DNA of 64,000 nt, taken from positions 4,590,001 through 4,654,000 of the forward strand of contig NW_024704742.1 in assembly GCF_018977255.1 (NCBI RefSeq), written 5' to 3'. Below, piece after piece: positions 1 through 64,000 of the stretch; position 1 is the stretch's first letter, and each line of letters starts with the position of its first letter. The DNA comes from Callorhinchus milii. Its lineage: Eukaryota. A program made the translations under genes and the position numbers. The notes beneath the pieces were generated by a model. That model was not told the origin of the DNA and did no database searches. It was given only the letters and a program-made list of their open reading frames with translations.

Positions 1-449
1 CAAACAAGATGACTTCAGTTTTGTTGACAATCAGCTGAAGGAATTTAAAATTCAGCCAGGATCTAAGGTCCGAAATTTCATCTCATTAAATCATTTGATT
101 TGATCATTTGATCTTAAAACTTAAGATTGTGTGGAATTGTGGAAATTTCTTAGATTTAGTTTCAATTTGAAAGTTGGTTTTCTAGAGGTCTTGAAAAGCT
201 GGGGTGAAATTTCAGGCCTTTTGTTCCAGGCCGTCAGATAGTTCTGGAAATGAAGACAGAGGTGGGTGGGTGTGATCCACAATCAAGTGACGACTGACTC
301 TTATCCTCGGCAGCAATTACTTTTGATTAGAAACCTGGGGCAGAAGCCTCTTCAGGCGATATATTTTTTAAAAATCCTTACATTTGATACAGCGCTTTTA
401 GTGTCATGTGGCGGTCTCAAAGCACTCCGCAAAATAAATCGGATAATTT

Positions 450-1260
450 GCCTGAATTACCAGCAAACATTTGACAATGTTCCATACGTGAGACTTTATT
501 GGCGAAGAAATAGAAAGCAGGAAGTGATGGTCAATGGGAAAAGCTGCAGTTCTGGAGGAGCCAGTCTGGATTATTGACTGTTGGATCCAATCACATTTTC
601 AAGATGGAAGTAGATAAATATTTGTTAGGTCGGGTGTCTATGTATTAAGGGATGTATTATTTCTATGTATTATAGCCCCTGTCTATGTATTTACACCTCC
701 TGTGTCTATGTATTAAGGGATATGGAGCAAGGCCGGGTAACTGCACCTGAGGTACAGATCAGCCACGAACTTATAGAATGGCGGAACAGGCTCGAGGGGC
801 TGAAAAGCCTCCTCCTGTGTCTGTGTTTATACTTTTCAAAAATCATTTGAGGATGCGTACTTTTTATTATTACTCCGTTATTGTCTGATACCAATTCATG
901 TGGTTAGGAGGCCAATGAAAAGGGAATTGCTAACATTCAAAAGGACCTGCATCTCTCCAGGGAACGGGCTATGAAATAACCCATTGTAGGTAATAGATTT
1001 TTATTGAAGGTAATTGTAATGTAATGCACACTAGAACAAGAAACATGAAACATTTCCAGTTTGATGCCTTTCTATTAGCAAGGAGGAAAAAGGGAAAGGA
1101 TTTGGGTGTGGTTACTGACCATTCACTGAGTGTTTCCACTCAATTGAAGTCTTTATTAACAAAGCTAATTAAATATCTTCTGCGCAATTGATTCTAAGTA
1201 GAGCCAGATTATTTTAACCCTCTATTAACTCACTGATGAGGGTATAATTTTGGAGGCAAT
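450..1260 (+). mobile_element. Old CR1 LINE RT fragment interrupted by a younger CR1 3' end (~592-830)
   Basis: Degenerate 'LNYQQTFDNVP' (DFQKAFDKVP-like) in ORF 266..577. The stretch 'gaatggcggaacaggctcgaggggctgaaaagcctcctcctg' resembles the reverse complement of the CR1 3' end at 13860-13910. Confidence 0.65.
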
Positions 1261-1894
1261 TTGCAGGGTTTTTTTAAAAACAGGATTTATTAATGTATAA
1301 ATCTGGAATTCCTGGAAATCTGATTTTCAGGAACACTCCAAAACATTGTACTTTCCCAGTGGGGTTCCGCCAACTTGGCATAATACTGGTAATATAGTTC
1401 TAATAATCGTTAGAATCGTTGCATTTGATATAGCGCCTTATGACATTGTTGAGACGTCTCAAAGTACTTCACAGGATTTATTATGTGATGGATTGACTGT
1501 GTATTTGGTGATTGCTGCTAAGTTTTCTTCATTAAGAAATCCTGATAAGGCCATTTGTGTGCAATGTAAGAGATAGTAAAGATGTAAATAAATGATCTAA
1601 TCAAACTATGATCGTAGAACTAAAGCATTCAAATAGAATATTAATACATTTTAAGTGAGGCTAGAAGTTAGATCTCCCTACAGTGCACTGGATATATGGC
1701 ATAGAGTTTGAATAAACCAGTTAGTAACAGTTAATCTGTGTGGCTCAGTGATTATATGGTCAGAATTAAAATAAGCACAATTTCTATATCGATGATCAAA
1801 TGTTCCATTAAACACTTCTGTAGTGACTGCCCTGGAAGATGGTCGGATGTATCTCAGGAGAGCAAGAGGAAACTTTGTAATTGTTTCTGAAGAG

Positions 1895-1896
<2 letters not shown>

Positions 1897-1926
<30 letters not shown>

Positions 1927-2187
1927 CCTTGCATTTGATATAGCGCTTTTCACGTCGGGAGGACGTCCCAAAGCGCTTCACAGAACACACTGTAAAGTGA
2001 ATTGACTGTATATTTGTGGGCGAACGCGGCAGCCAATTGCGCACAGCAATGTCCCACAGACAGTCGTGGATTGAAAATGACCAATTTATTATTGTTTTTG
2101 GTTTCGGAGGGATTATTATTAGGCTCTGTGTGGAGTAAGGAAACTTGCCCAAGGTTTCGCCCTCTGCCTGGAATTGAACTCAGGTCT
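1897..2187 (-). mobile_element. Young tRNA-derived SINE, 5'-truncated, (TTA)n tail
   Basis: Near-identical to the copies at 12612-12933 and 61566-61878. Flanked by aagagat at 1890-1896 and 2188-2194 (TSD). Confidence 0.9.
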
Positions 2188-2412
2188 AAGAGATTAACCC
2201 TTAATGTACGATATGATTTCTGATAATTCTTTCCTCTGATTCCAAGTGTTTTAAACCAACTGTAGCAGCCAGTCTTAGGACTAAAGTGCACGTTCAAGCT
2301 TCAGGCTTGACATTGTAAGACATCACAAGAGTTGTTCAGCTGAAAAAAGACTTTGATCTCATCCTTCTGTCTACCTAATACAGCAATCAGCTGTTAGTCT
2401 ATCAGATTGTAG

Positions 2413-2800
2413 GTGTCAGCCTGGCTCAATTAATAACACTCTCGTGTGGGTTTTGAACTCACAATCCAGGTTGGCACTACATTACAGTGCCAGGGAGCAC
2501 TGCAATGTTGGAGGCAATCAGATGAAATGTTAAACAGAGGTCCCATCCGCCTGTTCGAGTGGACATTAAAGATCCCGCAACACTATTCGAAAAGAGAACG
2601 GAATTTCTCCTGCTGTTCTGGCCAACAATCCCTGGGTTAAAATTGATCACTCCCTTCATGCCTGTTTGTGGGGCTTAGCTGTGTCCTCCCGTGTTTGCTT
2701 ACAAATACACAGTCACTCCACTTGACAGTAAATCCTGTGAAGCGCTTTGAGACATTTGAATGACTTGATAAGACACTATACGGAAGTTTATTATTATTAA
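2413..2800 (+). mobile_element. Older Deu-domain tRNA SINE (SacSINE1/AmnSINE-like)
   Basis: Degenerate tRNA head, Deu-like core 'gttaaacagaggtccc...gtggacattaaagatccc', and L2-type tail ending ttattatt. Confidence 0.75.
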
Positions 2801-2811
2801 GATGCTGTACA

Positions 2812-2980
2812 GTATAATTTAATTATATATTATTCAATGCAATTTATATCGTATAAATTATATATGTATATTTATTTATTTAAATTATACATAATTTATC
2901 TAATTATATATCATTTATCTAATTATATATAATTTATCCAATTATATATAATTTATATAAATGATACAACAATAATTTTT
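2812..2980. repeat. AT-rich low-complexity tract
   Basis: Repeated aattatatat/atttatct units. Confidence 0.8.
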
Positions 2981-5324
2981 GGCAAATATTGCCGCACTTT
3001 TCTATTGGCCCAGCACAGCTTTGTTTGGAACAAAGCCAGAGAGGGAGAGAGAGATGATTCATAGTGGGGTGGGGCGTAGGGGTGCGGAGGTTTGGTGGGT
3101 AGGGGGGGTAAAGGAAGAGGTCAGGGAAGAGGTGAGGAATAGACATGAAAAAAAATGCAGCCTGGAGGGTTTGAAAGACCGCGCACTGAAGTGACGTCGC
3201 ACAATAGTTTGAGTTGTTGATCCAGACGGGAGATTTTCAAAAATGGCGTCATCGCGCCTGGAACGCCGAACCTTTGCCTCACCCCCCACCCACCCACCCA
3301 CCCACCCACCCCTCTCCGAATGTCACTGCCTCGCTCGCTCTCCCGACCTCACCGCTCGTTTGCTCCTATCTGACCTCCAAAAGTGTCTGATTATTATTAT
3401 TAAGATGCTATATAATTCAATTTATGTTAGTTTGTTTACATCATGAGGACATATCACAGCGTTTGACAACGCTGGATAGGGAGGGAGGAGTAAAATGATT
3501 AAAAAGCAGAGTCAAAGAGGTATATTGAGAGATGCCACATCAAATTGACCTCCTTGCCTTGTTTGTTGCTGATTCATACTGTTTTGACATGATGAGTGAA
3601 GAGTCAATATCCCTAGGATTCTTTCAACTTATTCCTTGGCAAGCTCTGCCTCATCCTTGGAGTACACAACTCAAGGACAGCGAGGCTAATCTTCCCACAG
3701 CACTGGTGAAGATCAGCAAATTCAGCACATCGAGGAACAAACCAATTACCTTCCTGTTCCGTGCAGCTCAATGCCATGCCACTCGACACTTAATCATTGA
3801 ATTAATATATTGCAGCCTATGGCTGGATCAAGGCTCCTGTGGAGGAAGATGTATCTCTGATTTTGCTAACTGAATTCACTACTTGCTAAGTCTCTTTCCT
3901 CCTACATATCTCAAACTATAACCTGTTTTATATAGCCTCCGCCTTGCCCCTTCCTTCCCCATTTTCAGGTCGTGCATGAAGACCTTCCTTTTTGACCGTG
4001 TCTACGGTCACCTCCCCACCCCAGGGGCACTATATAAACGTTGTTGTCATCATTTTTCCCTTGAACCTATCCATTGTCTCAGATTGCTGGGAGGCTTGGA
4101 GCATGTTTAATACTGCACACTTTTTTTAGGTTGCTATTGATGTTAGACGTGCTCCCCATGCCCCCATTCTGGGGAGAAAATGGCTCAATGTTTCTCCTCT
4201 GTGTCACGTGAAGCCATTTCCTGTCCATTATCCCCGTGTAATTCTTATGCTCCAAAATGAAAGAGCACCAGAGATGATTGTATGGTTTCATGAATATAGA
4301 TTTCTTGGCTTTCTGCATGCTTCCTTTTGCCAACTAAAATAGTGCTTCCAAGTAACAAAAGACTAAACTGGGATTGTCACTGACAAAATAATCAGAAGTA
4401 AATTACACCCATACACCCTTACACATCCTTCTACTTAGCTTGATCTCTTCTGTTGTAATTAGGGTATGATCTGCAGTATTTCTGTGAACTATGAAAGTAC
4501 TGACAATAATATGATATAACTCTACATTGTTCACACAGTCTAAATCAAACTAATGAAACAGTTCCAAGTCACTTGTGAATAATTTGGAGAGTGAGTTGCT
4601 TCAGTTGACGTGATCCATAATGTTGTATATAGAATTATAATTGGATTGGGCATTTGGCAAGGAACCTATGCCATCAGAGGGCAATCATTCCTGCACCATT
4701 ATGTAAAAGACCTTTAGCAAGGGGGAAAGAAGGGAACTAACAGAGGAGCTGGATAGCGCTGTAACTTTCTGACATAACACGTTATTTACTTTGGTTTAAA
4801 AGCTTAATTAGCATATTGGATACCAGGGAATACTACTTTCTCTTTCGAATCGTATATGAGATGCTTAACGTCTACCTGAACAGGCAAAACAGGACCTTGA
4901 TTTACAACAATAACAGAAACTTGCATTTATATAGCGCCCTTCATGAGGGGTAGCATCCTGGAGCGCTTAAATTTAACGTCTCATCTGAAGGCAGCACCTC
5001 TGACAATGCAGCATTTCACCAGCACTCTACTGAAATGTTAGTTTAGACTGAGTTCAAAGACCTGACACAACACACAACCTCCTAATTCATAGGTTAAAGT
5101 GTTGCTAACACAGCCAGGCTGTTCCTCATCCAAGGGATACTGACCTAACTGTCTGAGTTTAGACAATATCCTGTGGATAAGATCAGAGGGAGAATTTTCC
5201 ATGTTTTGCAAATGACGAAGGAGACCTAACTAAAATCATGAGGCTATTTTGATTCTATTTTTCCAAATATAACTTCAGCAGCTTTAGAATAACCTGCTTA
5301 GGTTGGAGATAAGCAGGGTCATTT

Positions 5325-5870
5325 GGGACTGAGTTGTCTCCAAGGTGATATTCCAAGCATTTTGTGTGGAATCGACTGAATCCACTCAGTAGTTTGGTTC
5401 GCTGAACCCTTCAAGGCACTATTGGTGAAGAGCAGCCATCCTGACTCGTGGGCTACATGTGGAGGAGCAGACCAGTAACTGGGGGCAGGGATTGTTTCTA
5501 TGAAGCTCCTATTAATCCTGCTAACCCAAACCCTAACAGATATATGGTGGTCCTAGCTGGACAACAAGAACTTGCATTTATGTAGACCACTTCGCACAGG
5601 AGAGCAACAACAGAGTGAATCTTGCCAGACAGTGGTTGCAATTGAAAGGTGTATAGTTTAGCTGATTAAAACCCAGCAGCACTTAATACTTAATACTTTC
5701 CAGGATCCATTGAGCAGGATGCTTTCCTCCAAGGAGAGAAAGCACACTTCATTCCAGACACAGGAAAATTCCCATGCATATTTTGAACTCTCAAGGATTT
5801 CCGGGGGATACTCTTAAGCGCAATAATGTGTTTCTATGTTATATCAAACACCTGGCTGACCAAAAAAACA
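5325..5870 (+). mobile_element. Unidentified ~0.6 kb non-coding retroposon, diverged copy
   Basis: Shares 'tccaaggtga', 'ggtcctagctggacaa' and the terminus 'cacctggctgaccaaaaaaa' with 16767-17344. Confidence 0.7.
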
Positions 5871-5929
5871 CAAGGAAATGTCTTGTGACTGTAAAGTTAC
5901 AATCTAGAATCTGAATGACTTCCTTAATA

Positions 5930-6300
5930 ATAACCTTAGATTGAGCGAAAAAACCATCTCCAGCTCTGCAACGGACATCTCTTCATTGTATACATATGTT
6001 TAGTGTCTCTTGTTCCAGTTGGTATTGCAATGAATTTAGCTACAATGAAATCCATCTACCAATGCAGAGTACATCCGTTAATTGGCCCTGATTTTCCCTT
6101 ATGCTATTTATGCTCCTGATATTAGTCACCCGCCCAAACAGTTTGGAATCAAATCAGCAATTGTAGTGCAAGGCACAATCTCTTCCAAATCATTTATGAA
6201 TAATTTCCTGCAGCAAAGGATTGAGTAACTGACTCTACGAAAGGCAACCACCTCTCCACACGTTAGTAATGCAGTATATCCACCCGCTGGTGAGACAGTC
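5930..6300 (-). mobile_element. Old CR1-like RT fragment
   Basis: 'KLFINDLEE' in minus ORF 6126..6449, followed by a degenerate ADD-like region. Confidence 0.5.
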
Positions 6301-6827
6301 TCTTTATATGCAGATGACCCAGTACCTCTATAAGATGGTGAACGAGTTCTCTCTATATGCTGGTCATTGAGTCCCTTCACATGCTGGTGGCATATTCCAT
6401 CTGATACTCCAGAGCAGTGCTGGAGGTATACTGAATTATTGGAGGACAAGGATTCAACTGATCACTTATTTCAGTCTTTGCGGTGGCTATGAGGGCACTT
6501 TAGGGTCTTCTCAAAAACTGTTAGCCTTTCTGTTGTATCTTGAAGTTTCCAGTTGGATTGACTGCTATTGGACTTTCCAGTTTTTTTTAGCTGTGCTTGT
6601 GGGCAGTGTGTGTGACATTGTTATGGTAATGTGGTTAGCAATGGAGACCAGATCTTGAAGAATTTTCCTGATTCAGACTTAACCAGTCCAGAAATTTACA
6701 GAACGAGCGTTTATTGATTCCCTACAGTTTCCTTGAGTTTGCCAATTCCTGCGCTGGATGTTCTTCCTAATGAAATATGCATAAGAGAATGAAGTGACTT
6801 GTCAGCTTGGCTCATAGCACTCTCACG

Positions 6828-7280
6828 TTTTTGTGGTCAGCCAAGTAGTATCTAATACATGCAGAAACCCATTAACGTGCATAACAGCATCCAAACCAAA
6901 CTACTGAAGAGTTCCACGGGTGTATAGTTTCTGTTTGTCTGGTATGGAGTGTAGCTTGGGGACCTGGGTGGATATGCCAGAGCACTGCTAGAGTTTAACC
7001 AGGTGAAACTACACAGTTTACTACTGATAAGCTTCCTGCTGCTTGTCCAGGTAGGACCATTCTACCTGTTAGTGTTTCGGCTTGCAGGGTTAACAAGAGT
7101 TGAATGCGAAGATTTACAGTCCAGTGACTGGTCTGCTCGTCCAAAGAGCCAATGAGCCAAGCTGTAATCAATATTGCCCTGGAGTACTTTGCACCTGCCA
7201 GGCTCAGGAACTACTTCAAAGAGTTGACTCATTTCCGATATTCCATTACCAGGCATGTCACTTTGGAGCCAAATGAGTCC
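6828..7280 (-). mobile_element. Unidentified ~0.6 kb retroposon, diverged copy
   Basis: Reverse-complement matches: 'tttttgtggtcagcc...gcagaaaccca', 'ctgcttgtccaggtaggacca', 'gtcactttggagcca'. Confidence 0.75.
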
Positions 7281-7899
7281 CAAATAGATACGATTACCAC
7301 CAAGAAGAACAGAGAACACCACCCTTGTTCCGATGCCAGAAGGTTGAGGATTAGGGGTTGAAGAGCCCCCTCCCACAATCAGGACTTGAGTTCATAGACT
7401 GGGCCAATAGTCCAGGGCAGGGTTGGGGGAACTAAATTGTTGGAGGTGCTGTCCTTTGGATGTTCACCTCATAGCTGGTCAGGGACCCTGGTGGTGTGAA
7501 CAAACTGTCACATTTGCCTACATATTGCTTGTTTCTTCCTTTATTCTACCTTTAACTCAAAGCAATAATCCCATAATGTTTACCATTGTTGTGGCCCCAT
7601 CTATTATAATGATAGGGAGTTTGCAAAGGAGAAGACAAAAGGAGATCATGAGTATGAACAACAAATTAGTCCCAGTTACTGGCAATTGGCTGTCCCATTA
7701 CGCCCACAAAACACAGTCACAACACTTTACAGTACCTGTGAAGCGCTTTGAGAGGTCTCGAAGATGTGATAAGGCATGATATCAAATGCAAGGATTATTA
7801 TTATTATAATTTATAATTCTGATTTAATACACACGCTACCACGAAGAGATAACCATTTTATCAGTTTGTGGCAGCACTTTCTCTGTATGTCTTAACATA

Positions 7900-8262
7900 A
7901 GGAATCATCCCACTCAGCTCCTGTTAACCCTGCAAGCCAAAGCCCTAACGGGTAGGCTGGTCCTAGCTGGACAAGCAGCGGAAAAGTTTGCTGGACACCA
8001 AGATCAACGGCAAGCTATGGTTTTTCCCCTGGATAGACTCCAGCAGTTACCCCAACGCACACTCTGGGGTCCCCAAGCTTTGGCTTTTGCCAACCTGCAC
8101 CTGATACTTTCCAGAGTTAGGTAAACAGGATGCATTCCTCCAGGGAGATTCCATTCCAACAATTTATCTCTGGAATCTCCATTTGTAGATGGGATGTATG
8201 GAAATCTCAGCTTGGCTTGGACACTCTTAAGCACGTTTCAGACACCCGATTGACCAAAATAA
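7900..8262 (+). mobile_element. Unidentified retroposon, 5'-truncated copy with (AAAT)n tail
   Basis: High similarity to 16950-17344; ends 'gacacccgattgaccaaaataaataaataaa'. Confidence 0.85.
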
Positions 8263-9229
8263 ATAAATAAATAAAATTAATTTGCTATATCCGGGAGAGT
8301 TCAAAAGAGTGGGACCATAGGAGACTTCAGTGTAAACTCAATCATGGGTGACATGGGGAGTCAGTGGAGCCGGGCGAGGATGGGAGTGATAGGATCACAG
8401 AGCCTGGTGCGGGAACAGTCACGAGCTGCAGAGTTCTGGATAGTCTGTAGCTTGTGAAGAGAAGAGGTGGGTAGTCCAGGGAGACGGAATAATTTTAGCG
8501 AGCAGAGAGATCACCCTACCAACCCGCCCACTCCCTCGGCTTGGCACATCCCCCGCCCAGCCCGCCCCACCATCAGCTCATCCAAATCCAATTTAGATGC
8601 TCACCTTCAGATGTCCCGAGCCTTGGGATGTCCTCCCAATGTAAAAGCTGCTATATATATATAATATATAATACATCTGTAAATTTGTTATTTTTGTTTG
8701 TTGGAGAGAGTGTAGGTGTTTCATGGAGGGCAATGTGAAGGGGACAGGCAGCTGTGGAGTTTGCAGGACTGGGTTGGAGGGATGGGGAGAGAGAGCAGGA
8801 TTTGGAAGCAAGGGTAGGGTGGGGTAGGGGGTTGGGAGAGCAGCACAGGCATCCTGTATATTTGGCCTTCTGTCGCAACCCTATTATTATTCAACATTGC
8901 CAAATGTTTTGTGGATGTACTTCTATCCAGATCTACTCTTAATTTTAAAATGATGTCTTGTTGTGATCTGCTCCCAGCTAGAGCGAAGTCTAGTTTCCAA
9001 TCACCTTGTCAGCTTGCTTTTCTTTCTTTAAAATAACTTATCTCGTAACAGCGGTATCTGATGTGTATTTCATTTGCGAAGCTCAAAGTTAACCAGGTTT
9101 TACAGAATATCCTACGAACAACAACAACAAAATAACATTTGGACGTCCTCCCAACGTGAAAGGCACTGTAACAAATGTAAGGATTATTAAAATTCTTGCA
9201 GGATATTATAATTCAATCTCACCCAGCAG

Positions 9230-9900
9230 TGTCTCATAGCAACATTTCTTTATTCCAGCTATCACCGTGGTGAATAGTCACTGAATGCACCTAAAGCGAA
9301 GCACCCAGAACTGCACATAGCATGAAATCTGACCAGCATCTCTTTGCTTTTATATTTGAGACCTTTATGATAAAGCTCAGTATCCATTAGCCTTTCGGAT
9401 TTCTTTCATTATCTGCCAACTAGTTTTTAATGGCTTACGCACCTGGATCTCTAAATCCCTTTTCTCATCCAGCCCCTATATCTTCCCCATTGAGAATATA
9501 TTCCCATCTGCCATTGTCTCATTTAAAGCATACTACATCATACTTTGCCACGTTGCCCTGTTCCCTCTGCCACAGCTCTGTCAACTCACTCAATCGGTCT
9601 TTGTCTCCACGCCGATTATAATGGCAAGTCACATTAGGGGCTGACACTGCCAAAGGCTATCTGCGTAACCCTCAGCAGAATTTTTGCCTATTAGTGTCTT
9701 CAGCAAACACCAGGTCTTTCTGTACAGAGTGAAAACCGGGGCCCAATCTCGATCCCTGAGGCGACGTAACCTTTCACCTTCCACACATCAGATGATGCCC
9801 CTTTAATCGTCTTTGTCTGTCAGATTTACTCGTCTGCATGCAACGCTGTTCCACATTTATAAATTTTTAGTAACATATTTTAGTATCTTGCTGCTCGTCA
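9230..9900 (-). mobile_element. Highly decayed CR1 RT region
   Basis: Degenerate matches to the CR1 at 14300-14850 ('cccagaactgcacatag', 'gtgtcttcagcaaac', 'gatccctgagg'). Confidence 0.5.
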
Positions 9901-10549
9901 TGTGTTTAGATCACTTAGACATGCAGTGACAATCTTAGAGTGAAGTTTTCACGGCTGATTTTCACCAGGATCGCTGTGCCACTTGGAGTCCCAGTGTTAA
10001 CGTCTTTACATTGTTAAGACAACCCTTCGACTACACATTTAAAAGAAAAGCTATTTTCATACAGCAAACACCACAGCATTTTGGATACAGTAGTCCCAAT
10101 AGAAATCACGATATCATCATGCCCACTAACCTCTTAACAAATTACATTCTTAGAGTCCCAATAGCCCTTCAACACTGACGTATTGAGGTTCTACAGGATA
10201 TGATATAAGCCTCCTCTCACTCTGCCCTCCCTCCTCCCAGCAATGTTAATTGAGGTGGATGGCGGTTAGCACCAGGCTTTGTAGGAAATGTAGGTGGAGC
10301 TTGGAAAATCATTTCATATCTAGTCAAGGGAGAAGGGCAAGCACTCATCCTAGAAGTCAGACATTGCCTTTGAGACAGTCTGCTTAAAAGCAGATACTGC
10401 GTGACTAAGCAGTTCCTAAACCTTTTTCTTGATTCTCTTTAGTCGCTGATCTATTTGTTTTTTTCTCTCTCTCTCAAATATCTTGGTCTTTCCCTCATGT
10501 TTTCTCTTTCTTGCACTCACGTTTTCCTGTTCCACCGCTGTTACAAGAT

Positions 10550-10710
10550 ATAATAATAATAATCCTCGCATTTGATGTAGCGCCTTATCACGTGGTTGAG
10601 ACTTCTCAAAGAGCTTCACAGAATATACTGTAAAGTGGATTGGCTGCGTATTTTGTGGGAGAAGTGCAGTAGCCAGTTTGCGCACAGCAGTGTCCCGCAA
10701 ACAGCCAAGA
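10550..10710 (-). mobile_element. SINE 3' part (Deu end plus L2-type tail)
   Basis: (AAT)n followed by 'cctcgcatttgatgtagcgccttatcacg', as in other copies. Confidence 0.85.
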
Positions 10711-11679
10711 GAATGGGCTTAGAATTGGAAGTCACCAGAGGTGACTTAGCCTGACAATCGCTTTAAGTTATTTCTCGGTTGAGAAAAGTTGCTTTCTGTT
10801 TCTGTTGGTAGCTATTGAACCAGAGAATGTAACTTGGAAAATTAAGTGGCCTGCTTAAAGCTTGTTTCTCTCTTGCTTACGTATGTGCCTGTTGACTCTG
10901 TGGTAGCCGGGTTTCAAAAGATAATAATCTCCTGGCGCAGTCTGCTACTGATCAAGCTCTGCACTGAAATGGAGACTACAGTTCCAATCACAAGACCTGG
11001 TGTTCAACACCTTCGGGGTATATCTGTACTGCTGTTTCCGACTTCTTCCTGAAAACCAAAGCACTCAACTTAACATTAAGAATTATTAAAAATTATTTCT
11101 GCAGTTCCAAGCCTTTTATTTTCTCCCCAAGCTCCTAGTTATTGGTTCAAAACTCTTGTGGTTAGGTTTAAATATCAGAGCAATACGATATAGCGCAGTG
11201 AATTGTCATTGTCTCTCCTTGCCTGGAGTAAGTTAGGGTAGGTGGGTGCACCACAAATATGAATGAGCCTAATGAGTCAGAGGAAGCTGCTTATTAATGT
11301 ACGGACATGATGGGAGAATTACAGTATGGCTTAGAGATGTTTTCTGAGCAGGCATTAATGTTACCGCTCTACACATAGCTGAAATATTGCATGTGATAGC
11401 TGTTGAGCTGCTCGTAGTCATTATCTGCACACACAGGCAAATCACTCCCCCCAAATGCTTTCTCCTTAACTCACGCCAATAGGGAAGTTAAAACACATTA
11501 TGACAAAGTAGGGGCATAAATCTACAGAGGCCCACAGCGCACCTGTGTGCAGTTTATGTTTAAGGGAAGTGTGTTTATGTGTAATATTTAACTTGCATGT
11601 AGAGCTGTGATGTTATGGATAGTGCATAATGCTCTAATTCTCCCACCAGGTTCTGCACAGAACTGCTTACATTAGGTAT

Positions 11680-12272
11680 TAGGTGGCTCACCTGGCAGCG
11701 TTCTCGCTTCGGAATCAGAAAGTGGTGGATTCAAGCCCCAGGTTGGGACTTTAAGCTCACAGTTTAAGCTGTTATAAGACCCTCCTCTTCTGTCTCAAGA
11801 CCGTCCTCTTCGACCTCTCCTTCGGCCACCCCTCCTGATCCCAACCCCCTGCCCGGGTTCAAATCCCTGACTGTCCAGCGCCTTGGGATGTCTTCCAGAT
11901 GTGAACAGAGATATACACGTGTAATTTGTTGTTGTTGTTGCCACACCAACACAGTGCTGCAGGAGTGTGTTGTTGGAGGTGCCGTCCTTCAAATAAGACA
12001 TAAAACTAAAACCCCGTCTGCCTGTTCAAATGAATGTTAATAATCCCATGGCACGATTCGAAAACAGAAGAGAATTTCTGACCAACAATCCACCAAAGAA
12101 AATACGTAATTTACTTCATGGCTGTTTGAAGGACTTTGCTATGTGCAAATTGGCTGCTGTGTTTGCCTACACAAATATATAGTCAGTACAATCTACAGTA
12201 TATCCTGCTAAGTGGTTTGAAACATCTGGAAAGCATGATATGGTGCCATATCAAATGCAAGGATTATTATTT
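11680..12272 (+). mobile_element. Deu-domain SINE with a nested L2 3' end (~11765-11940)
   Basis: tRNA-like head at 11685-11750. The insert ends 'ttgttgttgttgttg'. The Deu core resumes 'ggaggtgccgtccttc' and the copy ends 'atcaaatgcaaggattatt'. Confidence 0.75.
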
Positions 12273-12611
12273 TTTATCCTTGTCTTTTAGCAGTTTGAAG
12301 CCTTTGCGAATCGTTTCCAAGTTGTGATATGTGCAAAAGGCATCTGCGGTGATATTAGCAACTTCCAGTTTGTGCAATTCACAGCTGTTGTGTCCCAGGT
12401 CAGCAAAGTCTGTAAAAGGCCAGCAAGTAAAAACAGCCAACCTCTCCTTACACCAGATTGATCACTGGCCTTTTATCGGACGTTGGTGACTTGAGGATCA
12501 CAGGCCTCAAATTTCACCGAAGATGTCACAAAACAGAAGGTCCGGTCAATGCAACAAATCTGAAGGCAGTTGTGAGGCCTACAGATGATGCTTGTCTCTC
12601 TTCTCTGTAAT

Positions 12612-12933
12612 GGAGTCCTGTAGCTCAGTGGTTAGAGCACTCGCTTTACAAGCGAGAGACCCGAGTTCAATTCCAGGCAGGGCGAAACCTTGGGCAAGTT
12701 TCCTTACCCCACACGCCTAATAATAATCCCTCCAAAACCCCCCAAAAAATAATAAATGGGTCATTTTCAATCTACGACTGTTTGTGGGACATTGCTGTGC
12801 GCAATTGGCTGCCGCGTTTGCCCACTAATATACAGTCAATTCACTTTACAGTGTGTTTCTGTGAAGCGCTTTGGGACGTCCTCCCAACATGAAAAGCGCT
12901 ATATCAAATGCAAGGATTATTATTATTATTATT
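12612..12933 (+). mobile_element. Full-length young tRNA-derived SINE (tRNA head, CORE-like start, Deu 3' part, L2-type tail)
   Basis: A box TAGCTCAGTGG, B box GAGTTCAATTCC, anticodon arm CTCGC-TTTACAA-GCGAG, tail 'gcgctatatcaaatgcaagga(tta)n'. Confidence 0.92.
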
Positions 12934-13835
12934 ATGTATTCATCATCCTTGTGAAGTGAAGTAGGGTGCCTAAGGGAGAACCCATAGAAATTTAAGGACA
13001 CCATTCAACTGATCGTGCCTGTGCTAGTTCCCTGAAAGAGCCTTCCATTTTGTTCCATCTTCCTGCTTTTTTCCCCATAGCCTTTTATATTTAATAGAAT
13101 AGAATATGGTAGAATTACCAATATGTCAGGGAAATTTGGGTAATGTGTTTGAATTTAAATTCAAATGCCCTAGCGTTGCATCTAAGCGCTTGTCTTATTC
13201 ACCACAACCTGCATTAACTCCCTTTCATTGTATCGACAGGTAGCAATAATAATCCTTGCAGTGGGTAAAGCACCTTAGTATTCTCAAAGCACTTCATAGG
13301 AATTACTGTAAAGTGTTGCGACTGTGAACAGCATAAAGTTAATGCACAATTTTATTCTGAGGACACAGGGAGAAACTCTCTTTACTTTTTAAATTTTTAT
13401 CGTCCACCCGAACAGATAAACGGGAGCCCGGTTTAATGTCTCATCCAACGAATTGCACTTTGACAATTCAATGCTCTCCCAACATTGTATTGGAAAGTCT
13501 CCCCTTTACCTTCTCTGTAACAGTAAGTTGAAAATCTGTGGAGTTTACCATGATTATTTTCTATCTATCTTTCACCAGTTACTGGTCGCTAGCAAGCTTG
13601 TTCATAGGTGTACAAGTATTCTCCATGAATATATTTAGCCACAACAGACTTCTGCACAACTCTATTAAACCCACACAGAGTCTTTCCCCTTCACTTTTTT
13701 TCTATCGATGGGGTATTTTGCAATGCAGTTCATTTGCCACTACTTTACATATCTATCTTTTTTACATAGTCTTTAGAAAGCGCTTGTTTGATGGGGTGAT
13801 TAGCCATTTTCCAATTCTGTGCTTTCTGTGTTCTT

Positions 13836-15265
13836 AACATAACATAACATAACATGTAGAAGCAGGAGTAGGTCATTCGGCCCTTCGAGCCTACCCCGCC
13901 ATTCAATCAAGACTGATCTTCTAATCTAACTCCAGCTAATAACCTAACCCTGCCTTATCCCCATATCCCTTAATCCCTTTCGCAATAAGAAATCTATCTA
14001 TCTCAGTCTTGAATATGTTCAAGGACTGAGCGTCAACAGCCCTTTGGGGTAGTGAGTTCCATACATTCACCGCCCTTTGAGTGAAGAAGTTCTTCCTCAA
14101 CTCAGTGCGAAAGGGCTGCCTCTGATTTTAAGGTTGTGACCCCTGGTTTTAGTTTCTCCAACCGGGGAAACAATCTCCCACTATCTACTCTATCATTGCC
14201 CTTTGATGATCTTATAGGTTTCTATAAAAAAGGTGGAAATTGGTCAGTCTATCCTCGTAACTCAACCCTTTCATCCCTGGTACTAACCTAATAAATCCAC
14301 ACTGCACCCCCTCCAAGGCAAGTACATCCTTCCTTAAATAAGGAGACCAAAACTGCACACAGTATTCCAGGTGTGGTCTCACCAGGGCCCTATACAGTTG
14401 CAGCAAGACTTCCCTACTCTTATACTCTAATCCTTTCATAATGAATGCTAACATACCGTTCGCCTTCCTAATTGCTGCTGCACCTGCAGACTAACTTTCT
14501 GTGATTGGTGTACAAGGACACCCAAGTCCCTCTGGACGCTAACACATTCCAATCTCTCCCCTTCTAAAAAATAACCCGCTCTACTGTTTTTGCTACCGAG
14601 GTGGATGACTTCGCACTTCCCTACATTATACTTCATCTGCCACCTACCTGCCCAATCACCTAACCTATCTATGTCTCGCTGCATTTTTTTAATGTCGTCC
14701 TCTGTGTTGACACTTCCTCCTAGTTTTGTGTCATCCGCGAATTTAGATATATTAACTTCGATGTCCTCATCTAGATCATTGATGTAGATGGTAAATAGCT
14801 GAGGCCCAAGGACTGATCCTTGTGGCACTCCACTAGTCACATCCCACCAATCTGAAAAGGACCCATTTATCCCTACTCTTTGTTTCCTACCCATTAACCA
14901 TTCCCCAATCCACGTTAATATGCTCCCCCCAATTCCATGGGCCCTTATCTTTTGGACTAACCTTTTATGTGGCACCTTATCGAATGCCTTCTGGAAGTCC
15001 AAATAGTCCACATCCACTGATTCTAGTTTACTGGAAATGTCCTCAAAAAACTCTATGAGATTTGTCAAACATGACTTCCTTTTTGTAAAGCCGTGTTGAC
15101 TTGGCCTAATTATATTGTGCCCTAAATACGCACTACCACATCCTTAATCAACGATTCTAAATTTTTTCCTACCACTGATGTGAGACTAACTGGCCTATAG
15201 TTCCCCATCTTTTCCTTTCCACCTTTTTTAAATAGTGGTGTGACATTTGCGATCTTCCAATCCAT
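13836..15265 (-). mobile_element. 5'-truncated CR1 LINE (RT domain plus 3' UTR), frameshifted
   Basis: ORFs 14448..15068 and 14212..14454 contain YLDFQKAFDKVPH, GVPQGSVLGP, KFADDTKL and LYRALVRPHLEYCVQFWSP. The 3' tail is (TTATG)n at 13836-13855. Confidence 0.95.
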
Positions 15266-15584
15266 GTATTTCTCCCCCTCAGTTCTTTGCGGATTCTAGG
15301 TATATTCTCTCTGCTCCTGAGGCCCTATAAGTATTTGAGGCTTTAATTTTTTTCATAACGTATGTGTAACTGACCCTTACAAGTGTTATATGTTATAGAT
15401 TCTAGGACCATTGGAATGGATTTAGACTTCCTCCATTTTTTCTAATTGGTGAGTACTGATCTGAAGAATTAATTTGGCAAACAGTCCATTTCTGTCAGCA
15501 TTAGGGTAAGGTGCAATGAATAGAGCACACCTGCCCTGCATCGGTGATTCTGTTTTTGGATTTTACCCTGTTTGTACTGTCGTC

Positions 15585-15730
15585 TTAGACCATGCCTTCG
15601 GCCACCCTCCTACCCTCCTGCCTTCCGCCCTCCCTTATCCCCCCATCACCCACGCTCGGGGCCAAATCCCTGATTGTCCAGCACCTTGGGACATCCTCCC
15701 GACATGAAAGGCGCTATACAAATGTAATAT
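15585..15730 (+). mobile_element. L2-type LINE 3' end
   Basis: 'gaccatgccttcggccacc...ttgggacatcctcccgacatgaaaggcgctatacaaatg', similar to the reverse complement of 30450-30722. Confidence 0.65.
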
Positions 15731-16223
15731 TGTATTGTACCAACTTCACAGAAAAGCACTGTGTGTAACCAGTTTAATGGAGCAGACATACGAGAGCAAT
15801 TGAAGAGGCAGAGTTCTGTTGATGGTTTGTTTGCATCCGTTACTGGGCTGTGTTTTTCCTCTCCTCTTCCCACTGACCTTTTGCTAAATCATAACAGAGT
15901 CAGCAACAATAGGAAACAGACTGGTAACAAAAAAAAGCTCTGCATCTTTCATGTTTTAAGGAAGGTAGACAGCCCTCTGATAAAGAGTCCCCTTCCAGCA
16001 AGGCAGCATTGCACATCTACTGCACCCAATAAAAGGTGGAATCTCCTCCTGTTGGTAAAGGGATATCATTCTCCAGTTGCCAATACATTTACGGTGGTAA
16101 AAATGCTTTAAAAACACACATTGGCTGAAATTGTGGTTGGTTTTAATTGTAGCACCTTTAATAACGTCAGCCACTAATAGGATTTCCTTCCTTGTAATAG
16201 TACATTACAATGTAATTACAATT

Positions 16224-16444
16224 ACGCCTAATAATAATCCCTCCAAAAAAACAAAAAACAATAATAAATTGGTCATTTTCAATCTACGACTGTTTGTGGG
16301 ACATTGCTGTGCGCAATTGGCTGCCGCGTTCGCCCACAAATATAGAGTCAATTCACTTTACAGTGTGTTCTGTGAAGCGCTTTGGGACGTCCTCCCGACG
16401 TGAAAAGCGCTATATCAAATGCAAGGATTATTATTATTATTATT
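16224..16444 (+). mobile_element. Young SINE, headless copy
   Basis: Near-identical to 12713-12933. Confidence 0.9.
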
Positions 16445-16766
16445 ACATTGTCAAAGAAGCTACATCTAATGTTGACTGCAATTTCTTTGCTGTGAATTAA
16501 AACTGTTCCTCAAACCAGCTCTACTTTTGGTCTCATTTTGCCTCATTTGTACCTTGCAATTCACATCAAGTCAATTTTGCAATGCAAATTATGCAGCATA
16601 AATCCAGCATTAAGTTCAATAATTACCTCATTTTCCTCCTCTCCCTCTCTCTCTCTCACACATTAAATGGATGTGGAGAAGCTGCAGATCATATCTACAG
16701 TAAGAGCGCTGCAGGTCTACTCGCTGCTCCCAGATCAATGGCTGGTGCTCTGTATCTACTAGATGC

Positions 16767-17344
16767 TCCTCCTTGGGGAGGAGGTAAGCGGGGCCACCAT
16801 GAAGCTGAACTGGCTCCAAGGTGACGCACTTCGCAATGGAATGTTGGAATCGAACCAGTCCTCCTTTACAGTCTCTCGTCCGGTTCCTGTGCCAGGCAGG
16901 TCCACAGTATTCCAGGACACTGGAAGGGCAGACCAGTCACTGGGGGCAGGAAGCCATCCCAATCAGCTCCTGCTAACTCTGAAAGCCAATGCCCTAACAG
17001 GTAGGGTGGTCCTAGCTGGACAAGCAGCGGGAAAGCTTGCCAGACAGCAATATCAATGGCACGCTACGCGGTTTTAGCTGGTTAGACTCCAGCAGTTACC
17101 CCAGCGCACATTCTGGGGTCCCCAAGCCTTGGCTCTTGCCAACCTGCGCCTAATACTTTCCGGAATCAGGTAAGCAGAATGCGTCCCTCCAGGGAGAGAG
17201 AGTGAGAGCGCATTCCATTCCAACAATCTATCTCTGGGATTTCCATGTGTAGGTGGGATGAATGGAAATCTCAGCGTGGCTTGGATACTTTTACGCATGG
17301 TGATGGGTTTCTGTAAGTGTCAGACACCCGGCTGACCAAACAAA
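16767..17344 (+). mobile_element. Unidentified ~0.6 kb non-coding retroposon, best-preserved copy
   Basis: Flanked by atctactaga at 16754-16763 and 17345-17354 (TSD). A-rich 3' end. Seven related copies occur in the window. Confidence 0.9.
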
Positions 17345-17499
17345 ATCTACTAGAGGCAATTGCTGAACGTATGCTGTAGATGGCTCTGTTCAGAATCGAT
17401 ATGCAAGACAGCTGTGTCAGCCAGTTTTTCATGTTCTCTGGTGGTGGAGCGCTACGAAGGAGGTGATGCTTAACTTGCATCGATTGTCAGTTGGACTGC

Positions 17500-17780
17500 G
17501 GGTAGAGTAATAAGCCCAGTTTTGGTCACCCAGCTTTAGGAAGAATGCCAGGGACAACAGAGATGGTGCAGAGGAGATTTACTAGGATAATACCAGGGAT
17601 GAGTGGTTTGAGCTATGAGCAGAGACTAGAGAAACTGGGTTTCACTGTAACAGAGAAGGTCAAGGGCATAAATGTCTTTAAAGTTATTGGGAAGGGGTTT
17701 GATTCAATGGGGAGAGATTATTTCCACTGGCTGGTGAGTCAGTGACTGAAGAGATCAAGTTAAAATAATCAGGAAGGAAG
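17500..17780 (+). mobile_element. CR1 ORF2 C-terminal fragment
   Basis: ORF 17545..17745 'VQRRFTRIIPGMSGLSYEQRLEKLG'. Confidence 0.85.
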
Positions 17781-17788
17781 CAAAGTCA

Positions 17789-17870
17789 TACAGTCCCAAC
17801 TCCTACAAGAGTATAATCACACAGTCCACTCCTACAAGGGAGTGATCACACAGCCCAGTCCCCCAGAAGA
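17789..17870. repeat. Degenerate ~30-bp tandem repeat, about 3 units
   Basis: cagtcccaactcctacaagagtataatcaca / cagtccactcctacaagggagtgatcaca / cagcccagtcccccagaagag. Confidence 0.7.
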
Positions 17871-20039
17871 GAAGAGCACAATCAGAGTATGTATGTTCAT
17901 ACTGTATCACAGCAAGAGGTGCTACAACAGCAACCAATGAAGGCCATTAGTTAAATCCTGCAGCTGCTCATATTTTATGCCAAATCCACGTAAAAGAAAC
18001 GTCCAGCGTTCAGCCCAGGCTGACAATGGAGGGATACATTCAGATGGGTTTAGCAGCTATTGCTGCTGCCAGTAACAGTTCGAGGAAGAGGTCATATCCT
18101 TTGCTGCATGTTTATCAGCCCTGCTGGAGTTTCCTGGCTCTGACAGGAAGATAAGTTAGTTGGGGAGGGGTGGGGGGAAGTAACTAGCACAGACTGGCCT
18201 GTAGCTGTGACATTGCTTTAAACCCCCTGTGGAACTGCCTTTTCCTAATCTCCAGCCAGAGATATTAGCTCATCAGCTAACACGGGTAGGTGTATTAGTT
18301 ACTCTGCTGATACACAGGTCTTAGGCCCTGCAGTTATCTCACTGATGTGTGAGTTACTTTCGAGAAGACAACTTTATTTACTATAATGGGAATACACCTA
18401 AATACGCACATGATGTACATGCTTTGGCATAAGTGTCCGTGCGTGGGATGGCCACCTGGAATACGTCAATGGCTCCTTTGTTCTGTCAATGTGGAATTAT
18501 TTACATCAGAGCAAGTGACTTGTTATTTATCTGATAGTCTAGGTGAAGTATTGACATGCTCTTTGACTGGGGGAAGAAGGGATATCACCCTCTCACCCGT
18601 CACACATGTTGGGGGTCACAGGATGGAGATCAGGAGCAGGCCAAAGAACCTCCTTTGTCAAACCAATGCTGTGAATTGAATCGGCCCATTTGATCTCATC
18701 CTTTCAAAACACCGTACCATCCCCTCTTCTCAGTATCAAACTTTTTTTTAAAATGAATCCAGTAGCCTGGTCTCAACCACTCTTCCTGGCAACCTGTACC
18801 AGCCGTTATTTACCTTTTGTACAAAGAAAAAACATAAGCGATATGAAAGGGTTGGGACCGTGGTGCTGGAAATTTACTCTTGCCAAAACATTAGCGTTGG
18901 GAAATTGAGGGTGCGAGTGTTAGTCTCTAGAAAGTTCCAAATATTACACCATGCCAATCGGAAGCTATTTTCAGATCAAACCTCTGGGGCCTGATCAGCA
19001 AGCTCATCAAAGTGATATCACCCCCTGGATGTGTCCACCATCAACAGAATCCGGTTTACCTTATTGCAAAAATCTGTACCTATTTGTACCTGTGCCTATG
19101 TCGTTCTGAAGTTGAGACAATGTCCTACATTAAGGAAACCATCCCAGAGCAGGTGAAAATGTGAGGCCCTTTGAAGATATGACATGATCATATCATTTAA
19201 AAACTAATTAGGTAAGTCAGGATGCCCACGGAAATTTTCCATGTAAATGTACGCACCCTTTTATTGCATTTTAACATTCACGCGACCGATCTAAATTCGT
19301 GTTTGCAATGTGGTGCATGGAATTTTGATCCCTTGATGTGTCAATTGGTAAAGAATCATTACAACTTATGCCCCATCACATCGTCAAGACATCTCGTACT
19401 GCTTCCATTGCTGTGCAATGGTTTAAATGTGTATTTGGTGGTCGAAACACTGCATCCAGTTGCGTGTAGCAAGGGAATGAGTGACCAATTTTATTTGGGG
19501 GATTTTTCAAATGGTGTGGATAAAATGATATCAGACATGCACAACTTACAAGGTATAAATGGCCCATCTCTTGTGCCCAGTTAAAGTTTTTAATACTTTG
19601 CAACTGATTACAGATTGCCAGGGACTTGGAAACTAGGGCACTCCATTGACATGAGTGGAACAACGGGCTGAACATTATTCTTATTTATGTCCCTGGAGCA
19701 GAAATGAATGATGTTAGATGAGTGGAAGGTCCTTACGAGACATCTGTTCCTCGACTGCCTGTGACCTCAATACAGTAAGAAGAGCCACTGAAAGACATCA
19801 GCAAGAGTGCAGCCATCCCTTGTCAGAAGGATAATTCATTTCCCCCTTGATCCGGACCAAGTTTGTCGCAGTAGTTGCTGAAAAGCAGTGGACACATCTT
19901 TAAAGGGTGCTGGATAAATTCCAGTCGGAATCAGTGCAATTTGCAAAAAAACAAACAAAGATAAAACGAGACCCATTGGTCTATTTGTGGAGTAAATAGA
20001 GAAGAGTTTGGTTACGTTGAGCTATTACCCTGTCTCTCC

Positions 20040-20465
20040 CTCATCTCCCAACTAAGTTTGAAAACCCACATCCGTGCTCCAACCCACACAGCTTTCCTCT
20101 CACCCCCCATCTCCGAAACAATGCACACCTCCACCACTATCTCTTCTCTTGGTCTGATCAGAACTCTCGCCCATGCTTGTGTAACATCTAGGCTTCACTC
20201 TGCTCACCAGACTCTCTAACTCTTCCCTACACCAGCTGCAGATTAGTCAGAACTCTGTAGCCCATGTCCTCTCCCACACTTGCACTGTGAGCATATCACC
20301 CCCATCCCTATATTCTCCACATCCCCCAGTGGATCGAGTTCAAGATCCTCATTTTCGCGTTCAAATCCCTCCCTGTTCTCGGGCCTCCCGCCCCCACCCC
20401 CCCATCCACACACACACACACCTCTATGACCTGCTCAAACCCTATCAACCGGGCTGTTCCCTCCA
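20040..20465 (+). mobile_element. Decayed L2 ORF2 C-terminal region
   Basis: Typical L2 motifs 'catgcttgtgtaacatctaggct', 'catatcacccccatcc' and 'ttcaagatcctc'. Confidence 0.6.
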
Positions 20466-20519
20466 CTCAGTGAATACCAGTGTCAAAGCTCAGTACAGAT
20501 AAAGCAAAGTAGGGAATAA

Positions 20520-21180
20520 CAATAGGAGGCACATAAGCTCCACAAATGAGATAAAACTTGATGAAGAGGAAGTTGAAAGGGTGTTATGGGTTGTCAGCTG
20601 ATAAATCTCTCACTATGTTTGTATAGTGTGGGGCAGCTGGGTACCGGGCCATATTGCCAAATACATTGAGTTCAGATAACTCGAAATGTTACTTGAGCTG
20701 TACAGTAATCTGGTTAGGCCAAGGACTATGTACAGTTCCGGTTGTTGTGACATAAGGCAGCTGCCTAGGCCCTGGAGCGAGTATAGAGGAGAGCAATAGT
20801 GCTGATTCCTATTGTCAGAGGATGAGCTATGAACAATGATGAGACAAGTGAGGGCTCTTCAGTCTTAAAATGAAATGTCTCTGGGTGGAGGGAGGAGGCT
20901 TTTTGAGGTATACAGAATTCTAAATAGGATTGAGAAGGTAAATCCAGAACAATCCTTCCAGATACACCAAGCCAGCAGAGCAGGTTTTAGGACGACATAG
21001 GACAATTTCAGGAAATATTATATAGCAGGTAATTAATGACTGGGGCAGATTGCCAGGAAGGACAGTTGAGGCCATAATGCTGAATCCATGTATGAAAGAG
21101 CTTGATGCTGTGATGGAAGGACAGTTGGGCGGGTGTTCTGAAAAGAGAAAATCAAATGAGCTTCATCTGAACCTCTCTTC
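20520..21180 (+). mobile_element. Decayed CR1 3' region
   Basis: 'ctgtacagtaatctggttaggcca', 'gatgagctatgaacaatga' and 'gggctcttcagtctt' correspond to degenerate LY..LVRP and LSYEERL..LGLFSL. Confidence 0.6.
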
Positions 21181-21315
21181 TAAACATCTGACCTTCAGCA
21201 ATTGCAAATTAGATTAGTTGAATCCCTGGAGCTTTGCCAAACGAAACTGTTCATCGTCAAATCACTCCTTTTTGCAACTGAATGGAGAACAAACCAGATG
21301 CTCAAGTGTTTACAT

Positions 21316-21752
21316 AATAATAATAATAATGCCTGCTTTTGATACAGCGCCTTATCACATCTTCGAGATGGCTCAAAGCGCTTCACAGAATATACTGTGA
21401 AGTGAATTGACTGAATGTTTTGTGAGCGAAACCAGCAGCCAGTTCCGCACAGCAATGTCCCACAAACAGCCATGGAGTGAGTGACCAATTTTTTATTCAG
21501 GAAATTGTTGGTCAGGAAACCAGGAGAAACTCCCTTCTCATTTCGAATAGTGCCATGGGATCCACCAGAAGAGGCAAACGAGTCCTCGGTTTAACATGTC
21601 ATCCGAAGCACGGCACCTCCAACAATGTAGCACATACCCTAGCACTGCATTGGAGTGTCAGCTGAGACAATGTGATTCCAAGTCCCAAAATGGGGCTTGA
21701 ACCCACAAGCTTTGGACTCAGAGGTGAGAGCGCTATCACTGCTCCAGGCTGA
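21316..21752 (-). mobile_element. Full Deu-domain tRNA SINE
   Basis: Tail (AAT)n at left, Deu core 'gtgccatgggatc...cggcacctcc', head 'ggggcttgaacccaca...ccaggctga' at right. Confidence 0.85.
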
Positions 21753-21789
21753 AACAAGGTAATGTTCAATGTAGATTTCTTGAGGGATA

Positions 21790-22620
21790 GAATGATGAAC
21801 CTGGTGCAGACACGTCCACCCAGTAAGCCAAGTGATCTTACTCAGAAGTCTCAGTCGCCTTGAGTTGGTGGAGATGGCTTGGATTGTCCTGGAGACCTGT
21901 GAGTGAGTAAACATTGGCTGCTCAGAGCTCATCTGTTGGAATGTTTTTTGGTCAGCTGGGTGTCTGACACACGAGGAAACCCATTATCAGTATGCTAAAG
22001 AGGATCTAAACCAAACAGAGAGAGCCATGTATCTCACTTACACATTGAAATTCCAAAGGTATTTATTGGAACGGAATGCACTCTCTCTCTCTGGAGGGAG
22101 GCATCTTGCTTACCTATTCCAGAGATTATTAGGTTGCAAGTTGACAAGACAAAGGCTTGGGCACTCTAGACTGTGCGTTGGGGTACTGTTGGAGTTTAAC
22201 TCCCCCCTCCAAGAACAACAGTCATTAGTTGTTCATTTGACATCCGACAAGCATGGGTTTGAGCCCTCACTAGCTGGATGGCAAGTAGCAGGAGCTTCCT
22301 GGTGGGCAACACAGTTCAGCATGAAATACATGGGAGCATCTTCCTGTCAACAGCTCGGACACACATCCCTTCTCATTGAGCGATGGTTCCGCCAATTTGG
22401 AGATGTGAAGCTTGAGCAGCAGTCGCTGACCTCTCTACAAACCAACCGAGGTGGATTCCAGGCACTTGATGTACAAATGGGTGTTCACCAATTTGGACTC
22501 CAGGTAACGCCTTCCAGCAGCTGTCAACCCAAGCCTCAGAGTTGCCTCATCAGCTATCTGATGGGCATCCGCCTTCAGGATAGTCAGAGGACCTTTACAG
22601 GACAACTTGAGATACGCCAG
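21790..22620 (-). mobile_element. Probable decayed DIRS-type retrotransposon RNase H region
   Basis: Minus-strand conceptual translation across frameshifts gives WSP, LYIKCLE (cf. LHINxLE), LLLAIQL and VDVSA (cf. VDLFAS) in DIRS order. It is interrupted by 21944-22200. Confidence 0.35.
21944..22200 (-). mobile_element. Unidentified retroposon, 5'-truncated copy
   Basis: 'ttttttggtcagctgggtgtctgacac...gtgcgttggggtactgttggagtttaac' is the reverse complement of 17080-17344. Confidence 0.85.
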
Positions 22621-23911
22621 CCACCCTCATGTAATGAGCCTCCTCATGTTGTAATGAACATTTCCTGTATTCTCTCAGGTACTTATCATTTTGTACACTC
22701 ATTTGTTTAATCTCTGTCTGGGTGGCAAAAAGCTGGTTTAGAGATCTACTGAAGCCACTAGTCCTTCAAATAAAATTGTATAATCTTTATATTTATATGT
22801 AATGATCACTGTGAAATGTTCCGGGACACTACCCTGCGTTAAGGGCGCTACATAAATGCAAGTTCTTGTTGTATACCGCCTTTCACATCAGGAGGATGTC
22901 TCAAAGTGCTTCATAAGATTTACTGTGAAGTGTAGTGATTTTGTGATTTGGTAGGCAAAATATATTTTGCAATGCACAACAAACATGATTTGCAGTGAAA
23001 CAATGCTTTCTTCACAGTTAGCAATAATTGCTGAATTAAGCCTCTTGATGTCTTAACCATTAAAGTCACTTGATAATTCGGTACTTGGCCATGAAGAGGT
23101 AATGGTTGCCGTTCAAATTTCACCCTGTGCTGAGTTCGTTGATTTCAGCTGAAGCTACAAATGGCCTCAATTCCCCTTGGTTACCAAAGGAGATCAATCA
23201 GATGCTCATTCCTGATCGCCATCATGCTGCAGATGAACAAATCTGGACAGTGTAGGATTGACCTTCCATTACACATGGTTTGAGGCCATAGCTGGATGCA
23301 TTAGTCTTTTCCTGGCACATCTTTTAACAACTCAAAGTGCTCTAAAAACATAATTGATTAGAATTAAATGTTATACAGGCAAACATGACCTTGGATGTCT
23401 TCCTGATGTGAGAGGCACTATATAAATGTAAATTTGTATTTAAGACTTCCTTATTTAATGTAACGCTAGAATAAACCAGCATGTAACCCTCCAGGCTCCT
23501 CACACCCAGGATTTTTGAATGGAAGAGAGGTTGCTCATTAGGCTCCGGCTCTAAGTTTATTTTTGTTTTATTTTGTAAGATATTTGTTTCTCAGCATGAA
23601 CCTGAAAGCCACTCTCTCTTCGTCGAAGAAATAACTCAAACGCGTGATCTGGAATAATAAATATGTGCACGAACACAGCAGCTTATCATTTTTTTCAAAT
23701 ACTTAAAAAGTGCTTAACAAAAAGTTACTTTGAAAGTGTAGTCAGTGTCAATTTTATTCAAGATTTACTTCTTTGACAGTATTTCGGTTAAATTTGCCTA
23801 AATCAAGTCGCACATCTTCTACAATCTATTCTAACGTGCCTGGGATTAAGGGATTATGATGTGGGCTTCCAACCGCACTTGTCGAATGTCAAATGACGAA
23901 CTAGTGATTAT

Positions 23912-24462
23912 TCCCCTTCCGTGGGAGGTAAGTGAGGTCTCCGTGTAGCTGAACTGGCTCCAAGGTGATGTGTTTGACAATGGAATGTCGGAATCAAGTC
24001 AATCCTCTGCAATGCTCTTGGTAGTCTGGTTTCCAAGACAGATAGGTTTGCTGTGCTCCAGGGCACTGCTGGTTACAAACCAGCCTGGCTCATTGGCATG
24101 ATTTAAGGGCAGGGATTTTTCCTACTCAGCTCACGTTAACACTGCAAGCCAAAGCGCTAATGGGTAGGGTGGTCCTGGCTTGACGAGATGTGGGAAGCTT
24201 GCCAGGCAGTGTTTTCAATGGTTATATGGTTTTAGCTGCCGCCCCCAGCACAGGCTGAGGTTCCCAAGCCTTGACTCTGACCAACGTATGCCTAATACTC
24301 TCTGCAATTAGGTAAGCTGTGTGTAAGCTGTCTGAGAGACAGTAGTTATTCCACTCCAGGCACAAGAATTTCCAAGTGTAGATGAAACTCTCAGCTTGGT
24401 TCGGACACTCTTAAGCATGGTGATGGGTTTCTGCATGTGTCATACATCCGGTTGACCAAAAT
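23912..24462 (+). mobile_element. Unidentified retroposon, near full-length copy
   Basis: Same 5' start ('gggaggtaag...gctgaactggctccaaggtga') and 3' end ('ccggttgaccaaaa') as 16767-17344. Confidence 0.85.
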
Positions 24463-24784
24463 AAGAGAGAAAATGATTGGACTCAGAGAAGTGGCAGGGG
24501 TTAGCAACAGATGGAGACAGGGGATGTGGTTTCGGCATGAGTTCTGAGCCTTTTCGTTGCCACTGATGAAATTTCATTAAAAATCGCAATAACTATTGTC
24601 TCCACGTTCCCAGAAGTGGGAAAGGCAGAAATCTGCTTTCATCTGGAAATGTAATACCCGGTTAATTTTGTCAACACCAGGACAATAACTGCACCATTCG
24701 GAACTTTACATAGTGACATGGTACACACTGTGCGTTTGGGAAGGGTTACAGTTGGCTGCAGCAAACTTAGAAACAGAAATTTCT

Positions 24785-24996
24785 GGGTAATAACCCCTTC
24801 AAAAAAGTAATAAAATAAATAAATAATATGGTCACTCAATCCACGACTGTTTGTGGGGACGCTGCTGTGTGCAATTGGCTGCCGCGTTTCACCCACAAAA
24901 TATACAGTCAATTCACTTTACATTATATTCTGTGAAGTGCTTTGAGGTGTCTCGAACACGTGATAAGGCGCTATATCAAATGCAAAGATTATTATT
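24785..24996 (+). mobile_element. SINE 3' part
   Basis: Matches 50625-50818. Confidence 0.85.
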
Positions 24997-25865
24997 GCCA
25001 ATGTTACCGTTTTTTCTAAACTCCACCAGGGGTCTAAATTTCACTGTATCAGTTAGTATTATTATTAACGTAGCATTTCAGAGCGTTCAGAATTCAACAA
25101 ATTGTTGAAGTCAGTTTTTAATTTGAATCTCATTTTCTGCAGCTCCTGAAAGAACTCGCAGAAAAGCGGCTGAAAAAATTAAGGCTGTGTTTAATAATTT
25201 CCCATGTCCTGGATGCTTTTGAAATGCTCGATCCAGGTGGAATTTTACCCTTGGGTTTGTTATTAATCCCACTTTCCGCCTCTCTCCCCATATCTACGAA
25301 TGTTTATAAACCTGTCAGTGTAGATTGATAACATCCATAGTGTTGAGCGAGATACCTGATCGCACAATGAACCACCACACAGTCAACCCGCACCCGCAGA
25401 CACTTACAAACTAAACCCTTCACGCCCCACAATACGTATTTGGTGGCAACAGTTCCAGCATTACACGTCAGAATAGCACAATGTTAATAACAGGATTATT
25501 GAACAGAACGGTAAAAGGACACGACAACTTAAACGATAATAGTGTTCGGATAACACAGTAAACGGGCTGGCTTGGTGGATTAATATGACTTTTTTTTATT
25601 GTAAAACGTGACCAATAATTGAACACAGTTTGTAATGTAACATAAAACCAAGGTGATCTGCACATAGCACCGGTGATTGTCCCACGTTCAGTTTAGGGTC
25701 ACTGCAAAGACCCACAGCTGAATAATCAATTTATCTGGAGAATTAATGAACAGAGCAAATTCCTTCTCTTTTTAAATAGCGTCAAATGATCTTTAAAGAG
25801 TAAACAGTCAAAACCTTGATTTAATATCTCACCCCCAAAAAACAGCCCTGCAACAATGCAGCTCC

Positions 25866-26122
25866 CCCAACAACAACAACAACGACAACTTGCATTTACA
25901 TAGCGCCCTCCACACCGGATAGAGTCCCGGAGTGCTTAACAGTCTGATCCCGAGCCAGGGGGGAGAGGGAGGGGGGAGGTTATTGTAAGCACGATCAAAA
26001 AAGGAAGGTCTTTAGGCGGGATTTGAAAGTGGGGAGGGAGGGGGCCAGGAGGAGTGATTGGGGGAGAGAGTTCTGGAGCTCTGGGGGATAGTGGCTGAAG
26101 GCACGGCCACCGATGGTGCACG
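25866..26122 (-). mobile_element. L2-type LINE 3' end with (TTG)n tail
   Basis: (CAA)n, then 'cttgcatttacatagcgccc', and 'aagcacgatcaaaaaaggaaggtcttta' shared with 30450-30722. Confidence 0.8.
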
Positions 26123-28926
26123 ACTGCACTCTCATGTCTACAAGCTCAGGTCTCAACAAGTGGCTTGAACGTTCTCAGGCGAAGGTAAGATGGTCACCCA
26201 CTGAGCCATGCTGACTGACACCTTAGAGCCCTACAAGGTAATAAGCATAAAATAAAAAAGGAATATATTACAATGAGTCAGAAATTTGGGGATTAAATCT
26301 TGCTGGAGATCCCATTTCATTTAGTGTTGACTTGAGGTTGAAGGGTTCAGGAACCGAGTACCTTTGGATTCACAAGGCTTTTCACTCTTTCAAGGCCAAT
26401 ACCTGAGTGAGTTTTGCATTCGTACCATGTCTAAATATATTGTCAGGTTGGGAGGGAATGTTAAGCAGCATTGAACTGGTTGTAAGAAGCCACATCTGGC
26501 AATGACAGGAAGGCTGTGGTAATCTAAGACAGACTTGGAGGAGTAGACTGTCCTCAACTGAACAGGCCAAAACCTTAACTCATAGATAGTCTTAGCTGGG
26601 CATTTTTGCCAGGAACAGTACAAGGGACTCATTTCCGAAGGATGGCACCTCCAACAATGGAACAACAATGGCACTGCATTGGAGTACCAGCGTAGACTAT
26701 ACGATTCCTAGTCCCGATGTGGAGCTTCAATGCAGTGTAGAGTCTACGAGTAGTACTACCTCTACCAATAGAGCAGTAATTGCATTTTGGACAAGCACCA
26801 CAAAACCAAAACCTTGACTGTCCCAAAATAAGCTGACTCAAAGGGTATATTGGCTTCTTTCTGACCTCCGGGGGTCAGGCCTGATAATGGACGCAAAATA
26901 AGCAGCCTTCCATTGAAATAACAGAGAAACGAAGAGGTATTGGTAAGCCAATGTGAGGTTTTATTACCATGACTTACTGTGTTTGTGTCTACATTTCTAA
27001 CATCTCTTTCAATTATTCCTTCCCTTCCTAACAGGAAGAGAGTTTTATATAAAATGATCTTTGTTTCTATCAATCTACTAATGTTTTTTTCTTCCTGTTG
27101 GTATGACTAATGGAACAGGCCATTATGATTTTGCGATTAAGAATTGCTCTCCTCCAGACATGGATTCTCCCCACGAAAGTGGCTGTGAATATTTCTGGAC
27201 TTTCTCCTAATCTTCAAAAATAACGTGCAGGTGATTGACACGGATGAGACGGGTTTGCTGACAATAAATGTAGCGTAAAGGAGGGTCTGAGAATGTTAAT
27301 TCAGAATAGACCTAAACATTGTCCTCCAGAGCTAATGAATGCTGGTTCCTTCACGCAGTGGAGAAGTGAGTTCCTGCCTTGACAAGCTCCTCTCCCTGTG
27401 TTGCAGGCCAGGAGCCACGGCATCATTGAGCTGCCAGAGCACCTCTCACGCTGCCAGATAGTACCGCTTCCCACTTGTCAGATGTGCTAGAAAAGATGCA
27501 CGTCTCCTCCGGAATTTCTGAGCGCAACTGAAGCAGCACAAGATGCCCTTTACCACCCACCCCCCCCCTCCCCCACATTCCCCCATTCCCCCACTTTCTC
27601 CCCCTTCCCCCAGCAGTCCAGTTTGGTTATTGGAGCCATGGCTCAGTCAGAAGGAAGAGAAGCCAAGTGTTAAGATGGCGCCATCAACCAGCTAAGGATC
27701 CCACGATAAACACACATGTTTGCCAGACTTTTTCAATATGCTTTGGGAACCTAGAGATCTAGTTACCAAATATTTTGGAGCAATAAAACAGTTCTGCTAA
27801 TAGTAGGAGTGGAATTGTAGGATGTTGCTGGTACAAGTTAGCTGCCGTATTTGCTCACACAGCATTCACTTCAAATTCATTTTGTTCTGTAAAGCGCTTT
27901 TAACTCTGTTTTACGTGAAATGTCTGTACAGTGAATTTAAGTTGTTGCTGGAATTTGAACAGCTGCAAGCGGTACCGGGTACACACAAATAATTCATGTT
28001 GTTGAGCTGCTGCTAAGGATCCTTTTCAAGTGTAGTAATAACTTGCCAAACAGATACTCTGTGAGCAATCCCTTTAGAAGATTATTTTTTAAAAATTATT
28101 GTACGTTTAGCAGATACAAGGAATATACTTTCTCCATCTTGGTATAGATAACAAGATTGATTCGGATGAAGGAAGCCCAACAGTCCATTTGATCTTCCAT
28201 TACTATTATATTACTAATATAAATATATATTCCATTACTACTATATTTTTCCATTGCTGTTCATTAACATTTCTTAGAACAGGTAACACACCTCAGTCAC
28301 AATCTTCACCAACAAATTAACTGCACTTTGTAGCATATTGCTGTGAAATACTTTGACAATTGTTGGTTTGGGAGGTGATATATCAAGTATTAGTTATTGT
28401 AATCTTTAAGGCTGTAGATTTGAATCCCTCTAACTTTCAATTGGGTGCCTTAAACCCTCGAAGATCATGGACATGTTTAATCTAAGTAGTTGTTGGCTAC
28501 TCACGCTTCCTGGTTTCAACATGATTTTTGCATCAAAAATTGAACCAGTTACAGGGAAGTAGCAACGATTGAAAAGAGACCTTCACACTGCTCCAATAGG
28601 CTCCCGATTCCACAATGAAAGAAAAGGTTATTGCCATTCAACTGACAAGCTCTCTCTCTCTCTCTCTCTCTCTCGTTGTCGGTCTTTTCAGTCAAGACAC
28701 CCAGTCACACCCATTGCTGAATGGCTACAGCAGCAACTTTCTTTGCATAAACATAGAAATCTATAGCACAGAAGACGGCCATTTGGCCCATTATCAAGTC
28801 TGCACTGGCTCTCAGAGCAAGCTGTTTATTTCATTCCATTGGCCTGCCTCATTCCCCATGCCCCTTCAAGCCTTTATCTCGCATATGCCTGAATACATAC
28901 CCCTCTTGAAATTGTTTTAAAAAAAG

Positions 28927-29130
28927 TCCTGTAGCTTAGCGGTTAGAGCACTCGCCTCGCAAGAAAGAGGACCTGGGTTCATTCCCCAGCCCCCGGGAGA
29001 AACTCCCTTCTCTTTTCAAATAGTGCCATGGGATCTTTGACGTCCACCTGAACAGGCAGACAAGACCTCGGTCTAATGTCTCCTCCAACCGGACAGCACA
29101 AAGGACGGCACCTCCGACAATGTAACACCA
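28927..29130. mobile_element. Isolated SINE tRNA head (+) fused to an oppositely oriented Deu core (-)
   Basis: 'gtcctgtagcttagcggttagagcactcgc...gggttcattcc' is followed directly by 'ggagaaactcccttctcttttcaaatagtgccatggg'. Confidence 0.7.
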
Positions 29131-30449
29131 TACCAATTAAGGTGAATACCAAGACCTGGATATACGAGCATGTGTTCATGAACCTGGACTCCTTCCAGCA
29201 GCTGTTGATCCTGAATTCCTCATGTGCAGACTTAAAATGTTTTTCCCAACATTGCAGCCTGCCTTGACTTCAGCTTCAGAGCCTGATGCAAATTGTGGAG
29301 AATGTGGAGCGTCGGGAATGCAAAGAGTCAACAACAGTTTGTATTTCTAGAGCACCCCCTCACACAGGATAACATCTGGTGTGAAGCACTTCACTGTGAT
29401 GGGGGTCAGCTGTTGGGCAGAGAAGAAGGAACAGATTATGTAAAATGCTATAATCTTACAATAATAATAATCCTTGCATTTAATATAGGCGCTTTATCAC
29501 GTCGATGAGACGTCCCAAAACGCTTCACAAGATACTTCACTGTAAAGTGTAGTGACTGTGCATTTAGTGGGCGAAATGTGGCAGTCGGTTTGCATACAGC
29601 AATGTCCCACAAACAGCCATGGAGTGAGTGACCTGGTTGACGAGGTAGGTTTCAAGTCGTGATTTAAAGATAGAAATGTGGGTTAGGAGCTTCCGTTCAA
29701 TCAACTAGAAGACAGAGCAAGTGGGGTGAGGTGAGGACTGAGTTCATAGAGCACGTAAAGTTAGTGAAGGTGAGGGCGGCTGAGTTTTGGATTAGCTGGA
29801 GCTTATGGGTGTTGGGACTCGGAAGACCGGCGAGGAGTATGTTCGAAAAGTCTAGGAGGGCGGTTATAAAGGTGTATTAAAGGAGTTGGCAAGCTGATGT
29901 GTTACCTTCTACTGTGGATGCTTCAAAAAAAATGGCTGTTAAAGGGCGTGGGAAGTGAGCAGGAGTGGAGAAAAACAATAGCAAAACTGATTTTGCAGGC
30001 CCAAACGGCCTAATTATATATGACATGCTTTAGTAGCATTCTCTGACAGTATCGGTATAATTATAAATCTCGCTCACTGCACCAGGTACAACATTCCAGG
30101 TTATTAATTTGATGTCATTTGCAACAGGTAGTATGGACGATGCATTTATCTTATCTTAACAATAAAGAGTGACTGCACTGGGAGTGTTGCGTGGAGCTGG
30201 GATGAACAGAGTTATTCATCACCGGCTCTGCGAATGAGCAAGAAATAGACTGTTTGCTTTTGCTTGTGACTAAACTGCTGTATTCCCTGGCACTGAATGT
30301 TCTTCATGTGACTCATATTCTAGTTCACTTCAGCGTTAACCCTTTCTTCACTCAGTGGTGAACCTGGTTAGCGAAACTCTCGGTTTGGTGCTAGCTTCTG
30401 ACTGCTCTAGCGGTAGCGGTGTTCGCTCTGGTAGCTACCACTGCTACCG

Positions 30450-30722
30450 ACAACAACAATTTGCACTTATATAGCCCCCTTCACGTGGGGGAGGTGTCGC
30501 AGAGCGCTTGACAGTGGCGGACAGTGGCCGAGCCAGAGGGGAGGGAGGTGACCGTAAGCACGATCAAAAAGGAAGGTCTTTAGGCCAGATTTGAAAGTGG
30601 AGAGGGAGGGGGCAAGGCGGAGGGATTGAGGGAGAGAGCTCCAGAGTTTCGAGGCCCAGTGGCCACCGATGGTGGAGTGGAGGGGACGAGCGACAAATAG
30701 GAGGCAGTCGAGCGGAGGCAAG
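30450..30722 (-). mobile_element. L2-type LINE 3' end
   Basis: ORF 30467..30721 'LWSSLPQSLRLAPSLSTFKSGLKTFLF' is the L2 ORF2 C-terminus; (TTG)n tail. Confidence 0.85.
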
Positions 30723-30959
30723 AGGGTGAAATACCAATACCTATTTCAAACTTTTGCAAAAAACTTCCTTCGGGTTTGGTTTATTTATATTTAATTTACA
30801 GAATTTTTCTCAGACAAGAGTGTTATTGATCGAATAAAAAAAAACCTCCAGCAGCGCAAACCGGTTAATGTGGTCCAGAATCAAATTTGTTCAAACCCTA
30901 AATATTAAATTTCTTTCCAGCTTCTTTTGGAGGCAGCGACGTATAAAGAGAGACAACTC

Positions 30960-31380
30960 CACAGTCACTGGCAACTCTCCAGCACCTCGTCCAATTGGCT
31001 ATTCTTCGTGTTAGATCGCAGGAAATGAGCGCTAATGGGCCGTTTGACCATTGTGGACATCACAGCAGAGCCTGATCCAGTCCTCGCCTGACACCCACAC
31101 ACATTAATGCACACCTTTAGTTTCAGTGGTGGTGAGACTATTGTATAATTTTACATATGCATTCCATAAACTCAAATTGAAATACACCTTAAAGCACACA
31201 AAAGACATTATAATTGCCACTATTTGTCAATGCGCATAAAGTGCAGGAACGCTGGCTAATTTTTCCCTTCCGAGCAGCGATTTCACTGCTGGACCATGTT
31301 AGACCAACCAAGTCAACACAGGCCAGGGACCAAGCCTGGAATGTTCCTGGTCTGTGTGGCTCGGTACCGGCCGGGGCTAA
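30960..31380 (-). mobile_element. Third (older) tRNA-SINE-like family, interrupted by a local duplication
   Basis: Similar to 32770-33115, 23100-23290 and 49930-50070 ('catcacag..gagc', 'gcaggaa..ctgg...tttccc'). Confidence 0.55.
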
Positions 31381-32769
31381 CCCTTTCTTTAATCCTTAGC
31401 ATAAATATGTTTTCACTGAGGAAAAGGTTAATCCAGATAGTCCGAGTATTGAAAAGGAGCCTGAAGTAAAGATAACTGGTCCCAATGTGTAAATGTGCAG
31501 GTACCTCATGTGCTCCAAGACTCTAACCTGAGTGAAAGGCGTCACATAATTGCAAGTTGTTGTTGTCGTACCATACGCTGTGCCGCTTTGCCGCTTTATT
31601 CTAATTCTCAAACCTCTTCACGGTTACACATGTCGTCCCTTCCCCCCACCGCCTACGCAATCGAAGCAAACCCTATTTTGTTGTCCTCCGATTCTGTGCT
31701 CCTCCGATTCTGATTCCATCTCATCATTGAAGGCTGAACTTTCAGCCACTGCACCCCAGACCTCTGTTCCAAAACCTCTTTGTTTCCTTATCCCTGCCTT
31801 CAAAATAACTTGTTTAACAAATGTTCAACATCTCTATTTGCTTATAGTTCCTTGTCAAAATTGTTATGTGCCCAGCGACGTCCGTTCTACATAGAAGTGA
31901 CTATATAAGTAAGTCCAGGTTTTTGTGGTGGTGAGATTATTGAATAATTTTACATATGCATTCCATAAACTCAAATTAAAATACACCTTAAAAGCACACA
32001 AAAGACATTATAATTGCCTCTGTTTGCCAATGCACATAAAGTTCACAGCAATATTAAAGCCCCATAATTCTTCCCTTTTGTTCACTTTTATTCCACTTAT
32101 TTTAATGTTGTGGCTGTTTACATCTGAGAAAAAGCAACCACTCAGGTTCTGGTGTAATTCAATCTCTCCAGGCAGCATTGCTCCTATTGGGATAACACGT
32201 TTGACTGTTTTTCAAACCTGCATCAGATACACTGTAGTCGTAAACTCTTGTCTAACATCTCCTTGAAGCATTTGCATTTTTGTGAGATTTTTAAAGAAGG
32301 TTAAAGATCATGCAATAAATGTCAAATTAGCTGATTGGATTGAAAACTGCTGGAGCAGCAAGAAGCTTAGGGTGTTGATAAATGGAAAAGGCACCTCCTG
32401 AGGGCAATGATGAGAGTCTCAACAAAGTTTGGATTTAGAAGCAATAGAAATTTACGGCACAGAAGAAGGCCGTTAGACCATCATGTCTGTGTGGTGCATG
32501 TGTAATCTACTCAGGGCATTCACCTGCGCATTTCCCCAAACTCCTTGTTCAAGTGCTCAAGACGTTATTCTACATGAAGGGTGCGTTGTTGTTGTCGGCA
32601 ATATTAAATCTACAGGAAACCAGGCCCTGAACTATGGGATATCGTCTCCAAACCACACAGCCTGAAGGTCGTTACATTGGAACAGATCAGCATGGTGCAC
32701 ATCTATTTAAGCGCTCTGGGACGCTACCCTGCGTGAGAGGCGCTACATAAATGCAAGTTGTTGTTGTTG

Positions 32770-33115
32770 TAACTCGGGTGCCGTTCCATGGGTACTGCTT
32801 GCCGTCCAGTATCACTACCAAATGAGCCCTGTCTTACTCACTTGGCGGTGAGTGTTGGTAAACCACAAAACTGTAGAGGGTATCACAGTTGAGTCTCACC
32901 TCTTCTCAACCAGCTTTCACACTGATGCACGACCAGGAGGCGGTGATGTACAGAGACCAGGAGCAGGAATACTTCCTGGTTTCCCCCTCCCTAATCCTGG
33001 GAAGACCAGAGCCAATTTAGTCTCTTCCCATGTAATCCTGGCACAGGCCAACAAACTGAGCCTGGATTGAGATTCAAACCAGTGAGGTCCTTGGTCTTAA
33101 ACTGCAGCATTGGAA
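32770..33115 (-). mobile_element. Third tRNA-SINE-like family copy
   Basis: 'ccaggagcaggaatacttcctggtttccccctccctaatcctggg', with a B-box-like 'gattcaaacc' near the right end. Confidence 0.55.
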
Positions 33116-36100
33116 CTGATCCCCCTTTTGAAATAATAATAATAATAATCCTTGCGTTTGATATCATGCCTTATCACGTCGAGACGTCTCAAAGTGCTTC
33201 ACTGCAAAGTGAATTGTCTGTATTTTGTGGGTGATGAATGCTATTGTGGGTCCCACATTTTAAATCCACTGAAGCATTCTATTCCAGGTGTCTGTTCACA
33301 CTGAGCAAAAAGCTTTGGACAGAGTGAGCAAATGGGCGAAGGAACAGCAAATGAATTTTAATGTGGACGAAGACAAGGTAATGCATATTGGTAACACGTA
33401 ACAGTGAATGTGTGCACACAATGATAAGCTTAACGGCCTTTTTGTTCTGTATAACAGCCTGTTATACTTATATAGTATCTTTTAGTTAGGAAAACATCCC
33501 AAAGTGCTTCATGTCCACAGAGCGAGAACTCGAGAAAGGGAGTAGCAGTAAAGGTTTTTATAACACAACAGTAAGATAATATTATTATTATGTGGCCTTA
33601 AATTATAATAACCAAGTTATGTCTCTTAAGAACTTGAATTTTGCTTTTTCAGACGCATACCTTTTTAAATAATGTCCCTATGTGATAACAATATTAATCC
33701 TTGCATTTGATACAGCGCCTTATCACATCTTCAAGACGTCTCAAAGTGCTTCACAGAATATACTGTAAAGTGAATTGACTGTATATTTTGTGGGCGAAAC
33801 CCGGCAGCCAATTGCGCACAGCAGCGTCCCACAAACAGTCGTGGATCCATAGCCTTGTAGCATCTACTTTTTTTGACAGGAAGCATAGTAATGTATATAC
33901 AGGAACTGGCTGAATTGAAAATTCATCACACGGTCTCCAGCTGCACCCCAATCCATGTTGGAAAATGTTCTGATAAGGTACAACTAGAGCTGAACTGACC
34001 CAGGCTTTATCCAGTTAAATGAGTTTGTTCGAAAACAAAACAATTAAATAACATGAAGCTGGAAACAAAATACACGAGAGCACAGGGGCTGTGGAGTAGG
34101 AAAATTAAAAAAAGGCTTAAAATTATCTTACAAAGGAGTTCCAAAGATGTTGATGTCATTCACGTTGTCTCAGATCTCATGAGGAAATAACATTACTGAG
34201 GCCTTGCAGTCTCCGGAGTGCTTTCTCTCCAAATGAAAGTTGGCGTTAACGCCAGAATGAAGAATATTGGTTTCCTGTATAATCTCTACAGCCTTGGAGT
34301 CATCTTTTAGGCCATCTTTTTGTTGACAGGAAGCATCATGATGCATATACAGGAACTGGCTGAAATGATAGCCACCTGGCTGAATTGTTAGCACTCTCAC
34401 CTCTCCAACAACCGCAAGTCACATTTGTATCGTGCCTTTCAGGTCAGGAGGACGTCCCAAGGCGCTGGCTGGTCAGGGATCGATCCGCACCTCGGTCAGA
34501 AGATTGCGAGTTGAAGTCCAGGTTGGGACTTGAGTTCATATTGACTAATGGTTCCATTGTAGTGTGGGAGAGTGTTGCATTACCAGCAGCGTTAGTTAAA
34601 GAATATATTACAGTATTTGAAAGATGAAGGGAGTTTCTCCTGTTGTCCTGAACAACTACCCTTCGCATTAATTGGTCATTCACTTGATAGCTTTTTTGGG
34701 ACATTGATGGCGCGAATTCTTGTCATGTTTGACGACAAAATGCAGCCCTACTGCACTTGAAAGTAATTACCTTTGAGATGTTTCTATGTGATGAAGCTCT
34801 AAAAAAAGCACGGCAATTTGTTAGTTACTTTGATGCACTGGATGGCATGATACTGAGTCATAAAGACAAGAAGGTTCCAGGTTCAGTCCCTGGTCTGTTC
34901 TGAATTCAGTGAGGGCAACGGTCAGGCACTACAATTGGCCTCAGTCCTTTGGGTTTTTGAATGCAGGGATTGATCAGACTATGTGCTTCTGTATTTTCTG
35001 TATTTATGTACGAAATGAAATAAAAATTGCAATCATAACAATGCATTTTAAACTTAATTGGCATGTTACTAAACAGCAGACCCTAAAACAGTAAGCCACC
35101 CTAAATAAAAAAGGTGTTCGGACTGAACTAAGGAGCTATATGCTCCTACAAGTTATATTGGGGTCAGTAGATTTATGAGAAGCATCAGCCTCACAGATTT
35201 ATTGTGCTGGCAAGTTTCAGCACTTGACTGTCAAAGTGCAGCCATGAATCTTCAATGTCATTGTAAGACTCCAGTTTCAAAGACTTTTAACTTAAATTAA
35301 ATGGATCTTTCCCTTCAAGTAACATTCACTCCCTTTGAAATACTACACCTCCATCCTTTCTGTCCAAAAGATACACGGTCTAAAGACATATTTGATCCAC
35401 TGGGAACATGGACGCATCTCTCAACTAGATCTTCGAGGAACCTGGATGCAGACTCCCTCCCCCAACACATACTCGCAATACCAACTGAGGGAATCAGTCT
35501 CACTGGACTACTAGAGATGGTTACCTTTCCAGCTGGAGAGATGCATCCTCCCTCCCTGCCTCCCTCCCTCCCTCCCTTCCCTCCCTCTCTCCTTCCCTCC
35601 CATCACTCTCCCACAAATATACGGTCAATTCACTTTACAGTCTATTCTGTGAAGCGCTTTGAGACGTCGAGAAGATGTAAAAAGCACTATATCAATTGCA
35701 AGGATTATTTATTATTATTATTATCACTCGAGGTTTCACTGTACTATCTTTCCCTCCCTATAGACAGAAGCAAAAATCGAAAACAGACCCCACCCGCCCC
35801 CACCTTTGGCTGCCATCCATAGAATCATCATTCCATCAAAAATTTATACAATGACCTAATAATAATACTTGCATTTGATGTAGCGCCTTTGAAATTGGAA
35901 GGGTGCCTTGGGACATTATATAAATGCGAGTTGATGTTGTCTCAATGGCTTCTTAGGGACTGCTGTTAACGTGTAGTGACTCTATATATCGTTTTGTAGG
36001 TGAAGATGCCACCCGATTGACACCGTGCAATGTTCCACCAACAGCCATGAAGTGAATGACGAGCTTTGCTGGGAGAACCAATTTGTAGTTGGCCAAGGCA

Positions 36101-36671
36101 CCAGGAGAAATTCCCTTCTTTTTTCAAATAGCGCCAATGGGATTTTTAATGTCAGGCAGATAGGACTTTGGTTTTATCTAAAGGATGGCACCTCTGAGAA
36201 TGCAGACACTCCTCTGCCCCCAGCACTGCACTGCAGCGTTAGCCTATGAATTCGAAGTCCTCATGAGGGGCTTGAATTCACAACCTTCCGATCCGATAGA
36301 GAGACGAGAGAGTAACAGTGTACAAGTCGAATACCTCGGAAATCGCACCTTCGTGTTGAACAGTAAAAATAAGAACCTGTTTGAAATTTAAATGCGAGCA
36401 ATCAACATTTCTACGCCTTGAATTTTCGCCAAATTTCGGATATTCCCGTTGTGAGGCTCAATCGTTGAAAATCTCCGAGAACAATTTAATTGCACGACTT
36501 AGAGGAACGCTAATTTGTGCACGACTTTATAGCAATATTTGTCGTCTTAATAGCGTATACCTTGGACAGTAAAATAAAATGATAATATTCCTTGCATTTG
36601 ATATAGTGCCTTATCACTTTATCGACATCTCACAGGAATTACTGTCGAATGTAGTGACTGTGTATTTCGTA

Positions 36672-36766
36672 TTACCCACTGATAATGACTTTTAACAGTA
36701 ATTATCCAACACGGAGTAATGATTACACGTTAGATAATCACTGTAAAAGTCATTATCTGGCAGTAA
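36672..36766. repeat. Imperfect palindrome / long hairpin
   Basis: gataatgacttttaacagtaattatccaac (36681-36710) pairs with gttagataatcactgtaaaagtcattatc (36729-36757). Confidence 0.85.
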
Positions 36767-37999
36767 AAGCCATTTGAACGGGAGCGCGAGAGCTATTTGT
36801 GAAATACTATATGAAAGTAACATGTCATTTAATGCGTGGGGTAAATAAATACGTGGGGTAAAGCTTACATCAGAATGTAAGCCACCAGGACAGTGTGATG
36901 CTAATGGAGTCGCCTGCCTTGGTCAGAGCCTCATAAATAATGCACCGCACACTTTGCCATTCATGGTGTGGCCCTTCCTCACTGGTGGGTTGAGACTACA
37001 GTAGTTACGCCGACGTGAATATAGCTTTCGAACGGGAGAAAGACCACCCCCCCCCGCCCCCCCACCACCACCACCACCAACCTTTTCCGAATCGTGCAGG
37101 TGCCGACAGGCTCCGCTGGCTGGTCTTCTGGTTCCACATGGCTACAGCCAGCTGGGGGGGGAGGGGTGGTATTTGTCTCGCATTTAAAGGCGTACAAAAC
37201 CCAGGGGAGGGGAAACACAGTTCGAAACGTTCAATCGGGAGACGTGAGAAGATTGCGGGGGGTGGGGGGGGGGGGGTGGGGGGGAAAGGGGAGGAGAGGA
37301 GAAGGGGGGAGAGGATAGGGCTCCGATATTACAGAGCGAAACCTGGGAAAATGCTCTTATTCTCAGAGTCAGACGGAATGATTTACTCCCAGTGGTAATT
37401 TGCAAACACTTGAACAGCAGTTCGCAGTTCAGAATCTGCAGCGCAAGGTGATGCCTGTTTTTACTTTTCCTCCTATTTCTACTTTATTTTACAAAGAGCC
37501 ATGTGATCCTCATGCCCTCCCCCACCCCCCCCCCCATTCGAGGATGCAATCTAACACGGGGTAATGACTGCGTGTAGGAACCCGGTTGTTAAGTCGATTG
37601 GCGGATCGCTTTCCGGGGGTAATAAACCCTCCAAAAATAATAATAATTCGGTCACTCGATCCGCGACCGTTTGTGGGGCACTGCCGCGAGCAATCGGCTG
37701 TCGCTCGCGTTCTGCCCACAAAAGACACAGTCACGACCCTCGCACAGTGCACATTTATTCTGTGAAGCGCTTTGAGAACATCTCGACGAGGTGATTGGGC
37801 GCTGGATCAAATGCAAGGATTATTCTCGGACTATTACTGTTGCTCGTCCTCGTCCTAACTCGGCCACTGGTTTATTAACCTTCTGCCCCACCCCTCTCCC
37901 CTAATGCTACACATGAGGGTTTGTTTTGTTTTGTTTTTAAAAAAAAACCTTTCATCTTTACGAGATAAAGCTTCTCACAGGAGCTGGTTGTTAACTGCT

Positions 38000-38307
38000 C
38001 TGTTAGTAAATAAGTGACAGATCTGCTCACTCCTCCTTTCCCTGAGCGGGGAGCAGCCCAGCACAATCGAGCAGCAAGCAAGCAGTCGATTCGGGAGCCT
38101 TTTAAACCTTCCACACTTTCGGTGGTTCCTGGAAACACGACCCGATCAGCGGGAGGCGAACCCGGCTCACTGTGGAAAGGCGAGACAAAAAAAAACCCCT
38201 CTTCTTTTTTTTTTGGGGGGGGGGGGGGGTCGAAAAAAGAATCCGACCGCAACACAACAGAGGAAAATTGGCACGAGAGCGCTGTAACTTTTTGTGGGTG
38301 TTTTTTT
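38000..38307 (+). other. Candidate non-coding first exon (start uncertain)
   Basis: Unique sequence inside the CpG island ending at donor GTGAGT (38308). There is an overlapping GTAAGG at 38312 and an alternative donor GTGAGC at 38447. Confidence 0.3.
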
Positions 38308-39514
38308 GTGAGTAAGGGAGCCGGAGGCTCTGCTGATGTCTCATTTCCTGGTTTGATGGCTCGAGTCTGCAGCTGATTTCTCATTGATCTCTCTCGCGTT
38401 CATCCCGACTGTCACAACACCCGCCCGTCAGAGTCACAAGCACAGGGTGAGCAACGGGGTGGACTGCTCATGGTCTCCAAACGCATCCTGACACCAGCGT
38501 GGCCAGCGTCATATCTCCAGTTTTGCAACCCCCCACCCACCCCCCTGCGCCCCCCCATCACCCCCACCACCCCAAAGAAATCAATTCTCACCGGTCCAGC
38601 CAGGATTGCACGAACTGGGTTTATTTTAGACCAGATGTAGCGCATCCACGACTGCTTGTGGGGCACTGCTGTGCGCCCACTAAATATACCAGTCGGTTCG
38701 CTTTACGGTATATTCCGCGGAGCGCCCCTCCCTCCCTCTCACTGCCCTCCCTCCCTCCTGCCCTCCCTCCACTGCCCTCCCTCCCTCTACTACCCTCCCC
38801 TCCCTCCTGCCCTCCCTCTACTGCCCTCCCTCCCTCTCCCCCTGCTCCTCTACTGCCCTCCCTCCCTCCTGCTTTCCTCTCTCCCTGCCCTCTTCCCTCC
38901 CTCCCTCTCTCTCCCTCCCTCCTCCCTCACCCCTGCCCTCCCTCCCTCAGTCAGTCCTCTCCCTCAGTCCTCTCCCCCTTCTTTGCCCCCCCCTGGTCTC
39001 TGCTTCTTATGGCAGTGACTGGAGCAAAGGAAAGAATAAATAACAATAATAATAATAATAAAAAGTTTGTGATTTTATTTCTCTCTCTTCTCTCTTTCTC
39101 TCTCACACTCTTTCTATTTTTGTTTGGTTTCCCTTCCTCCTTCCAGTCCTCAGCTTCCCCCCCCCACACCTTTTTTTTCTCTCTTTTTTTCCCCCCCCCT
39201 CTTTCTTTCTCTCCCTCCCTCCCCTCTGCTGGGTCTGGGGTTATTTACAGCAGCTCATGTGCTGCTGACTCAAAGGACTTTCAATGGGTTGTGTTACTCG
39301 CCAGAGAGAGGGAGGGATAGAGAGAGAGAGAGAGAGAGAAGGAGGAAGGGAGAGAAGGAGAGAGAGAGAGAGGGAGGGAAGGAATAAATAAATGATTGGG
39401 GGAGTGGATGGGTGAGAGGCACTGCCATTCAGGGCCATCAATTCCCCCCACCCCCACCCACCAAAAAAATACATTGCATTTCATCCCTAAAATTGACCCC
39501 TGAACAGCAAAGCA

Positions 39515-39645
39515 AACCCCCCACCCCCCCCCAACCTCCCCCCCCCACCCAAACCTCCCCCACCCCCCACCCCAAACCTCCCCCACCCCCCACCCAAACC
39601 TCCCCCACCCCCACCCAAACCTCCCCCTCCCCACCCCAACCCCAG
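39515..39645. repeat. C-rich tandem repeat (cccaaacctcccccacccc-like, about 5 units)
   Basis: Repeated cccaaacctcccc units; G-quadruplex-capable on the minus strand. Confidence 0.8.
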
Positions 39646-40366
39646 CACAAAGCAGACCTAAACCCCCACCACCGCCCCACCACACCCCCACCTCAATCGA
39701 AATTCAAACCCCAGACCACCACTCCGACCCCCCCCCCCCCCCCCACTCTCCCCCTTCCCGCCGCCCCTCAGGTCAACTCTTAACCCAAATCGGACCTTGT
39801 GGACTCCGTACGACGGCAGATTTAAAGCCTAAACCGAGACAACTCGGCCCCCAAACCGAAACCCTGAGCCGGTTCATAACTTAACAACCCCCTCGCGCTC
39901 GACGTGGCGCTGGTCAAGCCGCTTTCGCCGTTAAGTGTAGTAACCGTCCACGCGTGGGCAAGAACGAAGCGGCCAATTGTGCGAGGCAGCCAGATATCAG
40001 GAGACGATGAACCGAGTTAGTTTGAGCGCCTTGACGGGGAAGGGCGCGCCACACGCATGTAATCCGTCGGTGGTTGGTTGCCCAGGACACCAGGAGGAAC
40101 TTCCCTGCTATTTTCCGATCGTGCCGTGAGACGTTGAACAGACATCCTGGGCCTCAGTTTTAACACCTCATCTGAAGGACGATTTGACCCCAAACCCAAA
40201 TAACATCTTGACCCAAGTCCCGATCAACCCACACTCGCTGGCAACCCACATCAAACCCTGCAACTTACTGACAGTAACAATCCTCGCATTTGACACAGCG
40301 CCTTATGACGTCGAGACGCCTCAAATGCAGGAAAAGGCTGCCAAGTTCTAGATAAACTGGAGATTG

Positions 40367-40752
40367 TCGTGCAGGAAAGGCTGCCAAGTTCTAGATAATC
40401 TGGAGATTGTGCAGGGTGGGCTAAGAAGGCCGGGGAAGAAAGCTTTGAAAATTGAATGTGGAGGTGACACATGAGGCTTTCAGCCGCATGGGATAGAGAT
40501 GGAGCCACCCAGCGTTCCCGAGCCTGTGCTAGTTGTTCATTTATGTGTACATGAATCTCTCTGCTCTCCTCTGCACTACCTCTAGGGCCTGGGCAGAGAC
40601 TTGATGTCAACCAACACTATACACGGTACTGCAGTCTCCAGGCACAGCCCAACCAAAGTACTGTACACTTCGCGTACGACTTCTGTGAATTTGAATTCTG
40701 ACTCAGGTAATATAACAATAATCCTCGCATTTGATATAGCGCCTTATCACAT
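40367..40752. repeat. Left arm of a 386-bp inverted duplication
   Basis: Reverse complement of 41736-42121. Ends at the 25-N gap (40753-40777). Confidence 0.95.
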
Positions 40753-41735
40753 NNNNNNNNNNNNNNNNNNNNNNNNNCTTCTAGACGTCTCAAAGCGCTT
40801 CACAGGATATACTGCAAAGTGAATTGACTGTAGATTTTTTTGGGGGTGAAACACGGCAGCCAATTGCCCACAGCAGTGTCCCACAAACAGTCGTGGTTTG
40901 AGTGACCAATTTATTACATACTCTTACAATTAGCTTCTGTTGTCTTCCCTTTACACAATTACTGATCTACATCGTTGTCTTACTTACCCTTGACACACAG
41001 CAACATGAATTTACTAAGGAATCTTAGGTGGCACTTCACCAAAGCCCTTTTGGAAATTTAGATGCACTGCATCAAATGGTGAGATGTCACTTTGTTCAAA
41101 AAAACAGCTGTAAATTTGATCAAAGATCCTTCTGAAGCCGCACTGGCCATCATTTATTAAGTTATTTTCATACAACTTGGCTTGAACTAAAGTACTGTTA
41201 CATTACGTGATTTGGGATCCTGGGTTTTATTTAACTACAACATTGTAGGGAAATTACACATATGGTGTATTATATATCATTAAAAAAAAGTTACATCAAG
41301 CTGCTTGCTGCATTTGTGGGTGAGCAGCAGCACTGAAGCCAGAATTTATAAATCCTTCATGTTTTGGATGTGCTGAACATTTTGGAACTCTGAAACTTCA
41401 AACACGATTCCTCCGCTTTAATCAGAAGTAGTTGAGAATGCCTGTTGATGGAGATGTGTTATAGAGCCGATAATAGCCTCCTCTGCAAAGCAAGGAATGT
41501 GACATAAGCTTCAGCTGCTCTATAAGGGGCAGGTTTTTACAGCCCCTCGCAGAAGATTTATAAAAAACACACACACATTGATTCACAGTACGGAAGTCAC
41601 ACTGGAATGTAAATAGAAAACTTCAAATCACCTTATGAATTCCTAGGGTAGTGCTGATAACTTTGAACATGACTCCAGATCTGGCGGACAGGTAGTAAAT
41701 AAACAGCAGCTCAGAATTGGTTCCCGAGAATGGAA

Positions 41736-42121
41736 ATGTGATAAGGCGCTATATCAAATGCGAGGATTATTGTTATATTACCTGAGTCAGAATTCAAATT
41801 CACAGAAGTCGTACGCGAAGTGTACAGTACTTTGGTTGGGCTGTGCCTGGAGACTGCAGTACCGTGTATAGTGTTGGTTGACATCAAGTCTCTGCCCAGG
41901 CCCTAGAGGTAGTGCAGAGGAGAGCAGAGAGATTCATGTACACATAAATGAACAACTAGCACAGGCTCGGGAACGCTGGGTGGCTCCATCTCTATCCCAT
42001 GCGGCTGAAAGCCTCATGTGTCACCTCCACATTCAATTTTCAAAGCTTTCTTCCCCGGCCTTCTTAGCCCACCCTGCACAATCTCCAGATTATCTAGAAC
42101 TTGGCAGCCTTTCCTGCACGA
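41736..42121. repeat. Right arm of a 386-bp inverted duplication
   Basis: The same ORF translation (MTSSLCPGPRG...GSLSCT) appears on opposite strands at 40251..40610 and 41878..42174. Confidence 0.95.
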
Positions 42122-43471
42122 GGTTAAGCCTCGTCCCTAACCAGGTTGCAATGGCTCTCTTTCCCCCAGCTTGAAAATCTTTGTTTTCATTTCCTCTCCT
42201 GCAGCCCTACGCCCCCACGCACTCCTTCCACTAACTGGTACTAGGGAATTCTGTGATCCTTTGCCTTCTTTATTTACGTACAAAAGAGCACTGTATACTT
42301 TTGCAAATGCTTAACCGAATATGTAAAGTAGACTCCTCCTGCCCCCCCGCACCCACCCATGGGTACCCACCCACTACAGAGAGGAAAAGCAGTTTGGTTT
42401 TCTTTATTGATATTTGGCGACACTTGCAGGAAAGTGTTATGTGGGCTTGACTGAGACTCCCTATAACCTCTGTGTACGCTCATACTTGAAGAATGGGGCC
42501 TTGAGTAAGGTAGTGTTGGGTGCTCGGCATCCATGGAATCCAACATCATAAGTCGGCATCTTTGAAGTGGGGATAAAGCATTATCTAATTCTCTTGCACA
42601 ACCATATTCTAAGGGCAAAACAAAACCTCCGGTGCCCCTCTTCGCGATATTGCCTGCTGAGGCTACGAGTGGATTTGGCACCTGCGGTTTGAGTGGTGAA
42701 ACAATATTGCTCCTGGCTGCTCAGATAGTCACTTGGGTTTTTCTGTGCATACCTCGGAGTCTGAGGATAGACAAACACGGGTCTGCAGATGCTCTCTCTC
42801 CCAGGCTGACGTCGGAGAAGAGCTGGTTACTGGTTAGCTAGTGAGATCAACATTCCACCAGCTTCCAGCAGCTGTGATGGGTATTCCCATATAGGTACAA
42901 GTGTGTGGCAGCTAACTACATAGGTGGAAAAACTTGCCTTTTTTTTTAATGTTTTTACTGATGCGTGGAAGAATTTGTTGCTATAAATGCCCTCGTCCAT
43001 CTGTCTATTTGTGTGCCAGTAATCGAGACGAGGAGCAGGTGTTAATTTTTTTTGCCCAGTACATGAATGAATATACACTGGCCTAAAAAGTTCAGGCCCA
43101 AGTCAAACTAAGGCTGCAAACACTAATTTTTTTTGTTGGCGGTGTGTGGGGGAGTGGAGAGAAGGGGAGAGAAGATTAGAGTTGGAACTGGATCAGTCAG
43201 CACTATTGCTACAGATTATATATTCAGACAGTGTGTTGCAGTACTGTCCAATTTAATACCGTTCGGAGCTCTGGTATGGCTTGGTGTTAAATGTGACATT
43301 TTTGTGGCTGTGGTTATTCTTTTGTCGGACACACCTGTGCTGCAGATATGTTTTGCGGTACATAAGGTTGGTCCAGCCATCGGGGATTGGAAAGCAAACC
43401 GAATCAATACAAAAACTAGCAACTGCTCGGTGACAGTTACATGAAAGCAGGTTGGACATTATGTGCTGTTA

Positions 43472-43649
43472 CAGTCAAACCGGTTCAAGCAACTAACTCC
43501 ATTCAACAACCACCCCATTAACAACCACGCTGGAGCAGCCCCTTCAGTGTGCGTTCACACATCAACCAAGCCTTACTCAGAAGCCACCCTCATATAAAGG
43601 CCACGTTTGGCCCAGTCCCCTGAGAGGTTGTTGAAGCCGGGTTTGACTG
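43472..43649. mobile_element. Tc1/mariner (pogo/Tigger-like) MITE
   Basis: TA-CAGTCAAACC ... GGTTTGACTG-TA, giving terminal inverted repeats and a TA target duplication. Subterminal aaccac/gccac repeats. Confidence 0.85.
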
Positions 43650-44269
43650 TATATGGTAGTGTTGTGCAGCCTTGCGGTGGTGAGCTCTGAGCCGGAGCTT
43701 TATTACTGAGCTTAATTAGCAAGTGCACGATTTTATTCTTTTGATGCTGAGCTATAGCAGTCTGTAATGTCGAACAACACTTACGAATAACATCCATAAT
43801 TTTATAGCATTTGCAATCAGAAGAATAATATAGATCATCTCCACATGACATTTTATTCTAAAGGCAGGCAGCTGAAGGTTAGCTTAGTTTGGCACCACAA
43901 ATACATGGAATAGTCCATGTAATTGTGGTGGAATTAAGTCGGCTTTATGTAAAACGGTGCTATTAGTGTCTATCTTGCTACTGACTAAGCCTCAGGAAAT
44001 TTACTCGAAATACGTAACGGCAGTAAATATATTTCTTTGCACTTATAATCTGTTTGTCAGAGTAACATGGGGGTTTCATTGACTCATAACAGGCATGCAG
44101 TGCTATGGTCAGAATTCACTCTGGGCTTGCATTTCCCCCAGTTTTTTGCTTTGGCAAAATTCAGAATATTTTTGCTTTTGACTGTATTGTCGTTGAGCAT
44201 CGCTTTGACTGAATTTCAAGCTTTGGTATTTTTGTTGTTCGTGATTTGTGGCTGCTTCCCGACGTGAAA

Positions 44270-44565
44270 GGCGCGATGCAAAGGCGTTAAACCCAGGTCC
44301 CGTCTGCATGATCAGGTGGATGTTAAAGATCCCGTGACACTACTCAAAAAGAGAAGGGAATTTCTCTCGGTGTCCTGGCCAAGAAGCTTGCAGATAAAAT
44401 TGGTCACTCACTTCACGGCTGTCTTTGGACATTGTTATGTGCAAATTGGGTGCTGCGTTTGCCTAAAAAAACACAGTGACTGTATTTTACTGTAAAACAC
44501 TGGCTGCACTTTGAAACATTTCAATGATGCATTAATGCGCTATATGAAATGCAAGTATTACTATT
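44270..44565 (+). mobile_element. Deu-domain SINE, headless
   Basis: 'gttaaacccaggtcccgtctgc...gtggatgttaaagatccc' through to the tail. Confidence 0.8.
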
Positions 44566-44714
44566 AAGTATTTTGTCACTCCTCGTATCCTGTGCACCTA
44601 CAGAATGGAGGACTAATGGATAGTTGACTGTAGCAATGATTGCTGTATTAAAAAGGTCCACTAAAAAACATATTTTACAGCAAATCATGAGATGCATTAC
44701 ATATAATATATAAC

Positions 44715-45160
44715 AGTAACCTTTACATCAGATATATCGCCTTTCACTTCAGGAGGACATCTCAAAGCGCTTCATGGGATTTTTACTGTAAAGTGTAGTA
44801 AGTCAGGCAAAGAGAACGGCCAATCTGAGCACAGTAATGTCCCACAAACAACTACGAAGTGAATGACCAATTTTATCTCAATGTTTGCGGTACATAAGGT
44901 TGTTGACCAGGACAGGAGGAGAAACTCCCTTCTGTTTGGAAATCGTGCCAAGGGATATTTAACGTCCATTTGCACAGGCAGACAGCAACTCTAATTAATG
45001 TCTCATCCAAAGGTTGACACCTCCAAAAAAAATTGTGGTGATCTCCCCAGCAATATATTGTAATGTCAGCTTGGACTGAATTCAAAGCTCTAACTTGAGG
45101 TTTGAACTCACAATCTTCTGGCTCTACAGCAAAAGTGCTACCCACTGAGCCTGGCTGGTA
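44715..45160 (-). mobile_element. Deu-domain SINE
   Basis: Tail at left, Deu core, and head 'tttgaactcacaatcttctg...cccactgagcc' at right. Confidence 0.8.
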
Positions 45161-45327
45161 CCTTTTTAAAAAAATACCTTAAAAAATACCTAGAACAGGC
45201 GTGAATCAATACACGTCCATGTTTCACAATGTATTTTCCTCTCGGTTCTTTTTCAGCAGAGTTGTGGGGCATGTTTCAAAATAAATGCTACGTATTTATG
45301 ACTTCCTATTATTCATTACAATAACGT

Positions 45328-45772
45328 GCGTCAGCCTGGCGCAGTGGAAGCGCTCATCTCTGAGTCAGAAGGTTGTGGCTTGAAGCCACACTTTGGGACG
45401 AGGAATCACGCAGTCTAAGTTGACACTCCAGTGCAGTGCTGGGGGTATTGGCATTGGCAGAGGTGCTGCCCTTCGGATAAGATGTCAAACCCAGGTCCCG
45501 CCTGCCTGTTCAGGTGGATGTTAGAGATCCCATGGCACTACTCGAAAAGAGGTTTTCTTGATGTCCGGGCCAACAAATCCCCCGAATAAAATTGGCTACT
45601 CACTCCATGGCTGCTTGTGGGACATTGCTGTGCGCAAACTGGATGCCATGATTTACCTTCCGCCCACAAAATATACAGTCAATTCATTTTACGGTATATC
45701 CTGTGACTCTCTTTGAGACGTCTCGACGACGGGATAAGATGCTATATCAAATGCAAGGATTATTTATTATTT
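45328..45772 (+). mobile_element. Full Deu-domain SINE
   Basis: Head 'gtcagcctggcgcagtgg', Deu core, tail 'atcaaatgcaaggattatt'. Confidence 0.85.
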
Positions 45773-46724
45773 ATATATAATAAATAACTGGTAACCAGAT
45801 GGTTATTGCTCTTCAGCCACGGAAAATGACATTGCCTTGGAGCCGAGGCTGCAGTCACAAGACATTGTTTATCAGTAACTATTTTTAAAGCATTTCAACA
45901 AACCATATCGGGGTTGGTGCCGGTGAGTGTTGGAGAATTGTAGATCAGCGAGATAAAGGGAAGTGACCATGGTCAAATAATTTCTTTGCTTTGGTAAGAG
46001 CTGTGCAGAAATCTTCACCCGGGGTTCTTTGACATTCAGATTTCCAAGTAAACACCATTTGTCGGGAGTCTTGACTTTTAAATGTTTACCGTGAACCAAT
46101 CAGACTGGTAAACGAAAGAAGGCTGAGCGTGCGATGATTCAAACCTCAAACAACGTTGCAGCGGCTGCGCTCCAGGGAAAGATGAGAAATTTGGGAAGGA
46201 AGCCTCAGAGTTTGGCGTTAACACTTTCAGCATCGGCAGACGTGAACCTCCCTCGCCTGTATTATTGTTGCAAAATGAGGCAACCAGCCACTTCGCAAAA
46301 AATTGAATGAGGGAAATGTGTGTCATAAAACAGTGGGTTTTAAATAAATCTGTGCTCGAAATGAACGTGTGGGAATACAAAGCAATTTTGTCTCATGTTT
46401 TTGGTGCAGGAGCCTGCTGCTTGTTAAAGGTTTCAGCTGCTGCAGTGCTGTGGGAATCAGAATTAATAACATATTGGCTACGAATTCCCCGTGTAACACA
46501 GTGCCATTGCCGTGTATTGACCTAAGAGTTTATTACCTATGGGATAACACCCTGTATTAACAAAATAATATAACTGCTCAGCGTCTGATGCAGTAGGCAC
46601 TGATCGGTCGAGAATTATCCTGAACATCATGGCCCATCAAATTTACCAGCACCGCATTTAATATTTATTCACGTCAAACCCACCCATACACAGTGTTTGG
46701 TTCAGCTCAACGTAATTTGAGGGA

Positions 46725-47370
46725 ACAGCAACTTGCATTTACACAGCGCCTTTCATGTGGGCTAGTCTCTTCGAGTGCTTAACAGTGGCAGAGCTTGACG
46801 CTGAGCCGGGGAAAGAGGAGTAGTGACCGTAGGCATGGTCCAAGAGGAAGTTCTTCAGGTGTGATCTGAAGATGGATAAGAAGGGGTGGGGTCGGGTGGG
46901 GTACAGCGGAGGAATCGAGGCAGAAAGTCCCAGAGTATCGGGCCGAGTGGCGGAAAGCACAGCCGCTGATGGTGGAGCGGAAGGGACGTGCGGGAGGCCG
47001 GAGACGAGTGAGCGAGACGTAGAGGAGTGGGGTGTGAGCAGGTTGGAGAGATCGGGAGGTGGCAGGGCGTGAAGTGATTTGCACGTGAATGTTGACGATG
47101 CTGAAGAGGGAGGAATGGCGGTCAAGAGAGAGGACGTCATCTGTGACTTTGACGAGTGCCGTCTGGTGCGATGGGCTGGGGAGAAACCGGCCTGAAAGGG
47201 CTGGAGTATGGAGTGGAGGGAAAGGTGTGAGCGAAGGTGATTGGCAACAACTTGTTCCAGGACTTTGGAGATGAAGGGCGAGTTTGAGATGGACTGGCAG
47301 TTGGTGAATTTGAGGGATCGAGCGTGGTGTAGAGGTGTGGACATCCAGTGTGATGGATTGGCAAGTCATG
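46725..47370 (-). mobile_element. Internally deleted L2 LINE fragment
   Basis: ORF 46739..47344 contains 'ISNSPFISKVLEQVV..LQPFQAGF' (RT start) joined to the C-terminal 'FRSHLKNFLLDHAY'. Confidence 0.85.
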
Positions 47371-48364
47371 TTCAACACCTTGTGTCAGGGTTTCTCTGTG
47401 ACAATTGTATTAACATTCAAACAGTTACCAAATCTTGTCTAATTTCTGAAAATGAGATGACATCCAAATTGGTACTGAGGAATCTCTAAATAAGAGACTG
47501 CAATTCACTGACAAATACTGTTTTACAGTAAAATCCTGCGAATCTCTTTGTGACGTTCATGTGACGAGGTGTATCAGATGCAAGTGTTACTGTGAATATC
47601 TTTAGAATCTGTGCAGTATCTGGCGGTGCAATATTGTTTGATAGAGAAGTTTACGATCGAAGAGTTAATCAAAACACTTATTCTTGTTCAAATAATCAAA
47701 CTATGTGGAAAATTGGAACAAAAGAAACCAGGCTATTCCAGTTAATGTACTGGAGCCTGTCCTGTAAGCGTAGTGGCTATTCTAGTTAATAAAGTAGAGG
47801 CTGTATGTAAAGAGAGGCTGAATAAATTGAGGCATGGCAATGAAATACTGCTAGTGGCGAGCATTTAAAGCAAGCGCTGCTTTATAACATTGCACTGTTT
47901 GAAAACTGAATGGAACGTTTACTCTTTGTGCAATGATTTAGTTTGTGTCTGGAGTTCCAGACCATGTTGTTCACTGTGTGCATTGCTGAATACTGTGAAC
48001 AGATTTGGTACATTGCCTGTGTTTAGCTTTCAGTATTCAGTAACTAGGATATAATTTGTCACAAGACACAAGTCGGGAAAGTACCTAGTCTATTAAATTA
48101 ACTTTTTGAGATAAATTTGTGCGGTCAATATCAAATGCAGTTGTAATACTCATTAATTTGGGACTGTTCTAACACTTCCACAACAAATTTCAGTTGAGAA
48201 TCAGAATGATTTCAGCTTAAGGCTTCCAACAGCTGTCTGTTACTCTCTTCCTACTTGTCTTTTAGCAGCGTTCAGTGGCATATACAACCACGCGTGTCAA
48301 GTAAACAAATGTACAGTATTTGGATGGAATAACTCGGGGCTCGCTCACCCATTCACCCACCCAA

Positions 48365-48832
48365 ATCAGAATCAAGTCGGCCCTTTGGTGCAGGTCTCGG
48401 TGCTCATGAGCCGGGCCGTGCTGATGACAGACCAGCCAGTCCACCTCGTTGGCAGGATATGGAGGGGCAGACTTGTCATTGAGGGCAGGTATTCTTCCGA
48501 AGCCAATGCCACAACTGGTAGGACGGTCCCAGCTGGACAAGCAGCGGGAAGCTTTCCAGATAGTGCTCTCACTGGCAAGCTATGGAGTTTTAAGCTGGTT
48601 AGACCCCAACGCACACTCAGCTGGTCCCCAAGCCTTGTTGTCTTGCCAAACTGCTGCTGACGCTCTCCAGACTTAGGTGAGTGAGGTGCGTCCCCTCCAG
48701 GTAAAGAGCAAACAATACAGATATGAAAATGTCCTTGTGTGGGTGGCAAACGTGTGGAACTCTCAATCTGGTTTGGATACCCTGAAGCACGTTGATGGGT
48801 TTCTGCAGGTGTCGGATACAAGGCTGACCAAA
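48365..48832 (+). mobile_element. Unidentified retroposon copy
   Basis: 'ggtcccagctggacaagcagcgggaagct' and terminus 'gatgggtttctgcaggtgtcggatacaaggctgaccaaaa'. Confidence 0.8.
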
Positions 48833-50418
48833 AGAAATTTGGGGGAGAAAGATAACTCATGATGATACAAGTTGTCGCATCTACTTAATAAACTACTAAT
48901 GTTTCTTAACCAGCACGTTCCCTGCCGTTTGAGTTGACAGCACGCAGCGAATTTAATTAAACCAGGTATCTTTTCTGATTTTCAGGAATAACCTGTCGCA
49001 AAGTGATTTCAAGTTAGTGTTACTGTCTGTTGGCAAAGGTATATGCAGTGATTAAAGGGACATGGCAATTGATTGTAATTATGAATTTAAGTAGAGTGAT
49101 TTCAGACTGTTGTAAAGACTACATATTTCAGTGGTACTTCACTGCAGTACAGCGTTTCAAATTTACAGGATATTGTATTTGGAGATGTGATGATTTTAAA
49201 TCATGAGGTCTCCTAAGTCTCATGTTGAGTTGTGTTTCCATTCCACCACTGATCAGCCTTTATTACTGCTTCAATCTGTTAAACGTCAACAGTGGCAGCA
49301 GTATAATTGAAGAAAACCGAAATTTCCTTCCTAAAATAGCATAGTAAAGAGGAAAATATGATGTCCAGAAGTTTTTAAAAGCCTTATGGCTGAACCATAG
49401 AGGGTTGGAAAAGCCATTGTTTCATAACAGATTTGATAACTATTGAATGCATTATAGAATCTGGAATAAAACATCACATTTTTCGCCCACAGTGTTAGTA
49501 TTTGTCACCTGCTTTACCTGTCATCCACTCGAAGCCTCTGGTGCAAAACTAGTTATTAGGACGACCACTTAATTTTCATCATCCCCGAGAAACTTTCTGT
49601 TTCAAATTGCAGTCATGGAATGAATCAATTTGTAACTGTTGAGACTTGAGCTGATAATCTAGGCTGATATTTCCGTGCAGTATCAGGTGAACCTGTCGTC
49701 TGTTGGTTGAAACATTAAACCGAGGTGTTTCGGTGGATGTTAAAGATCCTATGGCTCCATTCAAAAAGAGAAGAGAGTTTCTCCTGGCAACTCTGGATTA
49801 ATTGGTCATTCTCTGGCCAATTGTGGGACCAGCAGGGACAAATGGCGGGCACATTTGCCTGCAAGAAGGCAAATTACTTCAAAGCAAAAGGTAATTGCTT
49901 CAAAGTAATTACCCAATGATGGTGAAGGGGGCTGGAGAGGGCCAAAGACCAGGAACTCAACTGGCTTTCCCTTTCCCGGGAAGGCTGTGGGTAATTTATC
50001 ATCCCCATGGAGCCCTGACTGAGATCAGCAAAGTTACACGGTAATTTCTTGTTTGTGTTGGTACTGATTCTCGTGCAGCAATGATAAAAGAAGAGCGCAA
50101 GTTAAGCGTGTAAGCGCCCGCCCTGCCTTGACATTTCAAACTATTTCTTTTAATGACAAACAATTACATTATTTCAATCAGAAGATAGATTGACTCCAGT
50201 CCCCTTACGTCGCTGGAAACTCCTTTGTTGGGTTGATTCAAAATATGCTATTGTACCTGGAATGTTGAGTAAACACACCAGGACTAAATATTACAATAAA
50301 CGACTCCTACGGTGAACTTGCGGAACATCATTAGTTATCCAAATATCCTATAAACGTCAATGTTTGATGCATTGATGAATTTCATATTCAGCTCATGGTG
50401 GATTACGTCAGCGCAACG

Positions 50419-50818
50419 TGGACTCCTCTAGCTCAGAGATGTAGATCACTCCCCTCACAAGCGAGAGGATCCGGGTTCAATTCCCGGCAGGGTGAAATGT
50501 TGGGCAAGTTTCCTTACTGCACACGCCTGATAATAATCCCTCAAAAAAAAAATCCAATAATAAATTGGCCTCTGTTTATCCAGCAGTAAGCAGGAACCCG
50601 ATTGTTAGGTGGATCGCTTTTCCGGGGGTAATAATTTCTTCAAAAAGATAATATTTGTCACTCAATCCACGACTGTTGTGGGACGCCTCTGTGCGCAATT
50701 GGCTGCTGCGTTTCGTCCACAAAATATACAGTCAATTCACTTTACAGTATATTCTGTGAAGCGCTTTGAGACGTCTCGAAGGCATGATAAGGCGCTATAC
50801 CAAATGCAAAGATTATTT
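50419..50818 (+). mobile_element. tRNA SINE, longer variant retaining an extra CORE-like segment
   Basis: Same head and tail as 12612-12933, plus 'cctctgtttatccagcagtaagcaggaacccgattgttag...' at about 50568-50628. Confidence 0.85.
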
Positions 50819-50829
50819 TCACAACATAC

Positions 50830-51760
50830 CCAAGACACCATGCTCGGAAAGTTGGTAGGTTATTTGAGCGAAGGAAGTCTGAGAGGTAAGGAGTCCTAAA
50901 TCTCGATGCCCTGAGAAAAAAATATGAGTTACTGAGCAACTGAGTTTTGATTTCAAATGAGGATGCTTTGGGACAGGAATTGCAGGAGCAATACTTTGGA
51001 AGATAAAGAGGAAAGTTTGGAAGATCAATGACCATGTCATATCAACAAAATATGATAACTGTTGCAGTGGAGCAAGAGAGGACCAAAGTCAGAGATAAGA
51101 AAAGAATTACTTATTAGATGACTTGCCATTTTCGTCCACAATACAGTGAAACCTCCCCAGATATGAGGGTAGTCTTCAAGTTTTGAATTAAGGTTGAGCT
51201 TTACAGACAATAAAGAGCCGTTAAAGAGGCAGTTTATGCTTGACATGAAAGAGATAATAGAGCTTGGAAATTGCCTTAGCAATGAAGAAGATGTGAAAAT
51301 TCCACTTGAGGTCATCAGAGGGCAGTGAGGTCTAGAATATAGATAAATAAAGGATTAAGAGTGGTAGCTGTTGCCTTGATTTGCAAGAGATTTGAAGCAG
51401 CTTTGTCTTAGAGGAATTGAAAGATACAATATTTGTTGGCCCATCGAAGGGATCAATGTTCAGCAATTCAGCCTCTGAACTGAGTGATGGTTGTGCACCG
51501 TGGGAATACGCTATAAAGGATATTCTCACAGTGGACTGTTGAGTGCAATTATCAGCTGAAGAGTGAAGTCGATTGTTGATGTGGAGAAGGGAGAGAGACA
51601 GAGAGAGAGAAGAGAGAACCTCCAGTTTTTGGAAGAGGAGCTTGAAGAAGCCATACAACTGGAGTAATTTGATGGGGAAATGAATACCAAGAGCAGAGCT
51701 TGGCTGGAAGACTGTAAGAATCTGTTTAGAAGGCAGCTTGTTCAGGAGTGCATCGTTTCC
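50830..51760 (-). mobile_element. Decayed non-LTR retrotransposon RT/C-terminus, distinct from the CR1 and L2 copies here
   Basis: Minus-strand pieces NDALLNKLPS, LHINNRLHSSADN, VSFNSSKTKLLQIS, SDDLKWNFHIFFIAKAISKL and KLEDYPHIWGG occur in RT order. Confidence 0.7.
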
Positions 51761-52339
51761 GAGCTGTTATTCTATCAAGTGTTACAATAGATGCTATCGA
51801 TCTAATGAAGTCCCTCTGTTGTTACATCGTCAATCTTGTTTGAGAAAGCATAAAATACCACTGGCAGAGCATTGCTGTTAAGCTTTCATTAAGCTCAACA
51901 TCAAGTGCTCTGCGACATTACCCTGTGGGAAGGGCACTGTATAAATGCAAGTTGTTGCTGTTCATACCTGTCAGATTGAATAACATAATAATATTTAAGC
52001 AGAAAACACCAGGTGTGCAAATGAACCTTGAAGAGTTGCTTGGATGCAGCAGATCAGAACCATTTTAGATACAGAAACACAACACTGGGTGCAAGTTGAG
52101 GAAGGCACAATGCAAATGACAGACCTTCAATGTTATTGTTCAGTAGCCATGAAGTTCAAGTAATTTCATGGTCATTAAAATGAACTTGTGAAATATCAAA
52201 ACCTGATCTGGACTTCTGGAGCTCATCTTATTATACCATATTCATCATTTTCCCATGTCTTCTTTCAAATTGTACGATTAATTAATCCCAGGGCCCTTGC
52301 TTTATAGATTGGATGTCTGATGCTACTTAATGCACCTTA

Positions 52340-52716
52340 GGTGACAACAGGGCTCACTTGACGGCACTCTCGCCTCCAAGTCAGAATGTTGTGGGTGCAA
52401 GCCCCACGTTGCGACTTTAAACTCCAGTGTAGGCTGACACTCCCATTGCATTGAGGTGCCGTCCTTCAGGTGAGGTGTTAAACCGAGGTTCCATCTTGCT
52501 GTTCAGGTGGACGTTAAAGATCCCATGACATTGTTTGAAAGGCGAAGGGAGTTTCTCCTCATGTCCTGGCCAACAATCTCCCAAATAATATTGGTCATTC
52601 ACATCATGGTTGGTTGCCTACGAAATACAGTCACTGCACTTTACAGTACATCTTGTGAAGCGTTTTGAGCCATCCTCCTGAAGTGACACTAAATCAAATG
52701 CGAGGATTATTATTTT
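52340..52716 (+). mobile_element. Deu-domain SINE
   Basis: Head, core 'gaggtgccgtccttcaggtgaggtgttaaaccgagg', and tail. Confidence 0.8.
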
Positions 52717-52869
52717 ATTAATTGGCACAAAACATTTTTATTGCGGTTCTGAAGTCATGAAGTCTGGGATGAAAGTAAACCCAGTGTTTTTAGATGGCCT
52801 CAGAATACTGTGCGGAGCAATTGAAGTTCGGTAGATACGTGGACATCTTTGCATTATCTCAGTGAATCG

Positions 52870-53295
52870 AGGTGTATGCACACCTATCACCCCAGTCCAC
52901 GCCAGACTCCATTATCTCCCTGTCTCCCAATGGATCAATTTCAAGGTTCTCACTCTCACCTGTAAATTCCTTAATGCCCGAGTATCTTTCTGTCTCTGAT
53001 CTCCTACCCCACTCCTCTGCTTCTCTCACTGCTCAACTAACTCAGGCTTACTGTGTGTTTCCTTTCCCTTCTGTTCCACGAGTCTTTAGATACAGTACTA
53101 AACCTTAAATTTCTGGAACTCCCTACCTCCAATCCTCGACCTCACCCTCTCTCTATCTGACTTCAAATCCGACCTCTTTGATCATGCCTTTGGCCACCTT
53201 TCCCTTCTCTTTTGCTAGCTATCCTACCCCGTCATTGTAAAGCACTCCGAGACGTTCTCCTTCATGAAGGGCACAATATAAATGCAAGTTGTTGT
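52870..53295 (+). mobile_element. L2 3' region
   Basis: 'tctggaactccctacct...ctttgatcatgcctttggccacc...aaatgcaagttgttg'. Confidence 0.7.
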
Positions 53296-54995
53296 GGATG
53301 GTATAAACCAATGAAAACATGCATGAAGATTTACTTCACAACCTCACATCTGAAGCTTATGAAATGAGTCAGTGATGTGATTCAGTGCTTTGGAAGTTAA
53401 ACATTATTGGCACTTAAAAACATAACGCATTTGCATGCAGAGGCAAGCCGCAAGGTAAGGTGTAATGTAAAGCGACCCAATTTCCCAGCACTATGTTGTC
53501 CAAGACTGATTTGGACTCTGATCTCGAATTGCTTCCCACTGAGTTATCTCCATAATTAAGAGTCACAGCACCGAAGCGCAGTGAGTCCAGTTCTGCAACA
53601 CATGCAGTGAAGTTTGAACACCTTTCCTATCGAGTGTTGAAAAGCCCTTCATGGGAAACACGCTTTGTTTATTTAGAGAATGTTTTTGTGATGGGAACTT
53701 TGGCAACGATAAGAACACTCGAGCTGTTTGGCAGGCTGCATCAAGGATAGATCAGAGATATCATCTGGATTAAACCTCGTGTTGTATAATTTTATTTAAA
53801 TGGATGCAATTGATGTTTCGCTGGCATATTAGCAGACCGGTTAAGGTAAAGTTAGTGTACGGTTTAAAAATCGGGTCTATCTACTAATCTTTGCGAGGAC
53901 TATTTTCCTAGTGGGGAAACAGATGGCAGCAGTCTCGTGATCACTTCAAACAAGGAAAATATTCTGGTTTTAAAAGTAGTCACTGGTGTATATATTCTGA
54001 TGATTCAAATAAATTACCACTTGGTTCCTTACGTATAATTGTTAACAGAGAATAAGCAGATACGAGCTTTCTGAGTATAAGAAGAGCGCATAATATTTTT
54101 AATGTTCGTAACTAAGGACTGGAAAATCCATAACTCAGACAATATGAAGCTGAATGTAACTTAGGATGTGCACAGACTAGTAAAACTGCACAGTTGAAAG
54201 TCTTAAGGCTGAACTGTCAGTTGCACAACCAAGTTGCTTTGCTTTTAACCTTGCAGTCCTCCTGAATCCAACCTGTAATGTTAGTCAGTTTCCAGTGTGC
54301 ACGTGTGATATCAGCCTCCGTTATCTCAGATCAAGCATGCGTTTGATTTTTAATGGCGAAAATATTTTAGATTCAAGCAAACGACAAAACTTTACAGAAG
54401 GTGGAAGGAGCCACCTGAACCTTCATTTAATAATAAATTGGTCAGTTCAAACCACGATGGTTTGTGTGCAATTGGCTGTCACGTTTCTCCCACAAAATAG
54501 ACACTTTACAATATATTCTGTGAAGCACTTTGAGATGTCTTGAAGACATGATAAGGCGCTATATCAAATGCAAGGGTTATTATATTTATTAAATGAAAAA
54601 TATTGTTCTTCAGTAATGCTTGCATAATAATTGTAAATGCTTAATTGTATTGTATTGTATTCTTCATCAATGTATGTATTGCCAAATAAGATACTACAAA
54701 ATGTTTTGAAATTGCTGTATTGAAAGATGTTTATTTCTCTTTGGGATTGAATGTGTCGCCATTTTTTAACGAGACCCTTTAATGAAGAATCCAAGTAGAG
54801 ACTGAAATCGCCAAGGATTAGACACTATTGTTCCTTTAATCAGTATTATTAATTCTCTCATTGCTTCTTCAGAGGCTTGTGGTCAGTCTATAATCCCTAT
54901 TTTAAATTGCATTTTGTGTTATTCTGTTTCGCTTCATTTCTTTTCATTTCTTTTGCTTGTTTCTCAATTTAACTTTCCCTCAGTCCTTCTATAAA

Positions 54996-55412
54996 TTATA
55001 ATCCTTGCATTTTATATAGCGCCTTATCATGTCGTCGAAACATCTCAAAGCGCTTCCTAGGAATTTTACTGTGAAGGCTAGTGACTGTCTATTTCGTAGG
55101 TGAACACCACAATCAATTTGCACACCATAAATGCTTCACAAACGACCAGGAATTGAATAGCCAATTTTATCTGGTGGATTGCTAGCCAGGACATCAGGCG
55201 AAACTCCCTTCCCTTTTTCAAAGCGTGTCACGGGATTTTTAATGTAGGCAGATGAGTCCACAGTTTAACATCTCATCTGAAGGACAGCACCCCTAACAAT
55301 ATAATGTCCTCCCAGCTCTGCCTTGGGGTGGCACCTCGCCTGAGCTCAGGGCCCAACATGAGACTTGAATGCACACCTTTTGACTCTACGATTCCAACTA
55401 AGCCAGGCTGAC
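54996..55412 (-). mobile_element. Deu-domain SINE
   Basis: Tail 'aatccttgcatttt...gccttatc', core, and head 'gacttgaa...agccaggctgaca'. Confidence 0.75.
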
Positions 55413-55690
55413 AGTTTTACAGTATGTTTCAGGACATTTAAGGGAATTGTAAATTAATTTGCCTGAAGATCAGCTCGAGGAGGGGTGGGTTAGTGTGGAA
55501 GTAGGTCCCCGGGTTGATTCTTGCAGTTTTTTTTATTACTATAAAGGATTAATTTCTCTGGCGTGTCGATTTTTGCCCCCATGTTTGTACTTGTTCTGGA
55601 ATAGAGACTTAACACAAATTGTATTTTACGATCTTTTTTCCTTATTGTGGGGGAAAGTTAACTTATTCTTGCACAATGCTCATTTTATAG

Positions 55691-55761
55691 GCGCCGTGGG
55701 TCCTGCCTTTCAGTACCACCTAACTCAGCATGACCTCCCTTTCAACGAAGACAGCGATAAG
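55691..55761 (+). other. Candidate internal exon of an unidentified gene
   Basis: Acceptor ttttatag (alternative ctttcag at 55713) and strong donor AAG|GTGAGT at 55762. The sequence is unique and CpG-containing. Possible readings are AVGPAFQYHLTQHDLPFNEDSDK or an ATG start MTSLSTKTAI. Confidence 0.45.
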
Positions 55762-58700
55762 GTGAGTTTGAACCTTCTGCAATTTTATTCTATTCGGTGG
55801 AATCATGCACGACCTGGTCCAGTAGCTTGCTTTTTGGTCATGGTTAAATATTATTTATTCTGTTTCTTATATTGCGGCACGTTATGTCATCGTTTCTCAA
55901 GGATAGTTTAAGCAGAGTTATAAGGTTTCTCTGGTGTGCCGTTGTACCTCCCCGTAGACTGCAGCTCGAGTAGAGCTGATTGTGTCTGAACCACAGTATT
56001 TCACGTGGTACTCCGAAATGGGGTCGGAGTGCAAGTGGCTGTAATGTAACACAAGACTAAAGCGCTAACATGCAAGTACTATAGTGCACTGTAGAAAGAT
56101 CTGTGTTTTCTTTCTCGCCCATGCTGAACAAGGTTTTAAAAGAAGTCAACCTTTTGCATCTCAAATTGGCCACACTTGTGTTGATTTTAATGGGAAAGAG
56201 TTTGATGTGATGCGTCATAGGAGAGGGAGGATTGAAAGCCAAGGGGATGGTGTGCATCGCCTATTTCACAAATAAATTAAATGCAGCTCGGTCAATCTCT
56301 TCTAATTGATGGACGTTTTCCTTTTCCTCTCCAATATCTTCATCTCCCACCTCTTGAAAGAGATTAACTGGTACTGTTTTTACAGTAGCGGTTCAGGAGG
56401 CCCGAAACCTTGGCACAATAAAGAAGGAAGCCGGCAGTATTTTTTTGATCTCTAGAGTCTGCCTATAACAAATGGCGGTGATCCGATAAAGAAGTTTATG
56501 CTCAAACCCCTGGATGTCGTTGCAATACTTAAGCATCTGCACGGGTGCAGTACATTGCGGAACTCACTCGAGCCCGGCTCACTAATGTCTTATTATTGAG
56601 TTGGAGGCAACGAGAGATCTGACTTGAGAGTTGAGTTAGCTCAGCAGGGACCAGGATTCAACTCTGCACCTTCTCCTAACCCCAACCAGTACGTCAGCAG
56701 AGAGCTCGAAAAGTAATAACATTGCCCACAACATTTTTTTTTAATTTCACATTTATGCTTTGTAATGGTCAGAGGTAGCCTGCAAGTGATCAATATACTG
56801 CGAGAGCATAATGGTCATCAGCAGAGTACAGAATTATCCTGATCTATATCAAAGCACATTGCTGTTGATATACCGCTGTATATCCTTCACTTACCTTTGC
56901 AGGTAATGATATTTTGGCAGGTTATACTTGTGAAGAACCTTGTGGGTACCATCGGTTAGATCTATGATACCATTCAGACTCTTATTCTCTTAGGAGAGAG
57001 AATATTGGCATCACAGTGTTATTTTTAATATGAATTGTAAATACCATAATGTATAATTCACTAATTGTGCTCGTGGCTTCCGATTATAAATTCAAATATG
57101 ACACCAGATGTTTTGATTTACATTGACTCTCTGCCATTTTGGATGGGTTAGAGCCTTCCCATTATCTGTTACTGAACTGAAAGGCGCAGCATGTGTCTAA
57201 TCATACAACATACAATGTTATCATTGCCAATAAATACTTTCCCTATGACATTGCTGTTGCAAAATTCAGCAATGTGATTGGGACCTGCTTGATATTTAAT
57301 ACGTATGTCTTGTCCCTGATTAAAACTGTACTCTCTGGGATCCTACCCTTCGTGAGGGGTGCTATATAAATGCAAATTGTTGTTTACATCTTCATTGTTC
57401 AAATGGACCCATCATCCAAATAGCACAGAATTAAACCCAATCTACTGGTGGGTGAGATTTCCTCTGGAGATGCATGAAAGGATGTTATAGAGAAGAGCTA
57501 TAATTTACATATACGACTCCTCGGTCAACTTTTGGATTAAACAGCACAGAGACATGATCTATAACTCACTCAGGCACTGATCATTGCTCACTTGTAAGTG
57601 TCACTTGTGAGTTATCAGGTCAGCTCATCGGTGGGATATAAATGTTATCTCGCTGCTGATATGTAACATGCACTTCCATCAGTTATTCCCAGTGTTGTAC
57701 AAAATAAGCAGAATGTTTCAAGGAAAATGAAGAATGTAACCACATTCTTTGTTAAACAAATCTGGTCTACATGTGGGACTGAGATTGGAATTGATTTTTG
57801 TGCTCACACAACCGTTGCCAGCAAATTCAGTCCAGCTCCATATTTGTTCTGTGGACTTGTATCTGATTTGGGATAACTTCAGCTTTTCAATCAGTTATAT
57901 GGAGCATTTGCTGAAAGAAAGCATTTGGTGCATTAAAAAAAAACAACAAAAACTTCCTTCCTCACGTGTCCAAGGACGTAAGAACTGCAAAACTCAGGCG
58001 ACAAATATCAGGGGAAATTAAATCAGGCAGATTTTTAACCCTTTGTATGCGTACACGAGTGGATGGTGCTGAAGAGGGGAGACTTCTTTGTTTATTTTAG
58101 TTTGCATCGGTATCAATCCTCATTTTTTTTTAAGGAAGCAGATCGTGTTATTCCATGTTGATGCTACATGGCTTATAATGAAAGCATAACCGACGACTTG
58201 CATTTATATAGCGCCCTTCATGCCAAGGCAGCATCTCAAGTTCATTTTTTACCATGGTAAAATATACATTTTACACCAAAGGTGCTCTAGTCTTGAACAT
58301 ACCAATACTTTCAATACCAGAGATCAGGTCTGCATGCATGTATTTACATAAGAAGCAGCTGGATAATGTAATGGAAACCTTGCTGGATGAATATTCTGAA
58401 AAGATGAAATTGAATGAGCTGAAGAGTTTCTTCATCCAAACCTCTCTTGTGATTTGCTGTCTTTCTTAAATCATTCTTAAATGTTTTTTTCTCAGTTGAA
58501 ATTATTTGAAATAGCTTTTCAGTACTGCGATGGGGAAACTTGATTTTATTCAAATTTGTAGTGTTTTACTGTCTGTGGCTGCTAACATGGACATTTGTAC
58601 GTGTTCATTGTGTGTGCATTTTGTAACTGTGATAAAAGCTATATTTTAAGTATAATTCAATGGGAGGTACTGCAGTCGTCCTGCTGGATGATGTTGTCAA

Positions 58701-59046
58701 ATTATTATGATTCCATCTATTGTGCAATTGTTCCAACTCCAGTATCTCGAACAACAAATGGCTTTCTAGTTTGTAAATGTAAAACTGCCTATTTATTTGT
58801 TGGAAAAGCTAAAATGACAGTACACACCTGGTTATTGCTGTAATTCATCAGCCTATTCTTCATACATCTATTTGAAATGCATGAGCTGCGTTAGAATGGT
58901 GGGTTGCAAGACAGCTGTGCAACTAAGAACTATGAATGTGTTGAGAGATGTTTGAGAAAATGCTCACTTTATTATATAATAATAATAATCGATGGCCCAT
59001 GTAGTACAATGCTCCCTGTATTCCAGCTTCTTGCCTCGTCTCTTCA

Positions 59047-59453
59047 GGTGTCAACCTAACACTGGCTGGTTTAGGCTTAGTTAGTAGCACCCTTACCTCT
59101 CAGCCATAAGGTTGTGGGTTCAAGCCCCACGTCAGGACTCCAGTGCAGTGCTTGGGAGTGCCGTCCTTTAGATAAACTGAGGTCCAGGGCTCCAGCTGCT
59201 TGTTCAGGTGGATTTGAAAGACCTCACCGTACTATTTGAAATTTCTCTACTATTTGAAATTTCACTGGGAATTTCTCCCACTGTTGTGGCCGGTATACAA
59301 TTGGCATTCAGTGTGGCTGTTTGTGGGACATCATGTGCAAATTGGCTACTGGATTTGCTTGGTCACTAAATTTCACAGTAAACTCCCTTGAAGTGCTTTG
59401 AAATGTCTCAATGATGTGATAAGGTGCTACATCAAATGCAAGCCGTTATTATT
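59047..59453 (+). mobile_element. Deu-domain SINE
   Basis: B box 'gggttcaagcccc', core 'gtgccgtccttt', and tail. Confidence 0.75.
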
Positions 59454-61565
59454 ACATTTTCCTCCCCAAATATTCTATTGCTTTCTTAAATCCCTTAACT
59501 GATTTCTCATCTTTGGATAACATTTGGTGCTTACGGATAATCTGCTTAAATAAATCTTGTTCCGCGTCATAATGTGTATTGTATTGTATTTAATGCTGTC
59601 AGTCATTGATTCATGCATACACATTACTATTTCTCAAACCTTTATGAATTGATTCTCCATTTAAACAGAATTACATAACGTAGTGGAAAAGGTCTTCCTT
59701 TGAGTATTCTTTCTGCTTATAGATCGAATAAACTGGGATTTGAGTGGATATTAAGAGCAACCCCAGAAATAGGTTTTAGAAGAATTTTGTTTGAAAACCA
59801 TTCCAATCGGTTAGTTAGTTATCAAAGACTATTGCTTACACCGAGATAGTGGCTTTGAAGTACCGTTGCATTTTTGAGAGATTCTCAAGCACATGCTTTT
59901 TTTTTAAAATTGCACTCCAATTTTCTCCATTCATGATAATCTTGTCATCTCCTTCACTAAACCAAACCCAAAATGGCCACGATTGTGAGTATTAATTCAA
60001 CCTCTGCAGAAGGGGTGGAGGAGCATCAGACAAGTCTGATGTTGTCCTCATCCCAATTAATACTCATTGCTAATTTATATTGTTTCACCTACCATATATT
60101 TTAGTTTTCCCAAGTCATATGCGTTTATATTCCACCTGCTCCAAGACCTTTGCTCTGAAAGCAGTTGCTGTGAGATGTTCAAGAACCATCCTGAATCTGG
60201 CTTTTCTTCGCTCTGGGGGATGTTTGATTTCCACTCAATCTTGCCAGTGATGTAATTGCAATTCATTGTGAGAGGAAACTCTAATCTTATTGTGTCAAAC
60301 TCCTTCACACTGTCTGAGGTGCCACTCATACATCCATTTAAGTGTAGCCGATGTCAGAATTGATCCACCAAACCCCCCAAATAACTCTACAAAAGAGATG
60401 TGATATTTACAAACTTCTGTAACCCAATAGGTTTTTTAAAGAAGTGTTAAAAATGAGTCTTAACGGACGCCTGCAAATGCTATTCTACTTGAATTATTTT
60501 TTAAGATAAATTGTGGGGTAGAATTGATAACACTCATTATTACTAACTGCCAATTAAACATTTTATAATTACATTTTGACAATTAAGGAGTTGTTTGATT
60601 CTATGTACTGTAGTCATGATGGAAACAATAACAAGTGATTGTTACTCCTTGTCTTTCTGCTAAATGATTCTGTGTACAAGATCATGTAAGAGTTCAATAA
60701 GGAATTAAAACCACACAAACCATGAAGGTCCCTAGTTAGATTTCCCCAGGACGTTTCATTTGGGTTTCTGCTCCTGATCTTCAGTGAGCTCCCCCCCCCC
60801 CCCCCCCCCACCACCCCCACCCCGCAAATGAAGGTTGCTGAATAGTTTGCCAGTACTAAACACAATTGAAAGTGGACCAGAGAATAGAAAATTAACAAGT
60901 TAATGTAAGTTGCTTGTCCAAATTAGCGTTAATATCGGTTTAAAACTTAATGAAGGTGCAGAGAGAAAGCTACCCGAGTTGGAGGGAGTGCGAGTGGAAC
61001 CTGCAGAGACCTGTCTCTATCTCGCTAGGACTGGTTGAACTTGCTTTTGGTATGTGGAACATCTGTTCAAACTCAATGACCTCTTCATCTTGCGGTTAGA
61101 TATATGCCTGTCATATTCAATAGTCATACCTGTTCTATTCCATTGGACCTTATTTTCAACTAAATGAAAAAGCCAACCATGAATTCTTTTTCGTAATACT
61201 CTGGAGGGTGGAGTTAATGATGAGGTTAATGATGCATGTATATTTTCTTAAAGAACGTGTTGGTGGGATGTGCAATTAGTCCTCATTGGGTTGTAGTGAA
61301 TAAGGTCATTTCTCTAGATGGCCCATTACAATATGTTGGAAGTATATTGATCCAAATGTTGGAAAAATATTGTGTATCTCAGTAACATTTGTCCTCTTCT
61401 CTCACAAGTAAATGTAAATTGTTTTAACTATTATCTCGTCAAAATTCTGATGAATGTGCAAAATCAAATAGCTTGTGATACCTATTGGAATAAGTAGGTA
61501 AATATATTTCTGTCTACATGCTGATTATAAATCATTAAATGCAATCGGTCTGTTTATATACATTT

Positions 61566-61878
61566 AATAATAATAATCCTGGCATTTGATATAGCGCTTT
61601 TCACGTCTTCTAGACGTCCCAAAGCGCTTCACAGAATAGACTGTAAAGTGAATTGACTGTATATTTGTGGGCGAACGCGGCAGCCAATTGCGCACAGCAA
61701 TGTCCCACAAACAATCATGGATTGAAAATGACCAATTTATTATTGTTTGGGGTTTTTGGAGGGATTATTATTAGGTGTGTGGAGTAAGGAAACTTGCCCA
61801 AGGTTTCGCCCTCTGCCTGGAATTGAACTCAGGTCTCTCGCTTGCAAAGCGAGTGCTCTAACCACTGAGCTACAGGAC
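61566..61878 (-). mobile_element. Full-length young tRNA SINE with 12-bp TSD
   Basis: Reverse complement of 12614-12933. ttatatacattt at 61554-61565 and 61879-61890. Confidence 0.93.
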
Positions 61879-63310
61879 TTATATACATTTCCTGTCAGTT
61901 GTACGAGTTGCTTAGATCTTTGAATAATGAGGGCATTTCTATAGGACTCAACCTACTGTACTTCTTTCTCCATCCTTGCTTTAGTTATCTTCTTGTAGAT
62001 GATCCTTGGATTGTCTTGAATGCAATACACATCAATATGACAGCAATAGCTGGCAAACATATCAGGCAGGGAGAGGGGCAAGCCAGCAAATTAAGAGATG
62101 TTAAAGGAATGATTAGGATTACAAAAATAATAATCCTTGCATTTGATATAATAATAATAAGAGTTGCAATTGGCTGGGCATGGCTACCTGTGTTGAAACA
62201 CCGGATGGTATTTTGTATTTGGGGCATTGTGTAATTGGTTTAAAAAAAATCAAAACACAAAATTAAATTGTGTCTGTCTGGGATTCTGTATAATTGGCGA
62301 ATGAAAGAACATAAAAAATGAAGAGAAGTAGGTAGTAACAGAAGCTAAGTATGGGTAAAGGCACATGAACAGCAAAATCAAATTATGATAAGGAAACAGC
62401 AAAGAATTTTATAAATTAGTTTTCAATACCGTGAAGTACAAATTGGTGCTAGTTTGTGAACTGAGTTAACTACTCTAATCTCAATGCACTTCCCTTCATG
62501 TTCTTCCTCTTCAAATGTTTATGCAGTTCCTTAAAATGTTGTCATGATCTCATCCTCAAAAAAACACTGTGACAAAGTGTTCATATTTTTAATAATGTTC
62601 TGACAGAACAGGAAGATGCCTCAGAAGGAAGGAATACAAAGTAAACTACAGAAGTACAATCTTATGTTTGAACATTTGCAAGCATGAGAGAAAATAGTAA
62701 GTTTTGCTCTTTGTGTATGTGTCTATTTGCTAATAGCAAGGAAGGGTGATTTACTGGAAGTGTTTGATCAGGAGTTGGGAGCACTTCATTTTCCCCCAAA
62801 AAGGATATAACTTGCTTTTGTATGTTTGTGCCCGTAGGCAGACTTTTCCTGCCAAAAATACTGGGGCCTGGGTTACAGCCTTTAAAGTGACTGTTAGGAC
62901 GAGTCTCCTCCCTCTTTGACTGAATGAAGTTGCACGATCAGTCCGCAGGGAATGGCAAAATCTATATGCGCTGCATTTAAACCCAAGCTAAACTCATTTA
63001 AACTCAACTGCGTATGCTTGATCATGACATCTGGGCATTTTCCAAGGATCCTTCTTGTGTTGGGACGCTGCAGTAAAGGTTTCGGCCAATAGATGTCCTC
63101 ACTGAACGAGATACACACCAGAGCTCCCACTAGAGGCAGTTAATGTATACTACGTGTTTCTGTTAGTTTCTATGGACAACATGGATATTTCCAGGTCCCA
63201 CATCTTTGGATATTTCCACTTCCAGTGGGAGCTTCATTCTACACAGTATTGAGACTGAATTGACTTCTGATTCTCTTTAGCCTTATACGGTGGCAGTTGT
63301 ATAAACTGAA

Positions 63311-63582
63311 TTTGTCAGCGAAATCAATGATAAGCTATTAGGTTTTTGCTGGGTAGACTCCAGCAGTACTCCAACGCACACTCTGTGCTCCCCACGCCTT
63401 GGCTCTTGCTAACCTGCGCCCAATACTTTCTGGAATTACGTACGCCGGATGCGTCCCTCCAGGGAGAGCTGAGCACTCCATTCCAACAATCTGTCTCTTG
63501 GATTTCCATGTATAGTTTGGATACTCTTAAGCGTGGTGATGTGTTTCCACATGTGTCAGACACCCAGCTGACCCCCCAAAAA
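63311..63582 (+). mobile_element. Unidentified retroposon, 5'-truncated copy with TSD
   Basis: Matches 17050-17344. Flanked by tgtat(a/t)aactgaa at 63298-63310 and 63583-63595. Confidence 0.88.
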
Positions 63583-64000
63583 TGTATTAACTGAACTGCA
63601 ACATATTTAATAAGCATTTACCATGGAGCAAACTGTCCATAAGCCTAATGGAGACTATTGCTGCCAGGACTTAAGAGGAAATCTCTTTCATGAGTGGTGC
63701 CAGGATCATAAGGGAATCTTTTGCCACCACTGCAACAGAGACCAAAAAGGAATTCAGTACCATCACTGCCAATAGGCACTGAGAGAAATGTTTCCCACTC
63801 ACTGGGGACCTACAATCTAATTGTAGGTAGAATAATCTACTGCTCAAATAGATTTTAAAATGATTTATGCTGTGGAGCTAGCTACGGTGATGACTTTCAG
63901 TTTGGATTATAAGAGTGAAGCCAGAATTGCTGTTTCAAGGTCAAAGTTGAAGCTAAAGACAATTTATGAAAAGAATACATTTTAGTACTTTAGGCCATAT

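What the first reader, a model, noticed from the sequence alone, without database searches (positions are those of the whole stretch)
16754..17357. Abundant unidentified ~0.6 kb non-coding retroposon with no tRNA head (8 copies in 64 kb)
Seen: related copies at about 5325-5870, 6828-7280(-), 7900-8262, 16767-17344, 21944-22200(-), 23912-24462, 48365-48832 and 63311-63582. All end near GTGTCAGACACCCGGCTGACC followed by an A-rich tail. Several start close to the same 5' point and others are 5'-truncated. Two copies have 10-13 bp TSDs. I see no Pol III A/B boxes, no conserved ORF, and no match to the CR1 or L2 tails in the window. Established: A-rich tails, TSDs and 5' truncation indicate target-primed reverse transcription. 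Inference: this is a non-autonomous element mobilised by a LINE not visible here, possibly a bipartite 5'UTR+3'UTR LINE derivative (as known for RTE, Ingi and R2), or a retroposed structured ncRNA.
Basis: partly seen in the sequence, partly recalled or inferred. Interest (0 to 1): 0.7.

Follow-up and report, generated by a model that had tools for sequence, protein, structure and literature searches.

The report
Truncated tail ends of old LINE
The repeated 0.6 kb sequence is the untranslated tail of an old, dead LINE retrotransposon whose copies mostly broke off near the end of its protein-coding region, so it is an ordinary genomic repeat and not a new kind of mobile element.

Summary
The repeat is real. 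The window holds 8 copies plus one coding-region fragment, with nhmmer E-values from 1e-11 to 1e-196. All 8 copies end in the same motif and a short A-rich tail, and two have 13-base target-site duplications.

It is not a separate non-coding retroposon. Longer copies elsewhere in the genome, and the window copy at 21938-22638(-), continue upstream without a break. That upstream sequence is an open reading frame with a C-terminal CCHC knuckle and a TAG TGA double stop. Further upstream lie reverse-transcriptase and endonuclease-like sequence. The 0.6 kb unit is therefore the roughly 620-base 3'UTR of a LINE.

The family is old. The median terminal branch is 0.091, and the longest open frame listed among chromosomal RT-fragment matches is 221 aa. 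The RT most resembles L1 ORF2p among solved structures, but the clade is unresolved.

One oddity remains. The 5' ends pile up around the stop codon. In a 3'-end-selected sample, 11 of 25 starts lie between -44 and +41, and only 2 copies go further upstream.

I could not search Dfam or Repbase. The scan's notes held no earlier report of this repeat. Interest is low.

The parts
16765..17348 (+). The copy in the finding. It is a LINE 3'UTR from about base +1 after the ORF stop to the A-rich tail, and it lacks about 41 bases that other copies have.
   Evidence: Sequence; nhmmer (profile +1 to +620); alignments.
16754..16766 (.). 5' target-site duplication (ATCTACTAGATGC).
   Evidence: 13 bases with 1 mismatch against 17345-17357.
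17345..17357 (.). 3' target-site duplication (ATCTACTAGAGGC), directly after the A-rich tail.
5284..5873 (+). Diverged copy covering the whole 3'UTR (profile -5 to +619).
   Evidence: tail.
6827..7311 (-). 3'UTR copy in two pieces (profile +1 to +405 and +535 to +617).
   Evidence: tail.
7899..8272 (+). 5'-truncated 3'UTR copy (starts at +227).
21938..22638 (-). Longer LINE copy. It holds about 430 bases of the ORF2 C-terminal region with the CCHC knuckle and the stop, then the 3'UTR with an internal deletion (about +20 to +360), then the tail. A weak 10-base target-site duplication lies at 22647-22656 and 21934-21943.
   Evidence: profile -430 to +19 and +360 to +620; translation.
23864..24472 (+). 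Copy starting about 44 bases upstream of the stop codon, with the whole 3'UTR.
29128..29224 (-). Isolated fragment of the LINE's coding region (profile -342 to -231).
   Evidence: weak: 38 and 14 bits.
48366..48841 (+). 5'-truncated 3'UTR copy (starts at +80).
63314..63588 (+). 5'-truncated 3'UTR copy (starts at +322), with a 13-base target-site duplication at 63298-63310 and 63583-63595.

Best explanation
The 0.6 kb repeat is the roughly 620-base 3' untranslated region of an old LINE, a non-LTR retrotransposon that is no longer intact. The parent element encodes endonuclease-like sequence, a reverse transcriptase and a C-terminal CCHC knuckle in one long frame.

Copies were made by target-primed reverse transcription. 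The LINE protein nicked the target and primed on the A-rich 3' end of its own RNA. It then copied towards the 5' end and usually stopped early. This left the A-rich tail, the target-site duplications and the 5'-truncated copies. These steps are inferred from the anatomy.

The copies look like a discrete element because copying broke off unusually often in a zone of about 90 bases around the stop codon. My preferred cause is inferred, not shown. I think the enzyme stalled or switched template at the G-run and the two hairpins that open the 3'UTR. The truncated copies are dead on arrival and have no function of their own.
For: (1) Colinearity. In L068 one unbroken stretch runs from the RT thumb through the CCHC region and the stop to the 3'UTR and the A tail. 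L079 independently runs from an endonuclease-like end through the RT and C-terminal region to the 3' part of the UTR and the tail. The window copy at 21938-22638(-) does the same.

(2) Coding end. Real copies read C-x2-C...H-x4-C and then a double stop, for example L071 'CQNCGQEDGDNALTHFMLRYVAHREARRKF...TN**'. L077, L073, L070 and the window copy are similar. The same knuckle is present in P0001 and P0003.

(3) RT identity. The L078 fragment (80 aa) is 60% identical to P0001, a 1339-aa protein with endonuclease and RT domains. Its best solved relative is human L1 ORF2p at 1.2e-5, against 3.8e-4 for R2.

(4) Fewer copies upstream. First-look candidates for 200-base pieces of L068 were 1753 for the ORF end and 6263 for the UTR start.

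(5) The 5' ends in a sample chosen by the 3' end only. This sample was 16 loci, plus L046, plus the 8 window copies. Twelve of 25 start at +80 to +405, 11 start at -44 to +41, and 2 start further upstream.

(6) The UTR tree is star-like. Long and short copies are interleaved, needing 6 label changes against 5.6 in shuffles.

(7) No tRNA or Rfam family lies in the element.
Against: - The pile-up of 5' ends is far from random. Eleven of the 13 copies that reach +41 stop within 86 bases, against 1.8 expected from the stopping rate inside the UTR (P = 2e-8). Plain truncation does not predict this, and a separate short source transcript could also give it.
- The start of the UTR folds no better than shuffled sequence (z = -1.27), so the stalling idea has no support from folding energy.
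- The star tree cannot separate one source from two.
- First-look counts are rough. The 3'-most piece gave 4098, fewer than the UTR start.
- No full-length or intact copy was recovered, so the 5' half of the LINE is unseen.
- The clade is not settled. No L1-type ORF1 domain (PF02994) was found, though that search rang nowhere, including its controls.
- nhmmer end points are good to about 10 bases only.
Confidence: 0.88

Rival explanations
1. There is a separate non-autonomous element made of the LINE's 3'UTR alone. It would be transcribed from its own start near the stop codon and copied in trans by the LINE protein. Most short copies would then be full-length copies of this short element.
For: The 5' ends are strongly enriched around one region: 11 of 25 lie between -44 and +41, and only 2 of 13 continue upstream. 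There are about 3.6 times more first-look candidates for the UTR start than for the ORF end. The top matches to the UTR start are more alike (86-92%) than the top matches to the ORF end (81-86%).
Against: The starts are spread over about 90 bases with no single start site. Starts seen include -44, -36, -31, -12, -5, +1, +3, +12, +21, +22, +38 and +41. There is no tRNA, 5S, 7SL or other Rfam head. Short and long copies are interleaved on the tree. No promoter was shown.
Confidence: 0.09
2. It is a bipartite LINE derivative, with the 5' UTR joined to the 3' UTR by an internal deletion.
For: It shares its 3' end and tail with a LINE. Such derivatives are known in other LINE groups (recalled, not from a call).
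Against: The first 150 bases of the short copies are colinear with the sequence that directly follows the ORF stop in the long copies. The bases upstream of them are ORF codons, not a 5'UTR. No copy shows a junction to unrelated conserved sequence.
Confidence: 0.02
3. It is a retroposed structured non-coding RNA, or an element with a self-cleaving 5' ribozyme.
For: There are local hairpins at the start and the end of the unit.
Against: No Rfam family, including the ribozyme families it holds, matches at E<=1 within the element in 8 loci. Folding is not clearly better than shuffles (z = -1.27 and -1.85). The sequence continues upstream into an ORF.
Confidence: 0.01

Closest known systems
5'-truncated LINE insertions in general (human L1 and chicken CR1 are the textbook cases; recalled)
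   Same: Made by target-primed reverse transcription. All copies share the 3' end. They have an A-rich tail, variable target-site duplications and 5' ends of varying extent, and the truncated copies are dead on arrival.
   Different: The truncation points pile up in a zone of about 90 bases at the ORF stop. No intact source copy was found in this genome.
L1-superfamily LINEs (human L1 ORF2p; PDB 8C8J, 8UW3, 9K6G and others)
   Same: The order is endonuclease-like sequence, RT, then CCHC knuckle. The RT fragment aligns best to L1 ORF2p among solved structures, as does its nearest database relative P0001 (8.8e-27 against 1.4e-18 for R2). An L2-like LINE of the same genome prefers R2. The element has an A-rich tail and target-site duplications of 10-13 bases. 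A G-rich run opens the 3'UTR, and human L1 has quadruplex-forming sequence in its 3'UTR (PMC4407331, passages read).
   Different: No L1-type ORF1 domain was found (an uninformative negative). The tails are short and impure rather than long poly(A). The duplicated target sites are not A-rich. Other LINE clades have no solved structure, so clade membership was not tested properly.
CmiSINEs and SacSINE1-CM of the elephant shark, with L2-2_CM as partner (PMC5499810, abstract and section 6 read)
   Same: High-copy retroposons reported for the species that earlier notes of this scan assign to this genome.
   Different: Those have a tRNA-Ala head, a CORE or Deu body and an L2 tail. This unit has no tRNA head. 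It shares no DNA with the L2-like LINE, which ends in (TTG)n.
Non-autonomous LINE derivatives built from the 5' and 3' ends of RTE, Ingi/Vingi or R2
   Same: They would share the LINE's 3' end and tail.
   Different: There is no 5'-end module and no deletion junction. The unit is simply the uninterrupted 3'UTR.

Membership tests
LINE (non-LTR retrotransposon), 5'-truncated copy | The sequence is colinear with a reverse-transcriptase ORF in longer copies. | tested here: met
   L068 and L079 run from the RT to the tail in one piece. Ten further loci and the window copy at 21938-22638 extend into the ORF end.
LINE (non-LTR retrotransposon), 5'-truncated copy | Copies share a common 3' end and have variable 5' ends. 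| tested here: met
   In 25 copies chosen by the 3' end, starts range from -430 to +405. All 8 window copies share the end motif.
LINE (non-LTR retrotransposon), 5'-truncated copy | Target-site duplications of variable length flank the copy. | tested here: met
   Two 13-base pairs (1 mismatch each) and one weak 10-base pair among the 8 window copies; none in the other 5. More were seen by eye in L047, L051 and L053 (alignment).
LINE (non-LTR retrotransposon), 5'-truncated copy | The parent encodes an endonuclease. | tested here: inconclusive
   Only the end of an endonuclease-like region aligned in L079 (P0001 residues 321-408, E = 6e-5; P0004 from residue 296). The nearest full relatives have Exo_endo_phos domains.
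SINE with a Pol III-derived head | A head derived from tRNA, 5S or 7SL RNA, with an internal promoter. | tested here: not met
   ARAGORN and an Rfam E<=1 scan of 8 loci found nothing inside the element. The bases upstream of the unit are ORF codons.
Bipartite 5'UTR+3'UTR LINE derivative | A junction joins the LINE's 5' terminal sequence to its 3' end. | tested here: not met
   The first bases of the unit follow the ORF stop directly in the long copies.
L1 clade | The RT groups with L1 rather than with other LINE clades. | tested here: inconclusive
   L1 ORF2p is the best solved match. However, only L1 and R2 matched among LINEs in that library, and no reference RT set was available for a tree.
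L1 clade | An ORF1 of the Transposase_22 type. | tested here: inconclusive
   PF02994 gave 0 candidates in the genome. The search rang in no control genome either, and no 5' half of the LINE was recovered.
An annotated repeat family (Repbase or Dfam) | A full-length match to a named consensus. | not testable with these tools
   No repeat library is on hand. The 2007 survey paper lists three LINE-like repeats and one of unknown identity, without sequences in the text I read (PMC1845163, passages).

The most novel reading that the evidence does not exclude
The UTR-only copies may not be failed full-length copies. They could be reverse transcripts of LINE RNAs that had already been cut near the stop codon. 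One possible cause is a ribosome waiting at the stop. Another is the mRNA surveillance cut that long 3'UTRs attract (recalled biology, untested). The 5' ends of these fossils would then record where the template RNA was cleaved in the cell. That would explain a zone of about 90 bases centred on the stop codon better than a single stall site does.
Probability: 0.1. Interest if true: 0.45.

Novelty: already known. Interest (0 to 1): 0.14.

Why it matters
The main value is tidying. A high-copy repeat that looked like an unclassified mobile element is the tail of a LINE. It should be masked and counted as such, not as a new non-autonomous family.

The one point of wider interest is the sharp pile-up of 5' ends at the ORF stop. 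If it were shown genome-wide and in related species, it could say something about where LINE reverse transcription or LINE RNA breaks. With a dead family this is a minor curiosity.

Tried and rejected
- **Partner search through the best RVT_1 matches.** Seven LINE families (L039-L045, each about 9.9 kb) share no DNA with the unit. The only matches in the 30 loci were unrelated neighbouring insertions in L030 and L032.
- **First reading.** I first took the common alignment start at query base 262 as a defined 5' end. It was only the truncation point of the query copy L008. The alignment of the fetched loci showed homology going on upstream.
- **Stop-codon density by frame on a poor alignment.** It was noisy, so I replaced it with direct translation of real copies.
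- **Two ORF pieces of L079 against solved structures.** No useful match.
- **Names of database relatives.** The nearest proteins are unnamed environmental sequences, or chytrid and brown-alga 'hypothetical proteins'. They do not name a clade.
- **PF02994 search.** Nothing found, and the search is uninformative.
- **RNA evidence.** No RNA holder was listed. Four runs guessed to be RNA were laid as contigs. Thousands of contigs 90-99% alike lie on the repeat only. They come from many copies, so they say nothing about expression, starts or ends.
- **Folding.** Neither the UTR start nor the UTR end folds clearly better than shuffles.
- **Literature.** My searches turned up no paper that names this family, but they were not aimed at LINE catalogues.

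Full report
**Setting.** The window is G000:C1:4590001-4654000 of a 0.99 Gb genome. Earlier notes of this scan call the genome elephant-shark-like. I did not test that and use it only to choose papers.

**Observation.**
- The reported copy lies at 16765-17348(+) and is flanked by a 13-base direct repeat with one mismatch.
- blastn and profile searches find all eight reported copies. E-values run from 1e-11 to 1e-196.
- All eight end in the same motif and a short impure A-rich tail.
- A second copy has a 13-base duplication and a third has a weak 10-base one. The other five have none that I could find.
- Genome-wide, the 581-base unit gave 9858 first-look candidates. The 40 scored were 78-89% identical.
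- Neither ARAGORN nor an Rfam scan at E<=1 finds anything inside the unit in 8 loci.

**What it is.**
- I aligned 28 copies with their flanks.
- I then searched with the first 150 bases of copy L008 plus its upstream flank. That brought in ten further loci.
- Nine of these ten, and also L059, carry homologous sequence further upstream, from 107 to more than 640 bases. Each breaks off at a different place.
- Translating the real copies shows what this upstream sequence is. It is the end of a long ORF with a C-x2-C...H-x4-C knuckle, about 25 more codons, and a TAG TGA double stop. This is seen in L071, L077, L073, L070 and the window copy at 21938-22638(-).
- Further upstream, L068 carries RT thumb sequence that aligns colinearly to database LINE proteins.
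- L078 carries the RT active-site region. It reads RQGCPLSP...FADD in an 80-aa open stretch.
- L079 is one genomic copy that runs from an endonuclease-like end through the whole RT and the C-terminal region to the 3' part of the unit and its tail.
- Coordinates from separate searches also join up on the same strand. Examples are C2:57693932-57694130 with C2:57694102-57694278, and C4:25162077-25162275 with C4:25161927-25162105.
- The 0.6 kb unit is therefore the roughly 620-base 3'UTR of a LINE. The window itself holds two pieces of that LINE's coding region, at 22202-22638(-) and 29128-29224(-).

**Which LINE.**
- None of the seven best-scoring RT families of this genome shares DNA with it. 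The very abundant 1096-aa LINE ends in (TTG)n.
- The RT fragment finds 694 first-look candidates. Among the listed matches on the chromosomes, the longest open frame is 221 aa. Only weaker 41%-identical matches belong to intact frames of about 1000 aa, which are another family.
- The fragment's nearest database protein, P0001, is 60% identical over 68 residues. P0001 has endonuclease and RT domains and the same knuckle.
- Among solved structures the fragment and P0001 both match human L1 ORF2p best. The fragment scores 1.2e-5 against 3.8e-4 for R2. P0001 scores 8.8e-27 against 1.4e-18. An L2-like LINE from the same genome prefers R2.
- This leans towards the L1 superfamily, and the A-rich tail and 10-13-base duplications fit. 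It is not a clade test, because other LINE clades gave no match in that library.
- A search for the L1 ORF1 domain found nothing but was uninformative.
- Names of relatives did not help.

**Age.**
- A tree of the UTR part of 35 copies is star-like, with a median terminal branch of 0.091.
- A review states that the elephant shark genome holds many old, degenerate elements, mainly L2, CR1 and SINEs (PMC5381603, passages).
- Another paper says LINE1 occurs in all vertebrate lineages (PMC4350176, passages).

**The 5' ends.**
- To avoid bias, I fetched 16 of the top 17 matches to the last 200 bases of L068. I left out the query's own place and L046, which I already held, and then added L046 and the eight window copies.
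- The starts, counted from the first base after the stop, are: -430, -358, -44, -12, -5, +1, +1, +3, +12, +21, +22, +38, +41, +80, +146, +215, +221, +227, +273, +322, +328, +330, +334, +373, +405.
- Twelve of 25 copies end inside the UTR. Of the 13 that reach +41, eleven end within the next 86 bases and two go on.
- At the stopping rate seen inside the UTR, 1.8 would be expected to end there (P = 2e-8).
- Rough first-look counts agree: 1753 for the last 200 bases of the ORF and 6263 for the first 200 of the UTR. The 3'-most piece gave only 4098, which shows how rough these counts are.
- In the earlier sample, which was biased towards copies like L001, 22 copies start between -36 and +44. There is a small cluster at +20 to +24, directly after a G-run.
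- The starts are spread over about 90 bases, not at one site.

**Mechanism.**
- Shown: colinearity with a LINE ORF, the shared 3' end, the tails, the duplications and the truncation series.
- Inferred: insertion by target-primed reverse transcription from the A-rich end, with frequent early termination.
- For the hot zone I favour stalling or template switching at the G-run and the two hairpins that open the UTR. Human L1 also has quadruplex-forming sequence in its 3'UTR (PMC4407331, passages).
- Against this, the region folds no better than shuffled sequence (z = -1.27).
- A separate UTR-only source element remains possible. It is disfavoured by the spread of starts, the lack of any head, and the interleaving of long and short copies on the tree, which has little power.
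- A bolder reading is that the template RNAs were already cut near the stop codon.

**Known or new.**
- 5'-truncated LINE tails are textbook.
- I could not search Dfam or Repbase, so I cannot say under what name, if any, this family is filed.
- The 2007 survey mentions three LINE-like repeats and one of unknown identity (PMC1845163, passages).
- The published SINEs of the species are tRNA-headed with an L2 tail and are different (PMC5499810, abstract and section 6).
- The scan's own notes held nothing like this sequence.

**Verdict.** The interpretation as a new non-autonomous retroposon is not supported, although its retroposition part is right. The element is ordinary, with one minor curiosity.

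Noticed in passing
window 14508-15277 (-): This is an RT-coding remnant of a different LINE. It is 26-30% identical to P0001, P0003, P0004 and P0005 over its main stretch of about 150-220 residues and has no DNA similarity to the family studied here.
   Followed up: no
window 38726-38948 and 39518-39641: These are C-rich low-complexity arrays (CCCT-like, and C-runs with AAACCT). They lie inside the only GC-rich block of the window, which has GC 0.56 and GC skew -0.34.
   Followed up: no
L027-L039 and many other places (e.g. G000:C1:36084962-36085726): A very abundant LINE has many copies with an unbroken 1096-aa frame holding endonuclease and RT domains. It has a (TTG)n tail and looks recently active.
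   Followed up: partly
G000:C2:22199184-22199627 and G000:C1:32048404-32048847: These two places on different contigs are 100% identical over 444 bases, covering the L008 copy and its flank. This is either a recent segmental duplication or a duplicated assembly piece.
   Followed up: no
3'UTR, about -90 to +330 relative to the ORF stop (window 16767-17060 in the focus copy): The majority sequence of the copies has a stop-free frame of about 150 codons. It overlaps the end of the ORF in another frame and runs about 330 bases into the UTR. This may be chance in GC-rich sequence, and dead copies cannot test for coding.
   Followed up: no
L056 (G000:C5:38950250-38951080), upstream of the copy: A partial duplicate of the first about 20 bases of the UTR and its G-run sits about 70 bases upstream of the real one. 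It looks like a template jump or a local duplication at the 5' junction.
   Followed up: no
window 16784-16790 and 17306-17321 (the same places in other copies): There is a GGTAAGC splice-donor look-alike just after the G-run, and a pyrimidine-rich stretch ending in CAG near the 3' end. A sense insertion in a transcript could offer cryptic splice sites.
   Followed up: no
L006 137-209 and 1037-1108; L002 3485-3558: tRNA-like sequences (Val, Ala) lie in the flanks of two fetched loci. They are probably tRNA-derived SINEs and are unrelated to the unit.
   Followed up: no
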